From contig CAVPSJ010000005.1 in assembly GCA_963708295.1 (NCBI GenBank), positions 1 through 64,000 of the forward strand: a DNA stretch of 64,000 nucleotides. Reading direction: 5' to 3'. The stretch comes from an uncultured delta proteobacterium (GTDB lineage: Bacteria > Desulfobacterota > BSN033 > UBA1163). Positions 1 through 64,000 of this stretch are shown piece by piece (position 1 is the stretch's first letter; each line of letters starts with the position of its first letter). Below the pieces are notes generated by a model that ran no database searches, was not told the origin of the DNA, and was given only the letters and a program-made list of their open reading frames with translations. Made by a program: the position numbers and the translations under genes.

Positions 1-629
1 AGAGGTGAGGGGAATCAATAGACTCTATCTCGGCAATCACCTCTTGAACCGGCCTGACTCGATAGTGATGCCCCAATGTCTGGCCAATGCAACAGAATTC
101 GCAATCGTACGGACACCCTCGGGATGTCTCGACGCCGATCGGGATTGGAGTATAACCCTGATATTTGGATACCGGGTAAGAGATCTCGCCGTGGTTTCGG
201 TAGACCTTTGAGATCTGTCATTTTACCGGCCCGATAGAGCCTTTGCATCTGTCCCGAGGCGGCATCCGATACAAGTCGTGGCCAGATACCCTCCGCTTCT
301 CCCACGACGACAGCGTCTGCATGCTCTAAGGCTTCGTCAGGCAATACCGTGGGGTGTATTCCTCCCATCACCACCTTCACAGCCTTCTGACGATAGGCGT
401 CAGCGATATGATAGGCTCTGAGCGCAAGGTCAGTCATGACGGTGATCCCCACCAAATCCACATCCTGATTGATGTCATCGGGAGCAAAAGCTTCGTCGAC
501 AATGGTCATCGTGTGGCCAGGCGGGGTAAGCGCTGCCAGAAGAGGAAGATTTACCCTCTGTAGCTTGAAAGGGCTGGATAAAGTGTCTTCACGTGGTTCA
601 CGCGGTGCGATAAGTTTTATTTTCATCAT
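1..629 (-). CDS. B12-binding radical SAM protein (runs off the left edge; apparent +1 frameshift near 175-180)
   Basis: N-terminal B12-binding domain (VDLVGIT...VVMGGIHPT...VVGEAE). After RRDL the +1 frame reads YPVSKYQGYTPIPIGVETSRGCPYDCEFCC, giving the CxxxCxxC motif. Confidence 0.88.
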
Positions 630-713
630 TCAGACTTGGGACCCTTGCCGACAGATCTCGAAACGCCCCAGCCCTCATCCGGTGGTGTCGGTATCCTCTT
701 CACCACGTAGCGA

Positions 714-1829
714 TCACTTGTCCTCTTCCCATTTGGTGGCGATGATGCCCAGGATGAAGACCACGGCCGCGAAAACACCTATGATCGCGGCGTCACGCAG
801 CGCGGCCATGTTGTCTTCAAATACCATCGCTGCCCGGAGCCCTTCGTTCACGTAAAACAGCGGCAGTGTCTTGGCGAACTTCTGCAGAAACCCCGGCATC
901 AGCTCGATAGGGAAGAAGCTCCCCGAGAGGAACATCATCGGTAAACTGACGGCGTTTGCCGCGGCAGCAGCGCTCTGAGCCTCCCTGGCGAAGCGGGTGA
1001 GTATCATCCCGATTCCGACGAACGCGAAGACATCAAGCAAAATGAACGCAAGGAGCCAGGCGTCTATATGCAGGCTGACATTAAACACGGCGTAGCTCAC
1101 CAGCAGCATCGCAATCGTGCATATGACCGCGAGTATGAACTGGTACAGGATGTTCGACAGTATCCAGTCGGTACGGGTGATGGGGGTGGTGGACAACTTC
1201 CTGATGATGCCCTTCTGTCGCAGTTCCGTCTCCGAATCCACCGTGCTGAACAGGCTCAACGTCATCACCGCCATTGCGATGATGCCGGGGACGAAGAACT
1301 CGATGAACCGGTACTTCTTGGTGAGTATCGATGTCTCGGCCGTCCTGATGAACGGCGACTTCCCGGACAGCCCCTGGTTTATATAGGCGAACACCGAGTT
1401 CAGGATTTGCATCTTCGTGGACACCGAACTAGAGCTGGGGTCGTATATGTACGTGATGGTAACGGATGCGTTGGGGTCGTCGAACTCGATACTCTGATTG
1501 AGGGATTTTTCATAGTCTTTGGGAATGATGAGGACAAGGTTCACCTTGTTGTCCCTGACGTACTGCGTGGCGTTGACGGCAGGGTCGACGTTGGTTATCT
1601 TGAACTTCCCGTTGAGCTTTAGGGTCTTGACGAGATGCGCCGAGGAGTTGGTGCGGTCGAGGTCCTGCACGCAAAGGTGGAACTCCACGTTGTCCTGGCT
1701 CATGAAGATCGTGCCGAACAAGAGTATCAGGATTATCGGGAACGCAATCATGAAGAACATGGTGGTCTTCTCGCGGGAGAAGCTCATGAGCTTCACGACG
1801 AGATTTGCACTGATGATGCGCGGGTTCAT
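714..1829 (-). CDS. ABC-2 type exporter permease
   Basis: N-terminal TM, extracytoplasmic domain, FFVPGIIAM and PMMFLSGSFFPIELMP motifs; overlaps the ATPase stop (ATGA). Confidence 0.92.
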   Translation of the reverse strand: MNPRIISANLVVKLMSFSREKTTMFFMIAFPIILILLFGTIFMSQDNVEFHLCVQDLDRTNSSAHLVKTLKLNGKFKITNVDPAVNATQYVRDNKVNLVLIIPKDYEKSLNQSIEFDDPNASVTITYIYDPSSSSVSTKMQILNSVFAYINQGLSGKSPFIRTAETSILTKKYRFIEFFVPGIIAMAVMTLSLFSTVDSETELRQKGIIRKLSTTPITRTDWILSNILYQFILAVICTIAMLLVSYAVFNVSLHIDAWLLAFILLDVFAFVGIGMILTRFAREAQSAAAAANAVSLPMMFLSGSFFPIELMPGFLQKFAKTLPLFYVNEGLRAAMVFEDNMAALRDAAIIGVFAAVVFILGIIATKWEEDK

Positions 1830-2776
1830 TTTGGCTCCATTTCGGGCGGATCCTCCCGGAGCGCCTCGCCGGTGAGCTTGAGGAAGACCTCTTCGAGGTT
1901 AGGCTTCCGAACGTCCAGGCCGAGGTACAGAGCCCCGGCATCCTTGATGGCGTTCAGTATCTCCTGGACATCGTACGTGTGCTCCACCCTGACCTCGACG
2001 TTTTTGTGGTTGTCAAGGACCGGCTCGAAGCCCATTTTCCGGACGATTTCAAAAACTTTTCCATCGACGGGCTTTAGCGTGAGGGCCAGGTAATTCGCGT
2101 TGCTTTCGATGAGTTCCCCGGGAGAGCCCATGGCGATGACCTTCCCCTTCGAGATGATTGCGACCGTGTCTGCAAGAAGCTCCGCTTCCTCCATATAGTG
2201 TGTGGTGAGAAATACCGTCTTCCCCTTCTTCTTCAGGCCCAGCAGGACGTCCCACACCTCGTGCCTTGCGCGGGGGTCGAGCCCTGTCGTCGGCTCGTCG
2301 AGGAACACGACCTCGGGGTCGTTTACGAGAGCAATCGCTATTCCGAGGCGCTGCTTCAAGCCCCCGGAGAGGTTCTTGTACTGCTCTTTGGTCTTGTCCT
2401 TGAGGTTCACGAGCTCTATCAACCCGTCGATATCGGTGTTCATGCAGCAGAAAAGCCGCGAGTAGTACTGGATGGTCTCCCTGACCGTTATCCTGTCGAA
2501 CGAGCTGAACCCCTGCGGGAGGACGCCGATGCGGGGGACGATGTCGTGCTTCTTCTTCGTGACGTCCATTCCAAGAAGGGTCACTTTTCCAGACGTGGGC
2601 GTGCGGATCGTCTCGATGACCTCGACGGTAGTGGTCTTGCCGGCGCCGTTCGGGCCCAGGAAGGCGAACACCTCGCCTTTACTGACGGTGAACGATATGT
2701 CGTTGACCGCCAGTAAATCCCCGTAACGCTTCGTCAGTTTGTCGACTTCGATTGCGTATTCAGTTTCTTTGGTCAT
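1826..2776 (-). CDS. ABC exporter ATP-binding protein (DrrA/NodI-like)
   Basis: Walker A GPNGAGKTT, signature LSGG, Walker B FLDEPTTGLDP, H-loop TTHYMEEAE. Confidence 0.95.
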   Translation of the reverse strand: MTKETEYAIEVDKLTKRYGDLLAVNDISFTVSKGEVFAFLGPNGAGKTTTVEVIETIRTPTSGKVTLLGMDVTKKKHDIVPRIGVLPQGFSSFDRITVRETIQYYSRLFCCMNTDIDGLIELVNLKDKTKEQYKNLSGGLKQRLGIAIALVNDPEVVFLDEPTTGLDPRARHEVWDVLLGLKKKGKTVFLTTHYMEEAELLADTVAIISKGKVIAMGSPGELIESNANYLALTLKPVDGKVFEIVRKMGFEPVLDNHKNVEVRVEHTYDVQEILNAIKDAGALYLGLDVRKPNLEEVFLKLTGEALREDPPEMEPK

Positions 2777-2824
2777 GAATCTCCATTTCGCCTCTATGGG
2801 GCAACGGTATTGAAAGTCGTACCA

Positions 2825-4033
2825 TCAGGCCTTCTTCGGGCGCTGAAGACGCTCGCCCCGCCTGAGTTCATTCGCCTGCGCGGCCGGATCAAGGCGGCGA
2901 ACAAGGATGTGCTCCTGTCGGCCCTGGGCCAGAACCCGAGGTGGCTGAGGACCTTCTCGGTCACCGCCGGCCGCGCCGATAAGAAAACGGTCAATCACCG
3001 GCTGGCGGTGCTTGAATAAAAGAAAGCTCGGGATAAACGTCGCACCCAGATGCGCTTTGGTCTTCTCCGCGCCCTGGCCCGCGTAATAGAGAGGGATTTT
3101 TCGCTCCACGCAGGTGCGGACATTTTCAAGCCAGGACAAAACATAAAGGTTGTATTTGCGGCCGAGCTCGTAATCCATGCAGAAATATTTATCCACCATC
3201 GCTTCTTGTTTTACGACGAGAAGGTTGAAAGCGGCGAGTTCTTCCTGCACAAAATAGAGCGTGTATTCGGCGCCCGGGACTCTCTCACAGATTTTTTCAA
3301 AAAATAAACGGTTGTGCACGCCAAACGCCAGGGGGCCCCGCGCCACTGTTTCCAGATAAAGCTTGTAGATCCTGTCCAGAAAAGGAGAAATATTGCGGCT
3401 TCGAATCACTCTGACTTCGTGGGAGGCGCGCATTTTGCGGCGCAGGTCTTTTCTCGCGGCCCTTGAAAGGCGGGCTAAGAATTCCTCCAGGCTGTTAAAA
3501 TTGATCGGCAGTCGGGCGCAAGACTGACATTGCACCCGGTTGAATTTTTTGAATACTTCCCCGGGAAGTTTGCCGTAATGATTAAAGTTGTAAAGCGCCA
3601 CGATGTCGCTTTTAAGTTCGGCCGCGAGCGTTTGCAAGGCGCCAAAGGCCATTTTGCATGCCGCCTCGAGGGTGCCCGCATCGATTTGAGGATCAATCCC
3701 GATTTCACTCCATTCCCCTACCAGCAACCCCACGCTTAAAACACGGGGTTGAAAAACCGAGGGGATGAGACGGCCTGCCACTTTCAGCGATTTCTTGATC
3801 CATCCCTCCACAAAAGTGGACAAATCAAAACGGGTTTCAAACAACGGCAATAAGAGAATAGGAGCATCATCTTTTAACACCACGATGCTCCGCAGGTTAA
3901 AACCGTCAATACCCGATTCTTGCAACAGAGAAAGAAGGGGGGCGGTGATAGAAGGCTCCGGGAAAAGCCGTCCAAGTTCTGCCGCCGGCACTCCGTCTAA
4001 CCGCGGCACGCAATTGCAGGTAAGGTTATTCAT
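2825..4033 (-). CDS. FemAB/BioF2-like double-GNAT acyltransferase (C-terminus possibly frameshifted near 2975)
   Basis: FNSLEEFLARLSRAARKDLRRKMR, LYLETV, AAFNL, YNLY..WLENV and YAGQGAEKTKAHLGA are typical of the Acetyltransf_6/FemAB-like family. Confidence 0.8.
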   Translation of the reverse strand: MNNLTCNCVPRLDGVPAAELGRLFPEPSITAPLLSLLQESGIDGFNLRSIVVLKDDAPILLLPLFETRFDLSTFVEGWIKKSLKVAGRLIPSVFQPRVLSVGLLVGEWSEIGIDPQIDAGTLEAACKMAFGALQTLAAELKSDIVALYNFNHYGKLPGEVFKKFNRVQCQSCARLPINFNSLEEFLARLSRAARKDLRRKMRASHEVRVIRSRNISPFLDRIYKLYLETVARGPLAFGVHNRLFFEKICERVPGAEYTLYFVQEELAAFNLLVVKQEAMVDKYFCMDYELGRKYNLYVLSWLENVRTCVERKIPLYYAGQGAEKTKAHLGATFIPSFLLFKHRQPVIDRFLIGAAGGDREGPQPPRVLAQGRQEHILVRRLDPAAQANELRRGERLQRPKKA

Positions 4034-4793
4034 GGCCTGTCGGTCTCCGATTCAAAAGGGCGATGGAAAGCCACATCTTCCTCTGAGGAAGCGAACGTAC
4101 CCATAGGGACCGGCCGGCAGCTATGGGAAACCGCACCAGGGCCTTCCCTGATAAGCCCACCGGAAAGGTATACCCGCCGTCCCCCCCTACCGCCCCCCCT
4201 GTCGATGGATAGACGGTGATTTGCCGCGGATCCACGAGATGGAATGCACATCCCAGGGCCTTGACAACGGCTTCCTTGATAGACCAGAGCAGGGCTGATG
4301 CCTTTTCCAAATCTCCGCCCGCCAACCTCAAGGCATGTTGAAGCTCTTGTGCATGGAAGACCCGGTGAAAGGGGTATTCTCTTTGGAATTCATCGGTCCC
4401 TGCCACATCGATGCCGATATCAGACTCATCTCCACAGAGAGCGGCCCAGACTTTTCCTCCACCCTCGCTGAAGGAGATGGCAGGACCCCGATATTCTCCC
4501 AACAGGAGATGGGGCCTGCCAAGCAGGCCGCGGACCACCTGAATTGGGAAAGCAGCTCTGTTGGAGGATTGACAGCGTTTCCAAAGAGGACTTTCCATCG
4601 CCACAAGGTGATCCCACAGGGTGGAGACGAGGCGGTGCTTGTCCCCTGCCCCGTTCGTCCCACATCCTTTGAGGGTTTCGGTGGCACATGGCCCATATGG
4701 TAAAGATGCATAGAAGACGGGTCCCCTTCCATGACTGAAACTCACGGAATGAACGGTTAATCCTTGGCAATCCTTTGCCACATCCACTCCCAT
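4026..4793 (-). CDS. Sfp-type 4'-phosphopantetheinyl transferase
   Basis: GRP, ISFS, IGIDV and WSIKEAVVKALG motifs; directly downstream of the PKS. Confidence 0.88.
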   Translation of the reverse strand: MGVDVAKDCQGLTVHSVSFSHGRGPVFYASLPYGPCATETLKGCGTNGAGDKHRLVSTLWDHLVAMESPLWKRCQSSNRAAFPIQVVRGLLGRPHLLLGEYRGPAISFSEGGGKVWAALCGDESDIGIDVAGTDEFQREYPFHRVFHAQELQHALRLAGGDLEKASALLWSIKEAVVKALGCAFHLVDPRQITVYPSTGGAVGGDGGYTFPVGLSGKALVRFPIAAGRSLWVRSLPQRKMWLSIALLNRRPTGHE

Positions 4794-4851
4794 CTTTCCC
4801 GATCTGCGTTCTTTCCGAGCCCTGAAGGCTCAGGAAGGTCGTGAAAAAATC

Positions 4852-4974
4852 AGAATGTTCAAAAATGCCCAGATACAAGGCACTCGAAATCCTGAGAAGT
4901 TAGGCGTACCTAGACGTACGCCGCAACGACGAAGGATGAGAGGACCGAAGTAGATGGGCGTTTTTCAGCATCCT
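4852..4974. mobile_element. MITE-like palindromic repeat between PKS and PPTase
   Basis: Imperfect terminal inverted repeats AGAATGTTCAAAAATGCCCAGAT / AGATGGGCGTTTTTCAGCATCCT and an internal GGCGTAC..GTACGCC hairpin. Related ends occur near 25070-25087 and 27679-27700. Confidence 0.65.
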
Positions 4975-4981
4975 TTAAGGC

Positions 4982-7900
4982 TCAGTCCGAAACCCAGTGC
5001 ATCCGCAACCCATAAACCTGCATGATGGTGCGACCTTGATCGTCAATCCCTCTGGCGTCCCAGGCGAGGCCTTCGTCGTCCTGCGCCCGCATGCGGGCCT
5101 CCAGCGTTATCTGTTCCCCTACCCGGCATTTTCGCAAAAACCTCATCTCCCCGATCTCCATGGGAATCATCGATCGCCGCTCCGATGGGTCCATTGCAAC
5201 GATGTGGAAGCCGACCAACTGCAAAAGGGCCTCGAAAAGGTAGGGAGAGTATTGGTACCGTGCGTTCCGCAGATTTGCGAAATCACTTGTCTCCCGGTAG
5301 GTGGTTCGGCCCCGTACCACCCCTGGACCTGCACCGTCAAGGAACTCCATCACGCGATACCTGCCTTCGAGGCCGCTGCGGTCTTTGTACCATTTAAGCA
5401 CTTTTTTATGATCCATAGGCCTCGTCCGCAGTTCGTCCAGCCGGACAGGAAAATCCGGGAGCCCCTCCCCGAGATATCCTCCCCCGCCATCCCCGCCATC
5501 AAGGATCACTTGGCCCTTGCAGTGCGGGGTGAAGCGGTCGGTCAATCTCCCTGCGGGGGAGATCTCCTGTGTTGCGAGAGAGACCTCGCACAATACCTCC
5601 CGAAGACCGGTGCCGGCTCGGCGGCAGGAGATCCTGGAAGGCCGTGGAACCCCGGGAGGACATTGGATCATGTCCATGAGCCGCACCTGGCGAACTCCTC
5701 GCACCTGCAGGTGGGGATACAGGATCCGGGCGGCTTCCATGAATGTCTCCAGAACCATGGCGGCTGAGACCAGAGGATGCTTGACGAACTTGAAAGGTCT
5801 GTGATCCGCGATCCAAAGATCCTTCTCCAGGGAGAAGGATCTGAAGGCCTCCAGTTCTTCCCGGCGGATGTCCAGGCAGGAGATCCCTTCTATCATGGGG
5901 AAGTCCTCGGGGCTGAAGGACACGGTGCCTCCATCCAGTTCTCCACTGGGCGAAGGACGGGTTGTATCATTGAGCAGTGACGTCCTCACGGATGGCAGTC
6001 TCCTCATGAACATCACCCAATCGTCGTCGGCCGGGGCTACAAAGAGCTCCCGGCAGAAAAGCCCTGCAAGCTCATTTACATGGATGTACGCCACGCCCTT
6101 CCGCTTCATCAGTTCCCGGACCTCCGGATCCTCGGCCATGCCCGCCCCCTCGACAGGGGGAAGCATCAAAGCCTTGAACCGGATGGCGCCGTTTTTCCGG
6201 CGGAGGGTTCTGAGTAACGCAGACATCATCCGGTTGGCTGCGGCGTAGTTGGCCTGGCCAGGATTCCCCTGGATCGCGGCCGCCGAGGAGAGGCCCACGA
6301 AAAACCTCAAACCGGCCCCTTCCGCAGCCGAGAATAGATTCCAAGCCCCGAGGAATTTGACGTCCGTGACCATGGAGAAATCATCCGGGGTCATTTGGCT
6401 TAAGGGACCGTCCCTGAGGACTCCGGCGCCGTGAATGATCCCGTCGATCTTGCCATAACGGCTTGCCACCTCGCCCATGATCGCGCGGACCGCCTCGGGG
6501 TCAGTCACATCGCAGGTATGGTACGTTGCCTCGATCCCTGAGGAGTGCAAATCCGCCAGGGTCCGAGCGATCTCCGATGCCCTGGGTCGAAAGGTGAACG
6601 CCTCAGAAGACGAATGTTCGGGGCGCGGCTTTGCGGGATGGATGCCTGGATCGAGAGGGGTCCTCCCCAGAAAGACCAGGCGGGGCGTGAAAGGCACAAG
6701 GCAGCGGGCCAGGTGGGCGCTGATCCCAGTTGCGCCCCCAGACATGACGACAACGTCTCCAGGGCTCAGATTCAGACTTGACGAATCCCCGAAGACCGAC
6801 GGGGCTAAGTGCCCCTCCGAAGTGAAGACCCTTCCATCACGATGAATGATCTCCACCACGGTGCATCCTCTGTCCAGAGCACCGCGCAGCGCAACGCGAA
6901 GGTCGGTATCCCTGTCGATTTCCAATGTGCGAAACTGGACCGATGGGTGTTCCTGCGCTGCGCTCAGAAAAAGTCCGAGCATCCCTTCCGCCAGCAGCCG
7001 ACCGAGAGTTTCGGTATCCTCCCTGGAATGGATCAGCACCACGAATTTCTTAGCCGGTGATTGAAGAAATGCCTTCAGGAGGAGAAAGAGTCCCCTAAGA
7101 AGCCGCGAAACATCCGCCATGCTTCTTAACCTTCCCGACCCGCCTTGACAGAGGGTGATGACCATCCCAGAAAGGGGCGACAGGCCCGCTATTCTATCTA
7201 CAGCCCTGGAGGCCCCTTCATCGGTTCGAATGTCGTGGCCCTCTTCGCCAGGACCGAAGTTCCCTTGCATGAATAGCATTGGAAACGTGTCAACCCCGTG
7301 ATCCAGTCGGAGGATGTCCCCTGCACTTCTGGCAATCCCGTCATCCCTGTCAGGTGAGAGAAGGAGGACTGACTCGCCTGGGCTCAATTCCATGGGAATA
7401 GAGGCCGCCAACTCTACAGTGGCGTGGTTGAATACGAGCCGCTTTAAGCTCGCCTCATCCTCTGAGGACTTCAGGATTTCATCCCGCACTGGGTCGGGGT
7501 CAACAGCCTTGGTGGCCGGCTGTAGGCTGGTACCTCCCTGCCTGGCGATTATCTTGGAGATCCTCTGGGCGATGTCCTTCACGGTACGGACATTTATAAA
7601 ATCCTCCAATTCGATCGTGATCCCGAATTGGCGTTCCGCAGCATCCATGATGATGGGGAGGCGGCTGGATCGGATGGAGAGGTCCCTTCTGAGATCCATA
7701 TCGGGTTGGATCTCGTCCCTATTGAATCCTGTAGCATCCATGATGATTCGAATAAGCCTCTCCATAAGATCTTGGCCCTCAGGCGCCTCACCGAGGGCAG
7801 GTGAGGCCTGTCCCAGAATGGCAGGGGTGGAATCGAGAGGCGGGGATGCCGGTTTCCCGGGAGAGACCTGCTTCTGGCCCTCGGGAGGCCCAGAACCCAC

Positions 7901-10900
7901 AAGCATGGATTTGATAACGGATGATAGATCGCCTTCTTGGAATGTTGGGTCAAGCTCTTGGCGGATGGCTTCCAGGATGTTGGGCTTAAGGAAGCGGCCG
8001 AAGGTCTCTATCACGAATCGGTTGATTTCCCTTTGAATGATCCTCTCCACCGGGTTGGAGCCTGCAAGCCCAAGTTCCGACGTTCGTAACGCGGGTGCTG
8101 GGGCGATTCGGTGAGATTCGGGAGTTTTTCTGAATGCAGAGAGGGAAACAAACCTCGGTTCTCCTTCAACCTTCAGATGACCTTGAACGAAGAGCTGAGC
8201 AAGAGCGGTCTTGTAGGTCAGGCCCTCTGCGGAAGGAAGGCACGTCTGGATACATGCCGATTCAGGAAGCGTGTCTGCGATGAGATTGCTTAATGTTTCG
8301 CCGGGGCCCACCTCCACGAAGAGCCGGACTCCGTAGTCATTCCAAAGGGTCTGGACATTATTCATCCAATGGACGGTAGATTCCAGGTGGGCCATTAGGA
8401 TTCGCCTGATCTCATCGGGATCTGATGGATACGGTGCCATGGTCGTGTTGGAGATGACGGGAATCTGCGGGGAATGAAATGGAATGGAGGCAATGTACGC
8501 CTCGAGCTCATCATGGATGACCTTCATGATAGGGGAGTGGAAGGCCATGCTGACCCGCAAGAGGGTGGCCCGGTATCCCATTTCCTTCAGTCTTTTGCTA
8601 AGATTCTTGACCGCCTCGGTGTTGCCACTCAGGACAACCTGGTTCGGTGAATTGATATTGCCAATGTGGACATCCTCCCGTCCCTGGATCATCTCTTTCA
8701 GCAGATCCAGGGGGGCGTCCACGGCCGCCATGACGCCGGGGTCCACGTGCATGGCAGCGGCCTTGTCCATGCAGAGGGCTCTCTTGTTCACGATTCGAAA
8801 CCCGTCCTCCGGGGAATAGACACCGGCCAGGCACAAGGCGGTCAGTTCGCCCAAACTATGGCCGGCCATGGCCACAGGGTGGATACCAAGGGTGGTGAGG
8901 TATCGAGCCATGGCGTATTCCATGGCGAACATGGCAGGTTGCTGCCACCGGGTCTTCTGAAGGTTCTCCTCTCGATCATGGAACAATAAGTGAAGGAGGT
9001 CGAAGTCCGCTGCAGCTGCAGCCCGATCCATCCACTCCTTGATGACGGGAAAGGACTCGTAGAGATCCCGCCCCATTCCTCCATAGTGTGACCCCTGTCC
9101 GGGAAATACAAAGGCGAGCGGTAGGGCTGGCAGATCCTCACGGCTCATGAAGATCCCCTGCTGCGCCAGGGACCTCAACACCTTGGGTGAGACGATTCCG
9201 GCTTCGGCAAGGGAGGCCGACCTCTCGATGACCGTGAGCGCCTCCTCTTCGGATTGCGCCACAACGGCCATCCGGTAGTTACGGCCGTCCATCTCAGTCC
9301 GGAAGAAAGAGACGCCCTGGAGCGTGGGAGGGCCACCCCCCTTCTCTCCATCGAGACCGGGTTCTCTGCCCGGTGAGACCAGGATCGTATCCACTTCATC
9401 CATGGCCTGCTCCACCTGCACAACGTAGTTGGAACCTCCAAACCCGAAGGCGTTGACCTGAAGCCTTCTTGGCTGGCCGTCCCTGCCCTTCCAATCAAGC
9501 GGCTCCGGGGCGATGAGGAGACCCGATCCTTCCAGGTCGATTTCCGGGTCTGGATGCTTATAATTGAGGGTGGGAGGGAAAACCCCCGCCTTCATGGCCG
9601 TGACTCCTCGAATGAGGCTGTTAATGCCCGAGGCGCCCAGTGTGTGTCCGATCTGGGATTTGAATGAGGTGATCACGGTGCGATTGGAGGAATTAAAGAA
9701 CGCCTTCAGGGCACGGACCTCCTCCACGTCCCCTTGCCGGGTGCTCGTGGCATGGCATTCCACCAGGTCCACTGCATCGGGCCCATAGGGTATCCCTCGG
9801 AAAGAGGCGCGGATGGCGATCTCTTGGGTGACACTGGAGGACTCCACCATGCCCAGATGGTTGTTGCTCGCTCCCATGCCGGTGATGACGGCGTGGACAC
9901 GCGCCCCTCTTGCGCGGGCCAGGCTTTCCCGCTCGATGACGATCATTCCCCCGCCTTCGCCGAGGACCATCCCGTCTCTTTCAGCATCGAAGGGGCGGGA
10001 GGTCTCGTGAGCGGGTCTTTCCTGTCCGGACAGCCCGTAAAGTGCGCCCAGGGCGGAGAATTCCAGAAAATGCAAGTGTGTGAGATTGTCCTCGCCCCCT
10101 CCGACGATGGCTGCATCGATGATGCCGCTCCGGATCATCTGGATGGCGCTGTGAAGTGCGACCAGTGAGGTCGCGCAGGCTGCGGAGACAGAATAGCTGG
10201 GCCCCATGAACCCATACCGGTTGCAGATGAAGCCGGCCGCTGCGCAGTTGAGTCTGCCCAGGAGTGTGGTGTCGTCCGGGGCCATGCGTCCGGACTTCAC
10301 CTCTCGTTCGATGGCGCTCTCCTGATCCGGCGTGAGGTGAACGGCCCTTTTGATAGCGCCAAGGATATCGTGAACGTACTCCCTGATGATCATATCGGTG
10401 AGGGTCCCCGCCGCCTCACCCGAGTTCTGGGAGATGAGGACTCCGATTCGTTCGCGCGGGATGTCTGACTCCAGGATGCCAGATGCCCGGATGGCTCTGT
10501 CCGCCAGCCACATGGTGATCCTTGTCGCCTCGGTCATGGTCCGGAAATCATGGGGAGGAATCCCGAGTTCATTGCGGGAGATATGAAAGTCTAAGAAGGC
10601 GCCCACCTTGCAGTAGGTCTTGTCCGGAACCTGCGGCCGGGGATCATAAAAAAGCGCGTGATCCCACCGCGAAGGCGGAACCAATGTAATCCCGCTCTTC
10701 ATGGCCAGGCTTGCAGCCCAGACCTCCTCCGGACTCTTCCCCAGGGCATTGAGTATGCTCATCCCAGTGATGGCAACCCTTTCATGATCGTCTCTATGGG
10801 GGGCGACTCGCTTCAGTCCATGGCCAACTCCGGAGGATGGAGTTTCCATGGATAGCGATGCGTTGGGTGGGAGGGCGGGCTGATGCAGCAAAAGAGGGCC

Positions 10901-12943
10901 TTCGGCTAGCTCGCGGTGAAAGGACTGCAGCTTCTGGACCTTACTGATGAGGCCAGCGCAGGCCCCACTCATGAATTGCCCGCGTTCCAGACAGGCCCGC
11001 TCATCCAGAGGCTCCTCGCCTGGCCTGTCCATGCCTCGGGCTGCAGCGAAGAGGCTCCCCGCGGTTATCTCCTCCATTCTCGTCCGGAAGGAGGGCTCGT
11101 CTTGGTGGCCTGCTGCAAACTCCCTCTCCAGGGATAAAATAGCTTCCACTCTCGGGGTCCTCAAGGACCGCACCCGAAGTCCGGTGTCCTGGCCTGAAAC
11201 GACTGTTCCCCCCGGAGGCGATTTCAGAATCATCCGCTGATAGAGCGCCGTCAAGGCGTCCGTTTCAACGATCTCCTGGGTGGCCAGATAGGCGGTGCCC
11301 ATCTGGATGGCGTCCGCGCCGAGCATGGCGGCCATGAATGCGGTCTCCCGATTGAAGATTCCCCCTGCAAGGATCACGCGACAGTTTTGGAACAGGGATG
11401 GCTTGCGCCGTTTCAGATCCAACACCATTTGAGCAAGGGTGAGTGTGCTATGTTGCCCCACGTGGCCGCCGGCCTCATACCCCTCGCAGACCACGTACCG
11501 GACGCCCGCTTCAAGGGCGAGCCTCAACAGGGCCTCATCAGGAGCGATATAAATGACCTCCATGCCACGTTCTATCAATTCTCTTAAGGGGGAGAGATCG
11601 CCTCCTGCGATCACTACAAAACGGGGTCTGTGTTTCTTTATCCAGGCCAGATGCGTCTCCCTGAAAGGGTTCTCTGCCAAAGAGACGACATTCACTGCAT
11701 AAGGGCGCCCTCTCATGATCTCCGGCAGGCGTCCCAGCCTCCGGTCAAGGGCCTCCGCGTCCATCAGGCCAAGTGCGATGGTCGGCAATCCACCGGCATC
11801 GGCAACTCTTGAGGCAAACTCCGGGACATCTGTGATCCAGGACATGGCCCCCTGGATAAAGGGATATTTGGTTCCCATCTCTCTGGCTACAGGGCTGTCC
11901 AAAAAGCAATCCTTTTTCGCCTCAGCCAGGTGGCATAAGTTTCGAATCTCGTCCATGAAGGCCTTCACGGCCTCCTCGGTTCCGGCCCCAAAACGCTCAA
12001 CGAACGACCGAGCAAAGGTGGTCTCCACACCAAGAGGGATGACTTCGTCCTGCATGAAATGGCTCTCCAGAGGGTGGAGGGCCCTTGCATGCACTTGGCT
12101 TACGAAGGAACGGCGGCTTTCCTCCGTGATCTCTGCTCCGCACAGCGAGTCCTCGAACGTCTTGATCTCCTTGAACGCAAGAGAGTTTCCCTTGTTGAAA
12201 AGGCGACAGGGAACCTGCAGGTCCAGGCCAAGCAGATCGGTAGAGTCCAGGCGGAGGTTGGAGAGCCGCTGGCGCTGGAGATCATCAATGGCAACCAGGT
12301 CTGTCAACCAATGGACGCTCTCGAAGACGATCCCCGCCGCCCCTGTGGACAGGAATGCCGCTGCCGCCTCAGGGGTGAAGACGCCTCCCCAGATGAGGAT
12401 GTCCGGAGACCTCGATGGGGTGCGCAGCATTTCCTTGACCGCTGAATAGAGAACCAGAGTCGTCTCGCCGCTCACGAATCCGGAGGCCTCGCATCCTTTC
12501 AGGACGATGCGCCCAATTCCCGAGCGATCCTTCACAATCGTTGCCAGGAAATCCAGGTCCCCGGTGATGGGAAAGCAACGGTGGTTTTCCGACAATTCCC
12601 TCAATCTCTGCAGAAAGGTAGAAGGATCTCCTTGAAAAAACTGCGGGTGGCATTCTACCCAGATGTCGTGGGCCCCTATTTCCTTCAGTAACCGCCCCAA
12701 AGATGGATCCATCAAGGTAGGGATAGAAATCTTGATATCCCTAACGTGGCCAGCAGGGTCGGCCTTTCGTAAGAAAGAACGCAGCCCTTCCACCCCCATC
12801 ATGGAAAAATCGAAGATGGCTCTGCTCCCTGTTCGCTGAGCCATTTGAATCACCGATGGGATGATCTCCTCAGGCCGCCAGACGAAAGCGATGATAGGAA
12901 CCCGATGCTCAGCCACTATGTCAGACCTCTGCTTCAACGCCAT
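4982..12943 (-). CDS. Iterative type I PKS / Pfa-like lipid synthase, domains pseudoER-ER-KS-AT-ACP-KR-DH (ORF open to 13024)
   Basis: FabK/PfaD-like ER (IQGAM, GYEAGGHVG, LAGGI, QMGTAYL); KS triad SAACATS / ECHATST / KSQIGHTLG; AT GHSLG and AFHS; ACP DLSIRSS; KR GGATGI and YAAAN; DH WIADHRP...FEALLQ. Confidence 0.93.
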   Translation of the reverse strand: MALKQRSDIVAEHRVPIIAFVWRPEEIIPSVIQMAQRTGSRAIFDFSMMGVEGLRSFLRKADPAGHVRDIKISIPTLMDPSLGRLLKEIGAHDIWVECHPQFFQGDPSTFLQRLRELSENHRCFPITGDLDFLATIVKDRSGIGRIVLKGCEASGFVSGETTLVLYSAVKEMLRTPSRSPDILIWGGVFTPEAAAAFLSTGAAGIVFESVHWLTDLVAIDDLQRQRLSNLRLDSTDLLGLDLQVPCRLFNKGNSLAFKEIKTFEDSLCGAEITEESRRSFVSQVHARALHPLESHFMQDEVIPLGVETTFARSFVERFGAGTEEAVKAFMDEIRNLCHLAEAKKDCFLDSPVAREMGTKYPFIQGAMSWITDVPEFASRVADAGGLPTIALGLMDAEALDRRLGRLPEIMRGRPYAVNVVSLAENPFRETHLAWIKKHRPRFVVIAGGDLSPLRELIERGMEVIYIAPDEALLRLALEAGVRYVVCEGYEAGGHVGQHSTLTLAQMVLDLKRRKPSLFQNCRVILAGGIFNRETAFMAAMLGADAIQMGTAYLATQEIVETDALTALYQRMILKSPPGGTVVSGQDTGLRVRSLRTPRVEAILSLEREFAAGHQDEPSFRTRMEEITAGSLFAAARGMDRPGEEPLDERACLERGQFMSGACAGLISKVQKLQSFHRELAEGPLLLHQPALPPNASLSMETPSSGVGHGLKRVAPHRDDHERVAITGMSILNALGKSPEEVWAASLAMKSGITLVPPSRWDHALFYDPRPQVPDKTYCKVGAFLDFHISRNELGIPPHDFRTMTEATRITMWLADRAIRASGILESDIPRERIGVLISQNSGEAAGTLTDMIIREYVHDILGAIKRAVHLTPDQESAIEREVKSGRMAPDDTTLLGRLNCAAAGFICNRYGFMGPSYSVSAACATSLVALHSAIQMIRSGIIDAAIVGGGEDNLTHLHFLEFSALGALYGLSGQERPAHETSRPFDAERDGMVLGEGGGMIVIERESLARARGARVHAVITGMGASNNHLGMVESSSVTQEIAIRASFRGIPYGPDAVDLVECHATSTRQGDVEEVRALKAFFNSSNRTVITSFKSQIGHTLGASGINSLIRGVTAMKAGVFPPTLNYKHPDPEIDLEGSGLLIAPEPLDWKGRDGQPRRLQVNAFGFGGSNYVVQVEQAMDEVDTILVSPGREPGLDGEKGGGPPTLQGVSFFRTEMDGRNYRMAVVAQSEEEALTVIERSASLAEAGIVSPKVLRSLAQQGIFMSREDLPALPLAFVFPGQGSHYGGMGRDLYESFPVIKEWMDRAAAAADFDLLHLLFHDREENLQKTRWQQPAMFAMEYAMARYLTTLGIHPVAMAGHSLGELTALCLAGVYSPEDGFRIVNKRALCMDKAAAMHVDPGVMAAVDAPLDLLKEMIQGREDVHIGNINSPNQVVLSGNTEAVKNLSKRLKEMGYRATLLRVSMAFHSPIMKVIHDELEAYIASIPFHSPQIPVISNTTMAPYPSDPDEIRRILMAHLESTVHWMNNVQTLWNDYGVRLFVEVGPGETLSNLIADTLPESACIQTCLPSAEGLTYKTALAQLFVQGHLKVEGEPRFVSLSAFRKTPESHRIAPAPALRTSELGLAGSNPVERIIQREINRFVIETFGRFLKPNILEAIRQELDPTFQEGDLSSVIKSMLVGSGPPEGQKQVSPGKPASPPLDSTPAILGQASPALGEAPEGQDLMERLIRIIMDATGFNRDEIQPDMDLRRDLSIRSSRLPIIMDAAERQFGITIELEDFINVRTVKDIAQRISKIIARQGGTSLQPATKAVDPDPVRDEILKSSEDEASLKRLVFNHATVELAASIPMELSPGESVLLLSPDRDDGIARSAGDILRLDHGVDTFPMLFMQGNFGPGEEGHDIRTDEGASRAVDRIAGLSPLSGMVITLCQGGSGRLRSMADVSRLLRGLFLLLKAFLQSPAKKFVVLIHSREDTETLGRLLAEGMLGLFLSAAQEHPSVQFRTLEIDRDTDLRVALRGALDRGCTVVEIIHRDGRVFTSEGHLAPSVFGDSSSLNLSPGDVVVMSGGATGISAHLARCLVPFTPRLVFLGRTPLDPGIHPAKPRPEHSSSEAFTFRPRASEIARTLADLHSSGIEATYHTCDVTDPEAVRAIMGEVASRYGKIDGIIHGAGVLRDGPLSQMTPDDFSMVTDVKFLGAWNLFSAAEGAGLRFFVGLSSAAAIQGNPGQANYAAANRMMSALLRTLRRKNGAIRFKALMLPPVEGAGMAEDPEVRELMKRKGVAYIHVNELAGLFCRELFVAPADDDWVMFMRRLPSVRTSLLNDTTRPSPSGELDGGTVSFSPEDFPMIEGISCLDIRREELEAFRSFSLEKDLWIADHRPFKFVKHPLVSAAMVLETFMEAARILYPHLQVRGVRQVRLMDMIQCPPGVPRPSRISCRRAGTGLREVLCEVSLATQEISPAGRLTDRFTPHCKGQVILDGGDGGGGYLGEGLPDFPVRLDELRTRPMDHKKVLKWYKDRSGLEGRYRVMEFLDGAGPGVVRGRTTYRETSDFANLRNARYQYSPYLFEALLQLVGFHIVAMDPSERRSMIPMEIGEMRFLRKCRVGEQITLEARMRAQDDEGLAWDARGIDDQGRTIMQVYGLRMHWVSD

Positions 12944-13289
12944 ACGTTCATCTTTTAATGGAGCCCCACGGGCAAGACCGTGCCTGCACACCGAAGTGCC
13001 CTCCTTGGCTGTCTTTCTCGACAAGAGTTACGGCACGCAGGCGTGGTCCTCAATAACCATACCCAACTACGCCAATCGGCGCTGATACAACTCGGTGCGC
13101 AAGCATTAAGGCTTCGTCGGGTCATCCGCCCGGCAGCGAAATCCGTCGAAGCATGGTAAGGGTATCGCCGGAAAGTCCCCATCGGGAGCTACGCATTCCA
13201 CGGTCGAGGCAGTGGTCTCCTGCGTAGGCGGATGACAATTCGCCAGTTGGATCCATCCCACCCGATACGGCCAAGTATCAGCCCGATCG

Positions 13290-14135
13290 TCACCGCTTCA
13301 AAGCCAGGTACCACTCTGTGACATCACTCCCGATTCCTGACCGGGCAAGCTGGCGCAGATCCACATCCAGAACGTCGCACGAGCTGTACTCCAGTATGCG
13401 GTATTGGGGATCCGTCCAAACACGCCGCATCCGACCCAAAACCTTCGTTTCCGGCGGCCAGGTGAGGCGAATGCGGTGGATCAGGTTGATGCCCGCCAGC
13501 GCCGCTGTTTCTATCACCATATCGGTGCAGTTGTTGCTCCTCGCGCCGAACTGGTCATACTTCCGGTGCATCACGTATTCATAGATCAATTGATGCCGTC
13601 GCCGGGTAATCGGCATTCTCCAGACGAACGTCGGGGGGCGATTGGGCTTGCCGGTCTGGAGGAGGCCATCGGACATCGTCTGCCACAAATAACCGATAGG
13701 ATTGGGATCCCTATGCCGAACCCTCTGAAGCACGCCCACATGGTAACGCGGCTTCGCTTGCCCGAGGTCGCCGGTGTGGCCGAATTCCAGACGATCCTTG
13801 GGACTTTCCAGGATGAGCCAACTATGCGCCCACGGACGCTGCCAAAGTGAGAAGAGATACGACGCCGCACTGCTGTAGTCCCAATTGGCAGCTTCGTTCA
13901 GGATATAGAGGTAATATCCCTCGTCCCCCACGGGCGTTCCGGTGGCGGGATCCAAGTCGGCATCGGGGGCAAAACGGCACACAATCTCGATGGGCTGGGC
14001 ACTCCAGCCATCGGGTTGCGTCGGAACGCAGAGCCTGGGCGTTCGACGGGCGCATCGGACCGCAACCCCCGCCAGCCATCTCATCACCACGAGGAGACGC
14101 GCTCGATATCCTCGTTCGGTCGCTTCGCTATTCAT
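13290..14135 (-). CDS. Hypothetical protein, probable permuted papain-like (NlpC/P60) amidase/acyltransferase
   Basis: WAHSWLILE (His) precedes YDQFGARSNNCTDMV (NC nucleophile), the His-before-Cys order of the LRAT/PPPDE-type clade; ATGA overlap with the upstream GNAT. Confidence 0.6.
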   Translation of the reverse strand: MNSEATERGYRARLLVVMRWLAGVAVRCARRTPRLCVPTQPDGWSAQPIEIVCRFAPDADLDPATGTPVGDEGYYLYILNEAANWDYSSAASYLFSLWQRPWAHSWLILESPKDRLEFGHTGDLGQAKPRYHVGVLQRVRHRDPNPIGYLWQTMSDGLLQTGKPNRPPTFVWRMPITRRRHQLIYEYVMHRKYDQFGARSNNCTDMVIETAALAGINLIHRIRLTWPPETKVLGRMRRVWTDPQYRILEYSSCDVLDVDLRQLARSGIGSDVTEWYLALKR

Positions 14136-15253
14136 AGGGACTTTCTGAATATGCGATATTTCTTGTATTTTTTTGCGCCAGCTTCCTCTATCAATGAGTT
14201 GATTGACTCGTTGTCCTCCAGGGTCCAGCCCAGCTCCAGATAATGATATTTCTCTTTTTTCCTCACAACCTCATAGATGTGGTGGAAGGCTAACATGGGG
14301 AGTCCCAGTTGTCGGTACTTCTCCTTGATCCCGAACATCAACAACCGCAATCCGTTGATCTCCCGCCGATACATGAGGAACTTCAGCAAACCCATCAGAC
14401 CGATCCGCCCGTTGAGACGCTTGAGCAAAGGGTTAATGTCAGGAAAGATCACGCAGAACGCTGCAGGTTCATTCTCATAATAGATGAAGAAAACTAAGTC
14501 CGGATCCAAGAATTTCATCACGTTCTTTTGAATGTCCCGCATCTCATTATCGCTCAGGGGGACGAAACCCCAGTTACTGGACCAGGAGGCATTGTATATC
14601 TCCTTGATCAGAGCGAACTCAGAGTCCGCATCCTTTGGACGAGAGAGCCTGATGTGGATACCTCTTTTCTGGGTGATCCGTTCAGCAAGACGATCCATCC
14701 ACTCGGGAAGCCGATAAGCGCCCTCTATCAGGAAGGCCAACAGGTCCTTTTCTTTGGTGAAACCGCACGATTCGACCAACCCTGGGTAGTACGGCGGGTT
14801 GTAAGCCATCATCAAAGCAGGCGGATAATCGAATCCCTCAATGAGCACCCCCACCTCGTAATTGGTAGACGGGTTGAGCGGGCCTCTCATGAAGGTCATC
14901 CCCTTCTGGTGAACCCACGTCTCCACGGAAGAAAAGAGGGCCGCCGCGGCCTCCGGATCGTCAGCGCATTCGAAAAATCCCCAAATACCCATCTTTTCGC
15001 TCTGGAATTGGTTATAACGACGATCGATGATGCCCGCAATCCTTCCCACCGTCTCCGAACCACGACGGGCCAGAAAGAGGATGCGCTCGGAAAACTCCCA
15101 GAAAGGATGTCTGCGGGGGTCCAGCATCCGGCGAACCTCCTTCTTAAGGGGGGGAACCCAGTTGGGATACTCAGCATAGATCTTCCATGGCAGGTCGATG
15201 AAGTCCTTTAATTCCGATCCTCCTTCTACCGTAATGATCTCCATGCCGGCCAT
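14132..15253 (-). CDS. YghO-like GNAT N-acyltransferase (bacterial ceramide synthase bCerS-like family)
   Basis: FIDLPWKIY..PNWVPPL, VGRIAGIID, WGFFEC, MRGPLNPSTNYE, MAYNPPYY, WSSNWGFVPL, ELGWTLEDN. Confidence 0.82.
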   Translation of the reverse strand: MAGMEIITVEGGSELKDFIDLPWKIYAEYPNWVPPLKKEVRRMLDPRRHPFWEFSERILFLARRGSETVGRIAGIIDRRYNQFQSEKMGIWGFFECADDPEAAAALFSSVETWVHQKGMTFMRGPLNPSTNYEVGVLIEGFDYPPALMMAYNPPYYPGLVESCGFTKEKDLLAFLIEGAYRLPEWMDRLAERITQKRGIHIRLSRPKDADSEFALIKEIYNASWSSNWGFVPLSDNEMRDIQKNVMKFLDPDLVFFIYYENEPAAFCVIFPDINPLLKRLNGRIGLMGLLKFLMYRREINGLRLLMFGIKEKYRQLGLPMLAFHHIYEVVRKKEKYHYLELGWTLEDNESINSLIEEAGAKKYKKYRIFRKSL

Positions 15254-15365
15254 GATTGTTCCCTTCGAGAGGTTATCACCGAAACATCTTCATTTCTTGC
15301 CCTAAACTCGCACGAACCTGTTTTCCAGACCTCAAACGGTCCGGGCTTGGTCACCCACCAAAAAA

Positions 15366-15394
15366 ATTCTAATAGCAAAATAATTCTAAGTCAA
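15366..15394 (-). promoter_or_regulatory. sigma70 promoter of the GNAT-PKS operon
   Basis: Minus strand TTGACT-N17-TAGAAT, about 110 nt upstream of the first ATG. Confidence 0.65.
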
Positions 15395-15757
15395 TAAAAA
15401 CAAACCTGCAGTATTGTAAAATAATTCTTCAGGTAATTCCTCAGTAGGAAAGATTTTGCAGTATTAGATTCGAATGCGAAAATGCTAAAGGTTCCTAATA
15501 TTCATTCAATGGAGTTAAAGATTCCTGGATGATGATCAGTCTTGGCGTGGACTTCTTTTGAAAAGATTGATTGATCTGGTATGCTTTTTTGATACACTAT
15601 TTATGATAATGTGAGATTTACAAAGGGGGGAAGTAGCCCTGGGTTCCGCTGCGAATCCAGCCAGGCTACCCAGACCAGAAATGTGAGAAAGATTATGAAT
15701 GAGTCAATCGATCGGAAATCCGCGGTGGCCTCCACGGTCAAGGATCCGGGGGGGGCC

Positions 15758-16210
15758 ATGGGAGTTCGGTGCATCGTACTGTTTGCAGTGCTGGTGTTTG
15801 CGAATCTCCCAGCGGTCGCCTTTGCCCAATCCTCATCATGCCGCGGAATTCACCTGAAGGTTCTGAACATTAGAAACAGGACTGGAACCGTAGATTGCGC
15901 GCTTTTCTAATCGCCAGGGGGTTTCCCTACTGAGTTTCTGCTCTCGGCAAAGAATGTTATGGTCATAAAAATTCGGAAAACGGAAGCGCGTTGCGACTTT
16001 GAAGACATTCCGCCGGGAACGTATGCGCTTGGTGTCATTCATGATGAAAATATGAACGGCAAGATTGACGCCGACTGGCTGGGAATTCCAAAGGAAGGCT
16101 ACGGTTTTTCAAATGATGTAAAAGCCTTGCTCGGTACGCCTCCGTTCTCTGCCGCCAGCTTTAAGTATGACGGGGAAACCCTGGATCTGACGATCAGCTT
16201 GAATTACTGA
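15758..16210 (+). pseudogene. DUF2141 family exported protein interrupted by an in-frame TAA at 15908-15910
   Basis: Signal peptide, then CALF*SPGGFP...PPGTYALGVIHDENMNGKID..LGIPKEGYGFSN, all in one frame. Confidence 0.8.
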
Positions 16211-16373
16211 ACGCTTGCTGTCCGGCTCTCTCCAAAGTATCCCTCAATATATTGAGGGTCCACCAAATATTGAGGTCAAACAGATCGTTTTATACTTCTC
16301 TCCTGTTCTCTCCTGTTGATCTAATCCCCTGTTATTAAAGGATGAATTCGACCCTCAGCCTTTTTCCGGTTGT

Positions 16374-16389
16374 TGGCAGGCCCTTTGCA
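16374..16389 (+). promoter_or_regulatory. sigma54 -24/-12 promoter
   Basis: TGGCAGGCCCTTTGCA (GG-N10-GC) upstream of the small membrane protein and BON genes. Confidence 0.6.
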
Positions 16390-16476
16390 ATACTGTTTCT
16401 ATTACCCTTGTCATTAAGGGTCCCCGGAGTAGATTAAAACGGATGGACGAATTTTGTCCTCAGAAAGGAGTCGAAC

Positions 16477-16623
16477 ATGCTTTGGACCATATTTGTGATT
16501 TTCTTAATTTTGTGGTTGTTGGGATTTGTGAGTGGCTACACGATGGGTGGAGTTATTCATGTCCTGCTGGTCATTGCCGTCATCGTGTTAGTGATCCAAC
16601 TTATTCAGGGACGAAGAGGATAG
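16477..16623 (+). CDS. lmo0937-family small membrane protein (48 aa, not in the ORF track)
   Basis: AAGGAG RBS; MLWTIFVIFLILWLLGFVSGYTMGGVIHVLLVIAVIVLVIQLIQGRRG. Confidence 0.88.
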   Translation: MLWTIFVIFLILWLLGFVSGYTMGGVIHVLLVIAVIVLVIQLIQGRRG

Positions 16624-16777
16624 TAGCGATTTGAACCCTGGCCGGAGAAAGTGAGGTATTTGGAAAAGAGGTGTTCAGCAGGTCCGGAAGGATTTTGCCG
16701 AATCTTGTAAGACCTTCAGCAGAAAAGGTCCCGCAACTAACCCTTTCACAAAAAACTTACAGAGAGGAGGTACCGCT

Positions 16778-17092
16778 ATGAAAAACAGAAATATCGTTAT
16801 CCACTGTTTAGTGCTTCTTATGCTGATCGCCACCCTTGCAGCCTGTGCATCGACACCCACACGAGAAAGTACAGGGGAATACGTTGACGATTCGGTCATC
16901 ACGACCAAGGTAAAATCTCTTCTTGCAGAAGATGATTTTTTAAAGTCATTCCAGATCAGTGTCGAGACTTACAAGGGGATCGTTCAACTGAGCGGCTTCG
17001 TTAATTCACGACAGGCCGTCGATAAAGCGGGTCAGATCGCAAGGAGCGTCAAAGGGGTCAAATCCGTAAAGAATAATCTGATCGTGAAATAG
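16778..17092 (+). CDS. BON-domain lipoprotein (OsmY-like)
   Basis: Lipobox LAAC; GEYVDDSVITTKVK...VETYKGIVQLSGFV...VKGVKSVKNNL; GGAGG RBS. Confidence 0.92.
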   Translation: MKNRNIVIHCLVLLMLIATLAACASTPTRESTGEYVDDSVITTKVKSLLAEDDFLKSFQISVETYKGIVQLSGFVNSRQAVDKAGQIARSVKGVKSVKNNLIVK

Positions 17093-17246
17093 GCGACCGT
17101 ACTCCCCTCCCGGATGGAACATGGCGGCCCCTGTTGACCCGAATCCTGGATCTCTGGGAGGCCCCTTTGGGAAGTTAGTTCAATGCGGAAATGGAGTCAA
17201 TCAAAGAGAGGGCCGGTCTGGTTAAGTCCACTTCAATCAAATAACA

Positions 17247-17305
17247 GTCGGGAGAGGAGAGGGTTTCACTACCCTCGCCCTCCCACAACGCCCAACGTAT
17301 CGGGT
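17247..17305 (-). mobile_element. Possible group II intron 3'-end remnant (partial DV + DVI)
   Basis: Minus strand TACGTTGGGCGTTGTGGGAGGGCGAGGGTAGTGAAACCCTCTCCTCTCCCGAC resembles class C intron 3' ends and finishes in AC; no RT ORF nearby. Confidence 0.45.
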
Positions 17306-17331
17306 ATGTTAACTAAGAAAGGAGACAGTGT

Positions 17332-17862
17332 ATGCATTTCACAAAGATCTTCACATTAATAGGTTTAACTCTGGTCATTGGATTGTTTGGTTGTGCTGCG
17401 GAGAAAAAGGCGGAAGCTCCCAAACGGGAACAAATCACAAAGAACTTGGCTCCCCAGAAGTCTGAGATTAAAGGCCGGAATTTTTTTGTGGAGCTCACTG
17501 ACCTTAAGGTCGTCACAATGGTAGACACAGCTTCTAAAGAGATCGTAGAGACGCCGACCCTAAGGGCTAACCTCAAGATTACCAATAAATCCAATAATAT
17601 CTTGGATATCCAGGCGGTCACCCTGGAGTACCTGGATGAAGCTGGGAAGCCAATCCCTTTTAAACCTGAAGAGAAGATTGATAAGGTTTATCCGTTTTGG
17701 AAGGCTCTTCCGCCTGAGGGTATGACCGAAGGGACTTTGGATGTCACGATCCCGAAGATGGCTGTCGCGGGAAAGGCCCTGGGAAAGATAGAAATCAACC
17801 TGGTCTATGTCCCCTCTCCTCTTAAACGAGAGACGTTGATTTTATCTGAAAAGGTTGAATAA
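17332..17862 (+). CDS. Hypothetical lipoprotein (beta-rich, Ig-like)
   Basis: Lipobox LFGC; AAGGAG RBS. Confidence 0.75.
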   Translation: MHFTKIFTLIGLTLVIGLFGCAAEKKAEAPKREQITKNLAPQKSEIKGRNFFVELTDLKVVTMVDTASKEIVETPTLRANLKITNKSNNILDIQAVTLEYLDEAGKPIPFKPEEKIDKVYPFWKALPPEGMTEGTLDVTIPKMAVAGKALGKIEINLVYVPSPLKRETLILSEKVE

Positions 17863-17993
17863 CCTCTGGTGTTAATCCATGTGGTTTTGAAGAGGGGGGT
17901 ATGTTGACCGCTAACGAAACTACCCTCGCCCACGAGGGTAGTTTAGATTCCCTAAGAACAATCTTATGGCTCTTAGGGCCTGGATTTCGCTAG

Positions 17994-18140
17994 CAACTAT
18001 TGAGTGTTTACCCTGCAGCCATCCAGCTACGGTTCCTTCAGATCTTAGCGGAGATTTCAGCCGAGAATAACTCAAGAGTGATTCTCCCTCTCCCGATAGA
18101 CTTACTCACAGCCTTCCTCCTAGAGAAGGAGACGGAATGA
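17994..18140 (+). pseudogene. C-terminal remnant of an SPFH/stomatin (slipin) gene
   Basis: Translates [41 protein letters not shown], matching the stomatin C-terminal motif; preceded by an in-frame stop. Confidence 0.7.
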
Positions 18141-18288
18141 CCTAAGTCATATTCCAAAAATAAGGAGAAGGGCCCTGGGTATTTATGTTGGAAATCTATC
18201 CCCTGGTGTATCAGAGAATAATCTTTGCCGAGGGTGACCTGGTTACGGTGGAAGAAGCCGTCATTGACCCATAAGAAACGAGGGCGTA

Positions 18289-19761
18289 GTGATGAAACTC
18301 CTATTGATTTCACCTTCTCATAAGTTTCGTAAGAAACTAAGAGCTATTAAAATACCTCAACTCAGTCTACACATTCTGGCCTCACTGACGCCAAAGGATG
18401 TCGATATTACCGTTGTAGATGAAGAAATCAGAGAGATCGATTTTTCTTCGGATTTCGACCTGGTTGGGATTTCTTGTATGACTGCAACGGCAAATAGAAG
18501 CTACCAATTATCTGATCTATTCAGGCAGAGAGGTTCCAAGGTCATTCTTGGCGGAATTCACCCTACGATCCTGCCACAAGAAGCCATCCGGCATGCCGAC
18601 GCCGTTGTCATCGGAGAGGCAGAAGGCTGTTGGGCGGATGTCATCAACGATTTTAGAAAGAAAAAGCCCCAGAAATTCTACCACGTGCCAGTCCCTGATC
18701 TTTCAAAGGTTCCATTCCCAAGGCGAGATTTTCATATCGACAGGGCGCTATTTAACTGCGTAGGTCTATTGACAACCCGGGGGTGTCCGTACGCCTGCGA
18801 ATTCTGTTCAGTGACGGATTTTTATGGCGGGAAAATCAGGCATAGACCGGTTTCCATGGTTGTCGAGGATATTAAACAATCCGGTTCAAAGACCTTTTTG
18901 ATCTTGGATGATAACGTCACCGGACACCCAGAATATTCCAAAGAATTATTTGAAGCTTTAATACCCTTGAACATCAAATGGGTAGGACAAAGTTCTATCT
19001 CCTTGGCGAAAGACAAAGAGATGCTGAAACTCTGTCGCCTCTCCGGCTGCGCGGCCCTATTCTTTGGGATTGAGTCTGTATCGCCTTCAAGCCTGACAGG
19101 AATGAAAAAATCGCTTAAATCCATAGAAGAAACTGAGGAGGCGATTAAGATCATCCAGGACAATGGGATTGCCTTTCACCCATCCATCATTCTGGGATTT
19201 GATATGGATACGAAAGCCATTTTTGATGATACCCTGGAATTTTTGGCAAGGACGAAACTTCCCACCATGGCTTTAAATGTTCTGACACCCTATCCCGGAA
19301 CGCGAATATATCAGCGTTTCAAGGATCAGGGGCGAATCATATCTACCGATTGGAGCCATTACGACCACCATACCGTCGTATTTCAACCCAAGAACATGAC
19401 TCCCCAGGAGCTCGCTGAAGGGCACCATTATGTCCAAAGCCAGTTTTATTCTTTCTCTTCGATCCTTCGGCATATCCCATTTCTTCTAAGGGTCTCTCCT
19501 ATCAACCTCCGGCGGACCCTGCTTCTCCTTTTACTTAATATTGCCGGCAAAGGTGCTGCGAAATACATCGATACCTCTCTGGATTGGGCTGATAACAACG
19601 AAAAGTGGAAGTCCCAGACCGTTCGGCCTGGCGATGAAGTCTTAAAGGAGAGCAGCCTCTTCTCCCTGGATAATTCCTATCTTCCGTTTCAAGCTTCAAA
19701 AGACGGTAGTCCTTATATAAACGATGAATCGCATCTTCATGAGGAGAAGAAGCTGGCATAG
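18289..19761 (+). CDS. B12-binding radical SAM protein
   Basis: DLVGISCMT, ILGGIHPT, TRGCPYACEFC, DDN, FGIES, LTPYPGT. Confidence 0.93.
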   Translation: MMKLLLISPSHKFRKKLRAIKIPQLSLHILASLTPKDVDITVVDEEIREIDFSSDFDLVGISCMTATANRSYQLSDLFRQRGSKVILGGIHPTILPQEAIRHADAVVIGEAEGCWADVINDFRKKKPQKFYHVPVPDLSKVPFPRRDFHIDRALFNCVGLLTTRGCPYACEFCSVTDFYGGKIRHRPVSMVVEDIKQSGSKTFLILDDNVTGHPEYSKELFEALIPLNIKWVGQSSISLAKDKEMLKLCRLSGCAALFFGIESVSPSSLTGMKKSLKSIEETEEAIKIIQDNGIAFHPSIILGFDMDTKAIFDDTLEFLARTKLPTMALNVLTPYPGTRIYQRFKDQGRIISTDWSHYDHHTVVFQPKNMTPQELAEGHHYVQSQFYSFSSILRHIPFLLRVSPINLRRTLLLLLLNIAGKGAAKYIDTSLDWADNNEKWKSQTVRPGDEVLKESSLFSLDNSYLPFQASKDGSPYINDESHLHEEKKLA

Positions 19762-19908
19762 ACGACCCGAATATTTTATCCTTCCAAAGTACGATTTAAC
19801 AATAAGCCTGGTGGGTATCGTGACACGGAGCGGCTCAACGTCGCTATCTTCGAAACGGGTGCCAATCATCCTTTCAAGATTATTTTAATGACACATGAGG
19901 AGCGGAAT

Positions 19909-21831
19909 ATGCCATCCGACGGAGAAAAAAAACCAATTGAAGACTTAAAAGATAAGCTTCGTTCCTTCTTCGGTCCTCGTGACCCCCAGAAAAAGAAGGA
20001 TGCCTTGCCCCCTAAGACTCATTTCAGCATTTGGTATTTCCTGATCGCCTTCCTTCTATTTACCTACCTGCAACAATACTTTCTTTCTCGAAAAGTGGAG
20101 ACCATTCCTTACGGCCAGTTTAAACAAGCCTTGGCTGAGGGCAACGTGAGTAAATTAACCATTGGCCCGGAAAACATCACCGGAACGCTCACAGGAAAAG
20201 AAAAGAAGCCGGGCCAGCAATTCAGTACGATTCGGGTGGATGATCCCGGCCTGGTGAAAGAACTGGATGAACACAAGGTCGATTATTCCGGACGGTATGA
20301 GAGCAAATTCCTGAGCAGTATTCTCTCCTGGGTCCTCCCCATCGGCATCATGTTCCTGATCTGGCGGTTCGCCATGAAAAAGATGGGACCGGGGATGGGG
20401 GTCATGTCTTTTAGCAAGAGCAAAGCCAAGCTTTTTGCAGAGAGTGAGACGAGGGTCACTTTTGCCGATGTCGCTGGAATCGATGAGGCCAAAGAAGAGC
20501 TCCAGGAAGTAGTGGAATTTTTGAGCAATCCGGGAAAATTCCAGAAACTGGGAGGGAGGATTCCCAAAGGGGTGCTTCTGGTTGGCCCGCCGGGGACTGG
20601 CAAAACCCTCTTGGCCAGGGCTGTGGCCGGGGAAGCAAGAGTCCCCTTCTTCAGCATCAGCGGGTCTGAGTTTGTCGAGATGTTCGTCGGCGTGGGAGCG
20701 GCGCGCGTTCGCGATCTCTTCTCTCAGGCCACTCGCCAAGCCCCCTGCATCATCTTCATCGATGAACTGGACGCGTTAGGGAAAGCCCGGCGAATGAATG
20801 TCATGGGGGGGCACGACGAACAAGAGCAAACCCTCAACCAGCTCCTGGTGGAGATGGATGGGTTCGAAACGAATAAAGGGGTCATCATCATGGCCGCCAC
20901 CAACCGGCCGGAAATCCTGGATCCTGCCTTGTTGCGCCCCGGGCGGTTTGATCGGCAGGTCCTGGTAGACCGCCCGGATATCAATGGGCGAGAAGCCATC
21001 CTGAGAATCCATTCCAAGAATGTTCTTTTAAGTCTCGATGTGGATCTCCGAAAGGTCGCCGGTCGCACCCCAGGCTTTGTGGGAGCTGACCTGGCTAACC
21101 TCGTCAACGAGGCCGCCCTGTTGGCTGCCCGGAAAAATAAGGAAATGGTAGGGGCGTCGGATTTCGACGAGGCCATCGACCGGGTGGTTGGGGGTCTTCA
21201 GAAAAAGAACCGGGTGATGAATGCGCAGGAGAAAAAAATTGTTGCCTTTCATGAATCCGGACATGCGATTGTGGCTGAATCGGTAGAGCATGCCGACCCG
21301 GTGCACAAAATCTCCATCATTCCCAGAGGGATTGCGGCTCTCGGATATACCCAACAACAACCCACGGAGGACCGCTACTTAATGACCCGCTCGGAGCTGC
21401 TGGACCGGTTGGCTGTTCTTTTAGGAGGCAGGGTGGCGGAGGAGCAAGTCTTCGGAGAAATCTCCACAGGGGCCCAAAACGATTTGCAGCGGGCGACAGA
21501 CATTGCCCGGTCCATGGTCACGGAATACGGCATGAGCGATCTCATGGGACTGGCGACCTATGAGCGCGCTGGTCAGCCTATGTTCCTGCCAGAAGGTTTT
21601 ACACCCAGCAAAACCTACAGTGAAAAGAAATCCGCACAGATTGATGATGAGGTCAGCCGGGTCATCGACGAAGCTCATCAAAGAGTGCGAGGAATCCTAT
21701 CCGCTCGCCGGAAAGTTTTAGATGAATTAGCCGACCTCCTTTCCCGGGAGGAGGTTGTGGAAGGGGAGGAGCTCAGAAAGATGTTGGGCAAATCCCCTGC
21801 GGAGACTTCATCGGCGCCACAGGTGTCGTGA
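19909..21831 (+). CDS. ftsH: ATP-dependent zinc metalloprotease FtsH (likely a secondary paralog)
   Basis: Two TMs, [17 protein letters not shown] motif [17 protein letters not shown] zinc site. Confidence 0.95.
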
Positions 21832-21980
21832 AGGTCAACCCGCATCACAAAGACGTCTTAAAACAAATTTCGGTCGATCTGTCAGTCCAATTAAATAGTT
21901 TCGTCGGAATGCTTGACTTTCAGGAAATAAAGGGTGATAGTATAGATGCGTAGGTTGTAAGAAGTAATCGTTTGGATCGT

Positions 21981-22023
21981 AAAAGGTCACAAAAGTGCTT
22001 CCGAAACTTTTGTGGCCTTTTTT
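21981..22023 (+). terminator. Terminator-like hairpin in the leader of the cold-shock gene
   Basis: AAAAGGTCACAAAAGT...ACTTTTGTGGCCTTTTT, downstream of TTGACT...TGATAGTAT (21913-21943). Confidence 0.55.
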
Positions 22024-22084
22024 ATTTGGGATCAAAGGCTATTACAACTTACTCAAGTTAAAAAAAGAAAGGAGGTGAGCTGTA

Positions 22085-22288
22085 ATGGCCAAAGGTCGTG
22101 TAAAATGGTTTAATGAAAAGAAGGGCTTCGGATTTATTTCCAAAGACGATGGAGACGACGTATTCGTTCACTTCTCCGCTATCAAGAGGGATGGATTTAA
22201 ATCCCTTGATGAAGGCGACGAGGTAGAGTTCGAAGTCTCCCAGGGTCCGAAGGGTCTCCAGGCGACAAATGTAGTCGTTATGAGCTGA
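22085..22288 (+). CDS. csp: Cold-shock protein (CspA family)
   Basis: [12 protein letters not shown] (RNP1) and DVFVHFSAI (RNP2). Confidence 0.97.
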
Positions 22289-22419
22289 CATGCAAACAGG
22301 TTAGGCTCACGAGGGAAGAGACCTCAATATTTTCTTTTGGGGTCCTCTTCCAAATTTCTTATTGAACGTTAAGAAGCATCTTGAAGGTGATCACCAAGAC
22401 CGTAATAAGGAGAAAAAAA

Positions 22420-22713
22420 ATGAAAAAGAAATTATCCGAGGAAGCAAAGCCTAAGACGAAGAAGGTTCGATTCAATTTATATGCCCCCGAAGCTGAGAGG
22501 GTATCCTTGGCAGGAGATTTTAACGATTGGGATGTCCATAACCTCCCGATGAAGAAAGATAATAAGGGAACCTGGGAGGCAAGCTTTGCCCTCCCGGCCG
22601 GAAGGTATGAATACCGTTTCTGGGTTGATGAAGTCTGGCTTGACGATCCTAATGCCCAGGAAAGGGTTGAAAATCCTTTTGGAAGTCAGAATTGTGTCAG
22701 AATGATGAGTTAA
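22420..22713 (+). CDS. Glycogen-binding CBM48/AMPK1_CBM domain protein
   Basis: VSLAGDFNDW, GRYEYRFWVD, DP...ENPFGSQN. Confidence 0.9.
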   Translation: MKKKLSEEAKPKTKKVRFNLYAPEAERVSLAGDFNDWDVHNLPMKKDNKGTWEASFALPAGRYEYRFWVDEVWLDDPNAQERVENPFGSQNCVRMMS

Positions 22714-22819
22714 AGAATGATCGTCGTCTCATACTATCTTCCGAGTAAATTGCGTAATGGTTCATTGGAAAGAAACCCACTCGCGTCTGTTCCACATTTA
22801 GTGAAACAAGTATATTTTC

Positions 22820-22848
22820 TTGCTATTAAGCACAAATTAGCTTATAAT
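22820..22848 (+). promoter_or_regulatory. sigma70 promoter of the RRM gene
   Basis: TTGCTA-N17-TATAAT. Confidence 0.7.
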
Positions 22849-22895
22849 AAGATAACAAACTAAGTTGCAGAGAGCCTTTTAGGCTTATCGTGATG

Positions 22896-22935
22896 CCCGC
22901 AAGAACTCTAAACGACTTCTTTGCGGGTTTTTTTT
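22896..22935 (+). terminator. Terminator-like hairpin in the leader of the RRM gene
   Basis: CCCGCAAGAA...TTCTTTGCGGG followed by T8. Confidence 0.6.
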
Positions 22936-23096
22936 CGTCAGCCTGAAAGCTGACAGGAAGCTAAAATGCGAATTCCGCTGGACAAGGGCAAGGAAAAGAA
23001 GGGTGTGAAATGAGTCAAAGTTGAAGGCGAGAGGGAAAAAGAAAAGGAGGTAAGGTAGCGAGGTTTTCTAACGGAGTAAAATCACATCAAAGGAGA

Positions 23097-23405
23097 ATGA
23101 ATATGAATATTTATGTAGGAAACTTATCTTATGAAGCAACAGATGGAACGATTCGGGAGGCTTTTGAATCCTTCGGAGAGGTCACCTCCGCAAGGGTGAT
23201 CAAAGACAAGTACAATGGCCAGTCCCGGGGGTTTGGTTTTGTAGAAATGCCCACCCAGTCTCAGGCTCAAACGGCGATTAAGAGCCTTAACGGGAAAGAA
23301 CTCCTGGGCAAGCAGCTGAGTGTGAATGAGGCCCGTGCTCGCTCCAATCAGGGGAGAATGGAGGGAGGGCGGATGGATTATAGCGGCGGGAGAAACCGTT
23401 ATTAA
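23097..23405 (+). CDS. RRM RNA-binding protein with Gly/Arg tail
   Basis: IYVGNL (RNP2), RGFGFVEM (RNP1), VNEAR. Confidence 0.96.
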   Translation: MNMNIYVGNLSYEATDGTIREAFESFGEVTSARVIKDKYNGQSRGFGFVEMPTQSQAQTAIKSLNGKELLGKQLSVNEARARSNQGRMEGGRMDYSGGRNRY

Positions 23406-23435
23406 TCCTGTTAGCGCAGAAAAGAGGTTGATGAA

Positions 23436-23603
23436 ATGGTACAGCGGAGAAGGCGCCCAAATCATCGTGGGCCAAGATCGAACCATGTGAGGCATCCAAA
23501 ATCCTATAAAGTCCTATGTTCGGGTTGCGGAAAGGAAGTAGTCACCCCGGTTCCCCCACCCGATGGCAAGAAACTGCTGTGTACTGAGTGTTTCAGCAAA
23601 TAG
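23436..23603 (+). CDS. CxxC-x17-CxxC zinc-ribbon small protein (55 aa, not in the ORF track)
   Basis: MVQRRRRPNHRGPRSNHVRHPKSYKVLCSGC-(17 aa)-CTECFSK; GAGG RBS. Confidence 0.82.
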   Translation: MVQRRRRPNHRGPRSNHVRHPKSYKVLCSGCGKEVVTPVPPPDGKKLLCTECFSK

Positions 23604-23680
23604 AGATATTTGAGTATGAATAATAAGGAGAACAGGCATCAGAACTTAAAAACAGTCATCAGGATACGGAAGGAGTCATT

Positions 23681-23956
23681 ATGAATAAAGAAAGGCTCGA
23701 ATGGGTTATCTCAGGATTAAGCCAGTATAAATTAACTGAGAGTGAAAACCAATTTATCAAATCCGCATCAGGGGATTTCGATCAAAAACAAATGTTAACA
23801 GAGCGCCAGGAACAAAGGCTCGAAAACCTTTACAAGGAAAAATCAAAATCGAAACCCAACAAAAATGCCTCTGATTATTTTTCTTTTCAGGAATCTCCCC
23901 CAGCAAAGGCCAGGGTCCGGAAATCTTTTGCGAAGGATGTTTTGATAACATCCTGA
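23681..23956 (+). CDS. Hypothetical protein
   Basis: AAGGAG RBS, 91-aa ORF in the same direction as the upstream genes. Confidence 0.65.
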   Translation: MNKERLEWVISGLSQYKLTESENQFIKSASGDFDQKQMLTERQEQRLENLYKEKSKSKPNKNASDYFSFQESPPAKARVRKSFAKDVLITS

Positions 23957-24053
23957 CCTTGCCGCAGCTTCCCTTTTTCAGGATGACGGACTCGTCGTTT
24001 TTCCTTGCTTTGCCGTCAAGGAGTTTCTCACAAAGTTGACATCGTCGCCTTAG

Positions 24054-25037
24054 CTAAATTGCGGGATGGGTGTTCATAGAAAACACGATCCTCTGGTTCC
24101 GCATTTGGCTTCTGATGACTCCCTTTTCCCTAAGGTATTTCAGGTGAGCGATCGCCTCCCCCGTGGCAAACCATTTTTGGGATACCGGGAAGAGATCCCA
24201 TGAGTCACAAACAATATCCCAGCTCATCTTCGAGGCGACCTGAAAAGCGTCCTGATCGCCTTTTTCTAAAATGGAAATAATTTCATCAAGCCGCTTCTGA
24301 TGGTGTTGCTTCAATTCCTGAATTCTCTCTCTACAGTTCCTGAAAATGGACCGATGACCCGGCAACACGAGGTCGATGTCCAGTGCACTCACCTTGTCCA
24401 GACTTGCAAAATACTCCTCCAGGGGGTTCCTCTCATCAGACCACAATTGGATATTGGGAGTGATGTCGCTCAGAATGTGATCTCCGGCCACGAAAATCTT
24501 CTTCCCGGGTTCGTAAAGGCACATGTGTCCCGGGGTATGGCCGGGGGTCTCAACGCACCTGAATCTGTATTCTCCGATGGCAAGGATATCGCCTTCTTTC
24601 CGGATATGAAAGACCAGGTTTTCATTAGGCCTGAATTTAACTCCGGGATGACTTTGAAGGCCGGCCTCGAGCTCGCCTTCGGGATAACCGTTCAGACGGG
24701 CGAAGCGCGCAAAATCATCCCGCCGGAAACCTCCCCTAAACCGATTGGCATCTTGCTCGCTGAAGTATATCTTCGAGGATTCTGTAACGAGGTTTGAAAG
24801 GAGACCAAAATGATCGGCGTGGAGGTGTGTGATAAAAAAGTCCGTTTTTCTTAAATCCACTCCAAGTCCCTTCAAACCCGCCTGCATGGCTCTCATGCAC
24901 TCTTCTTGATTCCACCCCGTGTCAATAATCAAATTTCGTTCCGAATCCCTGATCGCGTAGGAGTTGAGGGATTTCAGGGGACTGTTGGGAAGAGGAATTT
25001 CGATTTTGTAAAGATTTGGGGAAACTTCTTCAAGCAT
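24054..25037 (-). CDS. MBL-fold metallo-hydrolase
   Basis: IIDTG, THLHADHFG, TPGHTPGH, GDH, LPGH. Confidence 0.93.
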   Translation of the reverse strand: MLEEVSPNLYKIEIPLPNSPLKSLNSYAIRDSERNLIIDTGWNQEECMRAMQAGLKGLGVDLRKTDFFITHLHADHFGLLSNLVTESSKIYFSEQDANRFRGGFRRDDFARFARLNGYPEGELEAGLQSHPGVKFRPNENLVFHIRKEGDILAIGEYRFRCVETPGHTPGHMCLYEPGKKIFVAGDHILSDITPNIQLWSDERNPLEEYFASLDKVSALDIDLVLPGHRSIFRNCRERIQELKQHHQKRLDEIISILEKGDQDAFQVASKMSWDIVCDSWDLFPVSQKWFATGEAIAHLKYLREKGVIRSQMRNQRIVFSMNTHPAI

Positions 25038-25164
25038 CGACTCAACTCCAAGGACCCGGAAAAAATGACTTTTTCAGCAGCCTGCTATTGCCGCGTCTCA
25101 CAAGTAAAGAACCCCGCCGTTACAAGCGGGGCATTTCAAAATAACAAAATTCGGGGCCAATTGA

Positions 25165-25221
25165 TGTCACCCTGAACTCGTTTCAGGGTCTCAGAGATTC
25201 TGAACCAAGTTCAGAATGACA
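25165..25221. repeat. REP-like double-hairpin palindrome
   Basis: TGTCACCCTGAACTCGTTTCAGGGTCTCAGAGATTCTGAACCAAGTTCAGAATGACA; a further hairpin CCCCGCCGTTACAAGCGGGG lies at about 25111-25131. Confidence 0.65.
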
Positions 25222-25277
25222 GTTTCAGAGTTCCTTTGGGAGAGGATCGGCCGCGGGGGTGCTTCTGTTACCATCCG

Positions 25278-26972
25278 TTATCTCTTTTCTTTCTCCGAGA
25301 TCTTCGCCCAGGAATCTCGAAGGGTTACAATCCGATTGAATACAAGCTTCCTGGTGGAAGAGTCCTTGGTATCCACACAGAAATAACCCAGCCTCTCGAA
25401 TTGGTATTTGCTTCCCGGAGCCGCACCTGCAAGGCTGGGCTCCACACGGCACGAGGCGAGAATCTCCAGAGATTTCGGATTCAGGTATTTCGTAGAATCA
25501 TCGCCGTCGCCGGTTGGATCAGCGACCTGGAAAAAGCGATCATACAATCGCACCTCAGCGGGAACCGAATGATTCGCCGATACCCAATGGAGGGTGGCAT
25601 CAACCTTCCGGCCGTCCGGAGCAAATCCGCTTCGCGTCTCAGGATCAAAGGTGCAGTGAACCTCGGCCACTTTCCCGGTCTTCGGGTCTTTCAGGGCATT
25701 CACACATTTTATAAAGTATCCAAACCGTAGGCGCACTTCCCTGCCGGGAGCCAGTCTGAAGAATTTCCTGGGGGGGGTCTCCAGAAAATCCTCCTCTTCG
25801 ATATAGAGCACTCTGGAGAACGGAATCCTCCGCGATCCCATGCCGGGATTTTGGGGATGGTTGGGGCATTCGAATTCCTCCACCTGCGTTTCGGGGTAGT
25901 TGTCGAGGATCACACGAAGGGGCCGCAATACCCCCATGACGCGCGGCGCCCGTTCATTCAAATCCTCACGGACACAATGCTCGAGCAGGGAGAGGTCGAC
26001 CAGATTTTCATTCTTGGCAACCCCGATCCTGGAGCAAAAGGTCCGAATTGCTTCCGGTGTGTAGCCGCGCCTTCTCATGCCTGCGAGAGTGGGCATTCGA
26101 GGATCATCCCACCCTGTGACCGCTCCTTGCTGAACCAGCTCGATCAGTCTTCGCTTGCTTAATATCGTGAAGCTGAGATTGAGGCGGGCAAACTCTATCT
26201 GTTGAGGATGGGAATCCAGATTTAACTGATCCAGAATCCAATCATACAGGGGCCGGTTGTTTTCAAACTCCAGGGTGCAGATCGAATGCGTGATCCTTTC
26301 AATCGAATCCGACAGACAGTGGGCGAAGTCGTACATCGGATAGATGCACCACTTCGCTCCTGTGCGGTAATGAGTCGCTCGCTTGATCCGGTAGAGGACC
26401 GGATCTCGCATGAGGAAGTTCGGAGAGGCCATATCAATCTTCGCGCGAAGGACATGGGCTCCGTCGTCGAATTCGCCCGCCCGCATCCGGGCGAACAGGT
26501 CTAAGTTCTCTTCAACCGAGCGCCCCCGATACGGGCTCTCTTTTCCCGGCTCCGTTAAGGTCCCCCGTTGTTCCCTGATTTCATCCGCGCTTAAACTGCA
26601 GACATAAGCCTTTCCGGCTTTCATCAGCTCCACCGCGAATTGGTAGAGTTGCTCAAAATAATCGGATGCATAGAACAGGCGATCTTGCCAATCGAATCCC
26701 AGCCAACGGACGTCACTGATGATCGATTGAACATATTCAAGGGATTCACCCGCTGGGTCGGTATCATCCATCCGTAAATTGCAGGTTCCTTTATACTGGG
26801 CAGCAATACCGAAATTGAGGCAGACGGATTTGGCATGTCCGATATGGAGATACCCGTTCGGTTCGGGTGGAAATCGGGTGGCAACCCGCCCGTGAAACCG
26901 ATTGGTTCTCAGATGTTCCTCGATTATTTCTCTTATAAAATCCGACGAAGGGATTGAATTGGTTTGGGCCAT
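25278..26972 (-). CDS. glnS: Glutamine--tRNA ligase
   Basis: [46 protein letters not shown]. Confidence 0.97.
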
Positions 26973-27716
26973 CGAGTTTGTTCCTTTCTCCTACCCGTCT
27001 CCGATTTCTAAATATATCACATCCTGCCTGTCTCGCAAGCTCTAATCACCTAAGAGGGTTGGAAGGGTGGCATGAAAAGGTGCAACTTTTGTTGCATTGT
27101 CAACCTTTCTCGATGTGGCTAATTTACGAATCCTAAAAGCTTATTTGATAAATGCGGAAATCGCGTCAACTTCTCTTGCTCCCTTTCTGGAAACGCTTCT
27201 TTAACCGAGCCATCCTCAGAAATAGTTTAATTACAGGGAGTTAGGAATACGCTTTCTTATTCACAATGAATCGGTATAGTGTTTGCTAAAGCTAAAGAAG
27301 GTCTGTGCGGATAGAGAGAACAGAAGCAAAATGAATTGAAGAAATCTTACGGGTCTTCTCCGAAGCAAAATCTCAGTGATCGTGTTGTGATTTGGAGAAA
27401 GGTATAGGCAAGCTCACGCTTAGAAACAAAACTTGAAATTTTTGAGATTCACGAATCTTTTTAATGGATTACATGTGCCTATTTCTTGAGCAAAATGGTT
27501 AAAACCGCTTCCTTCAAGCGGAAGAGAATCCAATTCCACAACTATTCAACATTCAATTGTGGGATTCGTGGAATAAATCATTTCAGTGGTTGCCCCTGTC
27601 TTTGCGACGAATAAGAAGCGACTTCTTGTCACGCCGGCGAGATGGTGAGCCGACCGGCTAATCCCGCGAAGCGCGGGATAGATGGGCATTTTTCGGACGC
27701 TTGTCAAAAATAACTA

Positions 27717-28118
27717 TTGGACGAGAGACTAGTGAAAAAGAAAGAAAAAGAGACCCAACACCATGGAACCGTCAATTTTGAGAAGAGGAGATATCCCCGC
27801 GCTAATGTGGACTTACCGTTTGAGTATGATCGAGGGGATTCAGTGGTCAACCATGGTGAAACCCTCAATGCCAGCGAAGGCGGTCTCCTGGTCTACTTTC
27901 CGGAAAAGATGGAGATTGGAAAAATTGTCTCTTTGAGATTATTTTTCTCTCCCGGGTTTGAATTCAATGCCATCGAAGCGACGGTCAAGGTAGTCTGGGT
28001 GGATGTTCATCTAGAGGAAAACTGGGGGGATTATCGAGCCGGAGTCATGTTTGTTGACATCTCACTGGGAGACCTGGAAAAATTGATAATTTTCTTGAGA
28101 AGTCTTTCCGATCAATGA
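27717..28118 (+). CDS. PilZ domain protein (c-di-GMP receptor)
   Basis: EKRRYPR (RxxxR) and NASEGG (D/NxSxxG). Confidence 0.88.
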   Translation: MDERLVKKKEKETQHHGTVNFEKRRYPRANVDLPFEYDRGDSVVNHGETLNASEGGLLVYFPEKMEIGKIVSLRLFFSPGFEFNAIEATVKVVWVDVHLEENWGDYRAGVMFVDISLGDLEKLIIFLRSLSDQ

Positions 28119-28223
28119 TTCAACGTTCGCCTCCCTCCCGAGAGTCAATGTCAGCATTAACGAAAAACCACCTCCGCTCCAGGAAGGGACAGGCAGTCAG
28201 GTGACGAAGCAGACCGGAGCGAG

Positions 28224-29195
28224 CTAATCGATCAGATGGACGTCCAGAAAAAAGTCTCCTCGTGTTCCGTCTTCACCCAGATTCCCCAGTCCTTTTAAAC
28301 GCAGGCGGGTCCCTTCCTCCACGCCGGGCGGGATCGTAACCATGAGGGTCTTCTTTCTCAGTCCTTGAGGAACGGAAATCATCTTTCTTGTTCCGAAACG
28401 GGCCTCTCTCGAAGTGATTTTGATGATCCCGTGAAGATCCAACTCATCCGGGATCGAGAGAGGGGTCAGAGGTTGAATACGGGGGGTCCGCTGCCGCTCG
28501 GTGTATTGCTGGAGCCCTCTATTCAAACCCGTTTTCGGAATCCAATCAAATACCTTGATAAAAACGAGACCCGCGACAAAACCGCCGATATGGGCCCAGA
28601 AGGCGACGCCTCCGACGTTTCCGGGTGAAGCGCCCGCAGAAACGATCTGCAGGACGAACCAAATTCCGAGAAAAATATAGGCCGGAATTTCAATGAACTG
28701 AATGAAGAAAATGATGAATACGAGCGTCAGGATCTTGGAGCGGGGATAGAGAAGAAGATAAGCCCCCATGACGCCTGAAATGGCTCCGCTTGCCCCGATC
28801 GTAGGGACATTCGAGTTCCAGTTCGTGAAAAGATGGATCACCCCGGCAGCCACCCCACAGAAGAGATAGAAGGCGAGATATCGAAGGTGACCCAGCCGAT
28901 CTTCGATGTTATCTCCGAAGATATAAAGAAACCACATGTTCATGATGATATGGAGGAACCCTCCGTGAAGAAACATGGAGGTCAAAAAAGGGAGAGTTTG
29001 CCCGAAGCTCGTAAAGTGAGCGGCAATTTCCGGATTGGAGTATCGAAGGGGGACGATTCCGTATAGATAGAAAAGGTCCTGCAAATCGGGACCCTGAGCG
29101 AGCTCCCATAGAAAGGCAAGTATATTCAGCACAATGATGAGGACATTGACCGCGGGAAAGTTCTTCGAACGAATGGCATCTCGAAGGGGAATCAT
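28224..29195 (-). CDS. Rhomboid intramembrane serine protease with C-terminal DnaJ_C-like domain
   Basis: SMFLHGGFLHIIMNM, GASG, WAHIGG; tail DLHGIIKITSREARFG...VTIPPGVEEGTRLRLKGLG...GDFFLDV. Confidence 0.9.
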   Translation of the reverse strand: MIPLRDAIRSKNFPAVNVLIIVLNILAFLWELAQGPDLQDLFYLYGIVPLRYSNPEIAAHFTSFGQTLPFLTSMFLHGGFLHIIMNMWFLYIFGDNIEDRLGHLRYLAFYLFCGVAAGVIHLFTNWNSNVPTIGASGAISGVMGAYLLLYPRSKILTLVFIIFFIQFIEIPAYIFLGIWFVLQIVSAGASPGNVGGVAFWAHIGGFVAGLVFIKVFDWIPKTGLNRGLQQYTERQRTPRIQPLTPLSIPDELDLHGIIKITSREARFGTRKMISVPQGLRKKTLMVTIPPGVEEGTRLRLKGLGNLGEDGTRGDFFLDVHLID

Positions 29196-29207
29196 ATCGT
29201 CAAGGAC

Positions 29208-29712
29208 GAAATCTCAAATGCCAAATACCAAATGTCAAACAAAATCCAAATGCCAAACGATGGAGCAGCCCTCACTTACTTTTTTACTATAAACCGTAAA
29301 GATAGACAAGACAAGAAGAATTGGAAGAATTGGACATGCTGACAGTCGACGAAATATTGCTTGATTTTTGACGAGTTGTGCGTTAATTTGAACAGGGTAT
29401 TCCAAACACCAAATTTCAAGCAGCGAGCACCAAGAATTTCCAAATTCCAATGACCGGGCCTTAGTCCCCTCTCCCCTTGTGGGAGAGGGTTAGGGTGAGG
29501 GGATTAGTTATTCGGACATTGATCATCGGTTTTTATTTGGGATTTGGTTATTGGGATTTCAACAAGCCGTAGGGTCAGCGTCCACGCTGACCTACCAGGC
29601 AGACGAGACGCCTGCCCTACGAAGAGTGACAAATTGATAATTATTAGAGGTTCCCTTGAGCATTTGGGTGATTTGAGTTTATTTGAAATTTGACATTTGG
29701 TATTTGGAATTG
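29208..29712. repeat. Nested intergenic repeats: ~7-nt tandem arrays in inverted orientation plus two REP-like palindromes
   Basis: CCAAATACCAAATGTCAAA (29221-29239) has a perfect inverted copy at 29689-29707; palindrome 29465-29502 (CCCCTCTCCC...GGGAGAGGG..GAGGGG); GTAG...CTAC REP at 29569-29620. Confidence 0.65.
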
Positions 29713-29724
29713 AATTAGAAACGT

Positions 29725-29800
29725 GGTCCCATCGTCTAGTGGCCTAGGACACTGGCCTCTCACGTCGGTAACACGGGTTCGAATCCCGTTGGGACCACCA
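29725..29800 (+). tRNA. tRNA-Glu (anticodon CTC)
   Basis: GGTCCCA acceptor stem, D-loop TAGTGG, anticodon arm CTGGC-CTCTCAC-GTCGG, GGTTCGAATCC, encoded CCA. Confidence 0.96.
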
Positions 29801-30218
29801 GATAAAGACAGGGGATTAGCCATTTGGTTAATCCCTTTATTATTTTCCAATGACCAGATAGTGTCCGTTCGGAATCGAATTTAGCCTTTTTTGACCGCTT
29901 TTTGTTCAGGGACTAACAGCCATGGATTGCCGTCCCCGTTAAACTTACCTCCAAAATCTCTACCTATTTATCTTGGGGAAATCTGTCTAATCTTGGTGAT
30001 TTCTCCAGTGGATAACTTCCTCTTCTATTGTTTTTACATTTTTGCCCCACCCCACAAACCAAAATCATTCATATCGAACTTTGAAAAATTTCCTTTAAAA
30101 TACTGCCTCTTTTTTCCTGGAATACAGTATTTACCCTATTTACTTCCAAGTCATGGCAGAGGGAAAATATAGGGTAAGAAAGGGAAGATACTTTCTTCAC
30201 ATTCCAGCCCAAAAAGCA

Positions 30219-30593
30219 ATGAAGAAATTTAGCATCTTAGTAGTGGATGATAACGATTTTTTTCGAAAAGCCCTCATGGAGAGGCTGCAAACTTCTTTCC
30301 CAGGGGTAGCCGTTAATGAGGTAGCAGACGGAGGTGAGGCTTTGCAGAAAGTCGACGCCTTCCTTCCTGATCTCATTTTTATGGATATTAAACTATCCGA
30401 AGAAAATGGTTTGGAACTCACGAAGAAAATTAAGGCAGCCCATCCCAATATTATCGTTTTTATTACCACAAGTTATGATGTATTTGAATATCGAGATGCT
30501 GCTTCCCAGTATGGGGCTAATCGTTTTCTTTCAAAAGCTTCTTTTAATTGGGGGGAGCTTGAAGAGTTGATCAAATCCTATCAGAAAGTTTAG
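30219..30593 (+). CDS. Single-domain response regulator (receiver only)
   Basis: ILVVDD, LIFMDI, NGLE, TSY, FLSK. Confidence 0.9.
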   Translation: MKKFSILVVDDNDFFRKALMERLQTSFPGVAVNEVADGGEALQKVDAFLPDLIFMDIKLSEENGLELTKKIKAAHPNIIVFITTSYDVFEYRDAASQYGANRFLSKASFNWGELEELIKSYQKV

Positions 30594-30674
30594 ACAGGAA
30601 GAGGTGAGAGGAATGATATTGAAAAGACTTTTGATTCGGAAACCTACAATAGGCTATGGGAAAGGACGCCTACC

Positions 30675-30854
30675 ATGAAGGAGGGCGACATCTTTGAAAG
30701 TCTTTTAGACGGAATGGATTATGTAGTTAGGAACATCGTCAACAGCATGGTTGTTCTTCAATCAAGAAATGGAGACAGACGAATATTAACCGAGGTTGAG
30801 ACTTTAAGAATCAAATCATTTTATCTGAAAAAGGAGAAAAAGAGTAATCCATGA
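30675..30854 (+). CDS. Small hypothetical protein (59 aa, not in the ORF track)
   Basis: GGAAAGGA RBS; MKEGDIFESLLDGMDYVVRNIVNSMVVLQS...; stop overlaps the next ATG (ATGA). Confidence 0.55.
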   Translation: MKEGDIFESLLDGMDYVVRNIVNSMVVLQSRNGDRRILTEVETLRIKSFYLKKEKKSNP

Positions 30855-30973
30855 CGAAACAAGAGCAATGGAACAGAGTTTTGGGCTTGGGTGCATGGGA
30901 TTGCCTCAGTGTGAATTTGATTGCTCTCATGATCACCATTGTTCTTTGTCTTATTTTATTCCGAATCATTTGA
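30851..30973 (+). CDS. Small single-TM protein (40 aa, not in the ORF track)
   Basis: AAGGAG RBS; MTKQEQWNRVLGLGAWDCLSVNLIALMITIVLCLILFRII. Confidence 0.5.
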   Translation: MTKQEQWNRVLGLGAWDCLSVNLIALMITIVLCLILFRII

Positions 30974-31263
30974 CCGTGTGATTTACCAGTGGCAACGTCA
31001 AATGGTCCTACCTTCATTGTTTATTTCTTTCGATAGTCGTCAACTCACGGATCATCTCTCCATTGCAGACTCGTGGGTGCTATCTGAAGTCCAAGTCTCT
31101 GAGGATTTTTTCGTGCTGCCCAGTTCAAGGGAGGATGAACAAATCCTTCGGCCCTGTCCTTCATGCCGGAAGGGATTTTGTTCGTTTTGATTTGTGGGAA
31201 CGATTTATGTTAAAAAATAGACTTATCTGAGGATAGATGCAAGAGAGATCAGGAGGACGAAAG

Positions 31264-31965
31264 GTGGCAGGTTCTTTGAACAGAGAGGAACTGGACGCGA
31301 TCCGCAAGTGGCCGACGTGCGCCGTTGCGAACGCCATCGAGCTTTTCAACATTCGCCCGCGGAACCATGGATTCATGCTTCCCGACATCGAGTGCATGTA
31401 TCCTGACCTGGGGCCCATGATCGGCTACGCCGTCACCGCGGTGATCACGGCCGAGTCTTCCGAGGGGCGCCGTGTGCAGCCGCACGATTGGTGGAAAGAA
31501 ATCCTCAAGATTCCTGAGCCGCGCGTGGTTGTGATTCACGACGTCGATCGCCCTGCGCTCGGGTCCTTCTGGGGCGAGGTCAATGCCAACATCCACAAGT
31601 CCCTCGGTTGCGTGGGCGCGGTGACCGACGGCTCCGTTCGCGATATGACCGAGGTAAAAGAAGCGGGGTTTCACTTCTTCGCGAGTTGCGTGAGTGTCTC
31701 CCACGCCTATGTCCATCTGGTGGACGTCGGCGTTCCGGTGACCGTAGGAGGCCTCGTGGTAAGGCCGGGTGATTTGATCATGGGCGATTTGCACGGCGTC
31801 CTTTCGATTCCCGCGGAGATTGCAAAGGATGTCCCTGCGGCGGCTCAGCTCGTAGAGGATTGGGAGCGTCCCATCATCAACTTCTGCAAGTCGAAAACGT
31901 TCACGATCGAGGGTCTCAAAGAGCGTTATCTCTCCCCCAGGCCGACGTGGCCGCCCGGGAAGTAG
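31264..31965 (+). CDS. RraA-family / HMG-aldolase-like protein
   Basis: TCAVANA, GYAVT, FWGEV, GAVTDGSVRD, VRPGDLIMGDLHGV; AGGAGG RBS before GTG. Confidence 0.9.
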   Translation: MAGSLNREELDAIRKWPTCAVANAIELFNIRPRNHGFMLPDIECMYPDLGPMIGYAVTAVITAESSEGRRVQPHDWWKEILKIPEPRVVVIHDVDRPALGSFWGEVNANIHKSLGCVGAVTDGSVRDMTEVKEAGFHFFASCVSVSHAYVHLVDVGVPVTVGGLVVRPGDLIMGDLHGVLSIPAEIAKDVPAAAQLVEDWERPIINFCKSKTFTIEGLKERYLSPRPTWPPGK

Positions 31966-32009
31966 ACAGAACTGGGGAGAGGTAACCGGAAGGCACGTGG
32001 ATTCTTGCT

Positions 32010-32651
32010 ATGGCTAAGCGGAGCTCGAGAAAAAGAACCAGTCCGTTTCAGTTTCTTGTCGAAGAGGCCGGGCGGCTCGGGGCGATCGAGGCCAAGATCG
32101 TCACGCCGGGCATGGTCGTGGTTGAAGATCGGGTGTTGTTAAAATGTAAAACCGGGTGTAACATGTACGCCCAAAAGTTTGTCTGCCCTCCTCACACCCC
32201 GACCCCGCAGGAATTCAGAAAAATTCTGAAGGAGTACAAGGCAATCCTTGTCGCGAAATTTCCGGCAGAGGCAGAAGCCGATGAGAACGTGGGAAGAAGC
32301 CTCGTCAAAAACCTGTGTGCACCGGACACGCCTGCCGACCTTCGCATCCGGACAAAAGAGTTTTGGGACACGTGGGGCAGGGACAAGAGGAGTATTCTGC
32401 TGACCATGCTTGCGTTGGAGAAAGAAGCCTTCAATCAGGGCTACACCTTGGCGGTCGCCCTGACGGCAGGGTCCTGCGCCCTTTGCGAAAAATGCGACAT
32501 GGAAGGACCCTGCGCCCACCCTACGATGGCGCGATATCCAGAACATGCCCTCGGAGTGAATGTGAAGAAAACGCTCAGGAATATAGGCATGTCGATCACA
32601 TTTCCCTTCGAGAAGCACCCAGAAGGCATCGGCATGTTGTTAATTGATTAG
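32010..32651 (+). CDS. DUF2284 metal-binding protein
   Basis: RVLLKCKTGC..Y....CPP; LEKEAF..GY; GSCALCEKC...CAHP..ARYPEHALGVNV. Confidence 0.85.
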   Translation: MAKRSSRKRTSPFQFLVEEAGRLGAIEAKIVTPGMVVVEDRVLLKCKTGCNMYAQKFVCPPHTPTPQEFRKILKEYKAILVAKFPAEAEADENVGRSLVKNLCAPDTPADLRIRTKEFWDTWGRDKRSILLTMLALEKEAFNQGYTLAVALTAGSCALCEKCDMEGPCAHPTMARYPEHALGVNVKKTLRNIGMSITFPFEKHPEGIGMLLID

Positions 32652-32663
32652 AGAGGCGCAATC

Positions 32664-33689
32664 ATGATATCGAGAATTTTGGTTCCGTGGGCTCTCCCGG
32701 AAGCCGGGAGAGAGATTCTCAGAAAATCGAAACTGCGCATCACTTATCTTCATGGACCGGCCGGAGAATTGCCGACGTTGGAGGAACTGGTCCAGGCGGT
32801 AAAAGAGGCGGACGTGGTACTTCCAAGGGGAACTCAACCTGTTCCTCGAGAGGTGTTGGTCGCAAATCCAGCTCTGCGTGGGGTTGCCAACCATGGGGTG
32901 GGATACGATAGTGTCGATGTGGGGTCGGCAACAGAGCTCGGGATTCCGGTAACGAACACCCCTGAAATCTTGACGGAGACGACAGCCGATCTCGCCTGGG
33001 GATTGCTGATCGCGACAGCGCGGAGGATTCCCCAAACCCACACCTTTACGGTTTCGGGCAGATTTACAGGACCTGTCGGCCACCCTTTCATGGGAATGGA
33101 CATCAGCCCCGGAGGGTCGAATCGCCCCAAGGTGCTTGGGATTATCGGCTTTGGTAGAATCGGGCGTGCGGTGATGAGGAGGAGCAAAGGCTTCAGGATG
33201 AAGGTCATCGCCTATGATCCTCCCTTGAGAGAAGTGGTTGAGAAGACACGGGGCGTCGAATATCGACAGCTTCACGAGCTTCTCAAAGAAAGCGATTTCG
33301 TCACCCTTCACTGTCCCCTGACAAAGGAGACACGCCATCTCATCGGAAAAAGCGAGCTGGAGCTTATGAAACCCACGGCGGTCCTGATCAACGCGTCTCG
33401 AGGCCCCGTGGTGGATGAGATGGCCCTGGTATCGGCGCTTAAGGAGAAGAAGATCTTCGGGGCCGGGCTCGATGTTTACGAAAAGGAACCGCAGCTGGCA
33501 CCGGGCCTTGCCGGGCTGGAGAATGTGGTCCTCCTGCCTCACATTGGAAGCCTGACCCAGGAGACGCGAAACCAGATGGCCATCCTGGCGGCCAAGAACG
33601 CGGTGGCCATGGCGAAAAAAAAGAAACCACGCAATCTTGTGAATCCCGAGGTTCTGAACCGGCCGGAATATCTCCAGAAGGCCTTCTGA
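32664..33689 (+). CDS. D-2-hydroxyacid dehydrogenase (glyoxylate/hydroxypyruvate reductase-like)
   Basis: GVGYDSVD, TNTP..LTETTAD, GFGRIG, INASRG, GLDVYEKEP, LPHIGS. Confidence 0.93.
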   Translation: MISRILVPWALPEAGREILRKSKLRITYLHGPAGELPTLEELVQAVKEADVVLPRGTQPVPREVLVANPALRGVANHGVGYDSVDVGSATELGIPVTNTPEILTETTADLAWGLLIATARRIPQTHTFTVSGRFTGPVGHPFMGMDISPGGSNRPKVLGIIGFGRIGRAVMRRSKGFRMKVIAYDPPLREVVEKTRGVEYRQLHELLKESDFVTLHCPLTKETRHLIGKSELELMKPTAVLINASRGPVVDEMALVSALKEKKIFGAGLDVYEKEPQLAPGLAGLENVVLLPHIGSLTQETRNQMAILAAKNAVAMAKKKKPRNLVNPEVLNRPEYLQKAF

Positions 33690-34067
33690 AATCGTCTATC
33701 GCAGACCTTCTTTTTGCCCGTGACTAAATTGCCTGATGGTTTCTTTTATGAGCCAACCATTCCGCCTAACTTTCTATTCAAGATCCCAGCCGACAATCCT
33801 CAGTTTCGAGTTCACCCTGGAGGCGAAGCCTTGTTGGCGGAGCCCACGACATTTCTGCCGAGGATTCATCTCTTGAAGAGCGATTCCTGAACCTCCCTTT
33901 AAGCTGGAAGACTTCGATTCCGAAATCAATAAAAATCGGAAAAATTTCGTTTTTAGGGAAATAATACGGGACTTTTGTAGAAACCTCTTTCCTCTTTGGC
34001 TCCCGTCAAAGTATTGGAGTTTGCGAAAGATAAGGTGGTTATGAGAGCTTATGATGATAGCCGAGAC

Positions 34068-34084
34068 TCGGCATCAAAAATGCA
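34068..34084 (+). promoter_or_regulatory. sigma54 promoter
   Basis: TCGGCATCAAAAATGCA (GG-N10-GC), about 75 nt upstream of the ORF at 34158. Confidence 0.5.
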
Positions 34085-34157
34085 ATGAAAAAGCCCTGCT
34101 AAGGGAAAAGCTTAAGGGTGAACTCAGGTCAAAACAGTATTAACCTTCCATTGGCTT

Positions 34158-34355
34158 ATGTTGGTTTACGAGATATACACATTCAATGAGACAAAAGGCT
34201 ATGAGCTCATCGCGGTTCTCCCGGAGAGAAGAAAGAACCCGGCGAGAATAACAAAGAACTCTGTAATGAATTGGGGGAAAATGCTTTCGGGTGATGACGG
34301 GGATGGCAAGAACATATTCTTCAAGCCCGTCAGAATAGACGCGAACGACCATTAA
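34158..34355 (+). CDS. Small hypothetical protein ('ERRK' family, paralog A)
   Basis: Aligns with 35726-35944: Y..Y...G...L.ERRK...S...W.K...G...IF. Confidence 0.7.
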   Translation: MLVYEIYTFNETKGYELIAVLPERRKNPARITKNSVMNWGKMLSGDDGDGKNIFFKPVRIDANDH

Positions 34356-34577
34356 ATGACAGGGTCAGAAATACCTCTACTTTCCTTAGCGCTTCCTTCC
34401 TGAAGTCCTCAAACTGAGATTGCTTATCGCCTTGCCAGATTTCAAACAATAATCCTCGAGAAGATAGTTTTCACAACCGTTTTTAAGACCTTTCCCATAC
34501 TTGACTTATTGAGTAGGAATGAACAAATTTTGAGCGGGAGAAAGATATCTATATCTTAAATAAAAGGAGGGATTAGC

Positions 34578-35270
34578 ATGAAGCCACACAAGTCAGTTCG
34601 TCTAATTTTCGGTATCGTCATTCTTTCGGTTGTTTTTACTCTTGCCTCAACTGCAGGACCTGTCATGGCTGCGGACAAGGAGGAGGCCCAGGGCATCGTC
34701 GACAAGGCCAAGGTCACACTGGAGGAGTTCTTGCGTGACAAGAATTACTCGTGGGTCAATGAGAACATCGACAAGGAAAAAGGGGTTCTCATCTATCCTC
34801 AGGTGCTCAAGGCGGGTTTCATTTTGGGTGGCTCTGGCGGGACTGGTGTGTTCCTCGCGAGGAATGCGAAGGGCGAGTGGAGCCAACCTGCATTTTACAC
34901 CATGGGCTCGGTGAGCTTCGGCCTGCAGATCGGGGGGGAGGCCGCAGAGGTGATCGTGCTGTGCATGAATCAGAAGGCGGTCGACGCGCTGATGACGTCA
35001 AAAGTGAAGTTCGGCGGGGATACGTCGATTGCCCTCGGGCCTGTCGGGGCGGGCGCGAAGTCGAATGTGGTGGCCGACTTCGTCTCCTTTGCAAAGTCCA
35101 AGGGACTCTATGCGGGCCTCAATCTCGATGGCTCCGTCGTGGATGTCAGGGAGGGCCTGAATCAGGCTTACTACGGTAAAAGTCTGACGCCCATCCAGAT
35201 TGTTGTTGATAAAAAGGCAACGAATCCTGGCTCTTCTGCTCTCAGAGCAGCACTGAAGAAAGCGAAGTAA
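34578..35270 (+). CDS. Lipid-binding SYLF (Ysc84) domain exported protein
   Basis: Signal peptide; KAGFILGGSGGTGV, GSVSFGLQIG, SKGLYAGLNLDGS, NQAYYG. Confidence 0.92.
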   Translation: MKPHKSVRLIFGIVILSVVFTLASTAGPVMAADKEEAQGIVDKAKVTLEEFLRDKNYSWVNENIDKEKGVLIYPQVLKAGFILGGSGGTGVFLARNAKGEWSQPAFYTMGSVSFGLQIGGEAAEVIVLCMNQKAVDALMTSKVKFGGDTSIALGPVGAGAKSNVVADFVSFAKSKGLYAGLNLDGSVVDVREGLNQAYYGKSLTPIQIVVDKKATNPGSSALRAALKKAK

Positions 35271-35407
35271 CTGAAACTCCGGATCACCTTTCGCGGTGTT
35301 CCGGGGAGAGCTAAGAATATCTCATCGTCTTCAAGGGATTGACCATTTGGTTAATCCCCTTATTTTCCCTGGTAACCGAATAGCGTCCGGTTGCGCGGGT
35401 CCTCTCC

Positions 35408-35707
35408 ATGTTTGAGAAGGATATGATCAACGCTCATGCGGCCAAGGAGGGACTGCTCCAGCTCCTTTCGAGCAAGGAAACACCTGAAGAGATAGTAGGT
35501 AAGGGCCGTTTCCGCCTAGTCTCCGATGCCACCGAGCTCGAAACGCTCATCGACCGGATACTTGCCGTGCATCCGTCCGATGTCGAGGACTTCCGGAAGG
35601 GGAATGCGAAGGTGATGAGATTCGTGATGGGGCTTGCCATGAAGGCATCCCAGGGTAAGGCCAACCCGAAGCTTCTGAAAGAGAATCTCACGAAACGATT
35701 GAATTGA
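35408..35707 (+). CDS. Stand-alone GatB/YqeY C-terminal domain (possibly a truncated gatB remnant)
   Basis: LVSDATELETLIDRILAVHPSDVEDFRKGNAKVMRFVMGLAMKASQGKANPKLL. Confidence 0.75.
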   Translation: MFEKDMINAHAAKEGLLQLLSSKETPEEIVGKGRFRLVSDATELETLIDRILAVHPSDVEDFRKGNAKVMRFVMGLAMKASQGKANPKLLKENLTKRLN

Positions 35708-35725
35708 ATACCTTTTTCCCGGGAG

Positions 35726-35944
35726 CTAAGAATCTTTTTCTTCCTTTAGCTCATCCGGGACAACAAAGATCATGTTCTTATTTTTCACCGTTTGGCCAAA
35801 CATCGATTTTGCCCAGCTTAAACCAGATTCGAGTTTGCTTTTTCCCCTCAGATCCTTCCTTCTCTCTACTAAAATGCCCATGGGATCGCCTTTTTTGAGC
35901 TTTTGATTCTTATAAAGAACTTTATACGTTATCTTCTTGCCCAT
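35726..35944 (-). CDS. Small hypothetical protein ('ERRK' family, paralog B)
   Basis: YKVLYKN...GILVERRKD...SGLSWAKSMFG...IFVVP. Confidence 0.7.
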   Translation of the reverse strand: MGKKITYKVLYKNQKLKKGDPMGILVERRKDLRGKSKLESGLSWAKSMFGQTVKNKNMIFVVPDELKEEKDS

Positions 35945-35983
35945 GCCGCCCCCCAATTTATATTATTCCACACTTAGATAAAT

Positions 35984-35999
35984 TGCAATCTCAATGCCA
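35984..35999 (-). promoter_or_regulatory. sigma54 promoter
   Basis: Minus strand TGGCATTGAGATTGCA, near-consensus -24/-12, 40 nt upstream of the ATG. Confidence 0.7.
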
Positions 36000-36368
36000 A
36001 AAGACCCATGTTTTGCAATTAGCCAAATCTTAAAGGTTCTTCAAAATTGTGAAGCTCTGTGGGAAGCGGAAGGGTAGCATTTTTTGCCTTAAGGTGACCA
36101 TGTTTTGTCCCCATACCCCCAACCGTTGACCTGCGCGTCTTCATCCCCCGGTGGGATGACCCATTGGGTATAGCCTGATTCTTATTCCTTTGGGTTAAGG
36201 AATTTTAATCCAAATTTCATCTCAATTTAATCTTTTCATGGGAGAATGGTGGCTTCTAAGATTTGGAAATCTTGGAAGAGAGAAAAAAGCCATAAACAGA
36301 GAAACCCTTTGTGGTTCATGAACGATATTCGATTAAACAAAGGGAACCGAATTGAGAGGGGTTTTTCA

Positions 36369-36506
36369 ATGGGGAGAAAAGCGGGAAAATATATCAATGT
36401 AGAAATCTTCGATTCACATCAAGCGGTTGACTTAACTCAAATGACAAACCTGGTCGTCCTGGTCTTTTCAATTATTCTTTGCTTCCTCTTATTCCTCGCC
36501 AAGTGA
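36369..36506 (+). CDS. Small single-TM protein (45 aa)
   Basis: GAGGGG RBS; C-terminus NLVVLVFSIILCFLLFLAK resembles that of 30851-30973. Confidence 0.5.
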   Translation: MGRKAGKYINVEIFDSHQAVDLTQMTNLVVLVFSIILCFLLFLAK

Positions 36507-36528
36507 CGAACTGCACCGAGCTATTGCA

Positions 36529-37138
36529 TTAAGGATTGTTGGCCTGACCCACATCCAGCCATTCAGCGAGCATGGATGCGTAACCCGGCTCCAGATGCTG
36601 GCTGGAGTAAAGAAATATTGTTCCGACGGAGGTGATTGTCTGGGCGATGTCTTGATACTCTGCCTGCTCCCCCATTTTTTTTAAACACTCAAAAATCTTT
36701 TCCTGGGTGAGGTCAAAGGGCGATTCCATGAAGATATCGAGAGGGACAGGACGGGGATAGAGCGCCGAGTTTTCGCGGATGACCTCCGCCATCATGAGCA
36801 GAAGGTCTTCTTCTCTCCGGGTCAGGAGAGTCGCATACGCTTCGCTCATGGCAAGAGAGGAATAGTACCGCGAAAGGCCGTCCTTGCCCTTCCTTTCCCG
36901 CAGATCCTCGTTTCTATGAAGCGTCTCTTTAAGGATTGAAACCCGCTTCGGTAAAACCGTCTTCTTCTTTTTCAGATTCAAGAAACCCCCGGTTGAGAAG
37001 TTCTGACAGAATCTCTTCCGTCAATACGAAACGGCCTTCCTTGCTCTTTTCACGGATGATGCTGGTTGCGACAAGAATGGCCGTCTCCCGGCTGGAATCC
37101 TTCTGGTTCAAGGATGTTTCTTTAGTTTCAGGGCACAT
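36529..37138 (-). CDS. ydhW: YdhW-like oxidoreductase accessory protein (split by a +1 frameshift near 36945)
   Basis: YYSSLAMSEAYA, IRENSALYPRP, DIAQTITSVG.FLYS; downstream of the ydhV-like gene; removing one G joins FTEA-VSILKETL. Confidence 0.72.
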
Positions 37139-37188
37139 ATGGATTGACTCCCCCCCTCTCCTTCCCCTTACCCCGGTTTAAGAATCGC

Positions 37189-39294
37189 TCAGGACAATAG
37201 CCCTTTCTTGCCCAGCTCTTCTGCCACTTTCGCAAGTCCAAGTCTCTGATAGGTTGAGGCGGGAGGGGCGCCGGTCTCCTTGTCCCAGCCCATCTCTTCG
37301 TAATACATGTCCATTGCCTTTTTGATGTCTTCCTTATCCATGTGAATCGTCCCCTTGGTCAAAGGAGGCTTGCCCGAAGCATCCTTGAAGACCCATGCAG
37401 GAATGGCATCATGCTCCTTCCGCATCTCCTTTGCCCCCATGTCACGAATCGTCAGGGCGCGATGGAGGTTAAATATGCGTTCCCCCGCCTGGTCGAGCTC
37501 CTGCCGGCTCTTCTTATCCCCTGTCGCCAGGCTGTAGAGCATCGATTCGAGGGAGTCGTCACCCCGGTAACCACGTTCCTTCAGAGGCGATGCTACCCAG
37601 GGGCCCATCCAGTTGCAGATCGATAAGGAATCATGAAGTTCTTTCCGGATCACGGACCATTTCGCCATTCTTGCTTTGTAGACATTCATGGGTGTGTAGG
37701 CCCCGATTGCATCCACGGCGTCCGGAGATCCCCAGATCTCAGCAGCCAGACGCTTCTGAACATCGATAGGCAGCCCACTCCGAACGAAGTTGCAGTGAGA
37801 GTGGCACTGGCAGTCGCGGTTGTACTGAGTGTTGATGATGACGCCGCATTGACCGGCATCCTCGTTGGCGTGGTGTTTAGGAAACCCGAGGTGCCAGTAG
37901 ACCAATTCTTTGTCTTCTTTCCATTCCGACTCGGGAATTCCCCAGCGCTCCAGCATGTACCCCGTCCCCAATCCCAGGGCAGTGCCGAGCTCTCCTTCTT
38001 TCTTGGCGATTCTTGGCATCAGCTCGAAAAGGAAGGTCGGATCCCCGTTTTCGTATTTGTCCCAGGAGTAGCTCTTGAATTCTTTCTCGTCCAGCTTCTC
38101 CTTGATCTTGCCCGTATAGTAAAGTTTCATGAAATCCCTCTGGATCTGGCCATAGTTGCACCAGAGTCCGAGGTCATCGGCCACATGCATCCCTACCATG
38201 CAGGACTCGATCACTGTTTCCCCCCGGGGACCATCCGGAAAAGTTTTGAAGAAACTGCGACCAAAGAGGAGCCCTGCGCAGGTATTCTGTCCCATTTCAG
38301 AGATGCCATACTTTGAAGACACGGAAGGGACTTTTACGGTGGTGTGGCATCGAATTGGACATCCGCTGCAACCGTTTCCTCTGACCGTGTACTTCCATGC
38401 CTTCTCTCCTAGATAGAAGGCTGCATTGTTGGTCCGGTAGGCAATCCGGTTGAGATCGTGGGGATCGCAAGAGCCCGTATCGATGCCCGGCTGGGAGGCT
38501 CCCCATTGACGGCCCCTTGAAGCGACCCACCGGGATCCGGCATTGAAGTATTCAGCCCAGGGTTGAGGGCTGTTTGGAACAACATGCTGATTATTGGCGC
38601 CCAGAAGTGAGAGGTGGAGCTTGACCAGCTTCTCCCATTCCCCTTTATCTCCAGCAATGGTAACCTTGCCGGTGCCGCGAACACCGATGGCTTTCAGGTT
38701 CTTCGAACCCATCACTCCGCCGACCCCTCCTGCTGAGTGGGAAACAGAATTCATAACGACGGACATGGGAACCCTATTCTCCCCCGCCTGTCCGATGGCT
38801 GCAACGGAAGCCTCCGGCCCCATGATCTGGCTGATCTCGACGGTGGTACGGCGAATGCCCTGCCCCCAGAGAGACCGAGCATCCTTGATCTCGACCTTTC
38901 CATCCTTGATGGAGAGCCACACCGGACGGTCGGCCTTTCCCTCGATGATGATCGCATCGTATCCGGCATACTTGAGTTCCGCCGCAAAATGGCCGCCCAT
39001 GTGTCCGCTGGCTACCAAAGGTTTTGGATAGCAGGTAGGCCACAGGGTTGTAATGGCCGTTCTGCCGTTACAGGGAGCGCCTGTGCCGGCCAGAGGCCCA
39101 ACCGCGTAGATAATCTTATTGGCCGGGTCGAAAGCTTTTGTTCCTGCCGGAACCTCATCCCAGATCACCTTATAACCGATGCCTGTTCCTCCCAGGAAGT
39201 CCTTGTATTTTTCGATTGTATCTTCCGTTGAAATCCGGCCGGACGACAGGTCGACGCGCAGAACTTTTCCAGCCCATCCGCCATGTCTTGCCAT
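37189..39294 (-). CDS. ydhV: Aldehyde:ferredoxin oxidoreductase (W/Mo-pterin, YdhV-like)
   Basis: GWAGKVLRVDLS, HMGGHFAAELKYAGYD, IGQAGEN, GVMGSKNLKAI, CSGCPIRC. Confidence 0.92.
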   Translation of the reverse strand: MARHGGWAGKVLRVDLSSGRISTEDTIEKYKDFLGGTGIGYKVIWDEVPAGTKAFDPANKIIYAVGPLAGTGAPCNGRTAITTLWPTCYPKPLVASGHMGGHFAAELKYAGYDAIIIEGKADRPVWLSIKDGKVEIKDARSLWGQGIRRTTVEISQIMGPEASVAAIGQAGENRVPMSVVMNSVSHSAGGVGGVMGSKNLKAIGVRGTGKVTIAGDKGEWEKLVKLHLSLLGANNQHVVPNSPQPWAEYFNAGSRWVASRGRQWGASQPGIDTGSCDPHDLNRIAYRTNNAAFYLGEKAWKYTVRGNGCSGCPIRCHTTVKVPSVSSKYGISEMGQNTCAGLLFGRSFFKTFPDGPRGETVIESCMVGMHVADDLGLWCNYGQIQRDFMKLYYTGKIKEKLDEKEFKSYSWDKYENGDPTFLFELMPRIAKKEGELGTALGLGTGYMLERWGIPESEWKEDKELVYWHLGFPKHHANEDAGQCGVIINTQYNRDCQCHSHCNFVRSGLPIDVQKRLAAEIWGSPDAVDAIGAYTPMNVYKARMAKWSVIRKELHDSLSICNWMGPWVASPLKERGYRGDDSLESMLYSLATGDKKSRQELDQAGERIFNLHRALTIRDMGAKEMRKEHDAIPAWVFKDASGKPPLTKGTIHMDKEDIKKAMDMYYEEMGWDKETGAPPASTYQRLGLAKVAEELGKKGLLS

Positions 39295-39324
39295 GTTCGT
39301 TCATCTCCTTTCTTAATAACGTCT

Positions 39325-39473
39325 GATTACAACGATTACAGAACGATTACACCGAAATAACCCCTCCCTTCCTCCCCTTAATTTAAGGGGAGGCGAGGCG
39401 GGGTTAATCATCTTAGAAAAGCAGCCAATGTAAGGAAGAATCTCTGTAATCATTTTCGAGAATCTCTGTAATC
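39325..39473. repeat. Intergenic MITE-like element with inverted GATTAC repeats around a palindrome
   Basis: GATTACA x3 on the left, TGTAATC x2 on the right, enclosing TAACCCC...CCTCCCCTTAATTTAAGGGGAGG...GGGGTTA. Confidence 0.55.
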
Positions 39474-39490
39474 AAGAGAGCGAAGCTCTC

Positions 39491-40222
39491 TCACTGCTTG
39501 TGACACTCAATGCAGGCCGAAGCTTTTTCAGGTGAAATGACGGCAGCGGCAGCCGCACGGACCGGAGATCTATCTGTTAGGTCCGTCCAGGCTGCGTAGG
39601 CAAGGGCGTCTGCGGGACAGGCCTCCACGCACTTCGGTTTTCCATTGCAGAGGAAGCATTTGGTGGCCTTGTTCGTATCCGGGTCGAAAGACATCATCTC
39701 CCAGGGGCAGGCCTTCTGACAGATCTGACAGCCGACACATTTCTTTGAATCCACCATTCTGGCTTTTGTCTTGGGCTCCATGACAATAGCATCGTTCGGA
39801 CAGGCAGTGGCACAGGGAACCGGATGGGGACATTGCTTGCAGAGGTCTTGGACGATAAATCCATTGCCCCAGTTTCCCTGACCCCGCTGCCCGGCGTAGA
39901 CGCCTTTAGGGCCAAAGTTAGCATTCCTCGCGACCTTGATCCGGGCCATGGAAGGCGCTGCTTTCCCGTCGTTGAACTCGGTACAGGCGAGTTCGCACCG
40001 CCGGCACCCCACGCACTTCGTAGGGTCTGCAATGACGATCCCCTCGGCCTTATCGATGATCACCAGGGGCATCTTCTTACCGCCTTTCGCCCCCAGGGCG
40101 GAAATTCCAACAACAGTAACTCCGCTGATTAGGAGGAATTCACGCCGCGAAAAAGGATGGTTCACGTTAATAAAATTCAGAACCTTTTTCAAAATCTCAT
40201 GGTTTTCGCCTTGATGACTCAT
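39491..40222 (-). CDS. ydhY: 4Fe-4S ferredoxin subunit (YdhY-like) with twin-Arg-like leader
   Basis: SRREFL; CVGCRRCELAC, CKQC..PCATACP, CVGCQICQKACP, CFLC..CVEACP. Confidence 0.88.
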   Translation of the reverse strand: MSHQGENHEILKKVLNFINVNHPFSRREFLLISGVTVVGISALGAKGGKKMPLVIIDKAEGIVIADPTKCVGCRRCELACTEFNDGKAAPSMARIKVARNANFGPKGVYAGQRGQGNWGNGFIVQDLCKQCPHPVPCATACPNDAIVMEPKTKARMVDSKKCVGCQICQKACPWEMMSFDPDTNKATKCFLCNGKPKCVEACPADALAYAAWTDLTDRSPVRAAAAAVISPEKASACIECHKQ

Positions 40223-40876
40223 TTTCCTTCTCCTCTAAAATGATTGTTTATCTTTAGAAACCGTTATTCCCGCCCATGTCTGCCGACTACTCAGTCCAGT
40301 CCCGCGTTGCGTTGAGCATCAATGTCGTGGTCTTCTTGGGCTTGATTTCTAAACGACGTGTTTTTCGGTCATTACTTCGGATTTGTTACGACCCTCCAAG
40401 GAGCTATTGAACTCCTCGGAGGTTTCGAATCGGCACCTTCTGGATTTCCCATCTCATTTCTGCCTCCAAAAGGTTGAGGTTAAGTCGAGAAGTTGGCCCT
40501 TATAACCGATTTGCATCGATAAGAAAGTACTAATTCCAACTGAAAAAGTCAACAAGAATTGTCGCTGGCCGCTCTCCATTTATTTATAAACTTCACCTTC
40601 CCATCAGGAACCCCTTACTCCTGGAGCGCCCGTGAGGGAGTCCCTTTGCGAGAGTGGGAAGTGACATCTCCTCCCTTTGGCAAAGGGAGGTCGGGAAGGA
40701 TTTTAAGATGTTTTCCAACGAGGGGAAATTTCTCCTTTTTTTGAAGCCTGCCGAGCCCAGACCGAATATGATTATGGACTGACTAATACGTGGCTTGGGA
40801 TATGGACCAACTCAGGAAGGAAAGGAAATGGATGAGATGAAATCTATTGGACGCTCACGGCTCCCATAGTGCCTTA

Positions 40877-41086
40877 TCAGCCACCGCATTGGGGCGCATC
40901 CTGGTTTGATGCTTCTGGTCTCCCAATATCTTTGCTGCCGCAATGAGGGCACTTTAGGTTTCTTTCCTCCGTAGGGCCAAACGGCGCCTCCACTTCGAAA
41001 GTGGCCTTGCACTGGCGGCAGGTGAGTTGCCAAGTGACCAATATTTGTCGTTTATTCTCTTGCGGCATTGCTCTTGACTCCGACAC
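40877..41086 (-). CDS. FmdB-like zinc-ribbon protein, candidate C-terminal selenocysteine (CGG-UGA-UAA)
   Basis: CRQC...FE...CPHCGS; ends TGC GGT GGC TGA TAA; start codon uncertain. Confidence 0.72.
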   Translation of the reverse strand: MSESRAMPQENKRQILVTWQLTCRQCKATFEVEAPFGPTEERNLKCPHCGSKDIGRPEASNQDAPQCGG

Positions 41087-41209
41087 ACCTTCTCTTTTTG
41101 TTCTGGTATACAGTTGATTTGGGGCAAAATGAATATAAAATCAAAGCATTTCGGTGTCAACCTTTCGACTTTCCAGCCCATCCCTCGACTTGGCTCCGGA
41201 CGGTTTAAC

Positions 41210-43205
41210 TCATCCCATTTTTAATTCCATCTCCTCCAAGCGCTGAACCTTATCTCGGATCTCCGCGGCCCGCTCAAATTCCAAATGGCTGGCTGCCTCC
41301 TTCATCTCCTTCTTCAACTTCTGAATCGTTGCGGGAATCTCTTTAATGGAAACATAGGCCTCTTCGACGTCGGACACAGTCGGAATCGTCAAATAGTCAG
41401 CCTCGTAGATCGAAGCCATAATATTTCGAACCGACTTCTTCACGGACTGCGGCGTAATCCCGTGCTCTTCATTATACGCCTCCTGGATTTTCCTCCGCCG
41501 GTTCGTTTCTAGAATCGCCTGATCCATCGATCGGGTCATTTTATCCGCATAGAGGATGACCTGGCCGTTCACGTTTCGTGCGGCACGGCCGAAAGTCTGG
41601 ATCAGTGATTTTTCGGATCGAAGAAAACCCTCCTTGTCGGCATCCAGAATGGCAACCAATGCCACCTCCGGGATATCAAGACCTTCCCTCAGAAGGTTGA
41701 TTCCGACCAGAACATCAAATTTCCCAAGCCGGAGTTCTCGAATGATCTCCACCCGGTCCAAGGTGTCGATGTCGGAGTGGAGGTACTTGACCCGAATTCC
41801 AAGGTCCGCGAAGTATTCGGTCAAATCTTCTGCCATGCGCTTGGTGAGAGTAGTTACGAGAACCCTCTCCTTCCGCTTCACCCGCTTCTGGATCTCCCCC
41901 AGAAGGTCATCGACTTGATTCTTCGCAGGTTTGACATCCAGGAGAGGATCGCTCAGACCCGTCGGGCGGATGATTTGCTCCACGATCTTTCCATGGCTCT
42001 TCTTCATCTCATATTCACTCGGGGTCGCCGAAACATAAATGACCTGCCGGATGCGGTTCTCAAACTCTTCGAACATCAGCGGCCGGTTGTCCAGCGCGGA
42101 GGGAAGACGAAATCCGTATTCCACCAGTGTTTCCTTCCTGGATCGGTCTCCCCGGTACATCCCGATCAGTTGGGGAAGGGTGACATGGCTTTCATCGATG
42201 AATAAGAGATAGTCGCTCGGATAATAATCCAGAAGCGTGGGAGGAGGTTCTCCAGCTTTTCTTCCGGTGAGATGGCGGGAATAGTTCTCGATTCCCTGGC
42301 AATAACCCAGCTCCCGAAGCATCTCCAAATCGAATTTCGTCCTCTGTTCGAGTCTCTGGGCTTCGAGAAGTTGATTTCGGGACCGAAACCATTCCAGCCT
42401 TTCCTTCAACTCTTCCCGGATGCTCTGAATGGCTTTTTGCATACGGTCCGGAGGAGTGACGTAGTGGCTTCCCGGATAGATCGGAACTTTATCCAAATGC
42501 TCGATGATTTTCCCTTTCAAGGGATCGATTTCAGAGATCTCTTCAACGCAATCTCCAAAGAGCTCGATCCGGATCGCCCGGCTTTCCTCATGAGCCGGGA
42601 AAGACTTCAATCACATCTCCTCGAACCCGGAAAGTCCCGCGGTGAAAATCAATATCGTTTCGCTCATACTGAATCTCGACCAATTTTGAGAGGATCGCTT
42701 CCCTGGAGATGTCCATTCCTTTTTCCAGATAGAGGAGCATTCCATGGTATGCCTCCGGAGATCCCAAACCATAGATGCAGGAGACACTGGCGACAATGAT
42801 GACATCGTTTCTTTCAAGAAGGGAGCGGGTGGCCGAGTGTCGCATCTTGTCAATTTCTTCGTTGATCAGAGTATCCTTCTCGATATAGGTATCGCTGGAG
42901 GGGATATAGGCTTCCGGTTGATAGTAGTCATAGTAACTGACGAAGAATTCAACCGCATTCTCCGGAAAGAGTTCCTTGAACTCCCCGTAAAGCTGGGCAG
43001 CCAGGGTCTTGTTGTGGGAGATGACCAGCGCGGGTTTCTGAACCTTCTCGATGACATTCGCCATGGTGAAGGTCTTTCCGGACCCGGTCACCCCCAAAAG
43101 AACCTGGTGCTTCGCCCCTTCAAGAACATTCTCACATAGTCTTTCAATGGCCTGAGGCTGATCGCCTTTCGGTTGGAACTCAGAGACAAGTTTAAATGAG
43201 TTCAT
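41210..43205 (-). CDS. uvrB: Excinuclease ABC subunit B (split by a +1 frameshift near 42596)
   Basis: [41 protein letters not shown]-terminal FERAAEIRD; two overlapping ORFs joined at VFP/AHEE. Confidence 0.95.
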
Positions 43206-43401
43206 GACTTTATTTTACAATAAAAAGGGAAAGAGGGGAAAGGCTTTAGTTCGGGCGGAGTTCCGAGTTTCAAAAAAAGATACACATAGGCGATATCAGA
43301 TGGCGAATGGTCAAGAAACAAATATGTGATTCGAGCCAGGCTATTGGCTATCACCTATAAACTATAAGCTCTGTTCTTATCCCTTGGTGTTGTTTCCGTT
43401 C

Positions 43402-44943
43402 TTAAGAACTTTTTTCTTTTTTTGCGGGGCTGGCAGGAACTTCATTTTTGTTGTTATTGACATCTTCGGGTTTCAATTTTTTCTGGACGCCGGAGGCGTA
43501 GACGATGATGGCGGATTCGCCATCGACCGGACATTTGTTTTCGCAGATGCCGCAGCCCGTGCATTTTTCTTCTTTGATGATGGGGCGTTTCTTATCGTCA
43601 CCGATGATGGCATGATAGGAACACTGCTCATTACAGACGAGGCAGATTTTTTCCGTGTCCCAGGCAATACACCGTGTCTTGTCGACATGAGCGATCCCCA
43701 TCTGCAGGAGGCGTTTTTCCTCGATCGGAAGAGGCCGGATGGCTTCGGTGGGACATATCCTTCCACAAAAATTACAGAACTCTTCACAGTAACCGATTCG
43801 GGGAACAAGCCTCGGTGTGTAAAGGCCGGCCAGGCCCGCCTCCAGAAGAGTGGATTGTAGGGCATTATTGGGGCAGACCTTCAGGCATTCGCCGCAGCCC
43901 GTACAGACGGAAACAAATTGCTCTTCGGGAAGAGACCCCGGAGGCCGAATCAGCCGGTTATTTCTCATTCCGCTCTCTGACTGGAGGGGATTGGCCTTGA
44001 TCATCAATGCTGAGACAGCACCAAAAGCCAGGGACCCCAGAACATACCTCCTCGAAAGGTTTACACCATGCACCGTTCTCCAACGAGGTAAACCGAAATG
44101 GAAAGAAACAGCTTCCGGGGGACATTCAAGGCATTTGAAACAGGAGACGCAATCCTGCTGCCGGTATTCCTGCGGATTCGCTTCAGGAATTGCACCCACC
44201 GGGCACTCCTTCACACACTTGAGGCAGTGGGTACAATCTTCTGTGACAAACCGTTTCAATATACGAAAACGTGAAACGATTGAAAAGAGGGCCCCCAGCG
44301 GACAGAGGTATCGACACCAGAACCTTTTTCTGGCGACCCCCAGGGTCAGAACGATGACAAAAAACAGAAAGATCAGAAGGTTGACCTTAAATAGAGGCAT
44401 CGGAATGGTCGACGCCATCAAAGAGTTTTGAGGGAGAAAATTCTGAACCTGCGGGACAACGTGATTAAAGACAAAGATGGCAGGAGGATAGAATGCGATG
44501 ACAAGGGTGCGGGTGATGAGGCTGATGGGGTCGAGAATGTACATGACCTGAAAGGCCATCAGACCTGCCACAAGAGAAAAGATGAGAATCCCGTAGCGGA
44601 GCTTTCTGAGGGATTGGTCGTTAACGCTCTTAAACCCCTTCTTTTCTCTGAAAAGAATTCGGTCGAAAAAATCGATGGTGGCGCCCATGGGGCAGAACCA
44701 TCCACAAAAGAAATTGCCAAAAATAAAAACGACGAGGAGCACTCCGAAGGCAGGAAGCATTCTCAGGATGACCTCCTTCTTCGTGAGGATCGTAATGATC
44801 CCGATAAAGGGATCGAGGCGAAGGTAGAGGTCCACCGGGATTTTCAGCTCAAGGGGAAAAGCGGCCTTGATGATGAGATAGAGAAGGAAGAAAAACGAAA
44901 GGGTTTGAATCGTCCTCCTCAGGTAGGGAATCGCTTTTTTCAT
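43402..44943 (-). CDS. Membrane polyferredoxin (NapH/MauN-like fused to NapG/MauM-like)
   Basis: TMs; FCGWFCPMG, WCRYLCPLG, IRPPGS and multiple CxxCxxCxxxCP motifs. Confidence 0.9.
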   Translation of the reverse strand: MKKAIPYLRRTIQTLSFFFLLYLIIKAAFPLELKIPVDLYLRLDPFIGIITILTKKEVILRMLPAFGVLLVVFIFGNFFCGWFCPMGATIDFFDRILFREKKGFKSVNDQSLRKLRYGILIFSLVAGLMAFQVMYILDPISLITRTLVIAFYPPAIFVFNHVVPQVQNFLPQNSLMASTIPMPLFKVNLLIFLFFVIVLTLGVARKRFWCRYLCPLGALFSIVSRFRILKRFVTEDCTHCLKCVKECPVGAIPEANPQEYRQQDCVSCFKCLECPPEAVSFHFGLPRWRTVHGVNLSRRYVLGSLAFGAVSALMIKANPLQSESGMRNNRLIRPPGSLPEEQFVSVCTGCGECLKVCPNNALQSTLLEAGLAGLYTPRLVPRIGYCEEFCNFCGRICPTEAIRPLPIEEKRLLQMGIAHVDKTRCIAWDTEKICLVCNEQCSYHAIIGDDKKRPIIKEEKCTGCGICENKCPVDGESAIIVYASGVQKKLKPEDVNNNKNEVPASPAKKEKSS

Positions 44944-45890
44944 GCAGCCGTGACCTTCTTCACCCGCACCTTTGAGAGGTTGATCTGGCCCAGGCCTAGA
45001 TCGTAAGCATTCTTAACGAACTGGATCTCCTCCGGCTTGAAAGGTTTTCCGGTCTTGGGATGCTTGAAGAAGGCGGCCGCATAAGCATCGAGCGCTACGA
45101 TATCGGCAGAAGCGATGACTTCTCCGATATCCTCAGTTTTTCCAGGCCCCTTTGGACCGTTCGTTGTGAGAATCCGGATCGCATCCATCACCACCAGGTC
45201 TGGTTTTCGGACCGTATTGACATCCGCGATGCACTGATGAAGTCCGATCTTATGCAATTGCTCCATATCCCATGTGATCCCGATCAGGTTTTTCATTCCA
45301 AGGGTCAGTTCCGTGGCAAAGTGTTGTTTGGGAATGGGGAAATTGATAAAGACATCGGAGTCGAGCACGTCTCTGAGGATTTCAACGGTCTTAAGCTTCT
45401 TGCCCTTCTGAACCTCGACCTGCTTATAGGAGTTCCGGCCATGGCCGGAGAAGATGTCTGCCCCTGCCTTCTGGGCCGTCTCCTTTAACCCCGACCGGGA
45501 AAAACAAAACTGGTAATTATCACAGGTGTGATCCCAGACCGCGACTCGCTTCGCACCCGTGTCATAACACATCTTGATCAAGGCCGAGAGAAGGTCAGGG
45601 TTATTCGTGCAGGCCTGGTCAGGCGTCCTCGCCCAGGCGATGTTGGCCTTGATCACGACCCTTTGCCCTTTCTTGACAAATCGGCCCATCCCGCCCAGAG
45701 GAGCCATGGCAGCCTGAAGAAGCTGGGAGGCACTTCCGTTTTTGGCGATGACCAGATCAGATTCTTCAGCGGCATGGGCAAGGGAACCATAAAATGGAAG
45801 CTTGCTCGATAAAAGAGGGAGTGCTCCCGCGGCAGCGGTTCCCTTGATGAACTGTCTACGAGTGATTTTCTTACTTTGGGAATGATCCAT
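44940..45890 (-). CDS. Tat-exported DUF362 protein
   Basis: TRRQFIK signal; GGMGRFVKKGQRVVIKAN, PKQH...TLGMKNL.G, DIVALD. Confidence 0.88.
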   Translation of the reverse strand: MDHSQSKKITRRQFIKGTAAAGALPLLSSKLPFYGSLAHAAEESDLVIAKNGSASQLLQAAMAPLGGMGRFVKKGQRVVIKANIAWARTPDQACTNNPDLLSALIKMCYDTGAKRVAVWDHTCDNYQFCFSRSGLKETAQKAGADIFSGHGRNSYKQVEVQKGKKLKTVEILRDVLDSDVFINFPIPKQHFATELTLGMKNLIGITWDMEQLHKIGLHQCIADVNTVRKPDLVVMDAIRILTTNGPKGPGKTEDIGEVIASADIVALDAYAAAFFKHPKTGKPFKPEEIQFVKNAYDLGLGQINLSKVRVKKVTAA

Positions 45891-45910
45891 GATTCCTCCT
45901 TTATCTTAAG

Positions 45911-46062
45911 TTCGAAGCACGAAATTAAAACGAACTATACACTCTAAACACTAAACTCTAAATCCTAAACAAATCCGAAATCTAAAACTCTAAAAGATTA
46001 AGTTAAACGGTTTTGAATTTGGGCTTTCGAACATTTGAGTTTGTTTAGAGTTTAGGGTTTAA
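45911..46062. repeat. Inverted heptamer-array element
   Basis: (CTAAA-type)n on the left versus (TTTAG-type)n on the right; CTAAACTCTAAA / TTTAGAGTTTAG exact inverted match. Confidence 0.55.
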
Positions 46063-46102
46063 CCCTCGTCTCTTACGCTACCCGATCTCAAGCTTGGTTA
46101 CG

Positions 46103-47161
46103 CTACGGTGTCATGATCAGCCGTGACACTCCCTTATCCGTCCCAAACCAGATACTGTTTTTATCCTCGGCTGCGCAAAATACCCCGTTGCTCAATAATC
46201 CATCGGAAACCGTCAACGACTCCCACTGTTTCGTCGGAAGGTCATAAATACTCACCCCGTTATCCCGACAGATGAGAACCTTCTCCTTGGTCACGGCGAT
46301 GGAATTAACCCCTCCGCTCTTCAACGAATCCGTAGGCTCCATTTTATTCCAGCGGTCGGATGCAGGATCGTATTGGAAGAGCGTTCCTCCGATACCCCCC
46401 GCCCATATTTTCTGTCCGGCGCTGACGACGGATTTGATCTCGGTCTCGGCTATCCCTTCTCTCTGCGAATAGGTTTTCCAGGTTTTCTTGGCTTTGTCAA
46501 AACGACTGATCCCTCCGTTCGTGCCCGCCCATAGGAAGCCGGATTCGATCAGAAGGGAATTGACAAAATTCCCAGAGAGGCCGTCTTCCGCCGAATAGAA
46601 TCTCTTCCACCCTTCTATCTTTTTATCGAAGAGCGAAAGGCCCTTTTCCGACCCCACCCAGACCCAATCTCCATCCAAAGCCATGGAGTTGACTTTTTTG
46701 GCACGGCCGTCATTGGTCGTGAATTTTTTCCATGGGGGATTTCTCCGGGGATGGTAGTAGGATATCCCTCCGCCTCCAAAACCGTAAAAGTAGGTGCCAA
46801 ACCAGATGCGATCCACATCCGGAAGAATGACGGAGACATGGTTATAAGGGAGAAGATTTTGCCAATTAATGCTGACTCCCTTATCGATTTTGTCCATGGG
46901 CTCTCCCTTGGTCGTATAGGCTCTGCAAGTCTTCTTGGACGGATCGTAAAAGGTAGCCCCCCCGCTATAGGTTCCGAACCACAATTCCTCACCTTGAACG
47001 GCAATCGCAAACACCATTTCACTGGAAAGACCCTCTTTGGGGGTGACCTGTTGGAAGGACAAGGGCCGCCTTAACATACCGGCGTCGGAAGGAAAGGAAA
47101 CAAAGAAGATAAAAAAGACCGGGAAAGACAATTTTATTAAGGACTTAAGAATTCTTTTCAT
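46103..47161 (-). CDS. Exported beta-propeller protein (two-component regulator propeller repeats)
   Basis: Signal peptide; repeated GLxxNxVxxI...LWxGTxxG; AGGAGG RBS at 47161. Confidence 0.85.
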   Translation of the reverse strand: MKRILKSLIKLSFPVFFIFFVSFPSDAGMLRRPLSFQQVTPKEGLSSEMVFAIAVQGEELWFGTYSGGATFYDPSKKTCRAYTTKGEPMDKIDKGVSINWQNLLPYNHVSVILPDVDRIWFGTYFYGFGGGGISYYHPRRNPPWKKFTTNDGRAKKVNSMALDGDWVWVGSEKGLSLFDKKIEGWKRFYSAEDGLSGNFVNSLLIESGFLWAGTNGGISRFDKAKKTWKTYSQREGIAETEIKSVVSAGQKIWAGGIGGTLFQYDPASDRWNKMEPTDSLKSGGVNSIAVTKEKVLICRDNGVSIYDLPTKQWESLTVSDGLLSNGVFCAAEDKNSIWFGTDKGVSRLIMTP

Positions 47162-47488
47162 CTCTCCTCCTCTAATAGACCCATAATTATGTCGAATCAA
47201 ACGGAGTTTTTCAATAGTCGTTGCCATTTCATCCTCTCCCAGGGGGATCATAGGAGCAAAAATTTCATCCACTTACCTTGACAATCCCCTTTTGGATGAT
47301 TATCTAAAGGGCAGCGCTAAAGGGTTGTCTTTTATCTGTTGACCAGCCAAACTTACAAAGGACCCCTAACTCATTAATTTTAAATAGCTTTACTTCAAGG
47401 AGGTGATGCGAAGTATTCATTAACAATGGAATTATATTTCCAATTTTATTGATTTGAAAACCACTGACCAAGAAAGGAGAAGTCAAAG

Positions 47489-47782
47489 ATGAAGATCAGA
47501 CCGTTACAGGACAGAGTGATTGTCAAACGACTCGAGGAGGAAGAGAAGACAAAAGGCGGGATCATCATTCCTGATACTGCAAAAGAGAAACCGCAGGAAG
47601 GGAAAGTCATAGCGGTTGGGAAGGGAAAGATGACAGAGGAAGGTAAGCTGATCCCTCTCGACGTAAAGGTTGGGGACAAAATTCTCTTCGGAAAGTATTC
47701 GGGCACAGAGATCAAGATTGAAGGGGAAGAGCATCTCATCATGAGAGAAGAAGATATCTTAGGAGTGATTGAAGGAAAATAA
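47489..47782 (+). CDS. groES: Co-chaperonin GroES
   Basis: [12 protein letters not shown]...[16 protein letters not shown]. Confidence 0.98.
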
Positions 47783-47806
47783 CAAATTTCAAAGAAATGG
47801 AGGTAA

Positions 47807-49453
<1,647 letters not shown>

Positions 49454-49478
49454 GATTTTAATCTCTATTGAATTTGAG

Positions 49479-49525
49479 AAGAGGGCTTGGGAGTCTGGAA
49501 CATTTTTCCCAAGCCCTTCTTATTT
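49479..49525 (+). terminator. Intrinsic terminator after groEL
   Basis: AAGAGGGCTTGGGA...TCCCAAGCCCTTCTTATTT. Confidence 0.6.
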
Positions 49526-49792
49526 CAACCCTTTCAGAAGGTTCTCCCCCCCTAAGTCATCCTCTTTGAACCCTGTCCCTCAACTATTTCATACCGCTCC
49601 ATTGCCGTCCAAATTTGGTCCAATGGCTCGGATGTCGAATCCTCTGCGCCCTCAGCGGCTCTGCGGTGAGAATCCTATGGTGGAAAAGCATGATCCTGTT
49701 GTAACTATTGGATTCTATTCTCAAAAGTCCCCTTTTACTTGCAATTCAAAAAAAAGGGGTTTAATATTTTGTCCGTAGTGGAAAGAAAACCG

Positions 49793-50701
49793 TTGCAAAT
49801 TGAATTTCGGCATCTGGAAACTTTCTGCCGTGTGGCTGACTTAAAAAGTTTCTCCAAGGCGGCTGACGATCTTTTCCTCACCCAACCCACGGTCAGCGGC
49901 CACATCCTCTCCTTGGAGCAATCGCTATCTCTGCGCCTTTTTGACCGGGCCAGTCGGGAGGTACGGCTCACAAAATCCGGGCAGGTCTTCCAGGAATATG
50001 CTTCAAAAATTTTGTCTCTGCGTCAGGATCTGGTGAATGCATTGAGTGAATTTTCCCTGGGGATCAGGGGAGAACTCTCTTTGGGCAGCAGCACCATTCC
50101 CGGAGAGTACCTCCTCCCCAGACGGATCGGTGATTTCAAAAAAGAACACCCCTCTTTTATCATCTCCCTCAAGATCGCTGATACGAAAGAGGTGATCGAA
50201 TATGTCCTACAGGATCGAGTCGAGATCGGAATCATCGGCGCCAAGGTCAACCATCCTTCCCTCCATTATGAAAAGTATGCAGAAGACGAGATCATCGCCG
50301 TGGCTCCTTCCGATCACCCTCTCACCCGAAAAAAGAAGGTAACCCTCGACGAGCTGCTCGAAGAACCCTGGATCCTTCGGGAGGAAGGCTCTGGAACCCG
50401 GATCGCAGTGGAAAAGGCGTTACGGAGGAAAGGCAAAAGCTTCAGAGAATTCAACGTGGCCATGGAGATGGGGAGCACCTCTTCGGTCAAGGAGGGGGTA
50501 AAGGCCAAATTAGGTCTTGCGTTTATTTCTCAAACAGCCGTCGAGGAAGAAGTCCGTCAAGGCTTCTTTTCGCGAATCGATCTCGATCGCTTTGAACCTA
50601 TCCTCCGACAAATTTATATCGTTTTTCATCGCCGTAGAACGCTTTCCCCGATGGGAATGGAATTCCTTCGATTTCTCAGAAGCAAGAAGGAGAAATCATA
50701 G
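49793..50701 (+). CDS. LysR-family regulator (CysL-like)
   Basis: HTH SFSKAADDLFLTQPTVSGHI; GSSTIPGEYLLP; REEGSGTR; probable TTG start. Confidence 0.92.
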   Translation: MQIEFRHLETFCRVADLKSFSKAADDLFLTQPTVSGHILSLEQSLSLRLFDRASREVRLTKSGQVFQEYASKILSLRQDLVNALSEFSLGIRGELSLGSSTIPGEYLLPRRIGDFKKEHPSFIISLKIADTKEVIEYVLQDRVEIGIIGAKVNHPSLHYEKYAEDEIIAVAPSDHPLTRKKKVTLDELLEEPWILREEGSGTRIAVEKALRRKGKSFREFNVAMEMGSTSSVKEGVKAKLGLAFISQTAVEEEVRQGFFSRIDLDRFEPILRQIYIVFHRRRTLSPMGMEFLRFLRSKKEKS

Positions 50702-50867
50702 AGGGACGGTTTGGGCAGATGATTTCATCTGCTTCTATCTAAGCGTTGCGAAAACAAAAACTTTGGGAGGGGGTCATTCCGGAAAGCCTTCTTGAAGAAA
50801 TAGTTGACTTAGAAACGATTATTATCTTAAATAATAGTGCGGTATGGAAAAATCCAAAGAATCCGGA

Positions 50868-52181
50868 ATGAATAAGATGAAAAGAGTTCTCCCGCTTTTT
50901 CTTTTTTTAGGTCTCTTCGTTTCCTCCGTTGCTGACGCGAGGGTCTATTTTGATATCAATGCCCCGAGCTTCGTCCAAATTCCCATCGTCCTCGCAAAAT
51001 GGAAACCGGTGGACAAAACCCCCTCTTCCTTTTCGGAAAAGGTGTATGAGATTCTGGCCAACGATCTCACGCTTTCCGGTTTTTTCAAGGTGATCGATGC
51101 CAACCGTCTTCCCCCTTCTCTTCGAGAAAGGGACGGCATCCCCAGCCCGTCCGCTTTGCAAGAGTGGATCCCTGCGGGCGGAGAAATTCTCTTGGCGGGC
51201 GAGGCCCTTTTGGAACCGGACGGTCTCAATTTCAAGATGAAATTTCACCTGTACGATTTAGTGGAGCAGAAACACATTGTTGGGAAGCAGTACGAAGGCA
51301 ATTTACAAACCCTTCGACCCGCAGTGCACCGAATGGCGGACGAGATCCTTCTTCAAATCACGGGGGAGAAGGGGGTTCACAATACCAAGATCGCCTACGT
51401 GCTTCTTCAGGGAACGGGCAAAGAGATTTGTATTGCTGATTTCGACGGCACGAACGTCAAACAGATCACTCAGAATAAGTCCATCAACCTTTCGCCGGCC
51501 TGGGCTCCCGACGGGAAGCAAATCGCCTTCACCTCCTACCTCAGACGAAATCCGGATCTTTACCTAATCGACGTGGATGGGAAGAACTTTCAACTCTTCT
51601 CTCGATATCCTGGGTTGAACGTCTCTCCCTCCTGGTCACCCGACGGGAAAAAGATCGCTCTGATGATGGGAATGGAGGGAAAATCAGATATCTATCTCAT
51701 GGAGTCCAACGGAGGCAACCCCAGGAAGTTGACGAGGGGGCACGGCAATGAGGCTTCGCCCACATGGTCCCCGGATGGTGAGTCGATCGCTTTCGTCTCC
51801 GACCGATCCGGGTCTCCACAAATCTATATCATGGCGCGGGATGGGTCCAACGTGCGCCGACTGACGTTCGAAGGCAGTTACAATACCAATCCTTCCTGGT
51901 CCCCCAAAGGGGACCGGATCGCTTTTTGTTCAAGGGCAGAAGGGCGTTTCGAGATTGTTACGATTGGAATCGATGGATCGGGGCTCCGGAGGCTGACATC
52001 CAATTCCGGAAATAATGAAAACCCCAGTTGGTCGCCGGATGGCCGTTATATTGCCTTCAGTTCCAGCCGGACAAGGGCGTTGAAGATTTTCATCATGAAT
52101 GCAAATGGCTTCAATCAGAGACCGTTAACGACATCGAAGGGAGGTGAATCGAACCCTGCCTGGTCAAGGCGGTTTGAGTAA
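50868..52181 (+). CDS. tolB: Tol-Pal beta-propeller protein TolB
   Basis: Signal peptide, NDLTLSGFF, HRMADEI, PD40 repeats (SPxWSPDG). Confidence 0.95.
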   Translation: MNKMKRVLPLFLFLGLFVSSVADARVYFDINAPSFVQIPIVLAKWKPVDKTPSSFSEKVYEILANDLTLSGFFKVIDANRLPPSLRERDGIPSPSALQEWIPAGGEILLAGEALLEPDGLNFKMKFHLYDLVEQKHIVGKQYEGNLQTLRPAVHRMADEILLQITGEKGVHNTKIAYVLLQGTGKEICIADFDGTNVKQITQNKSINLSPAWAPDGKQIAFTSYLRRNPDLYLIDVDGKNFQLFSRYPGLNVSPSWSPDGKKIALMMGMEGKSDIYLMESNGGNPRKLTRGHGNEASPTWSPDGESIAFVSDRSGSPQIYIMARDGSNVRRLTFEGSYNTNPSWSPKGDRIAFCSRAEGRFEIVTIGIDGSGLRRLTSNSGNNENPSWSPDGRYIAFSSSRTRALKIFIMNANGFNQRPLTTSKGGESNPAWSRRFE

Positions 52182-52182
52182 G

Positions 52183-52280
52183 CCCCGTTAGAGATGACAG
52201 GCCTTTGCCCTCTGCTCTATCTGTAAGCAAGTGAAGCCTGTGATAGGACCCCACCCTGCATGACGGAGACTCTAACAGGG
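52183..52280. mobile_element. Short MITE-like element between tolB and pal
   Basis: Terminal inverted repeats CCCCGTTAGAG / CTCTAACAGGG; a similar end (TTTCTAACGGAG) occurs near 23065. Confidence 0.5.
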
Positions 52281-52318
52281 AAATGAGTTTTTCAAATCAT
52301 TTATGAAGGGAGGTTGCC

Positions 52319-52888
52319 ATGCGTAAGAAAAGTCTCATGATCACTGTTCTCATCCTCTGCCTCGGGCTCGTCATGATGGGTTGTCCGAAAAAGACGGCCG
52401 TGAAAGAAGAACCCTCCGTCAAGAAGGAAGAAGCAGCCAAGTCTGAAGCAGAGCGTGCCGCAAAGGAAAAAGGAACGACCACCAAAGAACAATTCGAGAA
52501 AAGCCTTGTCGCGGAGAGGACCCCTGGGATCGAAGGACAGGTTTTCGAAAGCTCCCTGCTCAAGGATATTCACTTTAACTTCGACAAATATGACATCCGT
52601 CCTGAAGATGCAGCCCTTCTGAAAGAAAATGCAGCCCTTCTGAAGAAATTCGCTAATGTCAAGGTCCAAATCGAGGGCCATTGTGATGAACGAGGAACCG
52701 TAGAATATAACCTCGCCCTCGGTGAGAGGCGGGCCAACAGGACAAAGGATTATCTCGTCTCATTAGGCATCTCCGCAGCCCGTATTTCCACGATCAGTTA
52801 CGGAAAGGAGAAACCGCTCGATCCCGGCCATGAAGAAGAAGCCTGGGCCAAAAATCGAAGGGCCCATACCATTATCACGGGAAAATAA
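52319..52888 (+). CDS. pal: Peptidoglycan-associated lipoprotein Pal
   Basis: Lipobox MMGC; IEGHCDERGTVEYNLALGERRA; SYGKEKP; NRR. Confidence 0.96.
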   Translation: MRKKSLMITVLILCLGLVMMGCPKKTAVKEEPSVKKEEAAKSEAERAAKEKGTTTKEQFEKSLVAERTPGIEGQVFESSLLKDIHFNFDKYDIRPEDAALLKENAALLKKFANVKVQIEGHCDERGTVEYNLALGERRANRTKDYLVSLGISAARISTISYGKEKPLDPGHEEEAWAKNRRAHTIITGK

Positions 52889-52972
52889 TGAGCCGCAGCA
52901 CTCCTCCGGGAGTTCCAACGGTCGCGAGGAGAGCTTGTTCACCCAAAAAACAACTTTTGCAAAGGTGATGGT

Positions 52973-53833
52973 ATGAAAAGATGGATTGTCTTTTTAATAG
53001 GATTGTTGCTTTTCGGATGTGCCAGCGCCAGGGATGTACGAGTGCTGGATAAAGAGATGGATAAGCTCTATTCCCAGGTTAATACCCTCCGAAAAGAAAA
53101 TGAATTGACCAAGAACGACTTATCTAACCTGAGGACAGAAAACCAAAAGTTGAAGACGGACCTCTCGCTCCGGCTCGAGAATATTCAATCTGAAATGCAA
53201 TCCCTTTCGACAGATATCGAGGAATACAAGGAATTGCTGAAACGACCCTCCAAGGATGTGGACCGTATCAAAGACGATTTGGAAGTCCGCTTGAAAGGTC
53301 TCGAAGAAAGGAGAAAAAATCAGGAGGAAAAAATCAGGGAGTTAGAGGAACGCCTTAAGTCACCCGAGCCTAAAACGTCCGACCCAGGGCTGAAACCAAT
53401 GGAGCCGGAGAAGCCCGCTTCCGCCAAAGAGATCCCCGCCGAGACAAAGGGAAGCTCCGCCGGGATTGGAGACCTCTATAAAGATGCTTATGAGACATTC
53501 TATCGGGGAGATTTGGAAGTAGCCCGAAGAAAATTCGAAACTTTCCTCAAACAATATCCCAACACAGAACTTTCTGACAACGCCCAGTTTTGGATCGGGG
53601 AGACTTACTATCTGAAAAAGGATTATGAGAAAGCGATTCTAGAATACGAGAAGGCGATCGTGAAATATCCGGAAGGGGATAAGATACCCTCGGCGATGTT
53701 CAAACAAGCCCTTTCCTTCTTGGAACTCAAGGATAAGACGAATGCCAGAACGTTGTTCAAGCGGGTGATCGAAAAATATCCTCGCTCCGACCAGGCCGAA
53801 ATGGCCAAAAAGAGGTTGGAAGCGATCAAATAG
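52973..53833 (+). CDS. cpoB: Tol-Pal protein CpoB/YbgF
   Basis: Lipobox LFGC, coiled coil, TPR NAQFWIGE...YPEGDK. Confidence 0.92.
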   Translation: MKRWIVFLIGLLLFGCASARDVRVLDKEMDKLYSQVNTLRKENELTKNDLSNLRTENQKLKTDLSLRLENIQSEMQSLSTDIEEYKELLKRPSKDVDRIKDDLEVRLKGLEERRKNQEEKIRELEERLKSPEPKTSDPGLKPMEPEKPASAKEIPAETKGSSAGIGDLYKDAYETFYRGDLEVARRKFETFLKQYPNTELSDNAQFWIGETYYLKKDYEKAILEYEKAIVKYPEGDKIPSAMFKQALSFLELKDKTNARTLFKRVIEKYPRSDQAEMAKKRLEAIK

Positions 53834-53853
53834 AAACTGGAACCCGCCAATAA

Positions 53854-53892
53854 AAGAAGGCCCATCCCTCCTCAAAGGGGATGGGCCTTCTT
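53854..53892. terminator. Bidirectional terminator between cpoB and the Rieske gene
   Basis: AAGAAGGCCCATCCC...GGGATGGGCCTTCTT. Confidence 0.7.
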
Positions 53893-53932
53893 GCCTCTCG
53901 GTTTCTTCCTAGCGGAAGCAACGGCCCGCCCC

Positions 53933-54244
53933 TTAGACAGTGTAAATGTCCTGATTCTTGTCAATCTTAAGTTCGATTGGAGTAAGGCTGTCCATCTTGT
54001 TAAAAAGGGAGCTGTATTTATACACCGTACCATCATCCACATTAAAAATAGAAAGATGACATTCACACAATAATCTATTAATATCCGCATCCCATACAAT
54101 GGTCCCTCCTTCGTGAGGGCAAACCCTGCTGTACGCAACCAGTTTGTCTTTTTTCGTTCTCACTAAGATACCCTCTTTCCCTTTGAATTGAAAATTGACA
54201 GATTCTCCACGCTTCAGATTCTTCAGGTTTCCGATCTTTTCCAT
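53933..54244 (-). CDS. Small Rieske [2Fe-2S] protein
   Basis: CPHEG ... CECH ligand motifs. Confidence 0.88.
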   Translation of the reverse strand: MEKIGNLKNLKRGESVNFQFKGKEGILVRTKKDKLVAYSRVCPHEGGTIVWDADINRLLCECHLSIFNVDDGTVYKYSSLFNKMDSLTPIELKIDKNQDIYTV

Positions 54245-54402
54245 CTTTCCTCTCCTTACTGATTATTTTTTAAGGGACTTCAGTCCGTTCGAGATCTAAG
54301 ACGCCGAATCATCGTGTTTGCATCGTGTGATCAATTAAGTTGAATATAGAAAAAACGGGATGGGTTGTCAAGATCCTGTAGGAACACTCGCGCCACATAC
54401 AC

Positions 54403-54443
54403 AAAAAAAAGGCTCATGCTGTCGTCTAACAGGATGAGCCTTT
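54403..54443 (-). terminator. Intrinsic terminator after rpoC
   Basis: Minus strand AAAGGCTCATCCTG...CAGCATGAGCC followed by T8. Confidence 0.7.
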
Positions 54444-54503
54444 CGTAGTTTCTCGATCGATTCTTACTTGATCCCTTGCCCCTTGAACCTTCAGCTTCTA
54501 TTC

Positions 54504-57500
54504 TCAGGCAGCTGCTTCTGCCGTCGGCTCTCCCTCGCCTTCGGTTGGAGTCTCTTCTCCCGTGTATCCCTCCACCCAAAGCTCCAAGGCTTTGTACTTG
54601 GAGAGACCGGTACCGGCCGGGATCAGGCGTCCCATGATGACATTCTCCTTCAATCCTTTCAGATTGTCCACCTTGCCTGCGACCGCTGCCTGGGTCAGCA
54701 CCTTGGTCGTCTCCTGGAAGGAGGCGGCAGAGATGAAGCTATCCGTGATGAGGGAAGCCTTCGTGATTCCCAGGAAGAGAGGCTCGCCCTCAGCGGGTTT
54801 TCCTCCATCCTCCATGACTCGGGCATTCTCTTCTTCAAAAACAAATTTTTCCACTTGGTCGTCCACCAAAAAGTGAGTGTCCCCTACTTCGCGGATCTTC
54901 ACCCTTTTGAGCATCTGGCGAACGATGACTTCGATATGTTTATCGTTAATCTTGACCCCCTGGAGTTTATATACCTCCTGGATTTCATCCACCAGATACC
55001 GGGCCAGGGCCTTATCCCCCAATACTCTTAAAATATCATGGGGATTGGAAGGGCCATCCATCAAGGCCTCCCCTGCTCGGACAAAATCGCCTTCATGGAC
55101 GCTGACATGTTTTCCCCTGGAAACCATGTATTCTTTGACTTCGCCCACCTCGGGCCGAATGACCACCTTCCTTTTCCCCTTGAGGTCCTTTCCGAATTCA
55201 ACCATTCCGTCAATATCGCTGATCAAGGCATACTCTTTGGGCTTTCTGGCCTCAAAAAGTTCAGCCACCCGAGGAAGACCTCCTGTGATATCTTTCGTCT
55301 TCGTCGTCTCCCGCGGGATCTTCACGATGACATCCCCCGCTTCTACCGCATCCCCTTCGGAGATAAAAATGTTGGCTCCCACCGGAAGAAGATATCGAGC
55401 CTGGGACGCAGAACCCGGAAGATTCAGCGTCCTGCCCTTATCATCCTTGATGGAGATCCTTGGCCGAAGCTCCGCGTCTTTTGATTCCGTGATCACTTTT
55501 CTGGAAAGGCCGGTGAATTCATCCACCTGTTCCTGCATCGTTGCCCCTTCGATGATATCTCCAAACTTCACCCTCCCCGAAACCTCCGTCAAAACAGGGA
55601 TGGCGTAAGGATCCCACTCCGCCAGGATCTCTCCCTCTTTTACCTTCTGTCCATCCTTGACCTTCAGTTTCGCTCCATAAATCACCGAATACCGTCTTCG
55701 TTCCCTCCCATTTTCATCCAAGACGGCAATTTCGCCGTTGCGGTTCATGACGATCAGATTCCCTTCGCGGTTTTTCACGCTCTTGAGGTTGATAAATTTT
55801 ACCCTCCCGTCAATCCGACATTCCAGCGTGGTCTGCTCCGCCCTCCGGCTGGCTGTTCCGCCGATGTGGAAGGTCCTCATCGTCAGCTGGGTTCCCGGCT
55901 CACCAATCGACTGAGCAGCGATAATACCGATCGCCTCGCCCACATTGACCAGCCTTCCGCGGGCCAAATCTCTTCCATAACAAAGGGCACAGACACCTTG
56001 TCTTGATTTGCACGTCAGCACGGATCGAATCTTGACCTTATCAATGCCGATATCCTCGATGCGATCGGCTAACGTCTCGTCAATCTCTTCACTGCCTTTG
56101 GCAATCACCTCATTCGAGAAGGGGTCCCGGATTTCTTCTAAAGCCACGCGGCCCAGAATTCTTTCTTTCATCGACTCGATGATCTCCCCTCCTTCGACGA
56201 GCGACTCGACTTCGATCCCATCCAGAGTGCCGCAGTCATGCTCTCTAATCACGACGTCCTGAGCCACATCGACCAATCGCCGGGTGAGATATCCCGCGTT
56301 GGCTGTCTTCAGGGCCGTATCCGCAAGCCCCTTCCGGGCCCCGTGGGTAGAGATGAAGTACTGCAAAACCGTCAGCCCCTCACGAAAGTTGGCGGTGATG
56401 GGAGTTTCGATGATCTCTCCTGAAGGTTTGGCCATCAGACCCCGCATCCCGGCCAATTGTCGCACCTGTTGGGCGCTGCCTCGAGCCCCGGAGTCGGCCA
56501 TGATGTAAATCGGGTTAAAACTCTCCGTGGTCTGTTTCTCGCCGGAAGGAGCCACCACCTCCTCATTCCCCAGTTCCTTCAACATCACCCCTGCGATGTT
56601 CTCCGTGACCTGAGCCCAGATATCGATGACTTTATTGTATCGCTCCCCGTCGGTAATCAATCCGTCGGTATATTGTTCTTGAACCCTCTCGATCTCCCGC
56701 TCCGCTTCTTGAAGGAGCTTCCCTTTATTGGAAGGAATCAGCATATCGTCCAGGGAGATTGAAATCCCGGCCAAGGTCGCGTAATAATAACCCAAACCCT
56801 TCAACCGATCGGAGAGAAGGACCGTTTTCTTATCTCCTCCATACCGGTAGCAATAGTCGATGAGATTGGCGAGCTCGCTTTTCTTCATTACTTTATTGAT
56901 TAATCGGAACGGGATCTCCTCGGGGAGAACCTCTTTCAGGAGGATCCGCCCGACGGTGGTCTCGATGAGTTCCCCGTCCAATCGGACTTTGATCCGGGCG
57001 TGGAGGTCGATTTCATTCGCATCGTAAGCGATCCGGACCTCCTCTGGACTTGCGAACACTTTCCCTTCCCCTTTGACATAGGGGCGCTCCCGGGTCATGT
57101 AATAAATCCCGAGGACGATGTCCTGCGTCGGAATAATGATCGGCTTCCCGTTGGCGGGGGAGAGGATATTATTGGTGGACATCATCAGAATCCTCGCCTC
57201 CGACTGGGCCTCCACGGAGAGGGGAACATGGACTGCCATCTGGTCCCCGTCGAAATCCGCGTTAAAGGCAGCACAGACCAGCGGGTGAAGTTGGATGGCC
57301 TTGCCCTCGATCAAAACGGGCTCGAAGGCTTGTATTCCTAACCGGTGAAGGGTGGGAGCACGATTGAGAAGCACGGGATGTTCCCGAATGACTTCATCCA
57401 AGACATCCCACACCTCGGGCCTCTCCTTTTCCAACATCTTCTTCGCACTCTTGATCGTCGTCACCAAACCCTTTTCTTCCAAACGGTGATAGATGAAGGG

Positions 57501-58634
57501 CTTAAAGAGTTCGAGGGCCATCTTCTTGGGAAGCCCGCATTGATGTAATTTCAGCTCGGGACCGACGACGATCACGGAACGTCCGGAATAGTCCACTCGC
57601 TTCCCCAAAAGGTTCTGACGGAATCGGCCCTGCTTCCCTCTGAGCATATCGCTCAGCGATTTGAGAGGTTTCTTATTCGCCCCTAAAATCGTCCTCCCCC
57701 TCTTCCCGTTGTCGAACAAGGCATCCACGGCTTCCTGAAGCATCCGTTTCTCGTTTCGGATGATGATCTCCGGCGCATTCAACTCGAGAAGCCGTTTCAG
57801 ACGGTTGTTTCGATTAATCACCCTTCGGTAAAGATCGTTGAGATCGGAGGTGGCAAACCGACCCCCGTCCAAAGGAACCAGAGGACGAAGATCCGGCGGA
57901 ATCACGGGAACCACTTCCAAGATCATCCACTCCGGCTTGTTTCCCGACTCCAAGAAGGACTCAATAATCTTCAATCGCTTGGCCAACCTCTTCTTTTTCG
58001 CTTCTGAGGCCGTCTCCTTCATCTCTGCCCGGAGTTTCTGGGAGAGTTCCTTGACGTTGGTACCTCTCAGCAGCTCTCGAATGGCCTCCGCCCCCTGAGC
58101 CGCCGCAAAATCCTCCCCGTACTTTTCCCTCGCTTCCCGGTATCGATCTTCGGAGAGGATTTCGTTCTTCTTCAAAGGCGTTTTCTTTCCGTCGAGAACA
58201 AGGTAAGCTTCAAAGTAGAGAATGCGTTCCAATTCTCTTAACGTCATATCCGAAAGGATCCCGATCTTACTGGGAATGCTCTTAAGGAACCAGATATGAG
58301 CCACAGGGGTGGCAAGCCGGATATGTCCCATCCTCTCCCTGCGCACCTTGGATTGAATCACCTCCACACCGCACTTTTCGCAGACAATACCTCGATGTTT
58401 CATGCGCTTATATTTACCGCAATTGCATTCATAATCTTTCGTAGGACCGAAGATCTTGGCACAGAAGAGCCCGTCTTTTTCCGGTTTGAAAGTTCGATAG
58501 TTGATGGTCTCCGGCTTCTTCACCTCTCCGTGGGACCACGACTCAATCTTTTCCGGAGAGGCAATGGAGATTCGGATGGCATTGTAGCTAATCGGAGTCT
58601 TCCCCTTCTCAAAGAATGATAGATAATCTTCCAA
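54504..58634 (-). CDS. rpoC: RNA polymerase beta' subunit
   Basis: Zn finger, NADFDGD, trigger loop with SI3 insertion; AGGAGG RBS before TTG at 58634. Confidence 0.98.
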
Positions 58635-58739
58635 GGTTCTCCTCCTTTGCCCTGGACTTACATCCAAGGAATGACAGATGTCAAAACCCCGATGGACTTC
58701 ACTTGAACTTTGGAATTTGACATTTGAACTTTTCTCAAT

Positions 58740-61700
58740 TTAAATTTCTTCCCTCTTCTCCTCGACGAGTTCCGTGTCGAGACAGAGGCTCTGTAATTCC
58801 TTCACCAAAACGTTGAATGACTCCGGCAACCCGGGCTCCAGCGTATGTTCCCCTTTGACGATCGCCTCGTAGACCCGCGTCCTTCCCGCGACATCATCCG
58901 ACTTCACGGTCAAGAACTCTTGCAGGGAATGAGCTGCCCCATAGGCCTCTAAGGCCCACACTTCCATCTCTCCCAACCGCTGTCCTCCGAACTGAGCCTT
59001 GCCACCCAACGGCTGTTGCGTCACCAAAGAATATGGACCGATGGACCTTGCATGAATCTTGTCGTCCACGAGGTGGTGCAATTTAAGGATGTACATGTAG
59101 CCGACCGTCACCTTCTGATGGAACGGCTCTCCCGTCCTTCCGTCATAAAGGACGGTTTGCCCGGAGGTCGGGAGTCCCGCTTTCTCCAAAAGGTTCTTAA
59201 TCTCCTCTTCCGAAGCTCCATCGAAAACAGGAACCGAAACGAAAATTCCTTCGCCCAACCGGCGAGCCAAATCCACAATCTCCTCGTCGGTCGCCTGCTC
59301 CAGATAGGTGTTCACCTCTTTCGAGGAATAAATTTCTTTGATCTTTCTTCGGAGCAAACTCGGATTGAAATGTTTCCGCAAAAACTCCTCGATCTTCCAT
59401 CCGAGCCCCTTGGCCGCCCATCCCAGGTGAGTCTCGAGAATCTGGCCTACGTTCATTCGCGACGGGACTCCCAGCGGATTGAGAATGACATCCACCGGCG
59501 TCCCATCCTCTAAGTACGGCATGTCCTCCTCCGGGAGAATCCGGGAGATGATCCCTTTGTTCCCGTGACGTCCTGACATTTTATCTCCTACAGAAAGTTT
59601 CCGTTTCATGGCGATATAAACCTTGACGGTCTTGATCACGCCCGGAGCCAATTCGTCTCCCCTCTTCAGCTTCGCCAATTTATCTGCAAAAACTTCCTTC
59701 ACCACGTTGATCTGGAGCTCTGCGTGATCCAGAAAACGGTGAACGTCCGCAAGAACCCTCTTCCCCTCGACGATATCAATCTCCTTGAGTCGGTCGAACG
59801 GAATGGTCATCAGATGTTCCTCTTTAATCTTATCTTTGGCCTCCAAATAGACCCTGTTTTTCTTGTCATCCGAAACTTTGTGGGCGGCCCGCTTCCCGGC
59901 CAAATATTTCCCGATTTTCCTCCTCGTGCTGTTCTGGATGATCCGGATTTCATCGGCCTGATTCTTTAACAACCTCGCCTTCTCCTGGTCCTCGATCGCC
60001 TTCGTCCTCTCGTCTCTCTCCTGTCCCTTCCGGGAAAAAACCTTAGCGTCAATCACAATTCCCTCAATCCCGTGAGGAACTCTCAACGAGGTATCCCGGA
60101 CGTCTCCAGCCTTTTCGCCAAAGATGGCTCGAAGGAGTTTTTCTTCCGGGGAGAGTTGGGTTTCTCCCTTGGGGGTCACTTTTCCGACGAGAATGTCGCC
60201 GGGGTTCACCTCGGCTCCGATCCGGATGATCCCGCTCTCATCCAAGTCCTTCAAGGCCTCCTCCCCCGCATTGGGAATGTCACAGGTGATCTCCTCTTTT
60301 CCTAACTTGGTGTCCCGGGCCACACACTCCATTTCTTCGATATGGATCGAGGTGTAGGTATCTTCCTTCAGCAGCTTCTCGCTCATGAGGATGGAGTCTT
60401 CAAAATTATATCCCCCCCAGGGCATAAAGCCGACCAGGACATTCCGTCCCAGAGCCAACTCTCCCATATTGGTCGCTGGCCCGTCTGCGATCACCTCACC
60501 CTTCTTGACGTGTTCTCCGGTATAGACGATCGGCCTTTGATTGATGCAGGTATTTTGATTGGACCTTTTGTATTTAATCAACGTATAGATATCGACTCCC
60601 GGGTCATCCGCTTTTTGACCATCCTCGTCAGCACGGATGACGATTCGTGAGGCATCGACATCTTCCACCACGCCATCTCGTTTGGCCACGATCGTCACCC
60701 CGGAATCTCTCGCCACGATCGCTTCCATTCCCGTCCCGATCAACGGGGCATCGGTCTTGAGGAGCGGGACGGCCTGGCGCTGCATATTCGATCCCATGAG
60801 GGCTCGGTTGGCATCATCATTCTCCAAAAAGGGAACGAGGGAGGTGGCCACGCTCACCAGCTGCTTCGGCGACACATCCATGTACCGAATCTCATCGGAT
60901 TTTACCATCATAAACTCGCCCCCTCTTCGGGCGGAGATGAGCGGAGCGGTAAATCTCCCTTCTTTATCCAACGGGGCGTTGGCTTGAGCAATGGCGGGTT
61001 TTTGCCCGTCAACCTCTTCCTCCTCATCCAGGGCAAAGAGATATCGGATATGGTTGGTGACTTTTCCATGGGACACTTCCCGGTAAGGGGTCTCGATAAA
61101 CCCATAGTCATTGACGCGGGCATAGGTGCTGAGAGAGGTGATCAAGCCGATGTTCGGGCCTTCCGGGGTCTCGATCGGGCAGATTCGACCATAATGGGTG
61201 GGGTGGACGTCCCTCACCTCAAACCCTGCCCTTTCTCGGGTGAGCCCGCCGGGGCCCAATGCAGACAGCCGACGCTTGTGCGTAATCTCTGAAAGAGGGT
61301 TCGTCTGGTCCATAAATTGGGAAAGCTGGCTCGAACCAAAGAACTCCTTGATGACGGCTGATAGCGGTTTTGAGTTGATGAGATCATGGGGCATCAGGGT
61401 CTCCACATCTTGAAGACTCATTCGCTCCTTAATCGCCCTTTCGATCCTCACAAGCCCGATGTGGTATTGATTCTCCAGCAGCTCTCCCACGGTCCTGACA
61501 CGGCGGTTTCCCAAATGGTCAATGTCGTCCACCGCCCCCTGACCATCTTTCAGTTTGATCAAGTATTTAACCACCTCAAGGATGTCTTTTCGCCTCAGGG
61601 TGGTCTTCTCATCTTCCAGAATCTTCCGAATCTTCCCCTGAACATCATCCGTGAGGGTCCCATCCTTCATGGAGGGCATCAGCCCGATGGGATGAAGGAT

Positions 61701-63200
61701 CTTGGCGACGCGATGTATCTCCTCGGCCATTTCCGGAGTGGCAATGGCTTCATCAAAATCAAGCCAGCCCTCCAGGATCCGATCGACCAGCTCCCTTCCT
61801 CCCGCATAGGTCGCTCCTGCCGCCAAGGCCTCTTTCTTCCATCTCTCCGTTAAAACCAAGATCTTGGGAGGGTTCCCCTTCAGGCCGATTTTATGGTTCA
61901 GCTTCATCCTCCCCACTTTGGACAGGTCGTAGCGTTCGGCGTTGAAGAAAAGATTGTAGAAAAGGCCGATGGCTGTCTCGATCGTGGGAGGGTCTCCAGG
62001 ACGGAGCCTTTTGTAGATATCAATCAAAGCCTTTTCGGATTCCTTCTCTCGAAGAGATTTGCCGGGTTCGAGAACGGGCAATTTCTCTCTTTCTTCTGCG
62101 GTCAATCCGATCTTATCCATCACCAGTGTATCCCGCAATGAAGAGCTGACATTGATATTGTCGATGAACAGGATTTCGAAGGCCTCGACCTTCCTCTCCT
62201 TCATCGTGTCCAGTAGTTTTTCCGTCACCTCATCATTCGATTCGGCAATCACTTCCCCCGTTTCAGGGGCAACCACATCCTTCGCCAGGTATCGTCCGAT
62301 CAAATCCTCGGTTTCCACCGAAATGGTATTGATCTTCGCAAGCTCCAGCTTATCAAAAGCGTCCTCTGTAATCCGGCGATGCTTCTTCAGGATGAGCTTA
62401 TGCGTTTCCGGATCGAGGATATCGGAGGTGGCTTTCTGCCCCACCAATACCTCTCTTGCAATCTCTTTTTGAAATTTTCCTCTCCGGATCAGGACCTTCT
62501 CCTTACGATAGAAATAGTCCAACAGCTCTTCCCCGGTGTACTTGAGAGCCCGAAGGAGGACAGTGACAGGAATCTTCCGGCGTCGGTCGATTCTGACGTG
62601 GAGAAGATCTTTCTGGTCAAATTCGAAGTCGATCCAAGATCCACGGTATGGAATGATGCGTGCATAGTAGAACACCTTCCCACCGGTTTGGGGTTTGATT
62701 TGATCCTGGTCAAAAAAGACTCCAGGAGAGCGATGAAGTTGACTGACGATGACCCGCTCGGTCCCGTTCACAATGAACGTCCCGTTCTCGGTCATGAGGG
62801 GGATCTCACCAAAATAGACTTCTTGCTCTTTGACAGCCTTGATGCTCCTGGCCTTGGTTTCTTCGTTTATATCCCAGACCACCAGGCGGACCGTCACCTT
62901 GATCGGGGCAGCATAGGTCATCCCTCTGAGCAGGCATTCTTCCACATCGTACTTTGGCTCGGTCAGGCGGTAATTGACGAATTCAAGAGAAGCCGTTTCG
63001 TAAAAATCCTTAATCGGAAAGACGGTTTTGAATACCGCCTGAAGACCCACCGGTTCCCGTCTTTCCACATCCACATTGGCCTGAAGAAACTGCTCGTAGG
63101 ATCTTTTTTGAACCTCGATCAGATTGGAGATCTCCAGGACCTCTTTGATCTTAGAAAAGTTCTTCCGATATCTCCGATAGATAGGGACAACATTGGCCAT
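58740..63200 (-). CDS. rpoB: RNA polymerase beta subunit carrying a uL1 domain II insertion
   Basis: [47 protein letters not shown]; extra segment 61611-61880 resembles uL1. Confidence 0.98.
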
Positions 63201-63314
63201 AATCAATCCCCTCCCTTAAATAGAAAGTCTCTTCCCGTTCGGACTGCCACCGCTCCTTCGCTTTGTCCTTCTGAGAAGAGACAACAGGGTCCCTCAACAC
63301 CTCTGAATGTTTTG

Positions 63315-63704
63315 TTACTTAACTTCGGCCGTCCCCCCAGCCTCTTCAAGCTTTTTCTTCATCGCTGCGGCGTCGTCTTTCGAAACTCCTTCTTTGACTG
63401 GCTTGGGGACTCCTTCCACAAGGTCTTTGGCTTCCTTCAAACCCAATCCGGTCAGTTCTCTGACCACCTTAATCACTTGGATTTTCTTGTCACCAAAACC
63501 CGTCAGGATGACATCAAATTCTGTCTTTTCTTCAGCGGCAGCGGTTTCCGCTCCCGCACCCGCTCCGGCCATGGGCATCGCTGCCATCGCCATGGGCGCG
63601 GTGGCCTTGACTCCCAATTTTTCTTCCAGGGCCTTCACCAAGTCACGGGCTTCAAGCAAAGTTAAACCACTGATCTCTTCGGCAATCTTCTGGATATCTG
63701 ACAT
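63315..63704 (-). CDS. rplL: 50S ribosomal protein bL12 (L7/L12)
   Basis: [10 protein letters not shown]...[24 protein letters not shown]. Confidence 0.98.
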
Positions 63705-63813
63705 TTCAAAAATCCTCCTATCTTATTAATTAGAGGGTCGAATGTGGAAGGTCGAAAGCAGTTCTCAAAATCATTCATGGACGTTCTGCTTCCTACCTCC
63801 TGCGCTCACCCTT

Positions 63814-63999
63814 CTACTTTCCACTTTCCAGTTCAGCCAACTGATCCGCACGGGCCTGAATGATCCCAACTACCTGCTGGATCCCATTGTGGATCACCGC
63901 AGCAACCTGGGTTGCTGCTCCCTGAATGCCTCCCAGGACTTGACCAAACAGGACCTCGCGAGAAGGCATCGTTGCCAGGGCCTTGACTTCTTCGGGAGA
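63814..63999 (-). CDS. rplJ: 50S ribosomal protein uL10, C-terminal part (truncated by the window edge)
   Basis: SPEEVKALATMPSREVLFGQVLG...; position directly upstream of rplL. Confidence 0.9.
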   Translation of the reverse strand, partial: SPEEVKALATMPSREVLFGQVLGGIQGAATQVAAVIHNGIQQVVGIIQARADQLAELESGK

Positions 64000-64000
64000 G

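Follow-up and report, generated by a model that had tools for sequence, protein, structure and literature searches.

A ribosomal protein uL1 domain II inserted in the RNA polymerase beta subunit of one uncultured order of Desulfobacterota

The window analyzed here, meaning the whole 64,000-nucleotide stretch of DNA, holds rpoC, rpoB, rplL and part of rplJ, with rplA lying beyond its edge, as shown in Table 1. The open reading frame at 58740–63206 was identified as RpoB by the TIGR02013 profile, which matches residues 12–1479 with 1853 bits (cut-off 801.15), and it contains all six Rpb2 Pfam domains (1, 2, 3, 45, 6 and 7). A search of the entire, 91% complete assembly gave just one PF00562 match, indicating a single rpoB. 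The gene likely starts at the ATG at 63200, giving a protein of 1486 aa as in its homologues; the identical RpoB homologues are 1486 aa long, and the RpoBs of the sister families measure 1394–1408 aa. The gene order nusG-rplK-rplA-rplJ-rplL-rpoB-rpoC, drawn from NCBIfam matches that include L11 and NusG, confirms the claim of the initial annotation that rplA lies just upstream of rplJ in this operon. The genome's own uL1 is intact and normal, with 235 aa, and its domain II is encoded at contig positions 64628–64882, about 3.0 kb from the rpoB insert described below.

Table 1. Features of the rpoB locus (positions on the contig; residues are those of the 1488-codon RpoB frame).
Feature	Position	Strand	RpoB residues	Remarks
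rpoC (beta prime)	54504..58667	minus		adjoins rpoB downstream; TIGR02386 1844 bits, cut-off 963.5
rpoB	58740..63206	minus		only gene for the RNA polymerase beta subunit in the genome; 1488-codon ORF from TTG at 63206
Downstream conserved RpoB segment	61500..61610	minus	533–569	runs to a conserved ten-residue motif
Inserted uL1 domain II	61614..61868	minus	447–531	85 aa; delimited against sister-family RpoBs
Altered loop HPIGLM	61677..61694	minus	505–510	replaces GPRGLM of uL1 (alignment with own uL1)
Upstream conserved RpoB motif (18 residues)	61881..61934	minus	425–442	closes the lobe segment before the insert
PETGE motif	62253..62267	minus	314–318	in a separate E. coli-type lobe insert, outside the uL1 insert
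rplL (bL12)	63315..63704	minus		adjoins rpoB upstream; NCBIfam L7/L12 match
rplJ	from 63814			continues past the window edge; NCBIfam L10 match
rplA	64388–65095			beyond the window; possible donor; NCBIfam L1 329 bits, cut-off 216

The RpoB of this genome carries a segment homologous to domain II of ribosomal protein uL1. Minus-strand translation of 61611–61880 gives exactly the 90 in-frame residues quoted in the initial annotation (443–532), within the 1488-codon frame, and this piece takes in a few linker residues beyond the domain itself. When searched alone, the 90-aa piece matches PF00687 (Ribosomal_L1) with an E value of 1.1e-15 and 58.2 bits, above the gathering score of 32.2, and the match is confined to profile positions 43–138 of 198, which are the domain II portion. 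The NCBIfam profile rplA_bact (TIGR01169) likewise matches over positions 70–153 of 227 (E 6e-23), with a score of 81 bits that falls below the cut-off of 216 for a whole uL1 protein, and all 42 PDB sequences matching the insert at E ≤ 0.001 are uL1 chains. Residues 6–87 of the insert align with residues 74–157 of Thermus uL1, whose domain II comprises residues 70–160 according to the available text of PMC3602588, so that both the proposed identity as uL1 domain II and the proposed coincidence of its ends with the hinges between domains I and II are borne out. The N- and C-terminal parts of domain I are absent from the insert and the flanks are RpoB sequence; since the rplA_bact match is limited in this way and RpoB resumes on both sides, the insert represents a uL1-derived domain and not a uL1 protein. 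In comparison with the sister-family RpoBs, all four display an 85-aa gap at residue 447, and the uL1 insert is the sole internal indel of at least 8 aa within the first 1120 residues. The insert keeps a constant 85 aa, no indel interrupting the full-length sequences printed, and the uL1 core motifs KKEAL, AGA, DFD, ATP and GT.T are retained. We infer from sequence that the insert has the uL1 domain II fold, would be exposed on the surface of the lobe and would pack against it.

Both RpoB motifs that the initial annotation placed on either side of the insert are present in the translation, and the one at residues 425–442 is conserved across the RpoBs of insert carriers, sister families and Firmicutes. 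On alignment to an E. coli-numbered beta chain, residues 442 and 532 fall at positions 411 and 415, and the stretch 535–600 matches E. coli beta 418–483, which places the insert in the lobe between beta 411 and 415, in agreement with the site of about 410–418 first suggested. The loop in question is a known hot spot for insertions, beta-i5, and the RpoB inserts of Trichococcus, Vagococcus and Acholeplasma fall in the same alignment gap; the Firmicute and Acholeplasma inserts in this loop carry a VDPETGEI-type motif. The linker between the flanking motifs had been put at normally under 10 aa, which is true of the sister families, where 2–4 residues close the gap, but not of Firmicutes, with about 85–90 aa in a different fold, or of Acholeplasma, with a much longer segment. 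The Firmicute insert at this site, named SI1 or beta-i5, binds PcrA's C-terminal domain, and the SI1 region of the lobe lies far from the nucleic-acid exit channels, as described in the available text of PMC8318588. By eye, the PETGE motif elsewhere in the present RpoB (Table 1) resembles the TGE helicase-interaction motif that the same text reports for SI1 domains (PMC8318588).

The search of related genomes that the initial annotation had proposed found the insert in 52 of the 55 genomes of one uncultured order of Thermodesulfobacteriota/Desulfobacterota, bacteria related to sulfate reducers, including all 26 high-quality genomes and all 21 genera; the three genomes in which it was not detected are 69, 79 and 87% complete. 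It was found in none of the 13 genomes of the other two families of the class and in none of 389 other genomes (phylum sample of 401, E ≤ 1e-24, a threshold that a divergent second case would escape). Among proteins, PF00687 lies inside RpoB in all 120 clusters listed, the best 120 of 7965 significant matches from several sources. The precomputed Pfam lists of the databases already give PF00687 in insert-bearing RpoBs, so that the architecture is visible to automated annotation. No independent uL1 insert in the RpoB of other lineages was observed among the best 150 of 2339 representatives, a set clustered at 50% that may hide other forms of uL1 within RpoB; it contained four short fragments of the same insert family and one long protein, P0196, which is not RpoB. 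Further apparent inserts in RpoB open frames of 1497–1563 aa proved to be stop-to-stop extensions upstream of the start.

A piece of rplA misassembled or misbinned into rpoB could be suspected, as rplA lies just 3 kb off on the same contig and every carrier of the insert is a metagenome-assembled genome, but this explanation is already refuted. The insert and the genome's own, intact uL1 share 41 of 87 residues (47%), the same in-frame insert recurs throughout the order and in every protein cluster listed, and its substitutions exhibit a coherent pattern of purifying selection. Both junctions are spanned by DNA contigs from two independent public runs of different studies (X1 record 3, 61375–62200; X7 record 28, 61386–61973), and no contig joints skipping the insert were seen in the public runs examined. 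The initial annotation had associated misassembly with near-identity to rplA and with junctions free of spanning reads; the identity of 47% and the bridged junctions instead indicate a real insert. The GC content of the insert is in line with that of its flanks. One low-depth X1 joint (depth 2.1, side 22) connects 61331 with 61510; as it falls outside the insert, it was disregarded. In the relative G048 a TGA inside the match gave the appearance of an insert pseudogene, which was read as an assembly indel error; at this locus at least four frame breaks occur in rpoB, at least four in rplA and one in rplJ. The metatranscriptome contigs over the insert derive from relatives of 91–94% identity, and the RNA library may contain DNA; the junction-bridging contigs of RNA-library run X6, with 14 and 23 differing letters, also stem from relatives and were not counted as proof of expression. 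As to identity and history, it is near certain that this is a genuine, lineage-fixed insertion of uL1 domain II in RpoB.

In a tree of 100 domain II sequences (86 columns) the inserts are monophyletic, with an SH-aLRT of 100, and their stem branch amounts to 1.48 changes per site versus 0.05–0.26 for the end branches, a pattern suggesting that the insert diverged strongly before the order radiated and was then held constant. The most economical history would be a single insertion event in the ancestor of the order, with rplA, 3 kb upstream in the same operon, as the simplest donor. Domain II is itself inserted in domain I of uL1, which would hold its two ends together and make it easy to graft into a loop. 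The insertion would have been followed by fast change along the long stem, an acidic turn and the loss of the arginine of the rRNA groove, and then by stasis.

A local rplA donor is plausible, as the free tree places the insert clade beside the uL1 sequences of its own order and of f2 (SH-aLRT 91, 86 columns) and no source is simpler than a gene in the same transcription unit. The domain might instead have been acquired horizontally, its source being a foreign uL1 gene or some other protein in which uL1 domain II stands alone, and this foreign origin, although unlikely, draws on several observations. The AU test does not reject a grouping of the inserts with the uL1 of Bacillota/Mycoplasmatota (p 0.64), and the tree constrained to that grouping has an even higher likelihood than the free tree; the identity of the insert to the uL1 of its own order (42–51%) is no higher than that to some foreign uL1 sequences (up to 56%, over a shorter stretch); and lone uL1 domain II modules occur in unrelated proteins. 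The length of the stem branch means that the donor signal was erased either way. In the initial annotation the domain was said to have been grafted by local duplication and retained; its retention under selection stands, while a local rplA origin is a candidate, with the SH-aLRT of 91 on its side and the Bacillota/Mycoplasmatota grouping not rejected (AU p 0.64).

Purifying selection acts on the insert about as strongly as on the lobe around it. Pooled dN/dS (21 of 66 pairs, dS 0.02–1) was 0.079 for the insert, 0.058 for the lobe and 0.010 for residues 533–700, and over 16 genomes, where dS is largely saturated, it was 0.091 for the insert, 0.047 for the lobe and 0.024 for uL1 domain II; RpoB residues 533–700 range from 0.009 to 0.010. 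The insert values of about 0.08–0.09 agree with the retention under selection that the dN/dS check was meant to probe. Low values would also be expected for a functionless folded passenger whose misfolding harms an essential enzyme. The insert may accordingly be a uL1 domain II lodged in a permissive loop, devoid of a function of its own and selected only to stay folded, a reading that we consider unlikely. The loop is indeed permissive, with extra sequence in Firmicutes, Acholeplasma and a Xanthomonas-type chain; what the Firmicute insert does was for a long time described as mysterious (PMC8318588, available text); and the dN/dS of the insert is somewhat above that of the flanking lobe and 3–4 times that of uL1 domain II. 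A passenger accords poorly, however, with the lack of any loss in 52 genomes of 21 genera, with the fixed length of the full-length inserts printed and with the insert-specific residues that are fixed at positions variable in uL1, and rapid early change that then gave way to stasis has the look of adaptation to another role and not of drift.

The residues that changed bear on what such a role could be. In the pairwise alignment with the genome's own uL1, the conserved ten-residue patch of uL1 is replaced by a different ten-residue sequence in the insert, just as the initial annotation had stated. The insert loop reads HPIGLMPS[ML]K, and the switches fixed in the inserts include GPRG to HPIG as well as N to S and P to L, the latter two at positions where at least 87% of the 84 uL1 sequences agree; PIG is retained in all 33 full-length insert sequences printed. 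Ile507, which is isoleucine in 33 of the 33, stands in place of Arg135 of Thermus uL1, in a register inferred from the Thermus alignment, and this arginine contacts helix 77 of the 23S rRNA according to the available text of PMC3602588. The mean net charge is -3.3 for the inserts, +0.5 for the 84 uL1 domain II sequences and +1.5 for uL1 domain II of the same class.

A nucleic-acid or translation link, in which the ribosomal surface would still contact RNA (the tRNA elbow or an rRNA-like element), downstream DNA or a factor recognizing the L1 stalk, is improbable. It finds support in Arg130 of domain II, which in the ribosome forms a network with A2169 of the 23S rRNA and G19 of the tRNA at the elbow of the E-site tRNA (PMC3602588, available text); in the insert sequences printed its equivalent is Lys or Arg, which leaves room for some nucleic-acid contact, and the core motifs named above are kept as well. 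Against it stand the Ile at the Arg135 equivalent in all inserts printed, the negative mean charge, the distance of the SI1 lobe region from the exit channels (PMC8318588) and the absence of domain I, to which the RNA binding of uL1 belongs, domain II merely stabilizing the complex, as given in the available text of the review PMC10931766. It is even less probable that the polymerase bears a working L1-stalk mimic, the insert keeping a face for the tRNA elbow or a stalk factor and recruiting deacylated tRNA or a translation factor; if true, this would be a new physical channel through which transcription senses the state of translation.

Most likely, judging by its residues, the inserted domain no longer binds RNA. 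As it is acidic, has lost the arginine and lacks the RNA-binding domain I, it is best read as a candidate exapted surface module of the lobe, although this function is a reasoned guess; the insert would probably serve either to dock a protein partner specific to the lineage or to brace the lobe structurally. A docking role would have a parallel, by analogy, in Firmicutes, whose unrelated insert at this site docks the tail of the PcrA helicase. The insertion history together with such an exapted module, for protein docking or as a structural brace, is the best explanation of the data, with a probability of roughly 0.6. The repurposing suggested in the initial annotation is consistent with the altered patch, whereas the nucleic-acid-binding role proposed along with it is the less likely reading.

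The uL1 domain in RpoB is apparently an unusual and undescribed borrowing, and a ribosomal-protein domain inside a polymerase will surprise the specialist. Lineage-specific insertions of RNA polymerase are common and of obscure origin, and those known so far are ancient and drawn from a small set of recurring folds (BEAN/BBM2, HABAS/SBHM), whereas the uL1 insert belongs to a different and instantly recognizable family. The insertion is also young, being confined to one order with clean states before the event in the sister families, and because the homologous gene lies three genes upstream, both the origin of the graft and the change after transfer are directly testable. These include the idea that gene neighborhood underlies the graft (PMC11515920), as well as the fate of a moved domain, namely a burst of change, a reversal of charge and the loss of an RNA-contact residue. 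The beta-i5 loop is in addition shown to accept unrelated folds. In practice, work is limited by the nature of the carriers, all of them uncultured and represented by metagenome-assembled genomes.

Among known systems, the closest in position is the Firmicute beta-i5/SI1 insert, which sits in this very loop of the beta2 lobe, with the VGR.K.N.K motif on one side and, on the other, the helix that runs to the conserved ten-residue motif downstream. It has a similar size (about 85–90 aa in Trichococcus and Vagococcus) and is likewise lineage-specific and placed on the lobe at a distance from the exit channels (PMC8318588, available text). It differs in being phylum-wide where the uL1 insert is limited to a single order, and in its TGE hairpin of the BEAN class, a 'BEAN' type 3 insertion in the available text of PMC11515920, where the present insert is a Ribosomal_L1 homologue; no TGE or TGD motif occurs in the uL1 insert sequence, the PETGE of the same RpoB lying at residues 314–318. 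To uL1 domain II itself the insert is linked by a collinear, significant match over the whole domain, by the core motifs and by boundaries at the hinge strands, and it departs from uL1 in the lack of domain I, in HPIG for GPRG, in being acidic and not slightly basic, and in residing inside RNA polymerase. Lone copies of uL1 domain II were also observed in P0196, a Sel1-repeat protein, and P0144, a protein with an FGE-sulfatase domain, where the PF00687 match runs from profile position 42 or 45 to 146 or 162; unlike RpoB, these hosts are unrelated to transcription, and they are single metagenomic cluster representatives that may be chimeric. As the initial annotation had supposed, no published description of a uL1 domain in RpoB was found in the literature searched, and the supplementary variant-architecture tables of PMC11515920 may bear on novelty; in the available text of that work, uL1 appears as a neighboring gene only and not as an inserted domain. 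The BEAN/HABAS domains of polymerase and archaeal uL10 treated in that Protein Sci paper of 2024 offer a parallel, as internal insertions in beta and as a domain shared between transcription and translation, and its authors speculate that the gene neighborhood, with uL1, uL11 and NusG beside rpoB, influenced acquisition. The lineage-specific beta insertions of that work are of the BEAN class and belong to deep, ancient lineages (PMC11515920, available text), whereas the uL1 insert comes from another family and is young, at the level of a single order.

In this uncultured Desulfobacterota order, the only RNA polymerase beta subunit includes a homologue of uL1 domain II as a constant part maintained by selection. 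The rpoB gene (Table below) is single-copy in the assembly (4.95 Mb, 91% complete) and lies in the usual operon arrangement nusG-rplK-rplA-rplJ-rplL-rpoB-rpoC, with its product identified by TIGR02013 (1853 bits, cut-off 801) and every Rpb2 Pfam domain present. The true or annotated start is probably the ATG two codons inside the listed TTG, because homologues that are identical across the searched region measure 1486 aa. An open frame of 428 codons also runs antisense to rpoB over its 5' part; strong constraint on rpoB makes a spurious shadow ORF the probable explanation. The 90 residues that the initial annotation quoted as the insert are the exact translation of their stretch; searched alone, they matched Pfam Ribosomal_L1 (PF00687) above its gathering score (58.2 against 32.2 bits, E 1.1e-15, profile positions 43-138 of 198) and NCBIfam rplA_bact (E 6e-23, positions 70-153 of 227). 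All 42 matches at E <= 0.001 in a PDB sequence search were uL1 chains, and insert residues 6-87 align to residues 74-157 of Thermus thermophilus uL1. Domain II of the Thermus protein comprises residues 70-160 according to the 70S crystal-structure paper (PMC3602588), and the insert is thus uL1 domain II cut at both hinges, as the initial annotation proposed.

Coordinates of the features discussed (window or contig numbering unless another locus is named)
Feature	Coordinates	Strand	Remarks
rpoB	58740-63206	minus	single open frame, 1488 codons
rpoB listed start, TTG	63206	minus
rpoB inner start, ATG	63200	minus	two codons further in
uL1 domain II insert, 90-aa version	61611-61880
Antisense open frame	62379-63665	plus	428 codons
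rplA domain II	64628-64882		3.0 kb upstream of insert, same operon
Run X1, record 3	61375-62200		DNA contig over both junctions
Run X7, record 28	61386-61973		DNA contig over both junctions
rpoB locus of relative G048 (L107)	G048:C33:72000-77600		frame breaks: rpoB at least 4, rplA at least 4, rplJ 1; bL12 and uL11 intact

Misassembly of rplA into rpoB was excluded. The genome retains an intact uL1 of its own (235 aa; 329 bits, cut-off 216), which shares only 41 of 87 compared residues (47%) with the insert, and the GC content is even over both junctions. DNA contigs from public runs of two studies, X1 and X7, bridge both junctions, and no joints bypassing the insert were found among the public-run contigs examined; in the soil metatranscriptome run X6, contigs from relatives at 91-94% cross each junction, which do not prove transcription. 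When RpoB residues 400-580 were searched against the protein database, all of the best 120 of 7965 significant matches were clusters with PF00687 inside RpoB, at 81-100% identity, and the few names given among them were Thermodesulfobacteriota, Desulfobacterota, Syntrophaceae or Deltaproteobacteria MAGs.

The order consists of one family, and 52 of its 55 species-representative genomes carry the insert within a long RpoB frame, representing 21/21 genera and 26/26 high-quality genomes, with the three genomes lacking a match being 69, 79 and 87% complete; none of the 13 genomes from the two remaining families of the class had it. Of 401 genomes sampled evenly across the phylum, 12 matched at E <= 1e-24, all from the single family of the order, and 0/389 genomes elsewhere did so at this threshold. 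The RpoBs of the sister families (1394-1408 aa) stop matching the window RpoB at residues 442-446 and restart at 529-533, bridging the site with 2-4 residues in the alignment (KLGLKGVP-EDQTVLRR against KLGLKGNPP...[11 protein letters not shown]), and within the first 1120 residues of RpoB no internal indel of at least 8 aa occurs other than this gap of 85 aa at residue 447. The genome-contig search retained 80 loci, of which nine carried the insert, all in metagenome-assembled genomes with no cultured carrier seen among these records, and 71 were ordinary uL1 genes at 40-56% identity. In the relative G048, itself one of the carriers, a decayed copy was considered and rejected, as the frame breaks are spread over rpoB, rplA and rplJ and read most simply as an indel-rich assembly, which may also explain the 75% completeness of that genome. 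Separately, the similarity of P0125, a 162-aa metagenomic RpoB fragment from this family, to the insert breaks off in mid-domain and returns further on, a pattern that suggests two frameshift errors in a short contig and not a variant form.

Differential levels of constraint were observed along RpoB (Table below), and the insert is under purifying selection, not evolving neutrally. The pooled values of the close set derive from 21 of the 66 pairs among 12 sequences, with an overall dS of 0.02-1.0, while the wide set comprises 16 genomes across the order, with 106 of 120 insert pairs usable and dS largely saturated. All 33 full-length sequences examined have an insert of 85 aa and, given this constancy and the low dN/dS, the insert is constrained about as strongly as its host domain. 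Set against 84 uL1 domain II sequences, the inserts have preserved the motifs of the core (V, KKEAL, AGA, G, FD, A.P, L.P.G.MP and K.GT.T.D). A passenger that is folded but functionless is a rival reading of the insert and is considered less likely.

dN/dS of the insert, its host protein and uL1 (pooled for the 12 close sequences; wide-set dS largely saturated)
Segment	12 close sequences	16 genomes
Insert	0.079	0.091
Lobe, RpoB residues 151-442	0.058	0.047
RpoB residues 30-150	0.041	0.026
RpoB residues 533-700	0.010	0.009
uL1 domain II, same genomes		0.024
uL1 domain I, same genomes		0.052

When 100 domain II sequences (16 inserts, 84 uL1) were compared over 86 columns by maximum likelihood, the inserts proved monophyletic (SH-aLRT 100), with a long stem (1.48 changes per site) and short end branches (0.05-0.26), so that the insert changed in a burst and was static thereafter. 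Its nearest neighbours in the tree, with a support of only 91%, are the uL1 of the same order and of one sister family, and grouping with Bacillota/Mycoplasmatota uL1 was not rejected by the AU test (p 0.64), the constrained search even giving a higher likelihood. The rplA of the same operon would be the simplest candidate donor, by the local duplication suggested in the initial annotation.

The inserts carry fixed switches at positions conserved in uL1 (A453T, D492E, M494A, N512S and P513L, uL1 residue first), HPIG in place of the uL1 GPRG, and a mean net charge of -3.3 against +0.5 for uL1 domain II (+1.5 in their own class). By alignment register, the Ile of HPIG stands at the position of Thermus uL1 Arg135, which according to the structural paper reaches into the groove of 23S helix 77, and a Lys five residues earlier at that of Arg130, reported there to contact A2169 and tRNA G19 (PMC3602588). 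A nucleic-acid or translation-linked role could have been retained, and the Lys may be set on its side, but we consider this improbable: a 2024 review assigns the RNA-binding properties of uL1 to domain I, with domain II only stabilising the complex (PMC10931766), and domain I is absent from RpoB. With domain I missing, the Arg135 equivalent lost and the domain acidic, the insert has most likely given up RNA binding. It would instead represent an added surface that either receives a protein partner or braces the lobe, and a new protein interface would be in keeping with the hydrophobic residues gained in the loop that once faced rRNA (R to I, P to L).

A full-text literature search, with some earlier work and supplementary tables outside its reach, found no published description of a uL1 domain in RpoB, and the architecture is already visible in automated Pfam annotation. 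A lone uL1 domain II was also observed in two unrelated proteins from the protein-representative searches, covering PF00687 profile positions 45-146 in P0196 (1017 aa, which also has Sel1 repeats and matches TIR_2 weakly, below threshold) and 42-162 in P0144 (463 aa, with an FGE-sulfatase domain); provided that both proteins are genuine and no chimeras, the domain would have been reused more than once. In the relevant passages of a 2024 survey of RNA polymerase insertions, the lineage-specific beta insertions are placed in the BEAN class, uL1 is named only as a neighbouring gene, and gene neighbourhood is speculated to have shaped such acquisitions (PMC11515920).

RpoB residues 442 and 532 correspond to positions 411 and 415 of the E. 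coli-numbered beta chain 9gdo_C, and residues 535-600 align to E. coli beta 418-483. The identical gap is occupied in the RpoBs of Trichococcus, Vagococcus and Acholeplasma by a lineage-specific insert with a VDPETGEI-type motif; a PETGE motif of the window RpoB lies elsewhere, at residues 314-318 inside a separate E. coli-type lobe insert. The insertion of Acholeplasma oculi RpoB (1273-aa frame) is about twice the Firmicute length and contains a TGEV motif, and the Xanthomonas-type beta chain 6j9e_C (1383 aa) has about 30 extra residues there, from chain position 419 to 450. Since all of these fall in it, the loop is an insertion hot spot, and the description of the linker as normally under 10 aa is right for E. 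coli-like and sister-family enzymes only. In the PcrA-RNAP study the Firmicute insert is named SI1, with beta-i5 as its other name, is located on the beta2 lobe at a distance from the exit channels, and is shown to bind the C-terminal Tudor domain of PcrA (PMC8318588); by analogy with other beta-i5 inserts, the uL1 insert would project from the lobe surface. We rate as new the domain family, unreported at this site, and its recent and traceable history, whereas a lineage-specific RpoB insertion is known there, the Firmicute-type SI1 or beta-i5 sharing the same loop with the uL1 insert of the order.
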